From Candidatus Micrarchaeota archaeon (lineage in GTDB: Archaea; Micrarchaeota; Micrarchaeia; Micrarchaeales; Micrarchaeaceae), in contig JAGWFU010000001.1 of the NCBI GenBank assembly GCA_028867845.1, positions 1-32,342 on the forward strand: a stretch of 32,342 nucleotides of DNA, written 5' to 3'. How positions within the stretch are numbered: the stretch's first letter is position 1; each line of letters opens with the position of its first letter. Position numbers and translations under genes: made by a program. The notes beneath the pieces are model-generated. The model saw only the letters and a program-made list of their open reading frames with translations. It was not told where the DNA came from and searched no databases. Positions 1-32,342 of this stretch are shown here, one piece after another.

Positions 1-922
1 TTCCGGTTGCGAGCGGCTGCGTGTCGAACACCTTCGCGTAGTTGATCAGGTCCTTGAGGTCCCTTGCTATCGAGAGTCCGCACTGCCTGAACACGGCCTC
101 GTATGCCTGGCTGCTACCGGCGAGTGAGGCTGTGTGTGAGTGGGCGGCACCAGCTCCAGCTTCAGTGACTCCGCCCTTGCTGATTACTATCGGTTTTATC
201 TTGGTCACCCTTTTCGCTACATCTATGAACTCCCTGCCCCTCTTCACGCCCTCCATATAGTAGACTATGACCTTGGTGTCCTTGTCGTTGCCAAGATAGT
301 TGAGTATGTCGACCTCGTCTATGTCGGCAGCGTTGCCGTACGATATGAACCTAGCAAGTCCGAATCCCTCGCTCCCTATCATGTCGAGCACAGCGCTTCC
401 AACAGCACCGCTCTGCGCGGCAAAGCTGACGCCGCCTATCTTCGGCCTGTCTATCTTGTAAGTCGGGAGAAAGAGCGTGTCTATCCTCGATCTTGGATCC
501 ATCACTCCGAGGCAGTTAGGCCCTATTGTCGGCATCGAGTACTTCCTTGCAATTGCCACTAGCTGGTCCTGCAGCTGCGTGTTCCCCACCTCGGAGAATC
601 CGCCGCTCACAACAACCAGTCCCTTGACTCCTGCTTTGCCGCACTCCTCCATCACCTGAGGGACTACCATTGCCGGCACGGCTATGACTCCCAGGTCTAT
701 AGGCTTCTTTATGTCGAGCACGCTGCGGTAAGACTTGAGCCCCATTATCTTGCCCTCGTCCTTGACGTTGACCGGGTAGATATTGCCTGAGTAGCCCGCA
801 TCGATGTAGTTCTGGAGTATCACGTGGCCAACCTTGTCGGGGTTGCTTGATGCCCCTATTATCGCCACCGACTTCGGCGCCATTATGTGGGCGAGGCTCT
901 TGTACTCTTTGGTCGTCTTCAT
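1..922 (-). CDS. acdA: ADP-forming acetyl-CoA synthetase (acetate--CoA ligase family), alpha-type subunit with CoA-binding and CoA-ligase domains. The 3' end runs off the window.
   Basis: Not in the ORF track because there is no stop inside the window. My reverse-strand translation from the ATG (complement of 920-922) gives MKTTKEYKSLAHIMAPKSVAIIGASSNPDKVGHVILQNYIDAGYSGNIYPVN...IAVPAMVVPQVMEECGKAGVKGLVVVSGGFSE...GPNCLGVMD...FAAQSGAVGSAVLD...GVTEAGAGAAHSHTASLAGS. This is a CoA-binding Rossmann domain plus a succinyl-CoA-synthetase-like domain with the phospho-His loop (SHTAS). It starts 4 nt after the stop of the ATP-grasp subunit gene. Confidence 0.85.
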   Translation of the reverse strand, partial: MKTTKEYKSLAHIMAPKSVAIIGASSNPDKVGHVILQNYIDAGYSGNIYPVNVKDEGKIMGLKSYRSVLDIKKPIDLGVIAVPAMVVPQVMEECGKAGVKGLVVVSGGFSEVGNTQLQDQLVAIARKYSMPTIGPNCLGVMDPRSRIDTLFLPTYKIDRPKIGGVSFAAQSGAVGSAVLDMIGSEGFGLARFISYGNAADIDEVDILNYLGNDKDTKVIVYYMEGVKRGREFIDVAKRVTKIKPIVISKGGVTEAGAGAAHSHTASLAGSSQAYEAVFRQCGLSIARDLKDLINYAKVFDTQPLATG

Positions 923-926
923 GCTC

Positions 927-1544
927 TCAGCCCATTACCCTCAGGTCCACGGCATCGTATGTGCCGTCGTGAAGTATCAGCGGGTTCAGGTCGAACTCCG
1001 TTATCTCGTTTTCTGCGAACATCTTCGCCGCGCTTATCAGCAGTTTCTTTATCGCAGCCTCGCTCTCCTTTGTCGGGGCGATTATCGCCCTGGACTTCAT
1101 CTGCGCTATCATCGACTCAGCATCGAAGTCGCTTATTGGGCATACGCGAAGGGCGAAATCTTTGAACGTCTCCACATAGATTCCGCCAAGGCCGAGAAGT
1201 ATCATCTTGCCGAACTGCTCGTCAGTGTTGCCGCCTATTATTATCTCGATTCCGCCGGCCACCATCTTCTGCGCAAGTATCTTGTATGGTCGGAACTGCT
1301 GCGCCCTCTTCTCGAGCAGCGAGTAAGCATCCCGTATGCTCTCGTTTGTTGAGAGGTCCAAAATTATGAGCCCGCTCTTTGACTTGTGCAGCGCCTTTGC
1401 GGATATCGCCTTGAGCACTATTGTAGAACCAGAGGCGAAGCGTACCGCATCGTCAGCGCTCCTCACATAGGAACTCTCCACGCTCCTTATGCCGTATCTC
1501 TTGATGAGGGCATGCGCCTTATCGTAATCCCAGAGCTCGTCCAT
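927..1544 (-). CDS. acdB: ADP-forming acetyl-CoA synthetase, beta-type subunit (ATP-grasp domain)
   Basis: The 205-aa ORF has the ATP-grasp pattern of NDP-forming acyl-CoA synthetases (YGI...VVLKAIS..ALHKSKSGLI.LDL; GVLAQKM...G.E.IIGG..D.QFG..I..GLGGIYVE...D...R.CP). It lies directly upstream of the alpha-type gene on the same strand. Confidence 0.85.
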   Translation of the reverse strand: MDELWDYDKAHALIKRYGIRSVESSYVRSADDAVRFASGSTIVLKAISAKALHKSKSGLIILDLSTNESIRDAYSLLEKRAQQFRPYKILAQKMVAGGIEIIIGGNTDEQFGKMILLGLGGIYVETFKDFALRVCPISDFDAESMIAQMKSRAIIAPTKESEAAIKKLLISAAKMFAENEITEFDLNPLILHDGTYDAVDLRVMG

Positions 1545-1566
1545 CCCAACACCCCGAGCCTCGCGG

Positions 1567-2244
1567 CTAGAGTCTTCCCATCATGAACATCCAGGCTGCG
1601 ACGATAATTATTATGATTACTATCGTAGCCACTCCCATGATAAGCATGCTCTTCCCGCTCATTCCCATCTTTGGCGCAACCGCCGGCTCGGCTGCAGGCT
1701 GTGCCTCCGCCGCAGGCGTCTGCGCCGGCATTGGCTGCTGCATCTGCATCGCAGGTTGCGGTGCTCCCGGCTGCGCCGGCGCAGCAGGCATGCCGTTCTG
1801 CACCTGCAGGAACCCCTTCTCGGTGAGCGTTATGTCTATGGATCCGTTCCTGAACTCGTAGGACAGGTATTGCTGCTCGGCGAGCTTGTAGAGGTGCATC
1901 GCGAGGTCCCTTGACGTCACGTTAACCGCGCCTGTTATGTCGATCAGGCTCCTCTTGCCCTTCGAGAGCTGTGTTATTATCGCAAAGTCGAGGTGGTCGA
2001 ATCCGCCTTTGGCCTTCTCGTTCGCCTCCGCGACCGTGGCCTTGCCCAAATCGGTCACGCTGAGCGCGCTCTGCCCAGGGAACGTGGTCGTGAAGTCCAC
2101 GAGCCCCTTCTGCTTGAGGCCGCCGAGGATGTTGGACGCGTCGAAAAACGAGGAGTTTATCAGGCTGCCAAACTTCTCCACTACAGTATCAGTTTTCACC
2201 CTAGAGAGTGATATCAGGTCGATAAAGTTAACATCAGAAGCCAT
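1567..2244 (-). CDS. Hypothetical tail-anchored protein: two tandem winged-helix-like repeats, a Pro/Ala/Gln-rich linker and a C-terminal TM helix
   Basis: Start moved to MASDVNF (ATG 2244-2242), because the longer ORF would run through its own TATA box at about 2276-2289. Two ~65-aa repeats end in ...LSVTDLGKATV and ...ITLTEKGFLQV (wHTH-like). They are followed by PAAPAQPGAPQPAMQMQQPMPAQTPAAEAQPAAEP and the hydrophobic tail LIMGVATIVIIIIIVAAWMFMMG. Confidence 0.6.
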   Translation of the reverse strand: MASDVNFIDLISLSRVKTDTVVEKFGSLINSSFFDASNILGGLKQKGLVDFTTTFPGQSALSVTDLGKATVAEANEKAKGGFDHLDFAIITQLSKGKRSLIDITGAVNVTSRDLAMHLYKLAEQQYLSYEFRNGSIDITLTEKGFLQVQNGMPAAPAQPGAPQPAMQMQQPMPAQTPAAEAQPAAEPAVAPKMGMSGKSMLIMGVATIVIIIIIVAAWMFMMGRL

Positions 2245-2275
2245 CGAGTCACCGCTATCGTATAAAGAAAGAAAT

Positions 2276-2289
2276 CTATTTATAGGCTC
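2276..2289 (-). promoter_or_regulatory. Putative BRE/TATA promoter for the 1567-2244 gene
   Basis: The reverse strand reads GAGCCTATAAATAG, about 35-40 nt upstream of ATG 2244. It matches the recurrent (A)AGC(C/T)TTAAATA-type element seen before many genes in this window. Confidence 0.4.
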
Positions 2290-2399
2290 TCTCGGACTGC
2301 ACACGCTGTTTGGCCGCAGTGGGCCGCACAATCCAAAGCTTAATTAAATGGTATCTCGCAATGTTATTAGACCAAAGTAATCCGACCAGTTGATTTTAA

Positions 2400-3656
2400 A
2401 TGCAATTCAAGTTTTTCGGCGCGGCACAGGAAGTTGGGCGTTCAGCCATATTCATGAAGGACATAAAGGGCATCATGTTCGACTACGGGATAAAGCTCGG
2501 CACGGAGAAGCCCGAGTACCCGATAGGCCTGCCCCAGGTAGATTCCGTTGTGCTCAGCCACGCCCACATAGACCACTGCGGCGCGCTGCCGATGATATAC
2601 AACGGGCAGTACGTGCCCACATACGGCACAAGGCCCACGCTCAAGCTCGCGAACATACTTCTTGACGACTCGCTCTCAGTAGCGAGGAAGAACCACACGC
2701 AGGCGAAGTTCAGCAAGAGGCAGATAAAGGCGTTCAACAACAAGTTCCAGAACAAGGACTACCACCACCCGTTCAGGATAGGCGACATGGAGCTCGAGTT
2801 CTACGATGCAGCCCACATATCGGGCAGCGCTGCCACTCTTATAACTAGGAAGAACGCGAAGGCTAACAAGCGCGTGCTTTACACCGGCGACTACAAGCTC
2901 AGCGAGCAGGCGCTGCACAAGGGCGCTGAGACCGTGGAGTGCGACGTCATGGTCACAGAATCGACTTACGCCACAAGGAAGCACCCGCAGAGGGAGGAGC
3001 TGATAAACAGGTTCATCAGCAAGGTCAAGGAGACGCTCGACGCGGGAGGAAACGCGCTTGTGCCGGTCTTCGCAGTTGGCAGGAGTCAGGAGATACTTTA
3101 CCTGCTCCATAAGCACAACCTATCGGGTTACACTTACATAGACGGCATGGCAAGGGCCGCAACCAAGGCAGTGCTGGACTTCCCCAACTACATAAGGAAC
3201 GCGGATGAGCTCGAAGACGCGCTGGGGGAGGCTACAGTCATATCGGAGCACTCGCACAGGAAGGAGGCGCTAGAGAGCCCATCGGTAATACTCACGACCG
3301 CGGGGATGCTGAGCGGCGGACCGGTGCTCAACTACATAACCAAGCTCAACAAGTACTCCCACATAATGCTCACCGGATACCAGGTCGAGGGCAGCAACGG
3401 AAGGACCCTGCTCGACCACAAGAAGGTCACGATCGAGGGAGTGGTCCACAAGATAGACACACCCGCAACGTACTTCGACTTCTCGGCCCATGCTGGCAAG
3501 GACGACCTATACGACTACGTGAAGAGATGCAACCCGAGCACGGTCATCTGCATACACGGCGACGCGGAGAACTCGAAGGACTTCGCTGAGAACCTCACTC
3601 TGGAGGGATACAAGGCATACGCCCCTCAGCTCGGAGAGACGATCAAGCTTGACTGA
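2400..3656 (+). CDS. Beta-CASP family metallo-beta-lactamase-fold ribonuclease (aCPSF2/RNase J-like, no KH domains)
   Basis: 418 aa. MBL motif 2 is VVLSHAHIDHCGALP, with downstream D/H motifs (YTGDYK, ESTYA, FSAHAG, IHGD) in the order typical of beta-CASP nucleases. Confidence 0.85.
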   Translation: MQFKFFGAAQEVGRSAIFMKDIKGIMFDYGIKLGTEKPEYPIGLPQVDSVVLSHAHIDHCGALPMIYNGQYVPTYGTRPTLKLANILLDDSLSVARKNHTQAKFSKRQIKAFNNKFQNKDYHHPFRIGDMELEFYDAAHISGSAATLITRKNAKANKRVLYTGDYKLSEQALHKGAETVECDVMVTESTYATRKHPQREELINRFISKVKETLDAGGNALVPVFAVGRSQEILYLLHKHNLSGYTYIDGMARAATKAVLDFPNYIRNADELEDALGEATVISEHSHRKEALESPSVILTTAGMLSGGPVLNYITKLNKYSHIMLTGYQVEGSNGRTLLDHKKVTIEGVVHKIDTPATYFDFSAHAGKDDLYDYVKRCNPSTVICIHGDAENSKDFAENLTLEGYKAYAPQLGETIKLD

Positions 3657-3676
3657 TTCTTGTAAAAACAGATTGA

Positions 3677-4714
3677 CTAGAACTGCCCTACGTTAGGCAT
3701 GTTGATGTCGAACTCCTGCCCCTCCATCGGATACAGCTGCGCAGATGGTGCGCTTTCGTAATTGTTCCTCGAGTAGGCGAGCACCACTATTGCTACGAAT
3801 CCTATCGCCGCGAGCAGCGCGAGATAAAGAGTCCCGCTGTTCAGGTACTGGTAGCTGGCAAGTGCAACGTTGGCGAATACAGTAACTATGGCTACGCTGT
3901 ATCCCCTCAGTGACTGCAGGAAGAGCAGCATCGCAGCAACCACAGCGAACACCGCGAGGACGCCCTGCGCGATCGCCGCCATGTAGCTGTAGTTTATGTT
4001 CGACAGGAATGCGAATATGCCAACCGCGTTGGCGTAGCCGATTATGTAGGCCAGCTGGCCGTTCGCGAATATCACGAACACGGCAAACATCACGAGCAGC
4101 AGCGTGGCCGCGACGGTGCTCAGGTTGTTGTAAGTGGAATATCTCTCCTTCTCCTCAGAATAGGTGGGGGCCTTGTCCACGTCCTCCAGGCAGTAGTAGT
4201 TGCCGTTGTACTCCGCTATGTCCTCGAAGCAGAAGGGCCTGTGGCAGTAGTTGCACCTTGAGTAGGCCTTCCTCCACGGGTGCCACGTGCAGTGCAGGTT
4301 CTGCACCGCCTCCCTGCTCATGTATTCAGCCCGCGTCTGTGCCGCGCTCTTGTTTATAAGCGCCTCCTGCATCTGGTCGTCGGACTCGTAGACCTCGCCT
4401 GTCTTCTCTGCAGGCGCGTAAGACTCGTAAGCTTGTTTCCTCTCTACAGGTCGCTCCTCCACCTGCTTCGGCTTTGCAAACTGCATCGGAGTCGCGGGCT
4501 CCCTCTCCTGAGGTGCCTCCTTCTGCTTGTTGAAGAACAGAGGCTTCCTCTCAGGCTTCTGGACCGGCTCTGCAACTGCCTTCGGCTCAGGTTTCTTAAC
4601 GGCCTTGACCTCGGGCTTCTTCTCAGGCTTTGTCTCCGCTGGCTTCTCAACAGGCCTCTTCTTTTGCTGCTCCCTAACCTTGAAAATAATCAGATCGTTA
4701 GGGTCTATAGCCAT
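3677..4714 (-). CDS. Membrane protein with a Lys/Pro/Glu-rich N-terminal region, a B-box-like zinc finger and about 4-5 C-terminal TM helices
   Basis: Start set at MAIDPND (ATG 4714-4712), whose A is shared with the TGA stop of the upstream S26e gene (TGATG overlap). It has a KPE-rich low-complexity stretch (KKRPVEKPAETKPEKKPEVKAVKKPEPKAVAEP...), the Cys/His motif CTWHPWRKAYSRCNYCHRPFCFEDIAEYNGNYYC, and a hydrophobic C-terminal half. Confidence 0.65.
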   Translation of the reverse strand: MAIDPNDLIIFKVREQQKKRPVEKPAETKPEKKPEVKAVKKPEPKAVAEPVQKPERKPLFFNKQKEAPQEREPATPMQFAKPKQVEERPVERKQAYESYAPAEKTGEVYESDDQMQEALINKSAAQTRAEYMSREAVQNLHCTWHPWRKAYSRCNYCHRPFCFEDIAEYNGNYYCLEDVDKAPTYSEEKERYSTYNNLSTVAATLLLVMFAVFVIFANGQLAYIIGYANAVGIFAFLSNINYSYMAAIAQGVLAVFAVVAAMLLFLQSLRGYSVAIVTVFANVALASYQYLNSGTLYLALLAAIGFVAIVVLAYSRNNYESAPSAQLYPMEGQEFDINMPNVGQF

Positions 4715-4950
4715 CAGATCTCCTTGTTGGCCTTCCTGATCGCGTTCTGCTTCAGCTTCTCGAAGATTCCCCTGTGCTTGGCGCAGCTTATGCAGTACCA
4801 CTGCTTCCTCCTCTCGAAGAACCTTACGTCCATGTTGTTCTTCATCTCGGTATTGAAGGTTATCGCCCTCTCATAGGCTACGCCCTTGTTTCTCGGGACC
4901 TTCCTTCCGCATGAGTCGCAAACTACTACTGTCTCCTTTCCTCTTGTCAC
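4714..4950 (-). CDS. rps26e: 30S ribosomal protein S26e (short form)
   Basis: 78 aa. VVCDSCGRKVPRNKGV...(about 30 aa)...YCISCAKHRGI matches the S26e pattern (C.nC.r.vPkDKA...yCvSCAiH). The basic C-terminus is RKANKEI. Confidence 0.65.
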   Translation of the reverse strand: MTRGKETVVVCDSCGRKVPRNKGVAYERAITFNTEMKNNMDVRFFERRKQWYCISCAKHRGIFEKLKQNAIRKANKEI

Positions 4951-5021
4951 TTATACACCTTTAACTCTATACAATTGGCATAAGAAGATTAATAATCCTT
5001 GCATCGCGGCGACGAATCCCG

Positions 5022-6146
5022 CTAGCCAAGCTTTGTTACTGAAACCGAGTCTGTCTTCTTGTTTGTGGTGTAGACATATCTGCCATCGGGGGTTATTACT
5101 GATGGTGAGCCTACAGTCCAGACTATCTTGTCTGAGTTAAGGTCCACTATATAGTAGATGGAAGCCCCCTGGTTGCCCCCTCCAACCACATACATGTACC
5201 TGTTGCTGGGCCCGAATGCAATCTGGAAAGGTCCCTTAATGAATGGGACAACTGTGTAGTAGATGCCGGTAGTTGTATTTATTGCAATGATGCTATTCCC
5301 GCATATTGCGTACAGGTAATTCGGATTCGCCGATGTGTCCAATGAATCCGGCGGGTTCAGGCCGCCGCATACCGTTTGTACTGCATGCACGAGCCCATAA
5401 TCTGAGGCATTCAGGATGTCAATGCCGCCGTCGCTTTCCGCCACATAGATGTACTTTCCGTCAGGGCTTAGCTCGATGTAGATCGGAGTATGGTAGGTAC
5501 CAGTGGACCCAGATTGGGTGAAATTGGGGCCCAAAGGCACGCTCACCGTGTTGTTTGTCAAGGAATTGGTCACAAGTATAACGTTCTGATACGGCACGGT
5601 CTCATACACATATCTTCCATTACTAGAGGGCCTGATGGTGCTGGCGTTGTAAGCTGTAGCCACCGCATACATTATGCTTGCAGTGCTGGTGTTCGCTATC
5701 CACACATTACCATACTCAGGTATGGTGCTGAAACTGGAATTCAGGAAGTAAAACGTTGCACCGCTCTCAGAATTTCCAAAACGTATGTAACCAGCACCAT
5801 TGTAGCCTAAGCTATCCACCAGTTTGTTAGAGGTCAGATTCAGCACCGAAATGCTCTGTGTGCACACAACAAGCAGATACCTGCCATCCGTAGTTATCGC
5901 CATGCCCTTGGGATCAAAGCACGTACCTATGGTGGCAACCACCTTGTTCTCAGAGGCGTTTATCACCGAGACCGTGCTACTGTTCGTGTTCCCTACATAC
6001 AGGTAAGCGCCACTTGGGGAGACCATTATGGGGTAGGGGGACTTACCCACAGATATCCTACTAGCTGCGTTAATGTAAGCCAGGCCCACAATTGCCACTA
6101 TAATCAGGATTAAGACAGCGATTACGGCCGCCTTAGTGCTGGTCAC
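5022..6146 (-). CDS. Membrane-anchored extracellular YVTN-family beta-propeller repeat protein, rich in N-glycosylation sequons
   Basis: GTG start at 6146. N-terminal TM helix (AAVIAVLILIIVAIVGLAY). Repeated ~40-aa units of the form P.G.A.SPDG.Y.YV.N...S.VSVI......V...I (for example SPSGAYLYVGNTNSSTVSVINASENKVVATI, TTDGRYLLVVCTQSISVLNL, SPDGKYIYVAESDGGIDILNASD, TPDGRYVYTTNKKTDSVSV). Confidence 0.75.
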   Translation of the reverse strand: MTSTKAAVIAVLILIIVAIVGLAYINAASRISVGKSPYPIMVSPSGAYLYVGNTNSSTVSVINASENKVVATIGTCFDPKGMAITTDGRYLLVVCTQSISVLNLTSNKLVDSLGYNGAGYIRFGNSESGATFYFLNSSFSTIPEYGNVWIANTSTASIMYAVATAYNASTIRPSSNGRYVYETVPYQNVILVTNSLTNNTVSVPLGPNFTQSGSTGTYHTPIYIELSPDGKYIYVAESDGGIDILNASDYGLVHAVQTVCGGLNPPDSLDTSANPNYLYAICGNSIIAINTTTGIYYTVVPFIKGPFQIAFGPSNRYMYVVGGGNQGASIYYIVDLNSDKIVWTVGSPSVITPDGRYVYTTNKKTDSVSVTKLG

Positions 6147-6170
6147 TATTAATTAAGGCGGAAGGCACAC

Positions 6171-6183
6171 TAAAAAGCTTTCG
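6171..6183 (-). promoter_or_regulatory. Putative BRE/TATA promoter for the 5022-6146 gene
   Basis: The reverse strand reads CGAAAGCTTTTTA, about 25-30 nt upstream of the GTG start at 6146. It mirrors the CGAAAGCTTTAAAA element at 6225-6238 on the other strand. Confidence 0.4.
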
Positions 6184-6224
6184 ATTCACGTTCTGGTTTC
6201 ACTTCATTATTCGTGTCGGCGGAA

Positions 6225-6240
6225 CGAAAGCTTTAAAATC
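6225..6240 (+). promoter_or_regulatory. Putative BRE/TATA promoter for the 6276-7147 operon
   Basis: CGAAAGCTTTAAAATC lies about 40 nt upstream of ATG 6276. Confidence 0.4.
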
Positions 6241-6275
6241 TAATTACCAGAGTAATAGTACAAAAGGGTCAGCGG

Positions 6276-6818
6276 ATGAAAATCTACCTCATAAGCGACA
6301 ACAAGGACAAGGAGATAGCGCTGGCAAACGCGATAGCTAAGGCCAACCACTCACCCATAATGAGCGAACTCTCTACTGACGATTACAAAGAGATGGTAGA
6401 CGAGGCAATAGACAACGCGAAGTCCGGCTACGACCTGATGGTGATGGTCTCGAGCGACTCGGTGGACGCGTGCATAGAGGCCAACAAGAGCGGAAAGCTA
6501 AGGGCCTTGGTCTGCAGCACAGCTGAGGACGCGGCAAGGGCAAGGAAGGCGGGAGTCAACCTCATAATCATAGACAACAGCACGACCAAGACGGATTCGT
6601 ACAACGTCATAAGGGGATGGATGGGCGGAACCGCGCCCGCTCAGAAGAAGGAGTACGTCGAGAAGCAGCAGTCGTCGCTCTCCAAGATAACAAAGATTAT
6701 GCCGCAGAAGAAGGAGGCGGAGAAGGAGCCGGAACCAGAGGAAGAGGAGGACATGCCGCCGCCAAAGAAGGAGACCGGCATAATCGGGAAGATAAAGTAC
6801 ACGTTCGGCGTGGAATGA
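6276..6818 (+). CDS. RpiB/LacA/LacB-fold domain protein lacking the catalytic residues, with an acidic/Lys-Pro-rich C-terminal tail
   Basis: MKIYLISDNKDKEIA...DY...VDEAIDNAKSGYDLMVMVSSDSVDACIEANKSGKLRALVCSTAEDAARARKAGVNLIIID aligns by eye with E. coli RpiB (MKKIAFGCDHVG...DYPHYA...[48 protein letters not shown]). CGTGVG is replaced by SSDSVD and HND by KAG. The tail is KKEAEKEPEPEEEEDMPPPKKE. Confidence 0.6.
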   Translation: MKIYLISDNKDKEIALANAIAKANHSPIMSELSTDDYKEMVDEAIDNAKSGYDLMVMVSSDSVDACIEANKSGKLRALVCSTAEDAARARKAGVNLIIIDNSTTKTDSYNVIRGWMGGTAPAQKKEYVEKQQSSLSKITKIMPQKKEAEKEPEPEEEEDMPPPKKETGIIGKIKYTFGVE

Positions 6819-6823
6819 GCTAG

Positions 6824-7147
6824 ATGGACCTCAACTGCGAGCGCGCCATGGGGATAATAATCCCAGCCATAAGGATATCCGTCTCGAAGAGGCTTAAGAG
6901 GGACGGGATGACGCAGGCAGAGATATCGGCGAAGCTTGGGATAAGGCAGGCGACTGTGAGCAAGTACCTCACCGGAAAGTATTCGAAGAAACTCAAGCTT
7001 GCGGAGAGGCTGGTCGACTCCAAGCGGATATCCGACTCGATAACCAAGCTGGTGCTCAAGGGAAAGGGCGCATCAGCAGTGTCAGATGCAATGGACTCTG
7101 TTGCGTTCAAGAAGGATGTTGTTGCAGCGGCACTAAAGATAAGTTAA
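6824..7147 (+). CDS. Small helix-turn-helix transcriptional regulator (XRE-like HTH)
   Basis: GMTQAEISAKLGIRQATVSKYLTGKYS is a classic HTH. It starts 6 nt downstream of the preceding ORF, so co-transcription is likely. An alternative start is MGIIIP. Confidence 0.7.
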   Translation: MDLNCERAMGIIIPAIRISVSKRLKRDGMTQAEISAKLGIRQATVSKYLTGKYSKKLKLAERLVDSKRISDSITKLVLKGKGASAVSDAMDSVAFKKDVVAAALKIS

Positions 7148-8445
7148 CTGTTCTCTATCCTAAGGATTGCGCCAAGCCCGCGCATGTCCCTCAAGAATTT
7201 GGGGTAAGACACGGCTGCGCAGTCAGGGTCCATCACCGAGGTGTCCCCTACCAGCATGCCCGCCATTGTGTACACCATGAACAGCCTGTGGTCTCCCCCC
7301 ATCTTCGGCCGCGTTCTTGGATCCAGGATTGCACCGTGAAGTTTACCTTCTGTCCTTATCCACAGGCCGTCACGGTTCTCCTTCACTGTCGCGCCGAGCT
7401 TGGGCAGCTCCCTGCAGAGCATGGCTATCCTGTCGGTCTCCTTGTGCCTTGCGTGCTCCACGCCCTCTATCAGTATGCCCTCCCTCGACTTCAGCCCTAG
7501 TATGGCCATGGGCGGCAGCAGGTCCGGCGCGTCTGAGAGGTCCACCTTGCCTCCGCCAATGCTGCCCGCTTTCGCACGTATCATGTGCCCATTCATACGT
7601 ACGTCGCCGCCCAGTCTCCTGACAACGTCAATAAAAACAGTATCGGATTGCGGCATCCCGTCCACCGGCGAGAATATCTCGATGCCGCCCTCTCCCACAA
7701 GTATGCCGGCTGCAATCAGCATTGCCATGCTGGAATGGTCGGGCGGCACGTTGAACACCGTCCTCTTGTAATTGGAATTCTCCACCCTGTACCTCCTGTA
7801 CGGCTCCATGGCCAGCACGTCCACCCCGAACCTCTTCATGGAGGCTATGGTGGCGTCGAGGTAGGTCTTCGACACCTGTTCGCCCTCCACGTTCGCCGTC
7901 AGCCCGTTCCTCATGCGCGGCCCTGCTATGAGGAATCCTGACAAGAACTGGCTTGAGACCGTGCCGTCTATGGTAATACTGCCGCCTACTGCCGGCCCCT
8001 CTATCCTCATGGGGAGCCTGCCGTCCGTAGTCTTGCACGAGACCCCAAGTTCCCTCATCGGCCTCTCGATCGGCCCCATGGGCCTGGATTGGAGGCTCGA
8101 GTCCCCATCGACCACAACCATCTCATCGTAAAGCCCGGCTATGGCTGCGGATATCCTTGCAGTGGTCCCTGAGTTGCCAGCCTCCACCTTTGGGACCATC
8201 CTCATCTTGCGCTCGCTGGTGCCCTCCACAACTACGGTGCTGCCGTTTATCGTCACGCCTGCCCCGAAGACGCGTGCCGCCCCTATGCTGGACCATATGT
8301 CGTCCGATATCAGGGCGTTGTTTATCGTACTGACGCCATCAGCCATGCTCGCCAGGAACACGCCCCTGTGGGTATAGCTCTTGTTTGGCGGGACAGACAC
8401 TGCGCCTGCTAGGCCCGACCTCTCAACCCTGCATACGGAGACCAT
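7144..8445 (-). CDS. aroA: 3-phosphoshikimate 1-carboxyvinyltransferase (EPSP synthase)
   Basis: 433 aa. The N-terminal motif is VSVPPNKSYTHRGVFLASMADG (the P.SKS.SHR motif). GNSGTTARI is also present, and the length and two-domain glycine-rich pattern are typical of AroA. Confidence 0.9.
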   Translation of the reverse strand: MVSVCRVERSGLAGAVSVPPNKSYTHRGVFLASMADGVSTINNALISDDIWSSIGAARVFGAGVTINGSTVVVEGTSERKMRMVPKVEAGNSGTTARISAAIAGLYDEMVVVDGDSSLQSRPMGPIERPMRELGVSCKTTDGRLPMRIEGPAVGGSITIDGTVSSQFLSGFLIAGPRMRNGLTANVEGEQVSKTYLDATIASMKRFGVDVLAMEPYRRYRVENSNYKRTVFNVPPDHSSMAMLIAAGILVGEGGIEIFSPVDGMPQSDTVFIDVVRRLGGDVRMNGHMIRAKAGSIGGGKVDLSDAPDLLPPMAILGLKSREGILIEGVEHARHKETDRIAMLCRELPKLGATVKENRDGLWIRTEGKLHGAILDPRTRPKMGGDHRLFMVYTMAGMLVGDTSVMDPDCAAVSYPKFLRDMRGLGAILRIENS

Positions 8446-8552
8446 GGAAGGAATCTGATTCCAGGGGTTAAAAGGCTTTTCTCCAACTGGCCCTTTTCGG
8501 GGCCAAAAACCAGGTCTGCAAAAGCTGAAAGGAAGTAAAAACCCCCGTAGAT

Positions 8553-8566
8553 ATGCTTTAAATACT
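8553..8566 (+). promoter_or_regulatory. Putative TATA promoter for the radical SAM operon
   Basis: ATGCTTTAAATACT lies about 45 nt upstream of ATG 8607. A GGTG Shine-Dalgarno-like element lies 8-11 nt before the ATG. Confidence 0.4.
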
Positions 8567-8606
8567 TTGAATGGCCTATTCTAGCTGTAGTTAGTGGTTG
8601 ATATAG

Positions 8607-10658
8607 ATGGCTAATGTTAACGAAATCAAGGTCGAGGGCGTAAAGGCCCAGGTGCAGACTCAGACCCAGGTGCAGCCGCAGGCGCAGCAGCCCATGGATC
8701 CCGCCCTGGCACCCTACCACAGGACCATGGAGGAGATAGAGGCCATGCCTGTGATAGAGAAGACCATGACGGTATGCCCTGAGTGCAAGCTCATAGTCAA
8801 CGGAATAATATACAAGGACGGGGACAACGTGATGATAAGGAAGCACTGCCCCGAGCACAACTGGACAATTGAGAAATATTGGGAAGACTACGACATGTAC
8901 ATGAAGATGAGGCGTTACAATTACTTCGGAAGGGGATTCGACAACCCCAACTTCATAACCGAGACGAAGGGGGCGAACTGCCCCTTCGACTGCGGAATGT
9001 GCGAGAGGCACAAGTCCCACACCGGATTGGCCAACGTCGTGGTAACGAACAGGTGCCACCTGTCGTGCTGGTACTGCTTCTTCTATGCGAAGGAGGGAGA
9101 GCCGATCTACGAGCCCTCCACTGACGAGCTCAGGAAGATATTCAAGAACCTGAGGAACCAGAAGCCCATACCTGCCAACGCGCTCCAGATAACTGGAGGA
9201 GAGCCGACCATGCACCCCGACATAGTGGGTGTAATCCAGGCGGCGAAGGAGGAGGGATTCGACCAGATCCAGCTCAACACGACTGGAATAAACCTTGCGC
9301 TGAACCCTGAGCTGGCGTACAAGATAAAGCACGCGGGCGCGGGAACTCTGTACCTCAGCTACGACGGAGTGAGCAAGAGGGCGAACCCCAAGAACCACTG
9401 GGAGGCCCCGCTCACGCTGGACGTGGCGAGGAAGGCCCACATAAACGTGGTGCTGGTACCCACTGTAATAAGGACGATAAACGACCACGAGCTGGGCTCG
9501 ATAATCAACTTCGCGCTCAACAACACCGACGTCATAAAGGCGGTGAACTTCCAGCCGGTATCGCTGGTGGGAAGGATGCCTACGAGGCTGAGGGAGAAGC
9601 AGAGGATATCGATTCCGGGAGCGATCAAGCTGATAGAGAAGCAGACCAACGGCGTGATAAGGAAGGAGCACTGGTTCTCGGTGCCTTACGTCGGAGGGAT
9701 AAACAAGTTCATAGAGGCGCTCACTGGAGAGTACAAGTACGACCTCTCCATACACTTCGCGTGCGGAGCTGGCTGCTACATATTCCTCGACAGCGACAAC
9801 AAGATAATACCGGTCACTGAGTTCGTCGACGCCGCAGGAATGCTCGACCACCTGCAGAAGGCGGTCAACGAGATGGAGGGCAAGGGCAAGCTCGCGAGGA
9901 AGGCCATCGCGGTCAAGACGCTTCTGGGCATAACCAAGTTCATAGACAAGAAGAAGCAGCCCAAGTCGGTCAACTTCATGAAGCTGCTGATGTCGATATT
10001 CACGAAGCACGACTTCGGCTCGATGGGAACGCTGCAGATGAAGTCCCTCTTCTTGGGGATGATGCACTTCCAGGACGAGTACACATACGACATCCACAGG
10101 GTCGAGAAGTGCGACATACACTACGCGATGCCCGACGGAGAGGTTCTCCCGTTCTGCACGTTCAACGTCTTCCCAGAGGTATACAGGGACAAGGTGCAGA
10201 AGCAGTACTCAATCCCGACCAAGGAGTGGAGCAAGACCCACCCGAGCTGGGGATACTCCAAGGACAAGTACATAAGGAACGTCAAGGAGTGGGAGGCCAC
10301 AGAGCCTTACAGGAGGACCTACGGCATGATGAAGGACTACTTCGCCATGCAGGTAAACGGAGGGATTCCGGTGGCGAACTTCGCCAACGAGAAGTTCGAC
10401 GGAGTTGCACCAGCAGTCGCTGCAAAGCAGCAGGTCGCCGTTATGGCAGCACAGCCTGCAGCTCACCAGGAGCAGACCATGAAGGTCGCTCCCTCTACTG
10501 CAGCTACTCATGCAGCAGTCCACCACGCCCACGAGGAGCACTCCGAGAAGAAGGAGGGAGACTCATGCGGCTGCGGAGGCGGGTCATGCGGATGCGGCAA
10601 GGGAGCCGAGGCTGAGGGCGATTCGTGCGGCTGCGGAAGCGGCTCGTGCGGATGCTGA
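8607..10658 (+). CDS. tes: Radical SAM protein of the tetraether lipid synthase (Tes/GDGT-MAS)-like type, with an added C-terminal His- and Cys-Gly-rich tail
   Basis: N-terminal zinc-ribbon/rubredoxin-like CPECK...(22 aa)...CPEH. A second Cys cluster is CPFDCGMCERH. The radical SAM CX3CX2C motif is NRCHLSCWYCF, and the SAM-binding GGEP is ITGGEPT. The C-terminal conserved block is GMMHFQDEYTYDIHRVEKCDIHYAMPDGEVLPFCTFNV. As I recall it, this architecture is that of Tes-family enzymes. The family assignment is from memory, not from a search. Confidence 0.7.
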   Translation: MANVNEIKVEGVKAQVQTQTQVQPQAQQPMDPALAPYHRTMEEIEAMPVIEKTMTVCPECKLIVNGIIYKDGDNVMIRKHCPEHNWTIEKYWEDYDMYMKMRRYNYFGRGFDNPNFITETKGANCPFDCGMCERHKSHTGLANVVVTNRCHLSCWYCFFYAKEGEPIYEPSTDELRKIFKNLRNQKPIPANALQITGGEPTMHPDIVGVIQAAKEEGFDQIQLNTTGINLALNPELAYKIKHAGAGTLYLSYDGVSKRANPKNHWEAPLTLDVARKAHINVVLVPTVIRTINDHELGSIINFALNNTDVIKAVNFQPVSLVGRMPTRLREKQRISIPGAIKLIEKQTNGVIRKEHWFSVPYVGGINKFIEALTGEYKYDLSIHFACGAGCYIFLDSDNKIIPVTEFVDAAGMLDHLQKAVNEMEGKGKLARKAIAVKTLLGITKFIDKKKQPKSVNFMKLLMSIFTKHDFGSMGTLQMKSLFLGMMHFQDEYTYDIHRVEKCDIHYAMPDGEVLPFCTFNVFPEVYRDKVQKQYSIPTKEWSKTHPSWGYSKDKYIRNVKEWEATEPYRRTYGMMKDYFAMQVNGGIPVANFANEKFDGVAPAVAAKQQVAVMAAQPAAHQEQTMKVAPSTAATHAAVHHAHEEHSEKKEGDSCGCGGGSCGCGKGAEAEGDSCGCGSGSCGC

Positions 10659-10693
10659 GACGCAGCTTCGCTACTAATTAGTCAGTGCTTCAT

Positions 10694-11389
10694 ATGGACC
10701 ATACAACTGCAGGACCGGAGGCAAAGCAGGCGGAGGAGGAGAACGCAAACTTCAACGCCTACGTCACCGAGGATGGCAAGCAGTACAGGGTCCCATACAG
10801 GATGATTAAGAGGCTAATTTTCTCCAACGTCAAGAAGGAGGAGCTGCAGGACATACAGCACTCAGCAAGATTGCAGTACAGGCTCATGCTGATGGATCCA
10901 GTGATCAAGGCGAACGTCAACTTCACCAAGAGGATCATAACGATTCTGTACAACCCCAAGACTGCGGAGAACATAAGGGAGAAGACCAGCAGCGAGGAGC
11001 TCATCCAGTTCCTCGCCAAGCAGGGGGTAAACGTCGACACCAACTCGATGGCCGAGGAGGACTACGACTACTACAAGAACCTCTACACCTACGCCTACAT
11101 GCCCCCCACGATCAGGGAGACAACTCCATACGGATACACGAAGGAAGAGTGGCTCAAGATAAGGGACGACTGGAAGACGAAGATGACGAAGGTCGAGGCC
11201 GGCAAGCTGGGCAAGCACAGGGAGTGGCAGGACAGCTACCTTGAGGAGAATCCCGAGATAGCCAAGGTGATAGCGCCCGAGTTCAAGCCCAAGGCCGCGG
11301 CGGTGGTCAAGAAGTCGCTGCTCGGCGGCATATTGGGGAACAAGGAGGCCAAGAAGAAGGAGAAGGGATTCTGGTTCCACGGAATCTGA
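10694..11389 (+). CDS. Hypothetical protein with an HMA (ferredoxin-like)-fold-like segment lacking the CxxC metal site, and a Lys-rich C-terminus
   Basis: ATG at 10694 (the track begins at GTG 10685). DPVIKANVNFTKRIITILYNPKTAENIREKTSSEELIQFLAKQGVNV resembles the GV..v.V.l....a.V.Yd......eel..ai..aGy half of heavy-metal-associated domains. No Cys occurs where GMxCxxC would be. Codon usage is typical of this window. Confidence 0.55.
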   Translation: MDHTTAGPEAKQAEEENANFNAYVTEDGKQYRVPYRMIKRLIFSNVKKEELQDIQHSARLQYRLMLMDPVIKANVNFTKRIITILYNPKTAENIREKTSSEELIQFLAKQGVNVDTNSMAEEDYDYYKNLYTYAYMPPTIRETTPYGYTKEEWLKIRDDWKTKMTKVEAGKLGKHREWQDSYLEENPEIAKVIAPEFKPKAAAVVKKSLLGGILGNKEAKKKEKGFWFHGI

Positions 11390-11404
11390 TTTTTCAGTGA
11401 GCGG

Positions 11405-12085
11405 ATGCAGAAGACACTCGTACTTATAGACCCGGACAGGGCGCTGGTCAGGGAGGCCAAGAACGTATCCCAGTACTACATGGAGGGGATAAGGATGGTC
11501 TACGGCGTCTACATGGAGGACATAAACCTCGACGAGTTCGTGGGCAGGACGACGCAGGAGACTGTGATAGAGCTGCTCCAGAGGAACGGAGTGCCGCAGG
11601 AGGAGATAAACGAGAAGCTCCACGTATTCGCGGAAGAGCTGCCGTACGAGCACTACAACGTAGCGGGCCACGACGCCGCCATTCTTGGCGACGGGACAAA
11701 GGACGCTTTAGAGAGATTGTCTAAGGACAACGACATAATATTGGGCGCGGCATCGGGCCAGCTAGAGAGGATACTCAAGAACATGTTCGAGCGTGCAGGG
11801 CTGAAGATGGAGTCGTATTTCAAGTTCGGAGCGTACGGCGACGCGGCGGTAGGGATGGAGGGCATACTCAACGCAGCCCTGGGCAAGGCGAACGGATTCG
11901 GCATTCCGAAGGAGAGGATATTCTTTGTCGGGTACTCGCCGCAGTCCATAACGGCTGCAAAGGCGCTGGGCATACGCACCATCGGCATATCCACTGACTA
12001 CTTCTTCAAGGAGCAGCTATCCCACGCCGGGGCAGAGCAGGTTACGAAGAGCCCGAGGGACATACCTAAGCTTACCAGAAACTGA
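11405..12085 (+). CDS. HAD-superfamily hydrolase-like protein (phosphoglycolate phosphatase-like fold) with degenerate motifs
   Basis: Motif I-like LVLIDPDRAL (DxD present, GT absent). A cap-like helical region follows. Motif II-like ILGAASGQ. The motif IV region is FFVGYSPQSITAAKALGIRTIGIS, where canonical proteins have VGDS..DI.AA..AG. It starts 15 nt after the preceding gene. Confidence 0.55.
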   Translation: MQKTLVLIDPDRALVREAKNVSQYYMEGIRMVYGVYMEDINLDEFVGRTTQETVIELLQRNGVPQEEINEKLHVFAEELPYEHYNVAGHDAAILGDGTKDALERLSKDNDIILGAASGQLERILKNMFERAGLKMESYFKFGAYGDAAVGMEGILNAALGKANGFGIPKERIFFVGYSPQSITAAKALGIRTIGISTDYFFKEQLSHAGAEQVTKSPRDIPKLTRN

Positions 12086-12093
12086 GCCGCAGG

Positions 12094-12110
12094 AAGATAC
12101 CTATTTATAC
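12094..12110 (+). promoter_or_regulatory. Putative BRE/TATA promoter for the pilin-like adhesin gene
   Basis: AAGATACCTATTTATAC lies about 30-35 nt upstream of the GTG 12134 / TTG 12143 candidate starts, which suggests a leaderless or short-leader transcript. Confidence 0.4.
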
Positions 12111-12142
12111 CTGCGATTTCCCATAGCTAATCGAGTGATTCG

Positions 12143-14761
12143 TTGGAAGGCAGGGTCAAGGCGCAATCCGCGATGGAGTATCTCTCCACCTACGGCTGGG
12201 CGATACTCGTAATAGTGATTGTCGCAGCGCTTCTGTACCTGTACTCCTCGACGCCATCAACCGTCGTACCCACCTCCTGCAAATTCATAAGCGGGGTGTA
12301 CTGCAACGACATAGTGCTGGGCACCAACGCGATGACCAAGGCCACTACGGTCGGGCTGTTCCTAACTAACTCCCAACCCTACCCTATGGCCAAGCCCTAC
12401 TTCTTCGCGAAGGTCGCGGGCGCGAACACCACAGGCACATCATGCTCGCCCAACTACGTCCTCGCCGGAGGCTCAATGGTCTGCGTGCTCAACCTGCCAG
12501 TATCAACCACGATGGGCCAGTTCCTTGCAGGCAACCTTTACCTGAATGCGACTTACTGCGGGCTGCAGCCCAACTACTCGCAGGCGAACCTGTGCAACAC
12601 AGCGCCAAGGCAGACCTACATAGGGATCTTCAATTCGCACGCAGAGCCGCTCATAAGCACTAACACTATAATAACTCTGGCAGCCGCCAACGCCACGCAG
12701 TCGGCCAACGGCGCGCTTGACCCGCTGATAGCTACTGTCACGCTTCTCGGATACCCGCTCTCAGGGGCGTCTGTGAACTTCACGGCGAACGTCCCCGGCT
12801 ATCCACTGTCGCCCAACTTCACGACTACGAACACCACAGGGAAGGCACTCAGCCACATATCAGGCACCAGGACAGGCAACGTGCTCGTGACCGCAGCGTA
12901 CGCAGGTGAGGACGCCAACGCTGTGGTGCAGTTCGTGCCTGCGACAAACGTAAAGTTCGCTGTCACGGGATTCCCCTACTGCTCTACAGCAGGCCAGATA
13001 ATAACTATCGACGGGACTGGTTACACCTGCGGCCAACTCACATCGACGACCTTTTCGTGGGGCGCTGGAAGCGTCCACTCCTGCGTAGTCAACGCGATAG
13101 TGCCTGACACCTCAACCATAAGGGGGGCGTGCAAGACCACTGGAGTCTACTGCTCGGCGAACTCCAACGCCGTCATAACGATCAACTGCACGCCCCAGTA
13201 CTACCTCACCGAGTCCGCAAGCCCGCCCGCCGGCGGGTCTATATCCCCCGGCAGCAACTGGTACAACAACACCACTCCTGTAAGCATAAGCACGGCCAAC
13301 AGCGTGGGATACACCTTCCAGGGATGGGCAGGCTCAGGCACCGTGTCCTACACCGGCTCCTCCAACCCCGCCACAGTGACGATGGACTCGCCGGTTGCCG
13401 AGCAGGCCACATACTCGCTGCAGGCGACGTTCTTCGAGAGCGGCCTCGCCGGCGGCACATCGTGGGCAGTGACGCTCAACGGCAACACCCTCTCCACTAC
13501 GGGCACGTCCATAACCTTCACCGGCCTGCCGTCTGGCTCGTTCCCGTGGAGCACCAACGCCGTGGTATCCTGCGGCACTGGGTGCCAGTACCTGGCGTCG
13601 CCCACATCGGGCATGGTATCGACTACGGGCGGTTCCGCGTCCCAGACGGTAACATACACGCCCCAGTACTACCTCACGATGGCAGCTGGGGCAAACGGGG
13701 CTGTCTCGCCATCGAGCGAGTGGCAGAACTCTGGCAACGTGGTGACCATAACAGCCACGCCCAACGCCAATTTTGCGTTTAGCGGCTGGACAGGCACTGG
13801 TTCGGGTTCCTACTCCGGGACAGCGAACCCCTCTACAGTGACAATGAACGGGGCGGTATCGGAGACCGCAGCATTCGCATTCCAGACTACTTACAATCCC
13901 GCGAGCGGCAACTACGCCGGCGATGTGATATTCAGCTCGTCCACAACACTTACCGGCGCCGTCATCGCCTCTAACATGGTGCTGGTGCAGAGCGGCGTTA
14001 CCGTTAATGAGAATGGTCAGTATCTGGAGGGCAACATACTGGTGCAGAATGTGGGCACTATCAATGATGGCTATGACGGCGGCGCCGGAGGTGCTGGGGG
14101 CACTGCTGGTGGCACAGGCGGCAACGGCGGGGCAGGTGGCGCACTAAAAAGCATGACAAGTGCATATTTCAGCCAAATGCTTACAGGTGGACATGGTGGC
14201 AATGGCGGCGGGGGCGGGGGCGGGGACTGCAGCTATTGCGGCAGCGCCTATGGCGGTATTGGTGGTGCTGGCGGAGCGGGAGGAGGCATAGTTCAAATTT
14301 ATTCAGGAAATGTGATTAACCAAGGAATAGTCACTGTTAGCGGCGGCAATGGGCTGCCTGGTGGCTCGGTGAGCGGGGCAGGTGGCGGGGGCGGCGGGGC
14401 AGGTGGCGGGGGCGGCACAATCTTGATAGGGTACGGTGGTAGCTTTACCGCAGGCACGCTATACTATGGCAAGGGTACCGACGCCATTGGTGGAACAGGA
14501 ACCGGCGGTTCAATTACAGAAGGTTCTGGCGGTTCTACTGGTGGAGGCGGAGGAGGCCAAGGCACGACCATCCCATCAGGCAGCCCCTGCAACGAATATA
14601 TAGGAGGAAGTGGCGGCAACGGCGGTGGCGGCGCTGCAGGCGGTGCTGGCGGGGTAGGAAACAACTGCGGCCCATCTAGCCCTGCCGGCGGCAACGGGGC
14701 CTCTGGGACCAATACAAATTCTGCTGGGCAACTGATTACAAAATCGGGATGGACGCCTTAA
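12143..14761 (+). CDS. Giant type IV pilin-like (class III signal peptide) surface protein/adhesin. Modules: pilin-like N-domain, Ig-like (Big_1-like) domain, InlB-B-repeat-like modules and a glycine-rich C-terminal region.
   Basis: The N-terminus (M)EGRVKA|QSAMEYLSTYGWAILVIVIVAALLYLY is a short basic leader, then Q-x-S-x-E-Y/L and a hydrophobic helix, as in archaeal prepilins (E at +5). The start must be non-ATG (TTG 12143 or in-frame GTG 12134, just after a TAA at 12128), because ATG 12173 would delete the leader. Big_1-like segment: LIATVTLLGYPLSGASVNFTAN...TTNTTGKALSHISGTRTGNVLVTAAYAG. Two InlB-B-repeat-like units: TPQYYLT....GYTFQGWAGSG...SNPATVTMDSPV...ATY and FAFSGWTGTGSGSYSGTANPSTVTMNGAVSETAAF. 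The C-terminal ~250 aa are (GGx)n-rich with interspersed beta-strand-like IVQIYSGNVINQGIVTVSGGNG and TILIGYGG. Confidence 0.8.
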   Translation: MEGRVKAQSAMEYLSTYGWAILVIVIVAALLYLYSSTPSTVVPTSCKFISGVYCNDIVLGTNAMTKATTVGLFLTNSQPYPMAKPYFFAKVAGANTTGTSCSPNYVLAGGSMVCVLNLPVSTTMGQFLAGNLYLNATYCGLQPNYSQANLCNTAPRQTYIGIFNSHAEPLISTNTIITLAAANATQSANGALDPLIATVTLLGYPLSGASVNFTANVPGYPLSPNFTTTNTTGKALSHISGTRTGNVLVTAAYAGEDANAVVQFVPATNVKFAVTGFPYCSTAGQIITIDGTGYTCGQLTSTTFSWGAGSVHSCVVNAIVPDTSTIRGACKTTGVYCSANSNAVITINCTPQYYLTESASPPAGGSISPGSNWYNNTTPVSISTANSVGYTFQGWAGSGTVSYTGSSNPATVTMDSPVAEQATYSLQATFFESGLAGGTSWAVTLNGNTLSTTGTSITFTGLPSGSFPWSTNAVVSCGTGCQYLASPTSGMVSTTGGSASQTVTYTPQYYLTMAAGANGAVSPSSEWQNSGNVVTITATPNANFAFSGWTGTGSGSYSGTANPSTVTMNGAVSETAAFAFQTTYNPASGNYAGDVIFSSSTTLTGAVIASNMVLVQSGVTVNENGQYLEGNILVQNVGTINDGYDGGAGGAGGTAGGTGGNGGAGGALKSMTSAYFSQMLTGGHGGNGGGGGGGDCSYCGSAYGGIGGAGGAGGGIVQIYSGNVINQGIVTVSGGNGLPGGSVSGAGGGGGGAGGGGGTILIGYGGSFTAGTLYYGKGTDAIGGTGTGGSITEGSGGSTGGGGGGQGTTIPSGSPCNEYIGGSGGNGGGGAAGGAGGVGNNCGPSSPAGGNGASGTNTNSAGQLITKSGWTP
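14373..14414 (+). repeat. Perfect 2 x 21-nt tandem duplication inside the glycine-rich coding region
   Basis: GCGGGGCAGGTGGCGGGGGCG at 14373-14393 is repeated exactly at 14394-14414. It encodes GAGGGGG twice. Confidence 0.9.
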
Positions 14762-15076
14762 TTACTAGGCCGGTTAGGTATCGCACTCAGACAGCAACTG
14801 ACTACTTCTCCTCTCCAAGGATCAGCTATCGCAGCGGGGTGCGGAGCAGTAACCAAGAGCTCTAAGGACATCCCGATACTCGTGAGGGGTTGAGCCCACA
14901 GGGAAGGGGGCACAATCAATACTTATCCCACATGCGCCCTGTGTGTCAAATACGGGGCGACGGGAGCTCCTGCAACTATCAAGGCTGCACTGACAACGGT
15001 AGTGCAGGAGACTGAGGCACAGCCATAATAGCTTTCGACGCCCTTGGGCACGGAAACCCATAGATGATGCCCGATA

Positions 15077-15087
15077 CTATTTTTAAG
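15077..15087 (+). promoter_or_regulatory. Putative TATA box for fibrillarin
   Basis: CTATTTTTAAG is centred about 30 nt upstream of ATG 15114. Confidence 0.45.
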
Positions 15088-15113
15088 ATGAGCATGCAAA
15101 GCTGTATGATTAG

Positions 15114-15770
15114 ATGGCGGTAAAGCGGCTCTTCGAGAACGTCTATCTGATAGACGGGAAGCTGGCCACCCCGAACCTGAAGAGGGGCAAGAGGGTATAC
15201 AACGAGGAGCTGGTGCAGGTCGACAGCACAGAGTACAGGCTGTGGAACCCCTACAGGAGCAAGCTCGCCGCTGCGATACTCAACGGCATGAAGAACATGT
15301 CGATAAAGGAGGGCTCGGACGTGCTCTACGTGGGAGCGGCGACGGGCACCACGGTCAGCCACGTGAGCGACATAGTCAAGGGGGGCAGCGTCTTCGCCGT
15401 GGAGCTGGCGGAGAGGAACATGAGGAACCTGTTGGAGCTCTGCGACGCCAGGGACAATATAATGCCCATACTCTCCGATGCGAGGCAGACCGAGAACTAC
15501 GAGTCCGTCGTGGGCAAGGTGGACGTCATGTACCAGGACGTATCGGCGAAGGAGCAGGCCGCCATTCTGCTTGCCAACAGCAGGTTCCTGAAGGAGGGAG
15601 GCATAGCATACTTCATAATAAAGTCGCAGAGCGTAGACATATCGAAGAGGCCGAAGGAGGTGTACGAGCAGGAGCTGAAGCTGCTCGAGGGTGCCTTCAA
15701 GATAGAGGAGCGCATAAGCCTAGAGCCCTATGACTCTATGCATCTGTTCGCGGTGCTGAGGAAGGTGTGA
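15114..15770 (+). CDS. flpA: Fibrillarin-like rRNA/tRNA 2'-O-methyltransferase
   Basis: 218 aa. YRLWNPYRSKLAAAILNG, the SAM-binding VLYVGAATGTTVSHVSDIV, and DVMYQDVSAKEQAAIL are hallmark fibrillarin motifs. Confidence 0.92.
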   Translation: MAVKRLFENVYLIDGKLATPNLKRGKRVYNEELVQVDSTEYRLWNPYRSKLAAAILNGMKNMSIKEGSDVLYVGAATGTTVSHVSDIVKGGSVFAVELAERNMRNLLELCDARDNIMPILSDARQTENYESVVGKVDVMYQDVSAKEQAAILLANSRFLKEGGIAYFIIKSQSVDISKRPKEVYEQELKLLEGAFKIEERISLEPYDSMHLFAVLRKV

Positions 15771-15772
15771 GG

Positions 15773-16594
15773 ATGGACCAGAGGAGGTACATGGATTATA
15801 TCTCAAAGTTTGCCACAGCTACGCGGCTCCTCTGCATACACTGTGGGGCAGAGACCCCATCATTGGGGCAGTTCTCCCTATGCTCAGCGTGCGAGAACAT
15901 AGTCGACACAACTGCTGACGCGGCGGCAAAGACGCCAGCAATGGCAGACTCGATAAGGCAGATAAAGGCTCTTGTCGACTCGGGGAATTTCGACGCTGCG
16001 ATTGCGGCATACAAGGGAATAGACCCGACGATGGAGGAGCCGGCACTGCTGTACGCGCTGGCGCTGCTGTACATAAGATACTCCAACAGCGTGCTCGGCG
16101 GAGTCAATTACACAAAGCAGGGATTCATGTACGAGAACATCGATATGCGGGACAGGTCGCTGGCACTGATATCGCTGTCGAAGAGGATGCTTGCCAGGGC
16201 GATAGTGCTTCTCACTGCATCTCTTGCAAAAGGAGAGGAGTACAGGCAGCGTTACCTCCTGCTGCTGTGCCAGATTAAGTTCGGGAAGATCAGGGGAGCA
16301 AGCGAGAGCATTGAGGCACTGAAGAAGTCCAGCCAGCCCGCATTGGCGTCCTACGCATCCCTTCTGCTTGACGCGAAGAGCGGAGAGATGGAGCCCATGC
16401 GCGCGGCCATCGAAGAGATGGAGAGATCGGGAAACATATTCGTTAATACCTTATTTTACGATGCGTACTTGGACTTGAAGGAGAGGAAGGCGGATTCTGC
16501 AAGAATGAAGCTTGCTGCGCTCTCGGCGTACTCGGAGAGCCAGAGTATTGAGGCCTTGATGGAAGAGATAAAGGAGGCCTTGGACCCGCAGTGA
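15773..16594 (+). CDS. Hypothetical protein: N-terminal zinc ribbon plus an all-helical (TPR-like) body
   Basis: ATG 15773 is 2 nt after the fibrillarin stop, and the alternative GTG 15767 overlaps it. The zinc ribbon is CIHCGAETPSLGQFSLCSAC. The rest is predicted helical with TPR-like A/L/Y periodicity. No Nop domain motifs were seen. Confidence 0.6.
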   Translation: MDQRRYMDYISKFATATRLLCIHCGAETPSLGQFSLCSACENIVDTTADAAAKTPAMADSIRQIKALVDSGNFDAAIAAYKGIDPTMEEPALLYALALLYIRYSNSVLGGVNYTKQGFMYENIDMRDRSLALISLSKRMLARAIVLLTASLAKGEEYRQRYLLLLCQIKFGKIRGASESIEALKKSSQPALASYASLLLDAKSGEMEPMRAAIEEMERSGNIFVNTLFYDAYLDLKERKADSARMKLAALSAYSESQSIEALMEEIKEALDPQ

Positions 16595-16600
16595 TTCAAT

Positions 16601-17203
16601 TCACTGCTTGTAGGAGATTGATACCTGGTTGTTGTAAAGAAGCGCGTTCTGCGTGAGCAGCGCCCGTACAGTCACGCCTATGATTGAGTTTATCGGTATG
16701 AGCGGCGTGAAGTTCAGCGGGTATGTGCCGTTTATCGGCACAGCAAACTCCTGACTGCCAACGAGGAGGTTCGACTTGCCGGTCAATCTTGCGTTGGCAG
16801 TGGCCATGATCGTTATTGCGTTGGTCGAGTTAAGTTGACTGTAGAGCGTCTGCTGGAGCGAGTACGCGCTAATCCCCCCCAAAACGATCTCGTACTCGGC
16901 GCCGTTGCTTATGTAGTTCTGGATGGTCCCGCTGTTCCTCAGAGCCGAGAGAGTGCCGAGAACTGAGTTTGTGACCTCGGGGCTGTTCGAGTTGATCCCC
17001 AGCATCGCAGTGCTGGAGTAGCCGGCTATGACCACGTTGGCAGTGCCCGCTGCGAAGAAGCTCTGCTCCTGTATCGAGCTGGTAGTGGAGCTTGAAGCCA
17101 CTGCTGGCGCGTTGCTGCTGATCCCGAGGTAGGAGAATATGAACATCAGCCCTATGAAGACGGAGCCAGCAAACAGCAGCTTCTTCTTTCTCTTCTCCTC
17201 CAT
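16601..17203 (-). CDS. Hypothetical exported or membrane-anchored protein
   Basis: 200 aa. Basic N-terminus plus hydrophobic helix (MEEKRKKKLLFAGSVFIGLMFIFSYLG), then a Ser/Thr/Asn-rich mature part. It starts 7 nt downstream of the FKBP gene on the same strand. Confidence 0.6.
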   Translation of the reverse strand: MEEKRKKKLLFAGSVFIGLMFIFSYLGISSNAPAVASSSTTSSIQEQSFFAAGTANVVIAGYSSTAMLGINSNSPEVTNSVLGTLSALRNSGTIQNYISNGAEYEIVLGGISAYSLQQTLYSQLNSTNAITIMATANARLTGKSNLLVGSQEFAVPINGTYPLNFTPLIPINSIIGVTVRALLTQNALLYNNQVSISYKQ

Positions 17204-17210
17204 GCGCGCT

Positions 17211-17852
17211 TCAGCTCTTCTGCTTCGCCTCCTCAGGCCTCACGTACTCTTCGTCGATGTCCACCTTGCCCACGTTCTTGAAGTAGGTGAAGATGCCAGC
17301 GACAAGGTTGGCCTTGCCCATGAAATAATCAGCGTTCTTCTTTACCGAGTTGTCGAAGCTCAGCCTGACATCCTTGTCCTTCACATCGATCTTTGTTACA
17401 TCAAGGCCGGTCATCTTGCCGAGTGCAGATATCTTCTCCTTGTCGTCGGTGAGGTTCTTCACTACCTTGACCTCGTATGTTATCTCCCTGCCCGCGAGCG
17501 GGTGGTTTGCGTCCACTACCACTCTTCCGGAGTTGACGCTCTTCACTATCGCGGTCATGTTGTCCAGGTTCACCTGAAGACCCGGATACGGATCTATATC
17601 GTGCTTCCTGAACTCCGCAATCGGCATTATCCTGACGAGGTCCTCCATGCGCTCGCCGAACGCCTCATCGGGCTTAAATGTGGCCTTCTTGCTCTCGTTG
17701 ATGCCCATAGAGTGCAGCTCCCTGTCGAGCCCCTTTATCACTCCCTTGCTGCCCAGAACCACGAGCACCGGCCCGTAGCTGTTCTCCTTCTCGTGGGGCG
17801 CAGGCAGCGTGCACTCCTGCGTCGTCAACGCGATAGTGCTGGACACCTCCAC
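17211..17852 (-). CDS. Long-type archaeal FKBP (SlyD-like peptidyl-prolyl isomerase with IF/flap and C-terminal domains). The N-terminal strands are replaced, so it may be a pseudogene or a chimera.
   Basis: YGPVLVVLGSKGVIKGLDRELHSMGINESKKATFKPDEAFGE...IMPIAEF...GLQVNLDNMTAIVKSVNSGRVVVDANHPLAGREITYEVKVVKNL aligns by eye with archaeal FKBPs from about residue 45 onward. The ~30-40 N-terminal residues (..GD.V...Y.G....G.VFDTS..) are absent. The first ~23 codons of the ORF are the antisense of the adhesin-gene remnant at 17784-18026. Confidence 0.65.
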   Translation of the reverse strand: MEVSSTIALTTQECTLPAPHEKENSYGPVLVVLGSKGVIKGLDRELHSMGINESKKATFKPDEAFGERMEDLVRIMPIAEFRKHDIDPYPGLQVNLDNMTAIVKSVNSGRVVVDANHPLAGREITYEVKVVKNLTDDKEKISALGKMTGLDVTKIDVKDKDVRLSFDNSVKKNADYFMGKANLVAGIFTYFKNVGKVDIDEEYVRPEEAKQKS

Positions 17853-18026
17853 GATAAGAGGGGGGCCTGCAAGACAAACAACGTCTACTGCAGCGCGAGC
17901 CAGAACTCCACAATAACAATCAACTGCACGCCCCAGTACTACCTCACCGAGTCCGCAAGTCCGTCCGCCGGCGGCTCTGGCATTGTGGTAATAGCGTACA
18001 ACTCCCTAGGCAACGGGAATCCATAG
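17784..18026 (+). pseudogene. Chimeric, frameshifted remnant of a pilin-like adhesin paralogue: an A-type internal segment fused to a B-type C-terminus
   Basis: 17784-17975 is about 80-85% identical by eye to 13051-13242 of the 12143-14761 gene (SFSWGAGSVHSCVVNAIVLDTSTIR / GACKTNNVYCSASQNSTITINCTPQYYLTESASPSAGGS versus TFSWGAGSVHSCVVNAIVPDTSTIRGACKTTGVYCSANSNAVITINCTPQYYLTESASPPAGGS). A 2-nt insertion sits at the AAGAGGGGGG run (about 17858-17866). From about 17976 it continues as GIVVIAYNSLGNGNP*, matching the last residues of the 18279-19934 gene (GIVIIAYNALGNGTP*), also at the nucleotide level. Confidence 0.8.
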
Positions 18027-18241
18027 ACGTCCCCCCTCTCTGTCGTATCCCGCTAATATCTCCCCTCTTTAAGTCTTTACCCACAAGAAGAATGCCCAAC
18101 CGCTTGTGGCGTGGTTAAGGAACGAAGCTAGAGTACTTCGTGCCTGCCGCTATCCGATGCCCCGCCCCTTGGGATGGGGTTATCCACTTCTGTCGGGAAG
18201 AAATTCTGGCGGGACAACACACAAAGCCAGTATCGCCGTAA

Positions 18242-18252
18242 GATTATTAAAC
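18242..18252 (+). promoter_or_regulatory. Putative TATA box for the second pilin-like gene
   Basis: GATTATTAAAC is centred about 30 nt upstream of ATG 18279. This favours ATG 18279 over the in-frame ATG 18174. Confidence 0.35.
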
Positions 18253-18278
18253 TGTTACAGATAAGGCATATAGATTTG

Positions 18279-19934
18279 ATGGGGGGGGGAAAGGGCAAAC
18301 GGCTGAAACAGCAGTCGGCGCTGGAGCTGCTCACAACCTACTCGTGGGCCCTCCTGATAATCGCCATATTCGTGGCGGCAGTCGCAGTGATAAACAGCGC
18401 AAGGCCTGCGACCAACTATCTCGCATCCTCATGTTCAATAGAGCCACTTCTCCTGTGCACCCAGACCCTTCTCAACTACAACGCGATAAGCCCGATAAAA
18501 TTCACAATCCTCTTCCAGAATAACTTAGGGCAGACGATGTACTTCCCACTCAACTCGATCAACATAACTGTGACGAACATAGGCAACAAGGGAGTGACAT
18601 ACTCGAAGGGCAACTGCACCCCCTCCCTTGCACTGCAGGGCACGCCGATACTTTGCAGCGCCTACATACCCGGTACGTTCAAGCCCGCGATAGGAACGCA
18701 GGAGACCATACTGTTCTCGCTGAACTACCAATTGTGCAGGACCAACGCGCCCTCCTCCTGCGCCTCGACGCAGTACAGGACGGCCGGCCAGTCGTCGCAG
18801 ACCATGGCGCCCTCGGCAACCGTGTTCCACACGCTGAAGATAACTGCGAGTCCAACCTCGGGGTTCGTGAACCTCAACGGGGTGACATATCTCAACAACG
18901 CCAACGTCCTGCTTCTCACCAACAACTACAACGTGTACGCGATACCACCATCGGGGTACAAGTTCTCCTCTTGGGGAATCAGTGTGGGGGCAGGAGGCGG
19001 GACCTCAAGCGTCGTATCCAGCTCCACGCAGAACACGATACTCAATCTGGGGTCCAACGCGACCCTGACCGCCAACTTCGGCACCTTGCCGACTACGAGC
19101 ACGGTGACCCTGACTTCTACGTCAACGGCCTCAACCTCATCAACAACTACGTCATCGACTACAACAACCACCATATTCGCTGCTACCTGCGGAGGGAGCG
19201 CCAGCTCTTCATCCGGCAACACGATCTGCACATTTACCTCGAGCGGAACGTTCACACCTAACGGCGCAGGAAATGTTGCGGTTCTTGTAGTTGCGGGCGG
19301 AGGCGGCGGCGGAAAGTCTGGATTCGGAGGTGGAGGTGGGGGAGGCGTAGTCTATGCTTCATCGTATGCTGTAAGTAGTGTTGCTTACAGTGTTACAGTG
19401 GGCGGCGGCGGAAGTGGCGCGTACGATAATAACGGAATCAGCTCTGTATTCAGTACCATAACGGCAATTGGGGGTGGAGGAGCTTCAGGCCAAAACGGCG
19501 GTTCTGGGGGCGGATGTATGGGATGTAGTGCAGGAGGAACATCAATACAAGGAAACAGCGGCGGCGGAACCGGATATGGAAATAACGGTGCTGGAGTCTT
19601 AGATGAGTCCCATAGTGGCGGTGGTGGCGGTGCTGGGAGCCCGGGTAGTGCTGGATCTCCAGGAGCAGGCGGTGCAGGCGGATCCGGTATGGCATTTAGC
19701 ATTTCAGGTTCCGTGGTGTATTATGCCGGTGGAGGAGGGGGAATTTATGGTGGTGCTGGAGGTTCTGGGGGCGGAGGGAATGGCGTAGCCACCAATGGCA
19801 ACAATGGCTTTCCAGGAACTGCAAATACAGGCGGAGGCGGGGGCGCCGGAGGAGCAAGCGGAGATAATGGAGGAGATGGGGGATCTGGCATAGTCATAAT
19901 AGCGTACAACGCCCTTGGCAACGGCACTCCCTAA
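18279..19934 (+). CDS. Type IV pilin-like (class III signal peptide) surface protein with one InlB-B-repeat-like module, a Ser/Thr linker and a C-terminal polyglycine-rich domain (Gly_rich / ALK-LTK GRD-like)
   Basis: The N-terminus is MGGGKGKRLKQ|QSALELLTTYSWALLIIAIFVAAVAVI (Q-x-S-x-E motif plus hydrophobic helix). The pilin-like head has paired Cys. The B-repeat-like unit is GYKFSSWGISVGAGGGTSSVVSSSTQNTILNLGSNATLTANF. The linker is TSTVTLTSTSTASTSSTTTSSTTTTT. Then comes CTFTSSGTFTPNGAGNVAVLVVAGGGGGG....GGGGGGVVYAS...Y.VTVGGGG......GGGG...GGSGGG...YAGGGGG...NTGGGGGAGG...GGDGGSGIVIIAYN. This is the strand/poly-Gly alternation I recall for the 'glycine rich protein' family that includes the ALK/LTK glycine-rich domain. 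The track ORF starts at the in-frame ATG 18174. Confidence 0.8.
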   Translation: MGGGKGKRLKQQSALELLTTYSWALLIIAIFVAAVAVINSARPATNYLASSCSIEPLLLCTQTLLNYNAISPIKFTILFQNNLGQTMYFPLNSINITVTNIGNKGVTYSKGNCTPSLALQGTPILCSAYIPGTFKPAIGTQETILFSLNYQLCRTNAPSSCASTQYRTAGQSSQTMAPSATVFHTLKITASPTSGFVNLNGVTYLNNANVLLLTNNYNVYAIPPSGYKFSSWGISVGAGGGTSSVVSSSTQNTILNLGSNATLTANFGTLPTTSTVTLTSTSTASTSSTTTSSTTTTTIFAATCGGSASSSSGNTICTFTSSGTFTPNGAGNVAVLVVAGGGGGGKSGFGGGGGGGVVYASSYAVSSVAYSVTVGGGGSGAYDNNGISSVFSTITAIGGGGASGQNGGSGGGCMGCSAGGTSIQGNSGGGTGYGNNGAGVLDESHSGGGGGAGSPGSAGSPGAGGAGGSGMAFSISGSVVYYAGGGGGIYGGAGGSGGGGNGVATNGNNGFPGTANTGGGGGAGGASGDNGGDGGSGIVIIAYNALGNGTP

Positions 19935-19962
19935 TTGCGTTCTCTACAAAGCCCAGGTCGCA

Positions 19963-19978
19963 GAAAGCCTTAAATAGC
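19963..19978 (+). promoter_or_regulatory. Putative BRE/TATA promoter for the rpl7ae-rps28e-rpl24e operon
   Basis: GAAAGCCTTAAATAGC has the same consensus as the other promoters here. It lies about 70-95 nt upstream of the candidate L7Ae starts, implying a leader that contains a 7-bp hairpin (20014-20030). Confidence 0.35.
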
Positions 19979-20069
19979 TTAACGAGACAATACTTATCAC
20001 CTGCAAGCGCGGGTCCTTTATCCTAAAGGAAAGTAATACTGGATGAAGTACAGACCGACGGTGTTATAC

Positions 20070-20531
20070 ATGGCAAAATCCTACGTGGAATTCGAAGTAT
20101 CTAGTGAAGTCGTCGCGAAGACGTACGAGGCCCTGCAGATGGCAAGGCAGACGGGAACGATAAGGAAGGGGGCCAACGAGGTCACCAAGAGCGTCGAGAG
20201 GGGGCTCGCCACATTCGTGGTGATGGCCGGAGACGTGGAGCCCGAGGAGGTCGTGGTCCACATACCCAGCCTCTGCAAGCAGAAGAAGATAGCATACTCA
20301 TATGTCCCGAGCAAGGCAGAGCTCGGCAAGGCGATAGGCATGAACGTCCCCTGCACCGCGATAGCCGTGGAGAAGGAGGGCAACGCCGCATCGCACCTCA
20401 AGGACATAAAGGCCAAGATATCAGGCTCTGCTCCGAAGGAGGCGAAGGCCGAGGCACCTGCAGCGCCGAAGGCTGAGAAGCCTGCGGCAAAGAAGCAGGA
20501 GAAGAAGGAAGAGGCCAAGCCTGCAGAATAA
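20070..20531 (+). CDS. rpl7ae: 50S ribosomal protein L7Ae (K-turn binding) with a C-terminal Lys/Ala/Pro/Glu-rich extension
   Basis: MAKSYVEFEVSSEVVAKTYEALQMARQTGTIRKGANEVTKSVERGLATFVVMAGDVEPEEVVVHIPSLCKQKKIAYSYVPSKAELGKAIG is canonical L7Ae. GGTG lies 9 nt upstream of ATG 20070. The track ORF starts at the in-frame ATG 20043, which is an alternative. Confidence 0.9.
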   Translation: MAKSYVEFEVSSEVVAKTYEALQMARQTGTIRKGANEVTKSVERGLATFVVMAGDVEPEEVVVHIPSLCKQKKIAYSYVPSKAELGKAIGMNVPCTAIAVEKEGNAASHLKDIKAKISGSAPKEAKAEAPAAPKAEKPAAKKQEKKEEAKPAE

Positions 20532-20549
20532 TACTGAACAAATGATCGC

Positions 20550-20801
20550 ATGGCGGACCAGCAGCAATCCCAGCCCCAACAGGGCCCGCAGCTCGCGGGT
20601 TTCCTAGCCGAGATAGTGGACATAAACACCGAGGCGAAGACGGGGATATCGGGCGAGATATACTCTGTGTCGTGCAGGATACTCGAGGGCAACGACAAGG
20701 GCAGGATAATAAGGAGGAACGTGCTGGGCCCGATAAAGATCGGCGACATAGTGAGGCTGCCGGACACGAGCAGGGAGGCAAGGGAGATAAAGGTAAAGTG
20801 A
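20550..20801 (+). CDS. rps28e: 30S ribosomal protein S28e (with a Gln-rich N-terminal extension)
   Basis: AEIVDINTEAKTGISGEIYSVSCRILEGNDKGRIIRRNVLGPIKIGDIVRLPDTSREAREI matches the S28e OB-fold pattern (...R.I.RNV.GP...GDI..L....REAR.). It sits in the conserved position after rpl7ae. Confidence 0.9.
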   Translation: MADQQQSQPQQGPQLAGFLAEIVDINTEAKTGISGEIYSVSCRILEGNDKGRIIRRNVLGPIKIGDIVRLPDTSREAREIKVK

Positions 20802-20813
20802 CCCGGTGACCAC

Positions 20814-20978
20814 ATGAAGTGCAACTACTGCCAGAAGGAGATAAGGAAGGGCACGGGCACCATGTTCGTCTACACCACAGGGGCCATCAGCTACTTCTGC
20901 TCCAACAGGTGCTACAAGACGACTATCTTCACTAAGAGGAAGATAAACCCGAAGCTCACGCGCACTGCAAAGAAGTGA
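20814..20978 (+). CDS. rpl24e: 50S ribosomal protein L24e
   Basis: Not in the ORF track (54 aa). My translation is MKCNYCQKEIRKGTGTMFVYTTGAISYFCSNRCYKTTIFTKRKINPKLTRTAKK. The zinc-ribbon pattern C..C....G.G.....dG....FCS.kC and the conserved operon position support the call. Confidence 0.85.
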   Translation: MKCNYCQKEIRKGTGTMFVYTTGAISYFCSNRCYKTTIFTKRKINPKLTRTAKK

Positions 20979-20984
20979 GCAGGG

Positions 20985-21000
20985 CGAAAGGTATTTAGAA
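20985..21000 (+). promoter_or_regulatory. Putative BRE/TATA promoter
   Basis: CGAAAGGTATTTAGAA lies about 32 nt upstream of ATG 21029. Confidence 0.35.
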
Positions 21001-21028
21001 ATGTTTTACCCATTACCCTTGGGTCTGC

Positions 21029-21391
21029 ATGGCTGAGAAACGCACGCTGATTTTCATCTTCCTACTGGTAGGTGGGATCGCAACCGTAATAGGCGGCATG
21101 TTCACCTCGCTGATAGGCCTGCTGTTCCACAACGCATTCAACCCTGCAGGGGCGATGCAGCTTATACCAATATACAACACGTTCAGCTTCTACAGCCTTC
21201 TCGGCATGATATCCGGCATAATGCTCATAGTATCCGCGCTGGAGGTGCACCACAACAGGAAGAAGAACTCGATAAAGTACTGGTCCACCGTCGCGCTGGC
21301 CTTCACCATAATAAGCCTCTTCGACGGAGGAGGGCTCGTCCTGGGATTCATACTCGGCATAATAGGCAGCCTGATCGGCCTCACCGAGTGA
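21029..21391 (+). CDS. Small integral membrane protein (about 4 TM helices), function unknown
   Basis: 120 aa with four hydrophobic stretches (LIFIFLLVGGIATVIGGMF..., FYSLLGMISGIMLIVSAL, WSTVALAFTIISLF, LVLGFILGIIGSLIGL). Codon usage is typical. Confidence 0.6.
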   Translation: MAEKRTLIFIFLLVGGIATVIGGMFTSLIGLLFHNAFNPAGAMQLIPIYNTFSFYSLLGMISGIMLIVSALEVHHNRKKNSIKYWSTVALAFTIISLFDGGGLVLGFILGIIGSLIGLTE

Positions 21392-21422
21392 GAGCCTTTA
21401 TCCTCATATAAGCGCCAGTGGC

Positions 21423-21438
21423 GAAGGCTTAAATAATC
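21423..21438 (+). promoter_or_regulatory. Putative BRE/TATA promoter
   Basis: GAAGGCTTAAATAATC lies about 35 nt upstream of ATG 21468. Confidence 0.4.
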
Positions 21439-21467
21439 CCGACCCTAATTGTTGCTACAGTGTGTGA

Positions 21468-21983
21468 ATGACTGCATTCAGCTCTGTGGCCCACAAAGAC
21501 CTTCCCTCCGACAGCAAGCTCCCTCCTCATTTCTCTTCTGAATCTAGCGAGATACGCAAGAGGCTTACTGAGATCAACGCCTCCACAGCCGAGATACTGA
21601 AGAAGATAGCAGTCAACGGAAAGGAGGCAGCCTACCTTTTCAAGCTCTCAGGCTGCGACTACAACACGATGAGGTACAACCTCAACAGGATAGAATTCGC
21701 GCTGAACAAGGGGCTGAAGCCGGAGTATATCAAGGAGGTGGCGACCGGGCCTGACGGCACGTTCCACGACAAGACATACGCCCTGCTGCTGCTCATAAGC
21801 GACGCTGAGATGAAGATCCCGGACTATCTGATGCGCTCCGGCATAACGGGCACCAAGATAAAGGGCGCCCTCGAGCGCGGGTTCGGCGGAGACATCAACT
21901 ACATGTACCAGACGATAATCAAGGCCATGGCATTCGAGGCCAAAGAGGCAAGGATGCCGATAAGCCCTAGGACAGAAGGCTAA
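21468..21983 (+). CDS. Hypothetical protein
   Basis: 171-aa ORF with window-typical codon usage (ATA, AGG) and a promoter-like element upstream. I recognise no family. Confidence 0.5.
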   Translation: MTAFSSVAHKDLPSDSKLPPHFSSESSEIRKRLTEINASTAEILKKIAVNGKEAAYLFKLSGCDYNTMRYNLNRIEFALNKGLKPEYIKEVATGPDGTFHDKTYALLLLISDAEMKIPDYLMRSGITGTKIKGALERGFGGDINYMYQTIIKAMAFEAKEARMPISPRTEG

Positions 21984-22096
21984 AGAAGCTATCGCAGCAC
22001 AGATAATTCCGGTGGAACCGTGAAGATCTACATGGCAGGCATCGAGTCTGCCGAAGCGCACCAGATTTCAGGCGGCTCTACAATGGCCTGCTCAGG

Positions 22097-22390
22097 GTGC
22101 TCGCGACGAAGGCCGGAGTGCTGGACGTCAACGCGCTTGTGTTCGTAAGCCAGGTTAACATCATAGACTCCAGCGGAGGCTTCAGGGGCAGGGAAAACGG
22201 AATACTTTCTCTTATAAGAATCGGTGTCAGGGGAGGCGATTTGTCCCGGGCATTGGAGGAGGGATACGCTGGCGATGCAGTGGCGTTTTACAAGGGGCTG
22301 ACATCGGGAAACCCTATGGTGCGGCTTGAGCGGATAGGCATAAGGACCGATTACAACGAATTCAGCCTCTCGTCGATGCTGAAGGCCTAG
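22097..22390 (+). CDS. Hypothetical protein with an uncertain start, possibly a paralogue of the C-terminal part of the preceding gene
   Basis: GTG start. The frame is open from 22007 but has no ATG. GVRGGDLSRALEEGYAGDAVAFYKGL resembles GITGTKIKGALERGFGGDINYMYQTI in the 21468 gene. Codon usage is plausible. Confidence 0.35.
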   Translation: MLATKAGVLDVNALVFVSQVNIIDSSGGFRGRENGILSLIRIGVRGGDLSRALEEGYAGDAVAFYKGLTSGNPMVRLERIGIRTDYNEFSLSSMLKA

Positions 22391-22602
22391 CCCCCTTTTA
22401 TCTCCTCCACCTTCACGTCGTCGCCCCCGCCCTTCATCGACTCGCCTATTACGTGCTGTATCCCGAACTTCATCAGCTCTGCCTGGTACTTGGATAGGAA
22501 GACCTTGCGTCCAGCCATGTCCTTTATTATGTAGGCGCCGCTGTCGTCGACGGTCACTATGATGTACTCCTTGCCCTTGCTTATCCTGTAGCTCTTGGCC
22601 AT
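22387..22602 (-). CDS. Small hypothetical protein
   Basis: 71 aa (MAKSYRISKGKEYIIVTVDDSGAYIIKDMAGRKVFLSKYQAELMKFG...). It starts 3 nt downstream of the 22606-22968 ORF, so an operon is likely. Codon usage is typical. Confidence 0.45.
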   Translation of the reverse strand: MAKSYRISKGKEYIIVTVDDSGAYIIKDMAGRKVFLSKYQAELMKFGIQHVIGESMKGGGDDVKVEEIKGG

Positions 22603-22605
22603 GGC

Positions 22606-22968
22606 CTAGCCTTCGCACCTTATGCTCTTGCCGAACTCCAGCCTCTCCGCTATTGCCCCGTCCTCATCATAGACGTAGGCGACTATCGAGATCGGGTACT
22701 CGTCGGGGAAGTTGTTCGCGCTGGTGTACATCCTTATCGGCTTCTGCAGCGAGCCGCTCGGCTTGAGTATGCCTATCCTAGTCCTGCCCACGTTGAGCTC
22801 CTTGTCGTGAGCCAAGGTAAGCGGGTTCTTCACGTTGATGTCGCACTCGCACCAGAAGGTCCTCGCGGCGTCGAGATTCTTCATCAGTATCTTCATCACA
22901 ACCTCGTTCTTGGTGTAGGCCTTCAGCACCTGGGGCTCGAATTCGGTAGTAAGCTCAACGGTCGTCAC
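22606..22968 (-). CDS. Hypothetical protein (beta-rich)
   Basis: 120 aa with a GTG start at 22968. An AT-rich promoter-like region lies upstream at about 23003-23015. No family recognised. Confidence 0.5.
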   Translation of the reverse strand: MTTVELTTEFEPQVLKAYTKNEVVMKILMKNLDAARTFWCECDINVKNPLTLAHDKELNVGRTRIGILKPSGSLQKPIRMYTSANNFPDEYPISIVAYVYDEDGAIAERLEFGKSIRCEG

Positions 22969-23077
22969 AAAATCATCAGTAACCTTAGCAGTGATTACGG
23001 ATTATTAATAAATAAGAAGATATTTATAGATTCGAGCAGAGTAGTTAGCTGTCAATCTATTCCAGTCAGTGCGATAC

Positions 23078-23539
23078 ATGGAGATAAACGAGGCCAACCT
23101 GATAGAGCAGGAGCTGACATTGAGGAACCTCAGGGTGACCAAGGAGGTGGTCGAGACCAGGAGGTCGATAGTCAGGTGGCTGGCCCTCACCTTGGGAGTC
23201 ATCAGCCCCGGGGAGTCGAGGCTCACCGCCATATCCGTGCTGGACTCGGTGTTCTACTTCCAGTTCGGGCAGAGGAAGGACCCCACGGTGGAGGAGATGT
23301 CGGGATACATAAACCAGTCCTGGGGCGGGGAGATAAACGAGAAGACGCTCAGGTATCATCTGCTCCAGCTGAAGAAGGCCAACATAGTGGACAACGCAAA
23401 GGGGAAGTACTTCCTCACCTCGCCGCAGATGGGAGACAGGTATGACGCAGATGCATGGATAACCAATTACATAGATTCGCTTACAAGCCCGATAAAGGAG
23501 AAGACCAGGGCTGTGATAAAGGAGCTGAAGGGAAGATGA
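23078..23539 (+). CDS. Winged-helix DNA-binding protein (ArsR/MarR-like wHTH)
   Basis: ...TVEEMSGYINQSWGGEINEKTLRYHLLQLKKANIVDNAKGKYFLT is a recognition helix plus wing. The start is ATG 23078 (GTG 23069 is an alternative). Its TGA stop overlaps the ATG of the next gene (ATGA at 23536-23539). Confidence 0.6.
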   Translation: MEINEANLIEQELTLRNLRVTKEVVETRRSIVRWLALTLGVISPGESRLTAISVLDSVFYFQFGQRKDPTVEEMSGYINQSWGGEINEKTLRYHLLQLKKANIVDNAKGKYFLTSPQMGDRYDADAWITNYIDSLTSPIKEKTRAVIKELKGR

Positions 23540-25236
23540 TCGTGGAGAAGAACATAACAGTGTACGCAGGGGCGGCCATAGTCGTGGCCGTGATAGTCGT
23601 TGCAGCAGCGCTTCTGCTTTCAACGCCGAACTACAGCATAAGCGTGAAGCTGCTGACGAACAGCACCCCGCCGATCTACCCGTACCAGACCTCCAACTTC
23701 GCCATACTCGTTGCAAACAAGGGATCAGCAGTCAGCAACCTTGTGATAGGCTTCTACCTCAACGCCAGCGAGCTCAACTACTACAAGATATCCATACCCG
23801 CGGACAAGACCGTGCTGATACCCGCTAACTACACATACACGACGAATGGAACATACAGGTTCTCGGCAGTCGCAGACCCCGCCCACGTGCTCTCGATAAA
23901 GGACAGAAACGGGACCACATCCACCAACACGCTCATCGTGACGCAGGCACAGGGTGCCAACATATTCACCTCAATTCCGAACAACAACATAAATTACACC
24001 CAGAGCTTCTCGTTCACGACCATAGGTCTTGAGTCATCGTCAGCGGCAGCCGACAGGTTCAACATATCAGTATTCAACGACCTCTTCGCGATACCGCAGG
24101 CTATAACAGCCAAGATAGGCGAGAACGTATTCCAGGGGACAGCCTACGCCAACGGCGCCTACGCCAGGTACCTGAACGGCAGCGCGGCATACACGCTCTG
24201 GCTGCAGGGAGAGGCAACCCCGCAGCAGGTGCAGTACATAGCATCGACATTCCAGATCCCCTCCGCTCAGGTGGAGCTCCAGAACGCCACTGCTGAGTTC
24301 ATGAAGGTAAGCAACACGACGAGCATGTGCGCCTTCTACAGCAACGGATGGACCAAGATAATATCGTACTACAACAACAGCATGGGATCGTCGTGCAGGG
24401 CAGTGGCAGCCTCGACGTACCAGCCGACTGAGAGCAACACGCTAGTGTCCGCGCTTAAGGCCAACCCAAAGGTCCCTGTATACAGGTCGCAGTTCACCTA
24501 CACCAACTCCACCCTCGTCGGATCAGCGATAATCTATTCCAACAGGACGCTGGGAGTGGCCAACATGTTCTACAACAACTTCGGCTTCTTCACTAGCGTG
24601 ATACAGTCCAACGCAAAGGCCAACTGGTCTGCAAACCAGACGGGCGTCTGCAGGGGACTCTCGTACGACAACGGCACCACTAACGTCTGCTCGGTCTACG
24701 TGGCGCCAAAGGCCGCGGTGAAGGCAAACGGCTACGCCATGGTCAACTCGACGCAGATAGGCGCAAGCTACATACTCCAGCTCTTCTCGCTGGTCAACCA
24801 GACCAACCTGGTCAGCGCGCACGTCAACGCAGTCTCGCTCATAAGGGCGCTCAACATATCGCAGAACACCACAAAGTGGGTCTCCGCGTTCAACAACGCC
24901 TGCAATGTGAACAACTCATCGATACCGTGCAGGGTGACCTCCTTCGACTACGTGAACAACACCGCATACCTGAACTTCACCAACATGCTGGGAGCACCAC
25001 TACATGTGAACCACGCCGCATGCTACGTGCCAGGCGAGCGCCTGAACTTCACGGTCAACGACACGCTGCGCACAGGGCAGTCGCTCAACCTCAGGCTGCC
25101 GTGCACTACGCTGCCGATACCCATAGTCAGCCCGGCCACCAGCTACCTGCTGCAGCTGAACTACACATACAACGGCACTACAAGGAGCGCCAACGGGTTC
25201 CTCAACGTCACTAACCCTGGACTGGGAGGCGGCTGA
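23536..25236 (+). CDS. Large membrane-anchored extracellular protein, extremely rich in N-glycosylation sequons (surface glycoprotein candidate)
   Basis: The start MIVEKNITVYAGAAIVVAVIVVAAALLL gives an N-terminal TM anchor. The 566-aa Asn/Ser/Thr/Tyr-rich ectodomain has about 30 N-x-S/T sequons by my count. No recognisable enzymatic motifs. Confidence 0.7.
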   Translation: MIVEKNITVYAGAAIVVAVIVVAAALLLSTPNYSISVKLLTNSTPPIYPYQTSNFAILVANKGSAVSNLVIGFYLNASELNYYKISIPADKTVLIPANYTYTTNGTYRFSAVADPAHVLSIKDRNGTTSTNTLIVTQAQGANIFTSIPNNNINYTQSFSFTTIGLESSSAAADRFNISVFNDLFAIPQAITAKIGENVFQGTAYANGAYARYLNGSAAYTLWLQGEATPQQVQYIASTFQIPSAQVELQNATAEFMKVSNTTSMCAFYSNGWTKIISYYNNSMGSSCRAVAASTYQPTESNTLVSALKANPKVPVYRSQFTYTNSTLVGSAIIYSNRTLGVANMFYNNFGFFTSVIQSNAKANWSANQTGVCRGLSYDNGTTNVCSVYVAPKAAVKANGYAMVNSTQIGASYILQLFSLVNQTNLVSAHVNAVSLIRALNISQNTTKWVSAFNNACNVNNSSIPCRVTSFDYVNNTAYLNFTNMLGAPLHVNHAACYVPGERLNFTVNDTLRTGQSLNLRLPCTTLPIPIVSPATSYLLQLNYTYNGTTRSANGFLNVTNPGLGGG

Positions 25237-25259
25237 TCTGCAGCGACGTTGGGCCCCGG

Positions 25260-25273
25260 CAGCCCTAAATAGC
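25260..25273 (+). promoter_or_regulatory. Putative BRE/TATA promoter
   Basis: CAGCCCTAAATAGC lies about 25-35 nt upstream of GTG 25291 / ATG 25300. Confidence 0.35.
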
Positions 25274-25290
25274 CCGGCAGCCCATAAGTA

Positions 25291-26043
25291 GTGGGTCTTA
25301 TGGAGGTAGCCCACGAGCACAGGAAGCTCAGCGACGGGGAGATAAGGATAAAGCGCCTCGAGCGCCAGCTCGACCGCATAGGGATATCGAAGTACGTAGG
25401 CAGGGCCAAGCTCGCCTCCACAGTGATAAAGGCCGTAGACGATAACGACTGGGAGAGCATCAAGCAGGTTGTAGGGTTCACTAGGGCATCGAAGGAGTTC
25501 ACCGAGTTCGTCATGGAGCACGAGCCCCTTGCGCGGCTGAGGTACAACAGGGATCCGCTCGCACACGTAGTGCTTAACACCCCCGCAGGCAAGAAGGACA
25601 AGAAGCTCAACTCGCTCGCCATCCAGTCAAGCGACGCAGTACTACTGTCAGTGGACAAATCCGGATACACTCTGGTCACCAGGCTGTGCGAGATAAGCCA
25701 GGCTAACGCGATGAGGATAATATACAAGGGCGACGCCTACCTGCTCAGCAGCAACTCGGACAATACCACTCCCGCGCATTCGATAGCGAGGCTGTGGGGT
25801 GAACTGCTCCCTGACCTTCTACTGAGGAAGGAGGTGGCCGGTGCAGGTGAGGGTGCAAACAAGGTGCTGTTCGTGGCGTACAGCAGGTTCCCTGACAAGG
25901 TAAAGGAGCTTGCCAAGAATCCTATCTACATGGAGGTGTTCAATCAGGTTATCGACCATACTGCCATGCCTTACATCCCATCCCGGCTCGCGCCCGCAGT
26001 GATGGAGATTAGGGCGCTGGTCTCCGACATCAGGCCTCGATGA
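25291..26043 (+). CDS. Hypothetical protein
   Basis: 250-aa ORF (alternative ATG start at 25300) with typical codon usage. No family recognised. Confidence 0.5.
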   Translation: MGLMEVAHEHRKLSDGEIRIKRLERQLDRIGISKYVGRAKLASTVIKAVDDNDWESIKQVVGFTRASKEFTEFVMEHEPLARLRYNRDPLAHVVLNTPAGKKDKKLNSLAIQSSDAVLLSVDKSGYTLVTRLCEISQANAMRIIYKGDAYLLSSNSDNTTPAHSIARLWGELLPDLLLRKEVAGAGEGANKVLFVAYSRFPDKVKELAKNPIYMEVFNQVIDHTAMPYIPSRLAPAVMEIRALVSDIRPR

Positions 26044-26305
26044 AGTCCTTTGCGCCCTTCCCCTCTGGGAAGAAGCGGCCGTTCTGGGTCTCTACAGGAA
26101 GACCAAGCTCGTTTGCGATCCTCTTCAGCTCGCTCATGTCTATCACCCGGTCGAGGTAAAGCTCCACGAACTCCTCCTGCCCCGCCCTGATGCGCTTGAC
26201 GTTGAATATCTGGAACTGCAGCATGCCCGCACGCTTGACCTTTATCCTTATGCTGCCTTCCTTCACTATCCGCCTTGCCTCATCGCTCAACATCAAATCC
26301 CTCAA
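26030..26305 (-). CDS. Small hypothetical protein
   Basis: 91 aa from TTG 26305, or 87 aa from ATG 26293. It is convergent with the 25291-26043 ORF, overlapping it by 14 nt. It is divergent from nuoH, and the two share an AT-rich promoter region. Confidence 0.45.
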   Translation of the reverse strand: MRDLMLSDEARRIVKEGSIRIKVKRAGMLQFQIFNVKRIRAGQEEFVELYLDRVIDMSELKRIANELGLPVETQNGRFFPEGKGAKDFIEA

Positions 26306-26310
26306 TGATA

Positions 26311-26340
26311 GATTTATTAATGACAGATAGTATTTATATT
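26311..26340. promoter_or_regulatory. AT-rich divergent promoter region (nuoH on +, the 91-aa gene on -)
   Basis: GATTTATTAA (26311-26320) is about 33 nt upstream of nuoH ATG 26349. The reverse complement of 26331-26340, AATATAAATA, is about 30 nt upstream of the minus-strand start at 26305. Confidence 0.35.
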
Positions 26341-26348
26341 CGATTCAG

Positions 26349-27389
26349 ATGGACATCAGCTCGCCCTTCATAAGCACCTACTACTCGATGGTCCATTCGT
26401 ATCTCTCGCAGTACCTCGCAGCCGCGCAGCTCGCAGCCGCGTCGGTCATAGCGGGACTGGTGGTCTTCCTCATCGCGCTCTCGATAATCATAATCGGCTT
26501 CTCATACATCTTCGCATGGCTTGAGAGGAAGATAGTGGCAAGGGCGCACGGAAGGCACGGGCCCACATACGTGGGGCCCTTCGGCTTCCTCCAGAACATA
26601 GCCGACTTCATCAAGCTGCTGTCGAAGGAGAGCATAGTCCCCTACAGCGCAGAGAGACCGCTCTTCCCGATGATGCTGCCGATCATGTTCGCCCTGTTCG
26701 TGGTGATAATGGCGTTCATCCCGCTCACAAGCGCGTTCGTTGGGATAAACACCAGCCTCGGCCTGCTCGCGGTGTTCATACTCCTCTCGTTCAGCCCGCT
26801 CTTGATGTTCCTGATCGGCTGGACCAGCGGCAACAAGTTCTCGTCTATAAGCGCGCAGAGGTCTGTGGTGATACTCGTCAGCTACGAGATACCTATGTTC
26901 CTGGTCGTGCTCGCGGTGGCGATGCTTGCGGGGAGCTTCAGCTTCAGCTCGATAGTCAACTTCCAGTCAAGCGGCTGGTTCTTGCTCATGATGCCGATAG
27001 GCATAGTAGTGTTCTTCATAGTGCTGCTCGCCGAGCTGGAGAGGCCGCCGTTCGACCTCAGGGACGCGGACAGCGAGCTGATAGCCGGCTGGCTCGTGGA
27101 GGTGAGCGCGCCCTACTACCTGATCTCGCTGATGCTGGACTACACAAGGGTGCTCGTAGGCTCCCTGCTAGTCTCCATACTGTTCCTCGGCGGGTGGCTT
27201 GGCCCCGCCCCGATTCCACCCTTTGTTTGGCTTATGCTCAAGGTGGCGCTGCTCACGATATTCATAATGGTGATAAGGGCAACAACGGTGAGGATGAGGA
27301 TGGACAGGGTGCTCAGGCTGGGCTGGGCATACCTGATGCCCCTGGCCGTAGCTAACCTATTAATTACCTTCATGTTATTCATTAGATAG
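26349..27389 (+). CDS. nuoH: NADH-quinone oxidoreductase subunit H (ND1)
   Basis: WLERKIVARAHGRHGPTYVGPFGFLQNIADFIKLLSKE and ELERPPFDLRDADSELIAGW are hallmark NuoH motifs. Eight or more TM helices. Confidence 0.92.
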   Translation: MDISSPFISTYYSMVHSYLSQYLAAAQLAAASVIAGLVVFLIALSIIIIGFSYIFAWLERKIVARAHGRHGPTYVGPFGFLQNIADFIKLLSKESIVPYSAERPLFPMMLPIMFALFVVIMAFIPLTSAFVGINTSLGLLAVFILLSFSPLLMFLIGWTSGNKFSSISAQRSVVILVSYEIPMFLVVLAVAMLAGSFSFSSIVNFQSSGWFLLMMPIGIVVFFIVLLAELERPPFDLRDADSELIAGWLVEVSAPYYLISLMLDYTRVLVGSLLVSILFLGGWLGPAPIPPFVWLMLKVALLTIFIMVIRATTVRMRMDRVLRLGWAYLMPLAVANLLITFMLFIR

Positions 27390-27396
27390 TGGTTGG

Positions 27397-27768
27397 ATGG
27401 CGGCGAACCCGGCAAAGCCCATAATCGAGGTGCTCAAGCAGATAGTGAGCAAGCCCTACACCATGGAGTACCCGGAGAACAGGGAGTCACTGACGGACAA
27501 CTACAGGGGGATTGAGAAGCTGGACATGAAGACATGCATAAGCTGCTCGGCCTGCGCCAGGATATGCCCCAACAACACTATCACCATGGTGGACGTGGAC
27601 ACGGACAAGGGCACAAAGGTGATGCCGGAGATAAACATCGAGCGGTGCCTCTTCTGCGGCCTATGCGAGGAGGTCTGCCCGCCCAAGTGCCTCGTGCTTA
27701 CCAAGAGCTACGACTACGAGAAGTACGACAGAAGGGAGTTCGTTAAGAGACCTGAAGAGCTTGACTGA
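27397..27768 (+). CDS. nuoI: NADH-quinone oxidoreductase subunit I (2x[4Fe-4S] ferredoxin-type)
   Basis: CISCSACARICP and CLFCGLCEEVCP are two CxxCxxCxxxCP motifs. Size and operon position fit. Confidence 0.9.
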   Translation: MAANPAKPIIEVLKQIVSKPYTMEYPENRESLTDNYRGIEKLDMKTCISCSACARICPNNTITMVDVDTDKGTKVMPEINIERCLFCGLCEEVCPPKCLVLTKSYDYEKYDRREFVKRPEELD

Positions 27769-27776
27769 GTGGTGAG

Positions 27777-28256
27777 ATGGATTACGTCCTCTTGTTTGCG
27801 GCAGTAGCAACTCTCGAGGTAATATCCGCAATACTCATATTCGCCTTCAGGAACGTGCTGCACTCGGTGCTCGCGCTCTCGATGACGTTCCTGTTCAACT
27901 CCGTGCTCTTCCTGGCGCTGCAGCAGACCATGCTCGCGCTGATACAGCTGTTCATAATGGTGGGAGGAGTATCGACATACATATTCGTGGGAGTCGCATC
28001 GTCAGGGCTCTCGAAATTCAAGCACACCAGCTTCCTGGCGCTGGCGATAATGGCTCCGATACTGATAGTGGCCTACGCCACCAACCTGTTCTACATAGGG
28101 CAGGGCACCGCTGTGCAGCAGAACGAGCTCTCAGGCCCGATGATAAAGGCATCACTCAGCTCTGACACCGGCACTCTTTACATAATCGCATTCGTCCTTT
28201 TCGCCACAGGCGTATCGTCTATAGTACTGCTCAAGGGGATAGGTGCAAAGAGATGA
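27777..28256 (+). CDS. nuoJ: NADH-quinone oxidoreductase subunit J (ND6)
   Basis: 159-aa polytopic membrane protein between nuoI and nuoK. The N-terminal pattern AFRNVLHSVLALSMTFLFNSVLFLAL..TMLALIQLFIMVGGV is typical. Confidence 0.85.
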   Translation: MDYVLLFAAVATLEVISAILIFAFRNVLHSVLALSMTFLFNSVLFLALQQTMLALIQLFIMVGGVSTYIFVGVASSGLSKFKHTSFLALAIMAPILIVAYATNLFYIGQGTAVQQNELSGPMIKASLSSDTGTLYIIAFVLFATGVSSIVLLKGIGAKR

Positions 28257-28552
28257 TACTGATATACTTCGTGGCCCTGAGCTTCTCGCTCTTCGCCATA
28301 GGCATAGCCGGCGTCGCAGCCAGCAGGCACTTCCTGATAATGATGCTGTCAGTTGAGGTTGCTATAATAGCAAGCACGCTGCTCGCAACCGTGTTCTTCT
28401 ACTTCACCGGAAGCGGCGACATAGTCACCCTTCTGCTTAGCATGTGGGCAGTGGCATCCATGGAGGTGGTGGCGCTCATAGCCTTCTACAGGTACCTCTC
28501 CGCGAATGAGGTAAGCCTCGACGTGTCAAAGCTCTCAAAACTCAAGAATTGA
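28253..28552 (+). CDS. nuoK: NADH-quinone oxidoreductase subunit K (ND4L)
   Basis: 99 aa with 3 TM helices. Conserved Glu residues lie in TM2/TM3 (MLSVEVAI..., ASMEVVALIAF). ATGA overlap with nuoJ. Confidence 0.88.
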   Translation: MILIYFVALSFSLFAIGIAGVAASRHFLIMMLSVEVAIIASTLLATVFFYFTGSGDIVTLLLSMWAVASMEVVALIAFYRYLSANEVSLDVSKLSKLKN

Positions 28553-28556
28553 TAAG

Positions 28557-30335
28557 ATGCTCGCAGCTTTAGTGATACTTCCGATGGTCGTTGGCGCATT
28601 CGTTGCGCTGATACTGGGAAGCCGCAACAGGTACACGCCCTACATAGCCCTCGCCTCCAGCATAATCTCCCTCATAATCGCGGCCTTGATGCTAAACTCG
28701 CCGCAACAGTCGCAGAACGTCGCCTGGTTCACTCTGGGAACCAGCTCATTCGTGCTCAACTTCGCGCTAACTCCGATCCACATGCTGCTCCTGATGATAG
28801 TCGCGGTAATAACGCCGCTGATACTCACGTACTCGATAGGCTTCATGAGGCTACCCAGCGAGCGCAGCAGGTACTACTTCGAGATCCTTCTCTTCGCCTC
28901 ATCCATGATGCTGTTCTCAATCTCTGGAGGTTTCCTCACCCTTTTCATAGGTTGGGAGCTCTTGGGCGTGACTAGCTACCTTCTGATAGGCTTCTGGTAC
29001 GCCAAGGAGCTGGCCCCCACTGCTGCGAGGAAGGCGATAACGACTATACTGATAGGAGACCTGGCGATGTTCGGCGCTATGCTGATGCTCTGGAACTCCT
29101 ACGACTCGTTCAGCTTCGCAGTGATACAGAACGTACAGCACAGCACAGCCTCCACTGTCGCGCTCTCGCTCATACTGGTCGCGGCGTTCACCAAGTCGGC
29201 ACAGTTCCCGTTCAACGAATGGCTCCCAGACGCGATGGAGGGGCCCACTCCGGTCTCTGCGTTCCTCCACTCTTCGACCATGGTCAAGGCTGGAGTATTC
29301 ATGGTGGCGATACTCCTTCCCATATATGCTGGATACGGCATGCTGATGCCGATACTAGCCATAGGCATAATATCGACGGTGATAGGAGCCACCAATGCGC
29401 TCGCCTCGACCCACATAAAGAGGATACTGGCATACTCCACAATTGAGGACCTCGGACTCATGTTCATAGCCCTGGGCCTCAACGCCTTTGGGGCAGCGAT
29501 AATCCTTTTCGTCATGCAGACCTTCTACAAGGCGCTGCTCTTCATGAACGCGGGCGCGATAATGAAGTCCAACAGCACAGAGGAGGTATGGAAGAGCTAC
29601 GAGAGCAGGTCGTACAGGCCGCTCTTCATCTGCGCGGTAATAGGAGCACTCTCGCTCGCAGGCCTGTTCCCTCTCAGCGGGTTCTTCGGGAAGCAGTCTG
29701 TAGAGGGCGCGAGCATGTCCAACATCCCAGTCTACGCCATCCTTGTTGTTGTCCAGCTCATTACAGGGCTGTATATATTCAGGTGGCTGCTGATTCCTGC
29801 AAGGAAGGCGCCCGATAGCCTTGCCCCGAAGGTCAGGGGCGGATTCAAGGCGGTCCCGATGGCGATGAAGCTGCCAATTTATATCCTTGCGGCGTTTGTT
29901 GTGGTCGCATCAGCACTGTACTTATTCGTACCTAGTTACATTGATGCAGTCGTACCGCCAATAAGCCTTCCAGGCGCAGCAGCCGCAACGATACTCGTCA
30001 TTGCAACGCTGCTGGTATCCTACTATGTCTATCTCGGCAAGAGCGCAATCAAGGCGGAACAGTACCTCTCCAGATACAGGAGGCTGGCGATACTGCTCTA
30101 CAACAACGTCTTCATAAACCTGGGATACATCTGGGTGGCAAAGCTGTTCAACGGAATAGCCTACGCGGTCGACAGGTTCGACTACTGGGCTTACGGGAAA
30201 GTAAAGCTAATAGCTGGCTCGCTCAACGGCATCGGGCGTATGCTGTCAAGGATGGAGTCTGGCAACGTAACCACCTACGCAGTGGCGTTCGTGGCTGGGC
30301 TCACAGTGCTGATAATAATATTCGGGCTGTTGTGA
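28557..30335 (+). CDS. nuoL: NADH-quinone oxidoreductase subunit L (ND5)
   Basis: 592 aa. GWELLGVTSYLLIGFWY, KSAQFPFNEWLPDAMEGPTPVSAFLHSSTMVKAGVF and the long C-terminal extension (lateral helix) are NuoL hallmarks. Confidence 0.92.
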   Translation: MLAALVILPMVVGAFVALILGSRNRYTPYIALASSIISLIIAALMLNSPQQSQNVAWFTLGTSSFVLNFALTPIHMLLLMIVAVITPLILTYSIGFMRLPSERSRYYFEILLFASSMMLFSISGGFLTLFIGWELLGVTSYLLIGFWYAKELAPTAARKAITTILIGDLAMFGAMLMLWNSYDSFSFAVIQNVQHSTASTVALSLILVAAFTKSAQFPFNEWLPDAMEGPTPVSAFLHSSTMVKAGVFMVAILLPIYAGYGMLMPILAIGIISTVIGATNALASTHIKRILAYSTIEDLGLMFIALGLNAFGAAIILFVMQTFYKALLFMNAGAIMKSNSTEEVWKSYESRSYRPLFICAVIGALSLAGLFPLSGFFGKQSVEGASMSNIPVYAILVVVQLITGLYIFRWLLIPARKAPDSLAPKVRGGFKAVPMAMKLPIYILAAFVVVASALYLFVPSYIDAVVPPISLPGAAAATILVIATLLVSYYVYLGKSAIKAEQYLSRYRRLAILLYNNVFINLGYIWVAKLFNGIAYAVDRFDYWAYGKVKLIAGSLNGIGRMLSRMESGNVTTYAVAFVAGLTVLIIIFGLL

Positions 30336-30339
30336 GAAG

Positions 30340-31749
30340 ATGAACCTGCTACCCATAATGATCCTGGTGCCCGCCATAGCAATGCTGCTAATCGCGCTGC
30401 TAAAGGAGAGGCACAGCAGGCTTATCAGTTGCGCATCTACGCTCATAGTTCTCGCCATCAGCATAGCGCTCCTTGGACTGTCGATAGCCAATGGCAACGT
30501 GAGCTTCTAGCAGCAGTACACTTACATAAGCTCTTTCGGCATAAGCCTTGGGTTCAGCGTGGGAATACTACAGCTGATACTCCTGCTGGTCTCCTCATCT
30601 GTCCTGTTCGCGGCGGCCCTGTCGGGCAACACCGAGGACGAGAAACACAAGCTCTCCAGTTTCCTGGTTGTCCTGTTCCAGCTCGCCTCAGTTGGCCTCT
30701 TCTCATCCGCCAACTTCTTCATGTTCTTCATATTCTGGGACATCGGCGTGCTTGCGATGTTCTTCATGATAAACACTCTCGGCTCGGCCAACAGGAAGTC
30801 CGCATCGATAAACTTCCTGATATACGAGCTGTTCGCCAGCGCGATGCTGCTGCTCGCCATACTGCTGATATACTTCTACACACCGGTGAACTCCTTCGAC
30901 CTCTACTACATAGCCGCTCACGTGGCGCTGATACCGCACGACATACAGCTTGCGGTCTTCGGGCTCCTCTTCTTGGCCTTCATGATAAACATGCCCCTCT
31001 TCCCGGTGCACTTCTGGCTCCCTGACGCGCACACTGAGGCATCCACGCAGGGCTCCATGCTGCTCTCCGGAGTGCTCACCAAGTACGGCGGCTACGGCAT
31101 GCTCCTGCTCTTCACTATCTTCCCCATCTCCGCGGAGTTCTCCAAGCCGGTGGCCATCCTCGCGGCCTTCTCCGCGTTCTACGCAGTGTTCGTGCTGATG
31201 CGGCAGACCGACATAAAGAGGATAATCGCCTACTCGACGATAGTTGAGATGGGCATAATCATGTTCGGGATAAGCGCGGCCAACAATCTCGGCATATATG
31301 GGTCGGCATACGGCATGCTGGCGCACGGCCTCACCGTGGCATTGATGTTCCTTGCGGTGGGGGTCATCAAGCACGTGTTCGGCGAGCGCGACATAAAGGT
31401 GCTGAAGGGAACTGTGATAAACGCCAAGTCAACGACTTACGTATTCCTCATAGGCACGCTCGCGATGATCGGGTTCCCCTTCTCCGCCGGCTTCATAGCA
31501 GACATACTCATATTCCTGGGCGCGATACAGGCATTCGGGGTGTACGGCATAATCCCGTTGGGTGCTATAGTCCTGTTCGGTGCGTATCTCTACTACGTGA
31601 TAAACAGGTCGATGCTATCAGCCAGGCAGGCGTCGTCTACCGTAGCACCGGTGCTTAGCAGGCAGAAGCTGGGATACGCCCTGCTGGTGGCCTTGATATT
31701 CATATTCGGCGCTCTGCCGTTCCTGATACTGAACCTGGTAAAGCTATAG
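30340..31749 (+). CDS. nuoM: NADH-quinone oxidoreductase subunit M (ND4), interrupted by an in-frame TAG at 30508-30510
   Basis: ATG 30340 lies 2 nt after the nuoL stop and gives MNLLPIMILVPAIAMLLIALLKERHSRLISCASTLIVLAISIALLGLSIANGNVSF. Then comes TAG, and the same frame continues QQYTYISSFGISLGFSVGILQLILLLVSSS... into the track ORF 30559-31749. Hallmarks: FIFWDIGVLAMFFMI, PLFPVHFWLPDAHTEASTQGSMLLSGVLTKYGGYG, RIIAYSTIVEMG. Confidence 0.85.
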
Positions 31750-31757
31750 GCGATAAG

Positions 31758-32342
31758 ATGGAGTACTACCTGATACCGACATATGCCATCCTCGCACTGA
31801 TGCTGGCATACGTGGCGCTCTCCACTCTCTTCACATACAAGAGACGCGGTAAGGCGAGCTTCGTGGTATCGACTGTGGTGATCCTCGCGATAGCGTTGCT
31901 GGCCAGCCTGATGGCCGCGTCGCCGCTCAACTACACGCTCGCCAACACGCTGCACGTCTATCCCTTCTCCATGTTCTTCATAATGCTGTTCTCCATACTC
32001 TCCGTGCTGGTGAACATCCTCTCCTTCAAGTACTCCTCCGACTATCCGGTGTTCTCGCTCCTGTTCAGCTTCCTGTTCGTCGGCATGTTCGTAGTCGCTG
32101 CGGCGAACAACCTCTTCGACATACTACTGGGGCTTGAGATAGTCTCCATACCAGCTGCGTTCATGATACTCCAGAGCGGCAAGAAGCACATAGAAGCTGC
32201 AGTCAAGTTCTTCATACTCAGCGCCATAGCCGTTGCGGTGCTCACATTCGCCCTGGCCCTCATCTTCCCGTACGACCTGCAGATGAGCCTAACCTTCCTC
32301 GCTTCCAACTACCAGATAAGCGGCGGATACATAATCGCACTT
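31758..32342 (+). CDS. nuoN: NADH-quinone oxidoreductase subunit N (ND2). The 3' end runs off the window.
   Basis: Not in the ORF track because there is no stop in the window. From ATG 31758: MEYYLIPTYAILALMLAYVAL...FSFLFVGMFVVAAANNLFDILLGLEIVSIPAAFMILQSGKKHIEAAVKFFILSAIAVAVLTFALALIF. The L.LE..S.. / A..KYF..... pattern and the position after nuoM support the call. Confidence 0.85.
   Translation, partial: MEYYLIPTYAILALMLAYVALSTLFTYKRRGKASFVVSTVVILAIALLASLMAASPLNYTLANTLHVYPFSMFFIMLFSILSVLVNILSFKYSSDYPVFSLLFSFLFVGMFVVAAANNLFDILLGLEIVSIPAAFMILQSGKKHIEAAVKFFILSAIAVAVLTFALALIFPYDLQMSLTFLASNYQISGGYIIAL

Follow-up and report, generated by a model that had tools for sequence, protein, structure and literature searches.

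How should a protein be understood that begins like an archaeal pilin and runs on through a string of adhesin-type modules? The question is raised by a gene at positions 12143..14761 (+ strand, TTG start, stop codon included) of a 32,342-nucleotide contig from a Candidatus Micrarchaeota archaeon, the whole of which was analysed and is referred to as the window. An initial annotation of this DNA described the product as a pilin-type N-terminus with adhesin-type modules, a central reading that is borne out by the conservation of the leader, by homology to small pilins and by a regrafted glycine-rich cargo. Here we present the target as one member of a large, multi-copy and uncharacterised Micrarchaeota family that is already in public databases, where its relatives sit as 'hypothetical protein' or 'InlB B-repeat-containing protein'. 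From its sequence and by analogy we propose, with moderate confidence, that it is an archaeal modular type IV pilin carrying an adhesin and a subunit of a filament. It would probably serve this tiny symbiotic archaeon as an attachment device.

With homologs down to E=1e-276 and a family of 470 cluster representatives at E<=1e-30, the target is a real gene. Its length was given correctly as 872 aa, with an open reading frame that began at 12134 and a start at either GTG 12134 or TTG 12143. Only the TTG stands. Read in frame, position 12134 opens an AGT codon; a GTG does occur one base on, at 12135, but in another frame. Since a TAA stop closes the frame upstream at 12128-12130, TTG 12143 and ATG 12173 are the only in-frame starts and the reading frame is 12143..14761. 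A start at ATG 12173, the case that the annotation had set against its own reading, is counter-indicated by the relatives: DNA upstream of their called 'MEYL' start encodes KAQSA in frame (MKFKNPLKAQSAMEYL in P0004; MAKAQSAMEYL in P0006), as does TTG-QSSGKAQSAMEYL at the same place in the syntenic ortholog P0009, and the internal Met is often L, I or V in homologs. By comparison, Q+1 is conserved in at least 90 % of them and E+5 is invariant. The syntenic ortholog also has a TTG start, and both genes carry 'agtgat' followed a few bases on by the TTG. Judged by these conserved residues upstream of the internal Met, the translation start is TTG 12143. A TATA-like box read from the sequence (CCTATTTATA, 12101..12110, + strand) lies ~33 nt 5′ of it and may be the promoter of the gene; in the syntenic relative L004 a similar AT-rich box occupies the corresponding place.

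From this start the protein reads M-E-G-R-V-K-A | Q-S-A-M-E-Y-L, with Gln at +1 and Glu at +5, followed by LSTYGWAILVIVIVAALLYLY. The basic leader MEGRVKA (aa 1-7; 12143..12163, + strand) has a predicted cleavage site after Ala7, where K6-A7-Q8-S9 fits the FlaFind 1.2 motif [KRDE][GA][ALIFQMVED][ILMVTAS] (PMC4307647) by pattern comparison, not as output of the FlaFind program. In a six-frame scan of the whole window this motif coincides with a hydrophobic stretch only twice, both times at the N-terminus of a long open reading frame. Among 24 family N-termini, 18 have [KR][GA] before the conserved Gln; in the other six, position -1 is L or Q, or position -2 is H or L, residues that are non-canonical for known peptidases. 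The bacterial G|F/M-T-L-x-E pattern is absent from the target, which has K-A|Q-S-A-M-E there instead. With the motif present and Q+1 and E+5 conserved in relatives, the earlier description of a textbook archaeal prepilin N-terminus holds. The suggested search with archaeal pilin N-terminal models gave nothing: neither PF04021 (Class_IIIsignal) nor PF07790 (Pilin_N) matches target residues 1-60 or 1-172 at E<=10. Two small array pilins of Micrarchaeota that we scanned have no Pfam match either, and precomputed annotation lists none for the rest; the two models seem not to cover Micrarchaeota pilins.

Beyond the cleavage site lies the mature N-terminal alpha-1 helix (aa 8-36: QSAMEYLSTYGWAILVIVIVAALLYLYSS; 12164..12250, + strand), predicted by AlphaFold2 (AF2) as helix 6-36 and 10-36, with a hydrophobic window from residue 10 and a hydrophobic stretch of ~21-27 residues. 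Among homologs E12, Y17 and A20 are invariant and Q8, Y13, T16 and W19 are at least 90 % conserved, while E12, Y13, T16, Y17, W19 and A20 are kept across paralogs whose downstream domains differ. Such strong conservation across paralogs, unlike that of a cleaved Sec signal peptide, implies that the hydrophobic helix would stay in the mature protein.

The helix is followed by a beta-sandwich head (aa 44-172; 12272..12658, + strand; AF2 pLDDT 89.9), whose six cysteines at 46, 54, 101, 114, 139 and 151 are invariant across 25-39 homologs. The fold is an archaeal-style beta-sandwich, probably held by three disulfides. A stand-alone homolog of 162 aa matches the head at 37 % identity (E=7e-36) and has all six cysteines, and small array pilins align to target aa 5-143 at 32 % identity (E=2e-14). 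Target residues 1-172 are thus homologous to the ordinary 165-195-aa small pilins of Micrarchaeota, which are themselves known only as predicted pilins. The small pilins account for at least 4704 database entries and are found in Micrarchaeota genomes as tandem arrays of 3-7 genes at a conserved locus; they too are encoded away from machinery genes. One of them, of 186 aa (L001:494-1054, - strand), lies on a 586,870-bp contig of a close relative, ~9 kb from the giant paralog P0004, and shares 17 of its first 20 mature residues with the target. In Foldseek the N-module finds its best match in an archaeal type IV pilin (8fk7_A), weak at E=2e-3, with the Aap pilin and FlaF/FlaG also listed; no match reaches E<=1e-3, and the pilins and FlaF/FlaG have TM-scores of ~0.24-0.49 among generic beta-sandwiches. 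A profile search of PDB sequences gave no match. On its sequence homology, the segment aa 8-172, a helix with a Cys-braced beta-sandwich, is a normal pilin module.

What does this module carry? The remaining features, all on the + strand, start with a Big_1 or intimin/invasin-like Ig domain (aa 177-265; 12671..12937), which Pfam finds as PF02369 at E=8.4e-7 and 29.4 bits, under the gathering cut-off of 34.9; Foldseek matches this region to intimin D00-D0 and invasin at E~1e-7 to 1e-6, and most homologs have precomputed PF02369 matches. Next comes a Cys-rich beta domain (aa 266-349; 12938..13189; Cys 280, 296, 314, 330, 337 and 349) with AF2 strands at pLDDT ~90. Two InlB-B-repeat-like units, each opening with TPQYYLT (at aa 350 and aa 506), occupy aa 350-428 (13190..13426) and aa 506-582 (13658..13888). 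Pfam Flg_new_2 (PF18998, divergent InlB B-repeat) scores 52.8 bits against a gathering cut-off of 23.6 in two stretches, the best at aa 509-579, and unit 1 has a weak TIGR02543 match at aa 389-428. Between the units lies an Ig-like beta domain (aa 429-505; 13427..13657; AF2 strands, pLDDT 55-82) that accompanies InlB-B repeats in relatives too. The Cys-rich domain and the next three modules form a unit that is tandemly repeated in giants of 2000-3800 aa.

The C-terminus is a 'type-1' glycine-rich domain of 290 aa (aa 583-872; 13889..14758; 36 % Gly). It has conserved hydrophobic strands, e.g. GGGIVxIYxGN, GGTILIGY and a terminal GQLITKxxW, and 50 invariant columns in an alignment of 7 sequences. 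The same domain sits on two other pilin-module types, joined through Ser/Thr linkers (P0227-P0229). Assignment to Gly_rich_2 (PF21722) was rejected: aa 580-872 have no Pfam match at E<=10, and hhalign of the type-1 alignment against the Gly_rich_2 domains of relatives gives a probability of 4 %. Searches of Pfam and NCBIfam found neither a solute-binding (SBP) family nor an S-layer family in the target. SLP_Mh (TIGR01567-like domains, signal predicted to be cut at Ala26/Gly27) was likewise set aside as an identity for the target, on the missing S-layer match and on its published description. All modules named in the initial annotation, from the Cys-paired head to the glycine-rich end, are found. 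The suggested domain searches place Flg_new_2 over and Big_1 under its cut-off, and structure prediction returns the N-terminal helix, the head and the beta domains, with low confidence over the glycine-rich end.

The giant-pilin family is multi-copy, with at least 4 paralogs on one contig, scattered among housekeeping genes, and with near-identical helices among the several paralogs of a genome; in L012 two giants stand in tandem. The N-module of the target is 65-72 % identical to those of P0002-P0009, and its C-terminus is common only to P0002-5 and P0011-13. The family consists, by sequence comparison, of swappable C-terminal cargo on a pilin module. The window itself holds a second modular prepilin of 551 aa (18279..19934, + strand), recognised by motif scan and sequence, which begins MGGGKGKRLKQ|QSALELLTTYSWALLIIAIF... 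and continues with a different pilin head, an InlB-like repeat, a Ser/Thr linker and a Gly_rich_2 domain (PF21722, E=5e-19; phrog_2295, E=5e-39). The C-terminus of this second prepilin has its ortholog in that of P0009: identical residues stand at 150 of 239 positions, and the final 14 aa are the same. Between the two genes lies a frameshifted relic of a giant-pilin gene (17785..17978, + strand), corresponding to target aa 303-366. It has 83 % nucleotide identity over 193 nt to target nt 908-1098 (window ~13050-13240), and tblastn matches it in two different frames at 68 % and 82.5 % aa identity. As read from these sequence traces, the mosaic identity and the relic fragment show that recombination between paralogs reshuffles carrier and cargo.

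The neighbours of the target are a HAD hydrolase, fibrillarin and other housekeeping genes. As first stated, no pilus assembly ATPase, platform protein or prepilin peptidase is encoded in the window: family searches of its open reading frames found no T2SSE, T2SSF, Peptidase_A24 or multi-TM GxGD protein, a machinery search that for the source organism covered the 32-kb contig. No peptidase, ATPase or platform gene occurs in the Pfam-annotated neighbourhoods L001, L004, L005, L086 and L087, and a crude motif scan of ~87 fetched loci saw none. In the Micrarchaeon Mia14 two type IV pilus systems are accompanied by a single FlaK-like peptidase, and many Micrarchaea have the key components in common (PMC5498576).

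On the reading as an adhesin-carrying modular pilin, translation from TTG 12143 would be followed by cleavage of MEGRVKA by a class III signal peptidase of the FlaK/PibD/EppA type, encoded elsewhere in the genome, leaving Gln at +1 and Glu at +5. The pilin module of helix and head (aa 8-172), whose helix is nearly identical to that of the 165-195-aa small pilins, would allow the type IV pilus machinery of the small pilins to handle the giant as well. By analogy with bacterial modular pilins, which polymerise via the pilin module and probably at the tip (PMC8179133), the giant would be a rare component of the filament, placed most likely at its tip. The other ~700 residues would form a beads-on-a-string stalk, in the order Big_1, Cys-rich, InlB-B, Ig-like and InlB-B, presenting a variable C-terminal cargo, here the glycine-rich domain. 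This cargo may bind a ligand on a host cell, a neighbouring cell or a surface. With several paralogs per genome carrying different cargos, recombination among them would keep exchanging what is displayed.

How far does the evidence reach a filament? A class III-processed adhesin could also remain anchored by its helix, either to the cytoplasmic membrane or within a short pseudopilus stub, and extend as a fibril through the S-layer like the Sulfolobus bindosome proteins. We regard this as possible, though unlikely. The N-terminal evidence fits it equally well, and the sequence evidence as a whole agrees with filament incorporation and simple membrane anchoring alike. The mature protein is large. 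With 865 residues such a subunit may meet steric difficulties in polymerising, and large functional proteins that bear class III signals occur widely among archaea (10.64898/2026.04.22.720090). The gene also lies among housekeeping genes far from assembly genes, as those of bindosome proteins do, but small pilins are likewise encoded away from machinery genes, so location does not discriminate between pilus and anchor. Against a mere anchor stand a head homologous to pilin-sized proteins of tandem arrays and a nearly identical helix, which argue for a shared assembly interface; the target also lacks a substrate-binding domain and a neighbouring ABC transporter.

That the giants assemble with one another, as the principal subunits of a thick and heavily decorated filament or sheath, is suggested by the near-identical helices of several paralogs per genome and by the tandem pair in L012; we consider it very improbable. 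The same genomes hold small pilins with the same helix, often in the multi-gene arrays that are the usual signature of major pilins, and an 865-aa subunit at every position is sterically implausible. We know of no filament built mainly of such giant pilin subunits. Least probable of all is an ordinary Sec (type I) signal peptide whose cleavage releases the protein or leaves it in the S-layer with no pilin-like function: generic predictors often call a basic n-region with a hydrophobic stretch a signal peptide or TM helix, and the Pfam pilin and class III models have no match, but the ~21-27-residue segment (QSAxEYLxTYGWA) is conserved across proteins with different later domains, unlike cleaved signals, the FlaFind motif is present with Q+1 and E+5 conserved or invariant, the head is homologous to small pilins, and the known Micrarchaeum S-layer protein is by description of a different family.

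A broader and more doubtful proposal is that type IV pili serve Micrarchaeota, and perhaps DPANN episymbionts more widely, as a host-recognition display of modular pilins: a few carriers would be recombined with interchangeable cargos into a combinatorial library, some of its cargo domains, Gly_rich_2 among them, being those of phage proteins too. If so, paralog recombination would diversify or switch host range, as phage receptor-binding proteins do, and the relic fragment and mosaic genes would be traces of that recombination.

The initial annotation called this architecture uncharacterised, which overstates its novelty: the family is large in databases, modular pilins are established in bacteria, and for archaea there are predictions of large adhesin-like proteins that carry class III signals (PMC4858521; 10.64898/2026.04.22.720090). 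Among these are large secreted proteins with prepilin-like signals, often rich in conserved Cys, that were predicted in archaeal type IV pilus loci, with a proposed role as adhesin or minor pilin (Makarova, Koonin and Albers 2016, PMC4858521). The target resembles them in size, prepilin-like signal, conserved Cys and proposed adhesive role. However, their genes belong to pilus loci of cultivated Euryarchaeota and Crenarchaeota, whereas the target family is Micrarchaeota-specific, scattered and multi-copy with exchangeable cargo. Like the bindosome sugar-binding proteins of Sulfolobus and Saccharolobus (PMC3047682; 10.64898/2026.04.22.720090), it is encoded away from the assembly system, and several proteins per genome would share one machinery; unlike them, it has adhesin-type Ig and InlB modules in place of a solute-binding domain or a nearby ABC transporter, and a head homologous to true small pilins. 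With the Big_1 Ig arrays of intimin and invasin and with Listeria InlB B-repeat proteins it shares, by Pfam and Foldseek, an Ig-like rod with a putative binding domain at its end. Its anchor is a pilin helix, not an outer-membrane beta-barrel or cell-wall anchor, and its terminal domain is an uncharacterised glycine-rich one, not C-type lectin-like.

In the Epd pilins of Methanococcus maripaludis the leader ends in [KR][GA] before Gln at +1 and Glu at +5, as in the target. A dedicated class III signal peptidase processes the Epd pilins (UPF0333 / PF04021 class), and for the 'system 1' type IV filaments of methanogens, Thermococcales and DPANN there are pilin genes that stand alone, apart from the filament loci (10.64898/2026.04.22.720090; PMC4858521). 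One small-pilin relative of the target is labelled 'UPF0333 family' by a source database. The target differs in having no PF04021 or PF07790 match and ~700 extra residues, Epd pilins being small.

Counterparts in design are the bacterial modular pilins (Raynaud et al. 2021, PMC8179133), such as Streptococcus sanguinis PilB (vWA) and PilC (lectin), ETEC CofB and an 860-residue multi-domain pilin of Candidatus Falkowbacteria (CPR). In both, a class III signal whose leader is ~7 residues long opens a small N-terminal pilin module, and functional modules follow C-terminal to it, in the target aa 1-172 followed by Big_1, Flg_new_2 x2 and the Gly-rich domain. An adhesive role and a tip location are predicted for both, and in both many architectures arise by tinkering, also in ultra-small symbiotic lineages. 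In contrast to the bacterial proteins, whose published set is defined by the N-methylation motif IPR012902, the target, known from sequence alone, has an archaeal signal (K-A|Q...E+5), an archaeal-style beta-sandwich head with three probable disulfides, a much longer stalk of about six domains and a gene outside any pilus operon. The pilin-plus-cargo design principle is thus already known from bacteria, and the target appears to work like a modular pilin outside the published bacterial set.

The gene at 12143..14761 on the forward strand encodes an 872-aa protein and initiates with TTG. The initial annotation had called a non-ATG start at GTG 12134 or TTG 12143: the TTG stands, while the GTG rests on a miscount, since AGT is the codon read in frame at 12134, the GTG lies out of frame at 12135, and a TAA is in frame upstream at 12128-12130. 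TTG 12143 and ATG 12173 are the only possible starts. Read from the TTG, the protein begins MEGRVKA|QSAMEYLSTYGWAILVIVIVAALLYLY, with Gln at +1 and Glu at +5 relative to the predicted cleavage site, and by motif comparison its K-A-Q-S matches the FlaFind 1.2 motif, [KRDE][GA][ALIFQMVED][ILMVTAS] (PMC4307647). Scanned in all six frames, the whole window has only two occurrences of this motif combined with a hydrophobic stretch, both at the N-terminus of a long ORF.

The upstream start is conserved. Many homologs are called from the internal Met of MEYL and others have a basic leader followed by QSA[M/L/I/V]EY; in some homologs this Met is replaced by Leu, Ile or Val, which rules out the internal ATG as the conserved start. 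KAQSA is encoded in frame upstream of the MEYL-called start in all three relatives read at the DNA level, as ATG-MKFKNPLKAQSAMEYL in P0004, ATG-MAKAQSAMEYL in P0006 and TTG-QSSGKAQSAMEYL in P0009. The latter is the syntenic ortholog and has in common with the window both an 'agtgat' followed a few bases on by TTG and an AT-rich TATA-like box ~33 nt upstream of the start. In an alignment of 25 N-modules, corresponding to the leader, helix and beta-sandwich head of target residues 1-172, Q8 is at least 90% conserved and E12 is invariant, as are Cys 46, 54, 101, 114, 139 and 151. The Gln is preceded by [KR][GA] in 18 of 24 sequences; in the other six, either position -1 is L or Q, or position -2 is H or L. 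With the motif, Gln +1 and Glu +5 in place and conserved in relatives, the earlier description of a prepilin-like N-terminus is borne out. A comparison with the archaeal pilin N-terminal and class III families, which the initial annotation had in view, came back empty: PF04021 and PF07790 have no match, only noise at E about 0.1, in the first 60 or 172 residues. Both models also miss the small pilins of this lineage, so their failure with the target is not informative. Scanning the full-length protein against NCBIfam returned no pilin family.

Gene callers often begin genes of this family at the internal ATG, an annotation problem that deserves attention. Public calls of P0004, P0009, P0006, P0002, P0003 and P0031 all begin at MEYL, so the leader and the cleavage motif are lost, which would hide family members from class III signal predictors.

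The N-module is homologous to proteins of ordinary pilin size. At least 509 relatives were found in a scan of one genome per species, nearly all in Micrarchaeota MAGs, many of them matching residues 1-60 only, that is, the signal and helix. Within the fetched loci, 54 of the 103 ORFs with a target-like N-terminus fall in the main length class of 150-200 aa. One 1.05-Mb Micrarchaeota contig carries two tandem giants, as we call long family members with an N-module (L012), and elsewhere five small pilins arrayed in tandem (L050); the two groups alike open with KAQSAMEY[LM]xTYGWAILIIAV. Small pilins align with target aa 5-143 at 32% identity (E=2e-14), and a complete 162-aa protein in L024 aligns with aa 5-163 at 37% identity (E=7e-36) and has all six Cys. 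The small-pilin family, typically 165-195 aa long, comprises at least 4704 matches at E<=1e-6. Its locus is conserved in 3/3 genomes examined (arrays at L050 7435-10510, L086 10001-11878 and L087 7953-12741): glutamate dehydrogenase or thymidylate kinase lies upstream, the array itself consists of 1-7 tandem genes of about 175-205 aa each (one of 260 aa), and downstream are diphthamide synthase and L16 (2/3 genomes), FtsZ and Rad50. The array pilins of this locus match no Pfam family. A close relative's 586,870-bp contig, at about 78-80% nt identity to the window, has a 186-aa small pilin at the conserved locus (L001 494-1054, reverse strand), in which 17 of the first 20 mature residues are those of the target and which lies ~9 kb from the giant P0004. 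This pilin was found by reading L001, none of the 120 small-pilin matches listed being on that contig. The conserved locus is a likely partner of the modular pilins.

An AlphaFold2 model of the N-module (pLDDT 89.9) consists of a long helix and a beta-sandwich. The best PDB match by Foldseek is the Pyrobaculum type IV pilin 8fk7_A, with the Aap pilin and FlaF/FlaG also in the list; all matches are weak (E>=2e-3, none at E<=1e-3) and interspersed with generic beta-sandwiches. A profile search of PDB sequences gave nothing at E<=10. Because the structural matches are weak and mixed, the fold is weakly supportive and sequence homology carries the argument, on which basis we take the first 172 residues of the target to be a pilin module.

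Beyond this module, the target model comprises a Big_1 domain (aa 177-265), a Cys-rich beta domain (aa 266-349), a first InlB-B repeat (aa 350-428), an Ig-like domain (aa 429-505) and a second InlB-B repeat (aa 506-582). The full-length model has a pLDDT of 76 and a pTM of 0.42, with beta domains well predicted to about aa 580, which suggests beads on a string. The proposed InlB-B-repeat-like units are confirmed by Flg_new_2, the divergent InlB B-repeat family, which reaches 52.8 bits over two stretches (cut-off 23.6), and by TPQYYLT at aa 350 and 506. The Big_1/invasin-like Ig domain also finds support, with E=8.4e-7, though below the Pfam cut-off, and Foldseek matches to intimin D00-D0 and invasin. 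The unit at about aa 280-580 is repeated in tandem in relatives of 2000-3800 aa. Foldseek with the full-length model is dominated by generic Ig arrays and is uninformative on the pilin question. Charged residues are very few (39/872), and N-glycosylation sequons are not enriched in the target (10 observed against 13.7 +/- 3.1 in shuffles).

The last 290 residues (aa 583-872), here the type-1 domain, are poorly modelled. As first described, this C-terminal region is glycine-rich (36% Gly) with strand motifs, such as TLTCNV..N.I.VN.GVTVNENGFY, GGGIVEIY.GN.IN.G, GGTILIGY and a terminal GQ.IT..W; having 50 invariant columns in 7 sequences, it is not mere low complexity. It is not Pfam Gly_rich_2, there being no Pfam match and an hhalign probability of 4%. 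A phage derivation was rejected for want of a PHROG match, and a viral origin for want of relatives in IMG/VR. The type-1 profile search was saturated by glycine words: it returned only 10 matches, failed to recover the very family it was built from, and is therefore no measure of the domain's distribution. Ser/Thr linkers join the type-1 domain to two other pilin-module types in the homologs P0227-P0229, which indicates that carrier and cargo are independent, exchangeable units.

A second modular prepilin of 551 aa lies at 18279..19934 on the forward strand, with a class III-like N-terminus and leader MGGGKGKRLKQ|QSALELLTTYSWALLIIAIF. Translation probably begins at ATG 18279, some 30 nt downstream of an AT-rich box, within an ORF that reaches back to ATG 18174. 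A head unlike that of the target is followed by an InlB-like repeat, a Ser/Thr-rich linker and a Gly_rich_2 domain (PF21722), and it is this domain that matches a phage family (phrog_2295, E=5e-39). Also predicted as surface proteins, each with an N-terminal hydrophobic anchor, are a YncE/lactonase-like beta-propeller (5022-6146, reverse strand), a 593-aa protein with a weak CARDB match (E=1.4e-3; 23455-25236, forward strand) and a Ser/Thr-rich protein of 200 aa (16601-17203, reverse strand). The Q...E class III motif is absent from all three.

The target gene is judged real from its homologs, which reach E=1e-276; an exhaustive search gave 6978 cluster representatives at E<=1e-3, of which 470 reach E<=1e-30. 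The family is multi-copy, with four or more giant paralogs, each about 2-2.7 kb long, on one 0.59-Mb contig. Its members are mosaics: the target N-module is 65-72% identical to those of P0002-P0009, while the C-terminal domain is common to P0002-5 and P0011-13 only. The window is colinear with the P0009 locus, L004, to 13364 (target aa 407) and again from 19818, the break placing window 13365-19817 against L004 11192-11894. Absent from L004 are 6.4 kb that hold the C-terminal half of the target, fibrillarin, three ORFs and most of the second modular pilin; there, P0009 is a single chimeric gene in which a target-like N-module is fused with Gly_rich_2. In that relative's genome, fibrillarin would need another location. 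A frameshifted giant-pilin relic of ~190 bp (17785-17978, forward strand), inside a probably spurious 295-aa ORF (17139..18026), corresponds to target aa 303-366 at 83% nt identity to target nt 908-1098 and has the look of a trace left when paralogs recombined. Together, the mosaic identity, the synteny break, the second modular pilin and the relic point to recombination among paralogs.

Family members with up to 73% identity also occur on contigs that bear the names of unrelated organisms: L006, L007 and L045 (DATLRT01, 'Candidatus Acidiferrales bacterium SMAG_U13911'), L026 ('Methanothrix sp.') and L009, L058 and L084 ('Marsarchaeota'). MAG mis-binning or mislabelling is the likely cause. 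One small-pilin locus also contains a Micrarchaeota relative's MCM helicase gene with an intein (L087 2214-5363; PF14890 inside the MCM domain, 1049-aa product).

On balance, we consider it somewhat more likely than not that the target is an archaeal modular type IV pilin and that all of the following steps apply. A class III signal peptidase would process it. By its pilin module it would then enter filaments whose main component is the small pilins, its position there being probably the tip or a few sites along the shaft, with a variable binding domain displayed by the Ig-like stalk for adhesion to a ligand. Bacterial modular pilins offer an analogy for polymerisation (PMC8179133). Lineage-level support comes from Micrarchaeon Mia14, where two type IV pilus systems occur together with one FlaK-like peptidase, common to many Micrarchaea (PMC5498576).

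The main rival, a processed adhesin that stays anchored in the membrane in the manner of bindosome proteins, is possible and less probable, although the data fit it and the pilus model alike. As initially reported, genes for a pilus ATPase, a platform protein or a prepilin peptidase are absent from the window, which carries housekeeping genes (ATP-grasp, beta-CASP nuclease, EPSP synthase, radical SAM, HAD hydrolase, fibrillarin, L7Ae and Nuo subunits). In relatives, all three are likewise missing around those paralogs and small pilins whose neighbourhoods were annotated with Pfam, and searching ~87 loci with crude Walker-A and GxGD motifs revealed no pilus ATPase or prepilin peptidase near family members; the genes are scattered. 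A giant filament self-polymerised from the target is unlikely, and so is a plain Sec signal.

Micrarchaeota, like other DPANN archaea, live attached to an archaeal host. The modular pilins are multi-copy, occupy an appreciable part of a small genome and join a pilin module to surface-binding modules that vary; as such they are a concrete, predicted candidate for DPANN host recognition and attachment. That they form a recombining carrier-and-cargo library by which these symbionts recognise hosts is a more speculative proposal, to which we assign a low probability.

The novelty first claimed for the architecture was an overstatement: large adhesin-like archaeal proteins with class III signals were predicted earlier (PMC4858521; 10.64898/2026.04.22.720090), and hundreds of family members are already in public databases, unannotated. 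Identity with a bindosome solute-binding protein was rejected, as was identity with the Micrarchaeum S-layer protein, from which the target is set apart by the published protein's description. The target also falls outside the archaeal pilin and class III signal Pfam models. It would work like a modular pilin while standing outside the published bacterial set, defined by IPR012902, and would thus extend to archaea a principle systematically documented so far for bacteria only.

Follow-up and report, generated by a model that had tools for sequence, protein, structure and literature searches.

A 243-base stretch of DNA, lying just upstream of a pilin-like surface-protein gene (gene B) of a Candidatus Micrarchaeota archaeon, is very probably the non-functional relic of a third gene of the same family, produced by two joins at short microhomologies and by a frameshift. 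The window, that is, the whole 32,342-nt stretch that was analysed, also contains gene A, a second member of the family; the features of the region are listed in Table 1.

Table 1. Features of the rearranged region, in window coordinates.
Feature	Position	Strand	Description
Gene A, 872 aa	12143..14761	+	Class III (type IV pilin-like) signal peptide KAQSAMEYL; Gly-rich C-terminus
Second, older ghost	14767..15063	+	Copy of the HAD_2 3′-end and decayed Gly-rich tail ...GTAIIAFDALGHGNP before a stop; in-frame stop
Block of fibrillarin, 275-aa ORF, 200-aa ORF and truncated FKBP	15026..17794		Cut at both ends
FKBP26-type peptidyl-prolyl isomerase gene	17211..17795	-	Lacks its first 37 codons; ORF continues to a GTG at 17852
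Junction 1	17786..17794		9-nt microhomology CCTTCTCGT; FKBP antisense codon 38 / pilin-like gene codon ~303
Middle-domain piece of a C-type pilin-like gene	17786..17978	+	Equivalent of A codons 303-366 and of residues 293-356 in P0014
Junction 2	17970..17978	+	GGCGGCTCT (Gly-Gly-Ser), overlap of the A-type and tail homologies
End of a Gly_rich_2 domain	17979..18026	+	Last 15 codons and TAG, GIVVIAYNSLGNGNP before the stop; C-terminal tail common to the whole family
Gene B, 551 aa	18279..19934	+	Signal peptide KQQSALELL

Two homologies were recovered when positions 17600-18300 were compared with the rest of the window by BLASTN and by local alignment: 17786-17978 matches 13050-13240 in gene A with 82.9% identity over 193 columns with one gap (E 6e-53), while 17970-18025 matches 19878-19933, the last 18 codons of gene B, with 82.1% identity over 56 nt (E 1e-10); the fragment ends at a TAG stop (18024-18026). 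Both homologies had been noticed in a sequence-only reading of this DNA, whose coordinates prove correct within 2 nt and whose identities, estimated by eye, stay well clear of background when computed; the distance it gave, 250 nt upstream of B, agrees with the ATG of B at 18279, and the Gly-Ser microhomology that it had described at the jump between the two pieces corresponds to the GGCGGCTCT overlap.

The translation of the fragment reads SFSWGAGSVHSCVVNAIVLDTSTIRGG in the first frame and then, past a 2-nt insertion, ACKTNNVYCSASQNSTITINCTPQYYLTESASPSAGGSGIVVIAYNSLGNGNP followed by TAG in another frame. The insertion, already described in that reading, is located at 17857-17859, beside a run of six G residues (17860-17865), and shifts the frame. 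The first piece has no in-frame start codon. Archaeal pilin-like proteins are defined by the motif of the class III signal peptide; in a six-frame scan of the window, QSA[ML]E[YL]L turned up at two places only, 12164 in A and 18312 in B, with a hydrophobic helix after it in both, and was absent from the fragment, from which codons 1-302 of the parent gene are missing. Thus, the disabling lesions of a pseudogene occur together with significant homology to a functional family, and the description of the fragment as a dead remnant, with its frameshift and without a start codon or signal peptide, appears sound.

The 32 mismatches between the fragment and A fall mainly at third codon positions (18/32), with dS 0.46, dN 0.117 and dN/dS 0.25. 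Such a pattern is expected of a coding paralogue that has diverged, and the similarity is far above chance; the dS and dN values further suggest that the parent was a separate gene, under selection for most of its history, rather than a recent copy of A. An ORF of 295 aa that covers the fragment (17139-18026) runs mostly antisense to FKBP and was judged spurious. Only the last ~17 residues of Gly_rich_2 (PF21722, a 226-position profile) are kept in the fragment, too short a piece to score, and the assignment of the tail to this domain comes from the nucleotide and amino-acid tail alignments; when the frame-corrected fragment peptide of 79 aa was used as a query, the protein search returned no candidates.

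The identity of the parent is indicated by P0014, a protein of 668 aa retrieved by a protein search with B, whose gene is on a 586,870-nt Micrarchaeota contig and in two further, independent assemblies. Its N-terminal 415 residues are A-like (70% identical to A) and are followed by a Gly_rich_2 domain ending GSGIVIIAYNALGNGTP. The frame-corrected fragment aligns with residues 293-356 of P0014 at 70% and with residues 650-668 at 84% amino-acid identity; the two pieces are 294 residues apart, and in P0014 the sequence AGGS stands before both deletion end-points. P0017 shows the same architecture. Since both pieces are found in one natural gene type, recombination between A and B is not needed, and the comparison argues that the fragment is a third family member and not an A x B chimera: the loss of about 290 codons (~0.9 kb) between two Gly-Gly-Ser repeats of the same type as at junction 2 would explain it. 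The internal deletion at Gly-codon microhomology that the sequence-only reading had proposed is in line with this.

The same reading had also taken the fragment for a fusion in which the C-terminus of B follows an internal piece of A, and in this respect it is not upheld. A recombination between the A and B genes of this genome is a slim possibility: within the window, A and B are indeed the best matches of the two pieces, but each piece is ~17% diverged from its counterpart, mostly by synonymous changes, so that no recent copying is seen, and P0014 and P0017 already hold both pieces in this order. The tail, too, is closer to the gene of a relative than to B, the nucleotide identity of its 51 nt (17976-18026) being 86% with a 437-aa gene of locus L002, 82% with B and 76% with the P0014 gene. 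The similarity of about 80% to B claimed for it is therefore correct, but “B-type” is too narrow a name, as the ending ...GSG[IV]V[IV]IAYN[AS]LGNGxP is common to many Micrarchaeota Gly_rich_2 pilin-like proteins. P0014 is the nearest relative found for the parent gene (70% aa); the latter may have been either a paralogue within this genome or imported DNA.

The left edge of the fragment, which the sequence-only reading did not remark on, is a breakpoint in a housekeeping-type gene on the other strand. FKBP homology ends at 17795 by tblastn and at 17794 by BLASTN, and the window sequence across the junction reads ...GTTCTCCTTCTCGTGGGGCGC...; in a comparison that took in the FKBP orthologues of L001 and L002, gene A and L089, the orthologues match up to CCTTgTCGT and A matches from CCTTtTCGT on, the shared microhomology being CCTTnTCGT. 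The profile matches of the window FKBP begin late, at position 32 for Pfam FKBP_C and 31 for NCBIfam; FKBP_C is matched over profile positions 32-76 of 94 only, next to a complete IF domain (63 bits), so that the pair of complete domains of an FKBP26-type isomerase is lacking. The orthologues in all eight related loci (L001-L008) have about 37-46 extra N-terminal residues. Moreover, all of the eight relatives have spt4 and rpoE′ no more than 3 kb from FKBP, and six have them adjacent to it; neither gene was found in the window. The late start of the profile matches, the longer orthologues and the absent spt4-rpoE′ pair together indicate that one illegitimate join decapitated both the pilin-like gene and FKBP.

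The frame of the truncated FKBP gene is open and, relative to L001 and L002, it shows no rate acceleration; either the truncation is recent, or the rest of the gene is still useful. The truncated gene, together with the ORF that reads 19 codons into the fragment in antisense, might still be expressed, in which case the fragment DNA would not be entirely inert. The 200-aa ORF downstream of FKBP (16601-17203) has possibly lost its operon promoter too. The relatives compared for FKBP are contigs of Candidatus Micrarchaeota/Micrarchaeaceae MAGs, which marks the window as DNA of a DPANN archaeon; L001 is an exception in its label, Candidatus Acidiferrales bacterium, and the content of this MAG is Micrarchaeota-like.

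These observations may be assembled as follows. The parent would have been a C-type gene, encoding a type IV pilin-like signal peptide, an Ig-like domain, the middle domain, an InlB B-repeat and a Gly_rich_2 domain ending ...GSGIVIIAYNALGNGxP, and it would have been working until fairly recently. An illegitimate join through the 9-nt microhomology would have placed its codon ~303 head-on to FKBP codon 38, removing the promoter, signal peptide and first 300 codons on the pilin-like side and the first 37 codons of FKBP with its upstream operon partners on the other; a deletion of ~0.9 kb between GC-rich direct repeats encoding (A)GGS would have joined the middle domain to the last 15 codons, and the 2-nt insertion would have shifted the frame. 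The homologies, the sequences at the two junctions, the truncation of FKBP and the synteny are directly observed. The joins could have been made by replication slippage or by microhomology-mediated end joining, and both this mechanism and the order of the events, like the loss of function, are inferred.

An assembly or amplification artefact, with a mis-join of the metagenome contig at 17786-17794 and/or 17970-17978, is quite unlikely. Members of the family often occur at the ends of MAG contigs, and thus disturb assemblies; the N-terminal modules of a tandem gene pair in L092 are identical, and junction 1 was not found in any independent contig, a 24-mer across it giving no match in public metagenome contigs. 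On the other hand, only 9 nt are common to the two sides at each junction, less than the k-mer sizes of assemblers, and the fragment is 17% off every other sequence of the contig, which argues against a collapse of reads from A and B. G+C content is uniform across the locus, with no sign of foreign origin, and a more decayed ghost at 14767-15063 shows that real decay has occurred here.

The relic, as the fragment is preferably read, lies in a locus that is itself rebuilt. In two related populations a single C-type gene occupies the interval between HAD_2 and L7Ae (L089/L090/L091, with P0014, and L094/L095/L096, with P0126), whereas in the window this interval extends over 7.8 kb and contains A, the second ghost, the transplanted block from fibrillarin to FKBP, the fragment and B. 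The window is collinear with L089 over 8469-13364 and from 19818 on, with short matches at 19224-19312 and 19668-19738, and with L094 up to 12939 and then from 19227 on. From this collinearity, A now begins with the 5′ part of the native gene and B now ends with its Gly_rich_2 portion; the two halves of what is one gene in the relatives stand 5.9 kb apart. Since A keeps the native N-terminal part and B the native Gly_rich_2 end, the fragment is not the native copy, and the third family member invoked by the sequence-only reading is thus retained. That reading had also called the locus rearranged and the family variable, as the contrast with the single gene of the relatives bears out. Metagenome loci anchored on L7Ae were too remote for a comparison of the region upstream of it. 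Look-ups of the exact protein sequences of three window genes and of P0002 (KGH66_00535, from one of the two nearest MAGs, the other being REEA50 with KGH58_00875/00880), P0121 and P0122 gave no record.

The second ghost, which had also escaped remark, consists of two parts. Positions 14767-14906 repeat, in degraded form, the final ~125 nt of HAD_2, aligning to 11961-12096 (BLASTN E 2.6e-8 over 14797-14874), and they are followed at ~14940-15063 by a Gly-rich tail, recognized by tblastn with B residues 529-551 (E 0.005) and by the tail alignment. In L002, an intact gene for a Gly_rich_2 pilin-like protein, the 437-aa one with the closest tail, stands at the position of the ghost, beside fibrillarin. 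The presence of this second, more decayed ghost suggests that the process is recurrent at the HAD_2-L7Ae locus. The fibrillarin-FKBP block is collinear with L002 7677-4913 at 74.8% nucleotide identity, and in the relatives the conserved cluster runs on from FKBP into spt4-rpoE′. In L001 the place taken by the 275-aa ORF and fibrillarin in L002 and the window is filled by a Gly_rich_2 gene (2448-3211, minus strand) convergent with the 200-aa ORF; even close relatives differ in where family members lie. The spacer of ~210 nt between the fragment and the promoter region of B (18027-18235) has no similarity to the fetched loci or the rest of the window by BLASTN and tblastx. No tRNA genes were found in the window, and Rfam gave no match there, nor any in 17600-18400 even at a relaxed threshold; accordingly, there is no support for an integration targeted to a tRNA gene or for an RNA gene within the 250-nt spacer.

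Relative to the genes of the relatives, A and B look mosaic, a further feature absent from the sequence-only reading. The first ~415 residues of A are positionally orthologous to P0014, while its middle resembles a D-type gene of L092 (62.6% aa); an A-like architecture is already present in P0121, from another relative, and the Pfam matches of A are a weak Big_1 and two InlB B-repeats (Flg_new_2). The N-terminal 270 aa of B are a D-type module (87% to P0002, 75% to P0003), and its C-terminal Gly_rich_2 domain (69.8 bits against PF21722, residues 320-543) is collinear with the 3′ half of the P0014 and P0126 genes. The D-type promoter and N-terminal module of B have their counterpart ~360 kb away in the L089 genome, in a tandem gene pair. 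At least five rearrangement junctions, the fragment among them, can be counted in this 7.8-kb mosaic of surface-protein genes; the mosaic takes the place of the single gene of the relatives, and the relic would record repeated recombination among modular surface-protein genes.

Another origin of the mosaic, a Campbell-type single crossover of a circular element carrying a D-type gene (with A as C5′/D3′ and B as D5′/C3′), was considered and rejected: B lacks the InlB repeat that a reciprocal exchange should have given it, and the A-like architecture pre-existing in P0121 also disfavours it. Tandem D-type pilin-like genes are seen in L092 (10001-14572); the two, of 834 and 672 aa, share an N-terminal module of ~290 aa, and their C-terminal modules are unrelated (fn3 and DUF2341 versus InlB repeats). 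P0002 has a third kind of C-terminal module on the same N-terminal module.

An adhesin role for A and B is plausible from their domain content, namely the class III signal peptide, Big_1, InlB B-repeat and Gly_rich_2; no pilus assembly genes lie within the window. Archaeal type IV filament (TFF) systems are described as including class III signal peptide (SPIII) proteins that carry Ig-like and adhesin-like domains (bioRxiv 10.64898/2026.04.22.720090). A, B, P0014 and P0008, among others, resemble these in having [KR]-[GAQ]-QSA[ML]E[YL]L and a hydrophobic helix, then Ig-like, InlB B-repeat and Gly_rich_2 domains, whereas in the fragment the signal peptide and almost every domain are gone.

Taken alone, the fragment is an ordinary pseudogene relic. 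Like prokaryotic relics produced by deletion at microhomologies or short direct repeats, it is truncated, without a start and frameshifted, with ~9 nt shared at both junctions; an intact homologue exists elsewhere, and the changes that preceded inactivation bear the mark of purifying selection. It departs from them in that one of its junctions also truncates FKBP, and in lying inside a mosaic with multiple breakpoints rather than as an isolated decayed gene. Together with the ghost, the truncated FKBP and the arrangements of the relatives, it becomes a marker of how Micrarchaeota pilin-like surface proteins are rebuilt: exchangeable modules are joined by homologous and microhomology-mediated recombination, sometimes at the cost of neighbouring housekeeping genes. 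Diversification is known for the surface proteins of DPANN archaea: in Nanoarchaeota, the highest densities of non-synonymous SNPs are found in cell-surface genes and in genes related to the type IV pilus, to which a role in host contact is ascribed (PMC6142677). The Micrarchaeota family is comparable in that it varies between genomes in module content and position, but here the variation arises from exchange of modules, from deletion and from translocation, not from point substitution. Micrarchaeota need contact with host cells, and the finding bears on how DPANN archaea diversify their host-contact proteins; the modular reshuffling of these pilin-like proteins is noteworthy, if of modest interest. 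It also concerns annotation and binning, as gene callers may yield the spurious 295-aa ORF or a 213-aa “FKBP”, and such genes commonly break assemblies.

That the fragment is instead a silent donor cassette, a promoterless partial copy kept for gene conversion into A or B as pilS is for pilE in Neisseria, is most unlikely. The layout is similar: a promoterless, 5′-truncated pilin-like copy lies directly upstream of an expressed-type member, B, conserved nucleotide motifs flank variable parts, and the family swaps modules between genomes. A 21-nt domain-border motif, CACGCCCCAGTACTACCTCAC, encoding TPQYYLT where the InlB B-repeat modules begin, occurs in identical form at 13189-13209, 13657-13677 and 17927-17947 and is a candidate substrate for module exchange. 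However, pilS-like systems have multiple partial copies with segmental conversion, while here there is one frameshifted copy of 240 nt and one decayed tail, with no array. The long identical stretch is kept in the orthologue P0014 too, so it gives no sign of recent conversion; beyond what this orthologue conserves, no patch of the fragment is unusually close to A, and the ghost nearby is plainly decaying. The organism is an archaeal episymbiont whose host has no adaptive immunity, and the likeness with Neisseria is one of layout only. Conversion driven by a G4 element was set aside, as no G4 motif occurs near A or B, and so was a diversity-generating retroelement, the 32 mismatches being spread over all bases (fragment A 10, C 11, G 6, T 5) and not adenine-specific, as those of a template would be.

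A broader proposal is that the HAD_2-L7Ae locus is a dedicated site of programmed surface variation, in which A and B exchange sequence with partial, silent copies (the ghost at 14767-15063 and the fragment) via conserved domain-border motifs and Gly-codon repeats, and B is switched by a homopolymer at its start; this is very unlikely, and the relic of a third pilin-like gene remains the preferred reading of the fragment. The homopolymer, a G9 tract at 18281-18289 right behind the ATG of B, is the longest G/C run in the contig, and the D-type relatives in L092 begin ATGATGAGCGGC..., without such a run. The tract might serve B as a slipped-strand on/off switch, and offers a lead for phase variation, or it might be a place where sequencing errors arise easily.

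Follow-up and report, generated by a model that had tools for sequence, protein, structure and literature searches.

A modular type IV pilin-like protein with a C-terminal Gly_rich_2 domain predicted in a Micrarchaeota genome

Introduction

What kind of protein joins a pilin-type N-terminus to a glycine-rich C-terminal domain, and what might such a protein do on the surface of an archaeal cell? The question is raised by a gene of a Candidatus Micrarchaeota archaeon (GenBank assembly GCA_028867845.1, contig JAGWFU010000001.1), of which a stretch of 32,342 nucleotides, hereafter the 32-kb window, was analyzed. Host recognition and attachment are little understood in DPANN archaea, and pilin-anchored proteins with a PF21722 domain are concrete candidates for these functions, testable in existing Micrarchaeota co-cultures; variable loops and the swapping of cargo among orthologues make them more interesting still. 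On balance, we favor the reading that the gene product is a modular type-IV-pilin-like surface protein of Micrarchaeota (DPANN) that presents a binding module of phage type, with attachment as its probable function.

Gene and Domain Organization

The source open reading frame occupies positions 18174..19934 of the forward strand, and the complete coding sequence was placed at 18279..19934 (+; 551 aa plus stop). The ATG at 18279 was taken as the start because the N-termini of the orthologues P0002, P0003, and P0121 begin 8–11 residues ahead of the conserved QQSALELL. An identical protein (P0001) has this contig as its sole recorded source. The protein has five parts: a pilin-type N-terminus, a six-Cys head, an InlB-B-repeat unit, a Ser/Thr linker, and a Gly-rich C-terminal domain. 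Its conserved core of ~260 aa (leader, QSALE, hydrophobic helix, Cys-paired head, and InlB-B-like domain) is followed by the linker and a domain of the PF21722 family. The reading frame, the start, and the features that an earlier note had listed for this gene are all present in the sequence.

The Pilin-Like Core

The first 11 residues (MGGGKGKRLKQ; 18279..18311, +) form a basic leader, which a prepilin peptidase would cleave before Q12. The mature N-terminus would thus begin with QSALE, with glutamate at position +5, and run into a hydrophobic alpha-1 helix (aa 12–39; 18312..18395, +), modeled by AF2 over aa 14–39 and with a Kyte-Doolittle peak of 2.4 at aa 20–38. With an arrow for the putative cleavage site, the whole N-terminus reads MGGGKGKRLKQ↓QSALELLTTYSWALLIIAIFVAAVAVI. 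It combines the short charged leader, the cleavage motif, the glutamate at +5, and the helix of ~20 residues by which class III (prepilin) signals are recognized. Residues Q12, S13, A14, L15, and E16 are invariant in all aligned relatives, and the invariant block opens at Q12. The residue at −1 is Q in the 551-aa protein and A, L, S, or Q in its relatives, where G or A is usual. The corresponding region of a neighboring 872-aa pilin-like paralogue (12143..14761, +) is KA↓QSAMEYL, and the pattern QSA[ML]E[YLF]LxTY heads at least 61 open reading frames of 138–834 aa in the fetched loci, many of them of typical pilin size (150–190 aa); among the matches listed, nearly all carriers come from genomes labeled as Micrarchaeota.

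The archaeal pilin models of Pfam and NCBIfam (PF04021 Class_IIIsignal and TIGR02537-type models) gave no match, also when 60-aa N-terminal pieces were scanned at E ≤ 10, a null result that is weak because the models are short. The bacterial N-methylation motif (PF07963/IPR012902) was likewise not matched in a full-length scan of the protein. Judged by its residues, the signal resembles those of archaeal class III (prepilin) proteins, in agreement with the prepilin-type N-terminus proposed in the earlier note. With an N-terminus of archaeal type, the protein is an archaeal analogue that lies outside the catalogued set of modular pilins (PMC8179133).

The head (aa 50–177; 18426..18809, +) was delimited by the AF2 model and the alignment as a beta-sandwich with six cysteines (52/60, 113/126, and 153/161). 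The model is all-beta over aa 51–177, with pLDDT of ~66–87 per 10-residue block; in the alignment, C52, C60, and C113 are invariant, and C126 and C153 are conserved at ≥90%. In an alignment of 129 aa, the head and that of the 872-aa protein are 29% identical (E 9e-11) and their cysteines line up, which bears out the earlier suggestion of paralogous Cys-paired heads. The two proteins part ways at the C-terminus, as that of the 872-aa paralogue is a different Gly-rich sequence, unrelated to Gly_rich_2.

A single InlB-B-like unit had also been suggested, and it was recovered as a beta domain (aa 183–267; 18825..19079, +; AF2 beta domain 183–269) of the divergent InlB B-repeat type (PF18998, Flg_new_2). 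The profile, whose cut-off is 23.6 bits, matched the piece aa 178–274 with 30.5 bits (E 3.5e-7) and the piece aa 1–274 with 24.3 bits; it was absent from the full-length Pfam scan of the 551-aa protein. Taken together, the N-terminal model consists of the helix at 14–39 and two beta-sandwiches, and its confidence is moderate (pLDDT 76.7). A Foldseek search with this model of pLDDT 76.7 returned no type IV pilin; its matches were generic Ig-like tandems (UafA, sortase pilins, chaperones, and Kir channels), which at TM ≤ 0.25 are uninformative on pilin identity. The sole matches of the N-terminal-alignment profile in the PDB, to titin fn3, are an artefact, since the cargo columns of P0003 were contained in that profile.

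The core is followed by a linker of 31 aa (aa 268–298; 19080..19172, +), a putative target of O-glycosylation, as the earlier note had suggested. The Ser/Thr linker of the earlier note is real: its composition is 81% Ser/Thr, and in orthologues it is the junction at which the cargo switches.

Modularity of the Core and Distribution of the Fusion

The core also occurs alone, in the proteins P0123–P0128 of ~260 aa. In other orthologues of the core, the same linker leads into other cargo, namely Ig-like domains, fn3 with DUF2341, or InlB-B with an F5/8-like domain. The proteins P0001, P0002, P0003, and P0004 have the sequence ...STVTLTSTST... in common and diverge completely right after it. A core that stands alone and carries four types of cargo behind the same linker is modular in the sense used for bacterial modular pilins (PMC8179133).

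Fusions of a pilin-like N-terminus with PF21722 were retrieved in 22 other Micrarchaeota clusters and, on bacterial type IV pilins, in 14 clusters, at least two of which are from CPR bacteria. Those retrieved with a source name bear generic names or are unnamed, and no publication was found on a fusion of a pilin with Gly_rich_2. The combination is already present in public databases, unremarked, and recurs in Micrarchaeota; to call it a new context for the glycine-rich fold, as was first done, was overstated.

Among the nearest known systems are Micrarchaeota paralogues of ~420–440 aa (P0007, P0008, P0021, P0033, P0034, and P0129–P0134, among others), which have the same type of signal, the PF21722 cargo, and the same tail. 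However, their head is shorter (~130 aa) and different, and they are devoid of the InlB-B unit and the long Ser/Thr linker, whereas the 551-aa protein uses the 260-aa QQSALELL core. The bacterial fusions of ~390–520 aa (for example, P0063, P0093, P0118 from Falkowbacteria, P0173, and P0189) carry the same cargo on a pilin-type N-terminus, but this N-terminus is G↓FT(L/I)IE, the pilin head is different, there is no such Ser/Thr linker, and the proteins end in ...GGSGIVI(I/V)RY.

In general layout (a pilin module, a linker, and a bulky functional module), the 551-aa protein resembles the bacterial modular pilins, which act in adhesion and host binding and of which many come from ultrasmall CPR. 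In the latter, the cargo that accompanies IPR012902/PF07963 is of vWA, lectin, jelly-roll, or propeller type, whereas here an archaeal N-terminus is combined with PF21722. Modular pilins of bacteria, of which PilB and PilC of S. sanguinis are examples, serve as tip adhesins, and some of comparable size become part of filaments (PMC8179133); in TM7x, the minor pilins PilX1 and PilX2, with C-terminal accessory domains, are required in host binding (PMC11623550). The 2021 survey of modular pilins covered bacteria only and lists no glycine-rich cargo (PMC8179133), and the survey of archaeal type IV pili contains nothing on DPANN or fused pilins (Makarova et al., 2016). The 551-aa protein carries the idea of the modular pilin over from bacteria to archaea.

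A wider scenario, speculative and in our opinion rather unlikely, is that two lineages of ultrasmall episymbionts, DPANN Micrarchaeota with their archaeal class III signal and CPR/Patescibacteria with their bacterial N-methyl pilin, have independently mounted a phage-type receptor-binding module (PF21722) on type IV pilins, with the cargo swapped at the Ser/Thr linker. If this were true, the module would determine host recognition in episymbiosis, and it would either have been borrowed from viruses, which must recognize the same cell surfaces, or be shared with them. The 551-aa protein itself represents neither a new fold nor a new principle, and PF21722 has thousands of members.

Filament Subunit or Surface Anchor

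With 551 aa, the protein cannot be a major pilin. In the reading favored here, it would be a minor pilin, along the following lines. An A24 prepilin peptidase would remove the leader, and the N-terminal helix would serve first as a membrane anchor and later as the part inserted into a type IV filament, the tip or its vicinity being the most likely place. The Ser/Thr linker would keep the glycine-rich module clear of the filament, and the loops that vary, set between conserved glycine segments, may recognize a ligand carried by a host cell or another surface.

Neither pilus assembly genes nor a prepilin peptidase were detected within the 32-kb window. In a close relative with a 75%-identical core, the orthologous gene pair has a prepilin peptidase gene (PF01478; 27.0 bits, cut-off 26.5) at a distance of 4.3 kb, and for the Micrarchaeota genome Mia14, a single FlaK-like peptidase was reported alongside two systems of type IV pili (PMC5498576).

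A serious, if less probable, alternative is that the class III-type N-terminus serves export and anchoring in the membrane or envelope, and that the protein is a cell-surface adhesin or an envelope component which never polymerizes. The sugar-binding proteins of Sulfolobus are processed by a prepilin peptidase, and there the signal has such a role in export and anchoring. The large size of the protein, the missing pilus genes nearby, and the lack of matches to pilin profiles and pilin folds are all in keeping with this explanation; moreover, PF21722 occurs on many non-pilin anchors and also within giant surface proteins that reach 7,335 aa. On the other hand, the same N-terminal motif heads many Micrarchaeota reading frames of pilin size, bacterial relatives carry PF21722 on canonical N-methyl pilin N-termini, and size is no obstacle in bacteria, where modular pilins of about this size enter filaments (PMC8179133).

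Our preference for a modular pilin was formed by counting in its favor the invariant N-terminal block, the modeled helix with beta-sandwiches, the PF01478 gene of the relative, the pili of Mia14, the cargo swapping, and the bacterial precedents. Counted against it were the absence of a pilin match by profile or fold, the Q at −1, the absence of pilus genes from the window, in which the neighbors have housekeeping roles, and the modest TM to the Pam3 tail fiber described below.

Family and Fold of the Glycine-Rich Domain

The C-terminal domain (aa 299–551; 19173..19931, +) opens with CTFTSSGTFTPNGAGNVAVLVVAGGGGGG and finishes with GGDGGSGIVIIAYN. It consists of 253 aa with 37% Gly, and 10 runs of 3–7 Gly and ~12–13 Gly-rich motifs can be distinguished. 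The profile PF21722 (Gly_rich_2; cut-off 24.3 bits) matched the full protein with 69.8 bits (E 4.6e-19; profile positions 1–225 of 226) and the domain alone with 73.5 bits (E 3.4e-20), and the domain matched phrog_2295 at E 5e-39. At E ≤ 1e-3, its relatives amount to 6,966 cluster representatives among 1.84 billion. No paper was found on PF21722 or Gly_rich_2.

The AF2 model of the domain (pLDDT 93.5, pTM 0.91) has a beta-sandwich base and ~12 glycine-rich segments. At a threshold of E ≤ 1e-3, Foldseek matched it to 208 predicted viral glycine-rich models in BFVD, where TM values reached 0.86 and the rmsd 2.2 Å, both sides of the comparison being predictions; cyanophages, the Halorubrum phage HF2, and prasinoviruses are among their sources. 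Scarcely any helix or strand is assigned by DSSP to residues 100–240 of the model, where the 10-residue pLDDT means are mostly ~90–98, falling to 69–75 in residues 131–150; this is indirect evidence for glycine segments that may be packed into a hydrogen-bonded lattice in polyglycine-II/PPII conformation. A comparison of 20 Micrarchaeota copies showed conserved Gly motifs separated by variable loops (aa 379–386, 413–420, 431–446, and 501–513), and the confidence of the model was lowest in the loop that varies most. Motifs other than glycine are conserved as well (CTFTSSGTF, VAVLVVAGGG, SVFSTITA, GQGN, SISGS..YYAGGGG, ANTGGGG, and GGSGIVII), and the domain ends in a lineage-specific tail, YNALGNGTP, which the Micrarchaeota copies carry as YNALGNG[TS]P.

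The Gly-rich region is thus a true folded domain and a member of an already catalogued family. The similarity to glycine-rich proteins on which the earlier note had made its proposal depend was found in profile (PF21722, E 3.4e-20) and in structure (BFVD, TM 0.86), and together with the pLDDT of 93.5 it speaks for a domain rather than generic low complexity. Phage proteins of PF21722 and phrog_2295 agree with it in the full-length profile match, the identical order of motifs, and TM values of up to 0.86. However, most members of PF21722 have phage fiber-like N-termini or Sec-type signals, or are giant multi-domain surface proteins, whereas here the domain follows an archaeal pilin-like core.

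Among solved structures, the domain shows its greatest similarity to the distal, putatively receptor-binding portion of the tail fiber of the cyanophage Pam3. This fiber (7ypx_A) was the top Foldseek match in the PDB (E 2.2e-3, probability 1.00), although the TM of 0.42 is modest; Foldseek may deal poorly with non-regular glycine segments. A 178-aa fragment of the fiber protein gp24 aligned to positions 19–225 of PF21722 at E 2e-4, but its 21.9 bits just missed the cut-off of 24.3, and against the profile built in this analysis it scored ~5 SD above shuffles. In a sequence-based search of the PDB with a profile of 49 homologues, the fiber appeared at E ~1, and phmmer with the 551-aa protein gave no match to PDB sequences. 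According to the published structure, this region of gp24 comprises a TNF-like and a glycine-rich domain, in which 12 glycine-rich motifs form a lattice on the beta-sandwich (TNF-like) base; the stem is conserved, the distal tip is variable, and a role as receptor binder was proposed (PMC9608196). Pam3 gp24 (PDB 7YPX, 7YFW) is the closest solved structure, with borderline membership in PF21722, and it provides this little-studied family with an anchor among solved structures. To its 12 motifs and variable tip correspond the ~12–13 motifs and variable inter-motif loops of the 551-aa protein. Unlike gp24, which is a trimer with an N-terminal helical bundle and the chaperone gp25, the 551-aa protein has no such bundle and no adjoining chaperone gene.

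The earlier note had assigned the domain to the ALK/LTK type. One part of this assignment stood, in that the best neighbors in the PDB belong to the class of TNF-like plus polyglycine folds, a striking ranking with weak scores. The ectodomains of ALK and LTK (PF12810; 7LS0, 7NX1, and 7LIR) share this general architecture and come next in rank, LTK/ALK TG/GRD chains taking places 3–19 of the fold search, and a published superposition of Pam3 gp24 itself on C. elegans ALK gave 2.6 Å over 125 C-alpha atoms (PMC9608196). The other part did not stand: the family is PF21722, and membership of the domain in the ALK/LTK glycine-rich family (PF12810) is very unlikely. PF12810 matched neither the full protein (E ≤ 1) nor the domain alone (E ≤ 10) and was missing from the top 25, by number of matches, of the 42 families listed for the 49 homologues, all of which match PF21722; the fold matches to ALK/LTK (E 0.1–2, TM 0.2–0.27) are not significant, and the PDB profile search with the 49 homologues returned no ALK/LTK chain. 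The two receptors are metazoan kinases that bind cytokines. Since PF12810 is unmatched and these Foldseek scores are not significant, the link to ALK is indirect and runs through Pam3 gp24 (PMC9608196).

A domain so abundant in phage proteins, including one of the archaeal tailed virus HF2, might also indicate that the gene lies in an integrated virus or is a recently acquired tail-fiber gene. We regard such an origin as highly improbable, because the gene is flanked by cellular housekeeping genes (fibrillarin, an FKBP whose gene looks truncated, L7Ae, S28e, and NADH dehydrogenase subunits), the region is uniform in GC content, viral hallmark genes were not encountered, and the first ~270 aa of the protein form a pilin-like core specific to Micrarchaeota.

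That the stretch is generic low complexity with no defined fold, as its 37% Gly, the empty BLAST-type searches under a low-complexity filter, and the mostly poly-Gly artefacts among the PDB profile matches could suggest, is refuted by the collinear full-length Pfam match, the conserved non-Gly motifs, the confident model, and its agreement with independent viral models. The search of 50,697 phage genomes by tblastn with the domain, which gave no match, was probably emptied by that filter. CCDC6 and IC140, matched in the PDB by the profile of 49 homologues, were set aside as poly-Gly artefacts.

A Chimeric Stub Upstream of the Gene

Just upstream and outside of the coding sequence lies a chimeric stub (17786..18025, +) of a third pilin-like/Gly_rich_2 gene, recognized by its identity to the two paralogues. 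As far as the nucleotide identities can tell, this stub is evidence of recombination among paralogues. Such recombination may exchange the cargo at the linker and would thereby equip each genome with several adhesins that share one anchor. In the stub, positions 17786–17978 are 82–87% identical to 13050–13240, within the 872-aa gene, and positions 17970–18025 are 82% identical to 19878–19933, at the end of the gene described here; read in frame, the stub ends in ...CTPQYYLTESASPSAGGSGIVVIAYNSLGNGNP and a stop codon.

Architecture of the 551-aa protein

The window holds an open reading frame at 18174..19934 (+), which yields a 551-aa product from the ATG at 18279; this start is supported by the N-termini of the orthologues, which lie 8–11 residues ahead of the invariant block QQSALELL. 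Direct inspection confirmed all the features that the earlier note had listed for 18279-19934: a leader of basic character (MGGGKGKRLKQ), the QSALELL block with a strongly hydrophobic stretch behind it, six head cysteines (52/60, 113/126 and 153/161), a Ser/Thr linker at residues 268–298 (31 residues, 81% Ser/Thr by composition), and a C-terminal region of 253 residues with 37% Gly, ten runs of 3–7 Gly and about 12–13 glycine-rich motifs. The head, described there as paralogous and Cys-paired, is 29% identical over 129 aa (E 9e-11), with the cysteines aligned, to that of the 872-aa protein encoded at 12143..14761 (+), and the InlB-B-like unit, scanned as a separate piece, matched PF18998 with 30.5 bits, above the Pfam threshold of 23.6.

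The glycine-rich domain

Profile and structure comparisons of the C-terminal region both gave matches. PF21722 (Gly_rich_2) covers the region at profile positions 1-225/226 (E 4.6e-19 with the full-length protein and 3.4e-20 with the domain by itself), and phrog_2295 matched it with E 5e-39. The AlphaFold2 model of the domain, from a 49-sequence alignment, reached pLDDT 93.5 and pTM 0.91, with beta strands at both its start and its end and long stretches lacking regular secondary structure, mostly of very high confidence. Among predicted viral structures it had 208 matches at E ≤ 1e-3 (TM up to 0.86), including “glycine-rich domain-containing proteins” of cyanophage, Halorubrum phage HF2 and prasinovirus. 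The region is a defined domain; the near-full profile match, the pLDDT and the viral TM values make generic low complexity unlikely. Of 1.84 billion cluster representatives, all searched exhaustively, 6,966 are related to the domain with E ≤ 1e-3, and 1,981 of these reach E ≤ 1e-10. In 20 Micrarchaeota copies of the domain, conserved glycine motifs alternate with variable loops.

Many of these relatives are giants, the longest of 7,335 aa, and carry up to 11 domain copies (representatives P0218-P0343); in the fetched loci the domain occurs in proteins of 2,000 aa and more of CPR bacteria (Saccharibacteria, Komeilibacteria, Gottesmanbacteria). Micrarchaeota copies (P0001, P0007, P0008, P0021, P0033, P0034, P0129-P0134 and others) end in an additional, conserved tail, YNALGNG[TS]P, which contains an N-G-T/S sequon; bacterial and phage members lack it and end in ...GGSGIVI(I/V)RY.

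The likeness to the ALK/LTK type, suggested in the earlier note, appears to hold for the structural class but not for the family. PF12810, the ALK/LTK family, gave no match at E ≤ 1 for the full-length protein or E ≤ 10 for the domain alone, and it did not figure among the top 25, by number of matches, of 42 families listed for the 49 homologues, all of which (49/49) matched PF21722. The best solved structure was the tail fibre of cyanophage Pam3 (7ypx_A; E 2.2e-3, probability 1.00, TM 0.42), and the TG/GRD chains of LTK and ALK occupied ranks 3–19 (E 0.1–2, TM 0.2–0.27). With PF12810 unmatched and structural matches of this order, literal membership of the ALK/LTK family is unlikely. A 178-residue fragment of Pam3 gp24, taken from an HMMER alignment, matched PF21722 at positions 19-225 (E 2e-4; 21.9 bits, just under the cut-off of 24.3) and scored about 5 SD above shuffles against a profile built in this analysis. 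This region of gp24 has been described as a TNF-like domain with strands running into 12 glycine-rich motifs in a four-layer lattice; its stem is conserved, its distal tip is variable and has been proposed as the part that binds the host receptor, and it is reported to superpose on C. elegans ALK at 2.6 Å over 125 C-alpha atoms (PMC9608196). The link of our domain to ALK is indirect; its kinship with phage fibre tips we regard as supported.

Exchange of cargo domains

The 260-aa core (signal, head and InlB-B unit) also stands alone as a protein in Micrarchaeia (P0123-P0128). The 551-aa protein has this core in common with its closest relatives, as well as the start of the linker (...STVTLTSTST...), after which they diverge completely: P0002 carries Ig-like repeats, P0003 two fn3 domains and DUF2341, and P0004 three InlB-B repeats with a weak F5/8-type match. 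The genes of P0003 and P0004 form a tandem pair in a related genome (L001 10001-14572, JGI 3300031670 contig Ga0307374_10000001); the products, of 834 and 672 aa, have their first 40 residues identical and share the core with the window's gene. PF21722 is also carried by Micrarchaeota proteins of about 420–440 aa, a family whose head is different and shorter, and by P0014, the orthologue of the window's 872-aa protein.

Immediately upstream of the 551-aa gene, at 17786-18025 (+), a third pilin-like gene is represented by a chimeric stub. Its first part copies 13050-13240, the middle of the 872-aa gene (82–87% identical). The second part copies the final 18 codons of the Gly_rich_2 gene, with 82% identity, and the two are joined in frame at an AGGS microhomology. 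The stub abuts an FKBP26-like gene (17211-17852, −) that may be 5'-truncated, since its match to the FKBP_C profile begins at position 32 and nothing FKBP-like was found upstream. This arrangement is the scar of a rearrangement or else a chimera of the assembly. Taken together, the stand-alone core, the divergent cargo, PF21722 on other heads and the stub point to repeated recombination, by which pilin-like carriers exchange their cargo.

The 872-aa paralogue itself (12143-14761, +) combines the same signal and head with Big_1 and two InlB-B repeats. Its C-terminus (13940-14758) is about 270 aa of different Gly-rich sequence that had no Pfam or PHROG match and no similarity to Gly_rich_2, the domain found in its place in P0014; it may be a second, uncatalogued glycine-rich module.

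The pilin-like anchor and its possible function

The names on the closest proteins and loci place the source organism in the Micrarchaeota (DPANN). The prepilin-type N-terminus recognized in the earlier note is organized like a class III signal, with a charged leader, an E at position +5 and a predicted helix at 14-39. Among the matches listed, nearly all genomes with the motif QSA[ML]E[YLF]LxTY are labelled Micrarchaeota, and a few Marsarchaeota or Iainarchaeum; the motif is present on the complete chromosome of Ca. Micrarchaeum sp. A_DKE; in the fetched loci at least 61 ORFs of 138–834 aa begin with it, many of them of ordinary pilin size (150–190 aa).

We somewhat favour a modular pilin acting as an adhesin. 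After removal of the leader by an A24 peptidase, the N-terminal helix would enter a type IV filament, making the protein a minor subunit or a tip subunit; the linker of Ser/Thr, which may be glycosylated, would serve as a spacer, and the variable loops would bind a ligand. Modular pilins have a precedent in PilB/PilC of S. sanguinis (PMC8179133), and in TM7x host binding depends on minor pilins with accessory C-terminal domains (PMC11623550). The main alternative is a protein that remains on the cell envelope and uses its N-terminus for export and anchoring alone; this we consider possible but rather unlikely. The Q at −1 of the putative cleavage site is a weakness of the pilin-like reading; curated models for archaeal pilin N-termini did not match the protein, the N-terminal model (pLDDT 76.7) found only generic Ig-like tandems, and no pilus genes or prepilin peptidase were found within the window. 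Indirect support for that reading comes from a PF01478 prepilin peptidase 4.3 kb upstream of the tandem genes in L001, where the core is 75% identical, and from the cultured Micrarchaeota Mia14, for which two systems for type IV pili and a single FlaK-like peptidase are reported (PMC5498576). A viral origin of the locus, weighed beside the phage-like matches of the cargo domain, is unlikely. The domain composition of the 551-aa protein and the swapping of its cargo are regarded as established, and the chief interest of the protein lies in its candidacy as a factor by which DPANN archaea attach to their hosts.

Occurrence of the fusion

The display of such a domain on an archaeal pilin anchor had been put forward as a new context. 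It is not unique to the window, since 23 clusters among the 217 retrieved proteins, the window's included, join the archaeal N-terminus to PF21722, and 14 join PF21722 to the bacterial pilin N-terminus G|FT(L/I)IE (one labelled Falkowbacteria); in a further 19 the archaeal N-terminus is followed by different cargo or by none. The fusion does appear undescribed: where the source names these proteins, they are “hypothetical protein” or bear a generic prepilin label, a text search of the literature found no mention of PF21722 or Gly_rich_2, and the main text of a survey of bacterial modular pilins, older than the Pfam family, covers neither archaea nor glycine (PMC8179133). The 551-aa protein joins two known kinds, the PF21722 domain protein and the modular pilin, and its new part is the archaeal anchor.

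Other putative surface proteins were noted. At 23455-25236 (+) the window encodes a 593-aa protein with one membrane helix, at its N-terminus, and a great many N-x-S/T sequons; CARDB matched it weakly (E 0.0014), and it too is probably glycosylated and exposed on the surface. A large Micrarchaeota family of about 285–320 aa (L009, L016, L021, L030, L040-L043, L047, L049, L050, L052, L054, L055, L058 and L059 of the fetched loci) shares this class III-type N-terminus, ends in the conserved sequence ...(S/T)xW(x)SGY(S/T)xP, and is often encoded in tandem pairs.
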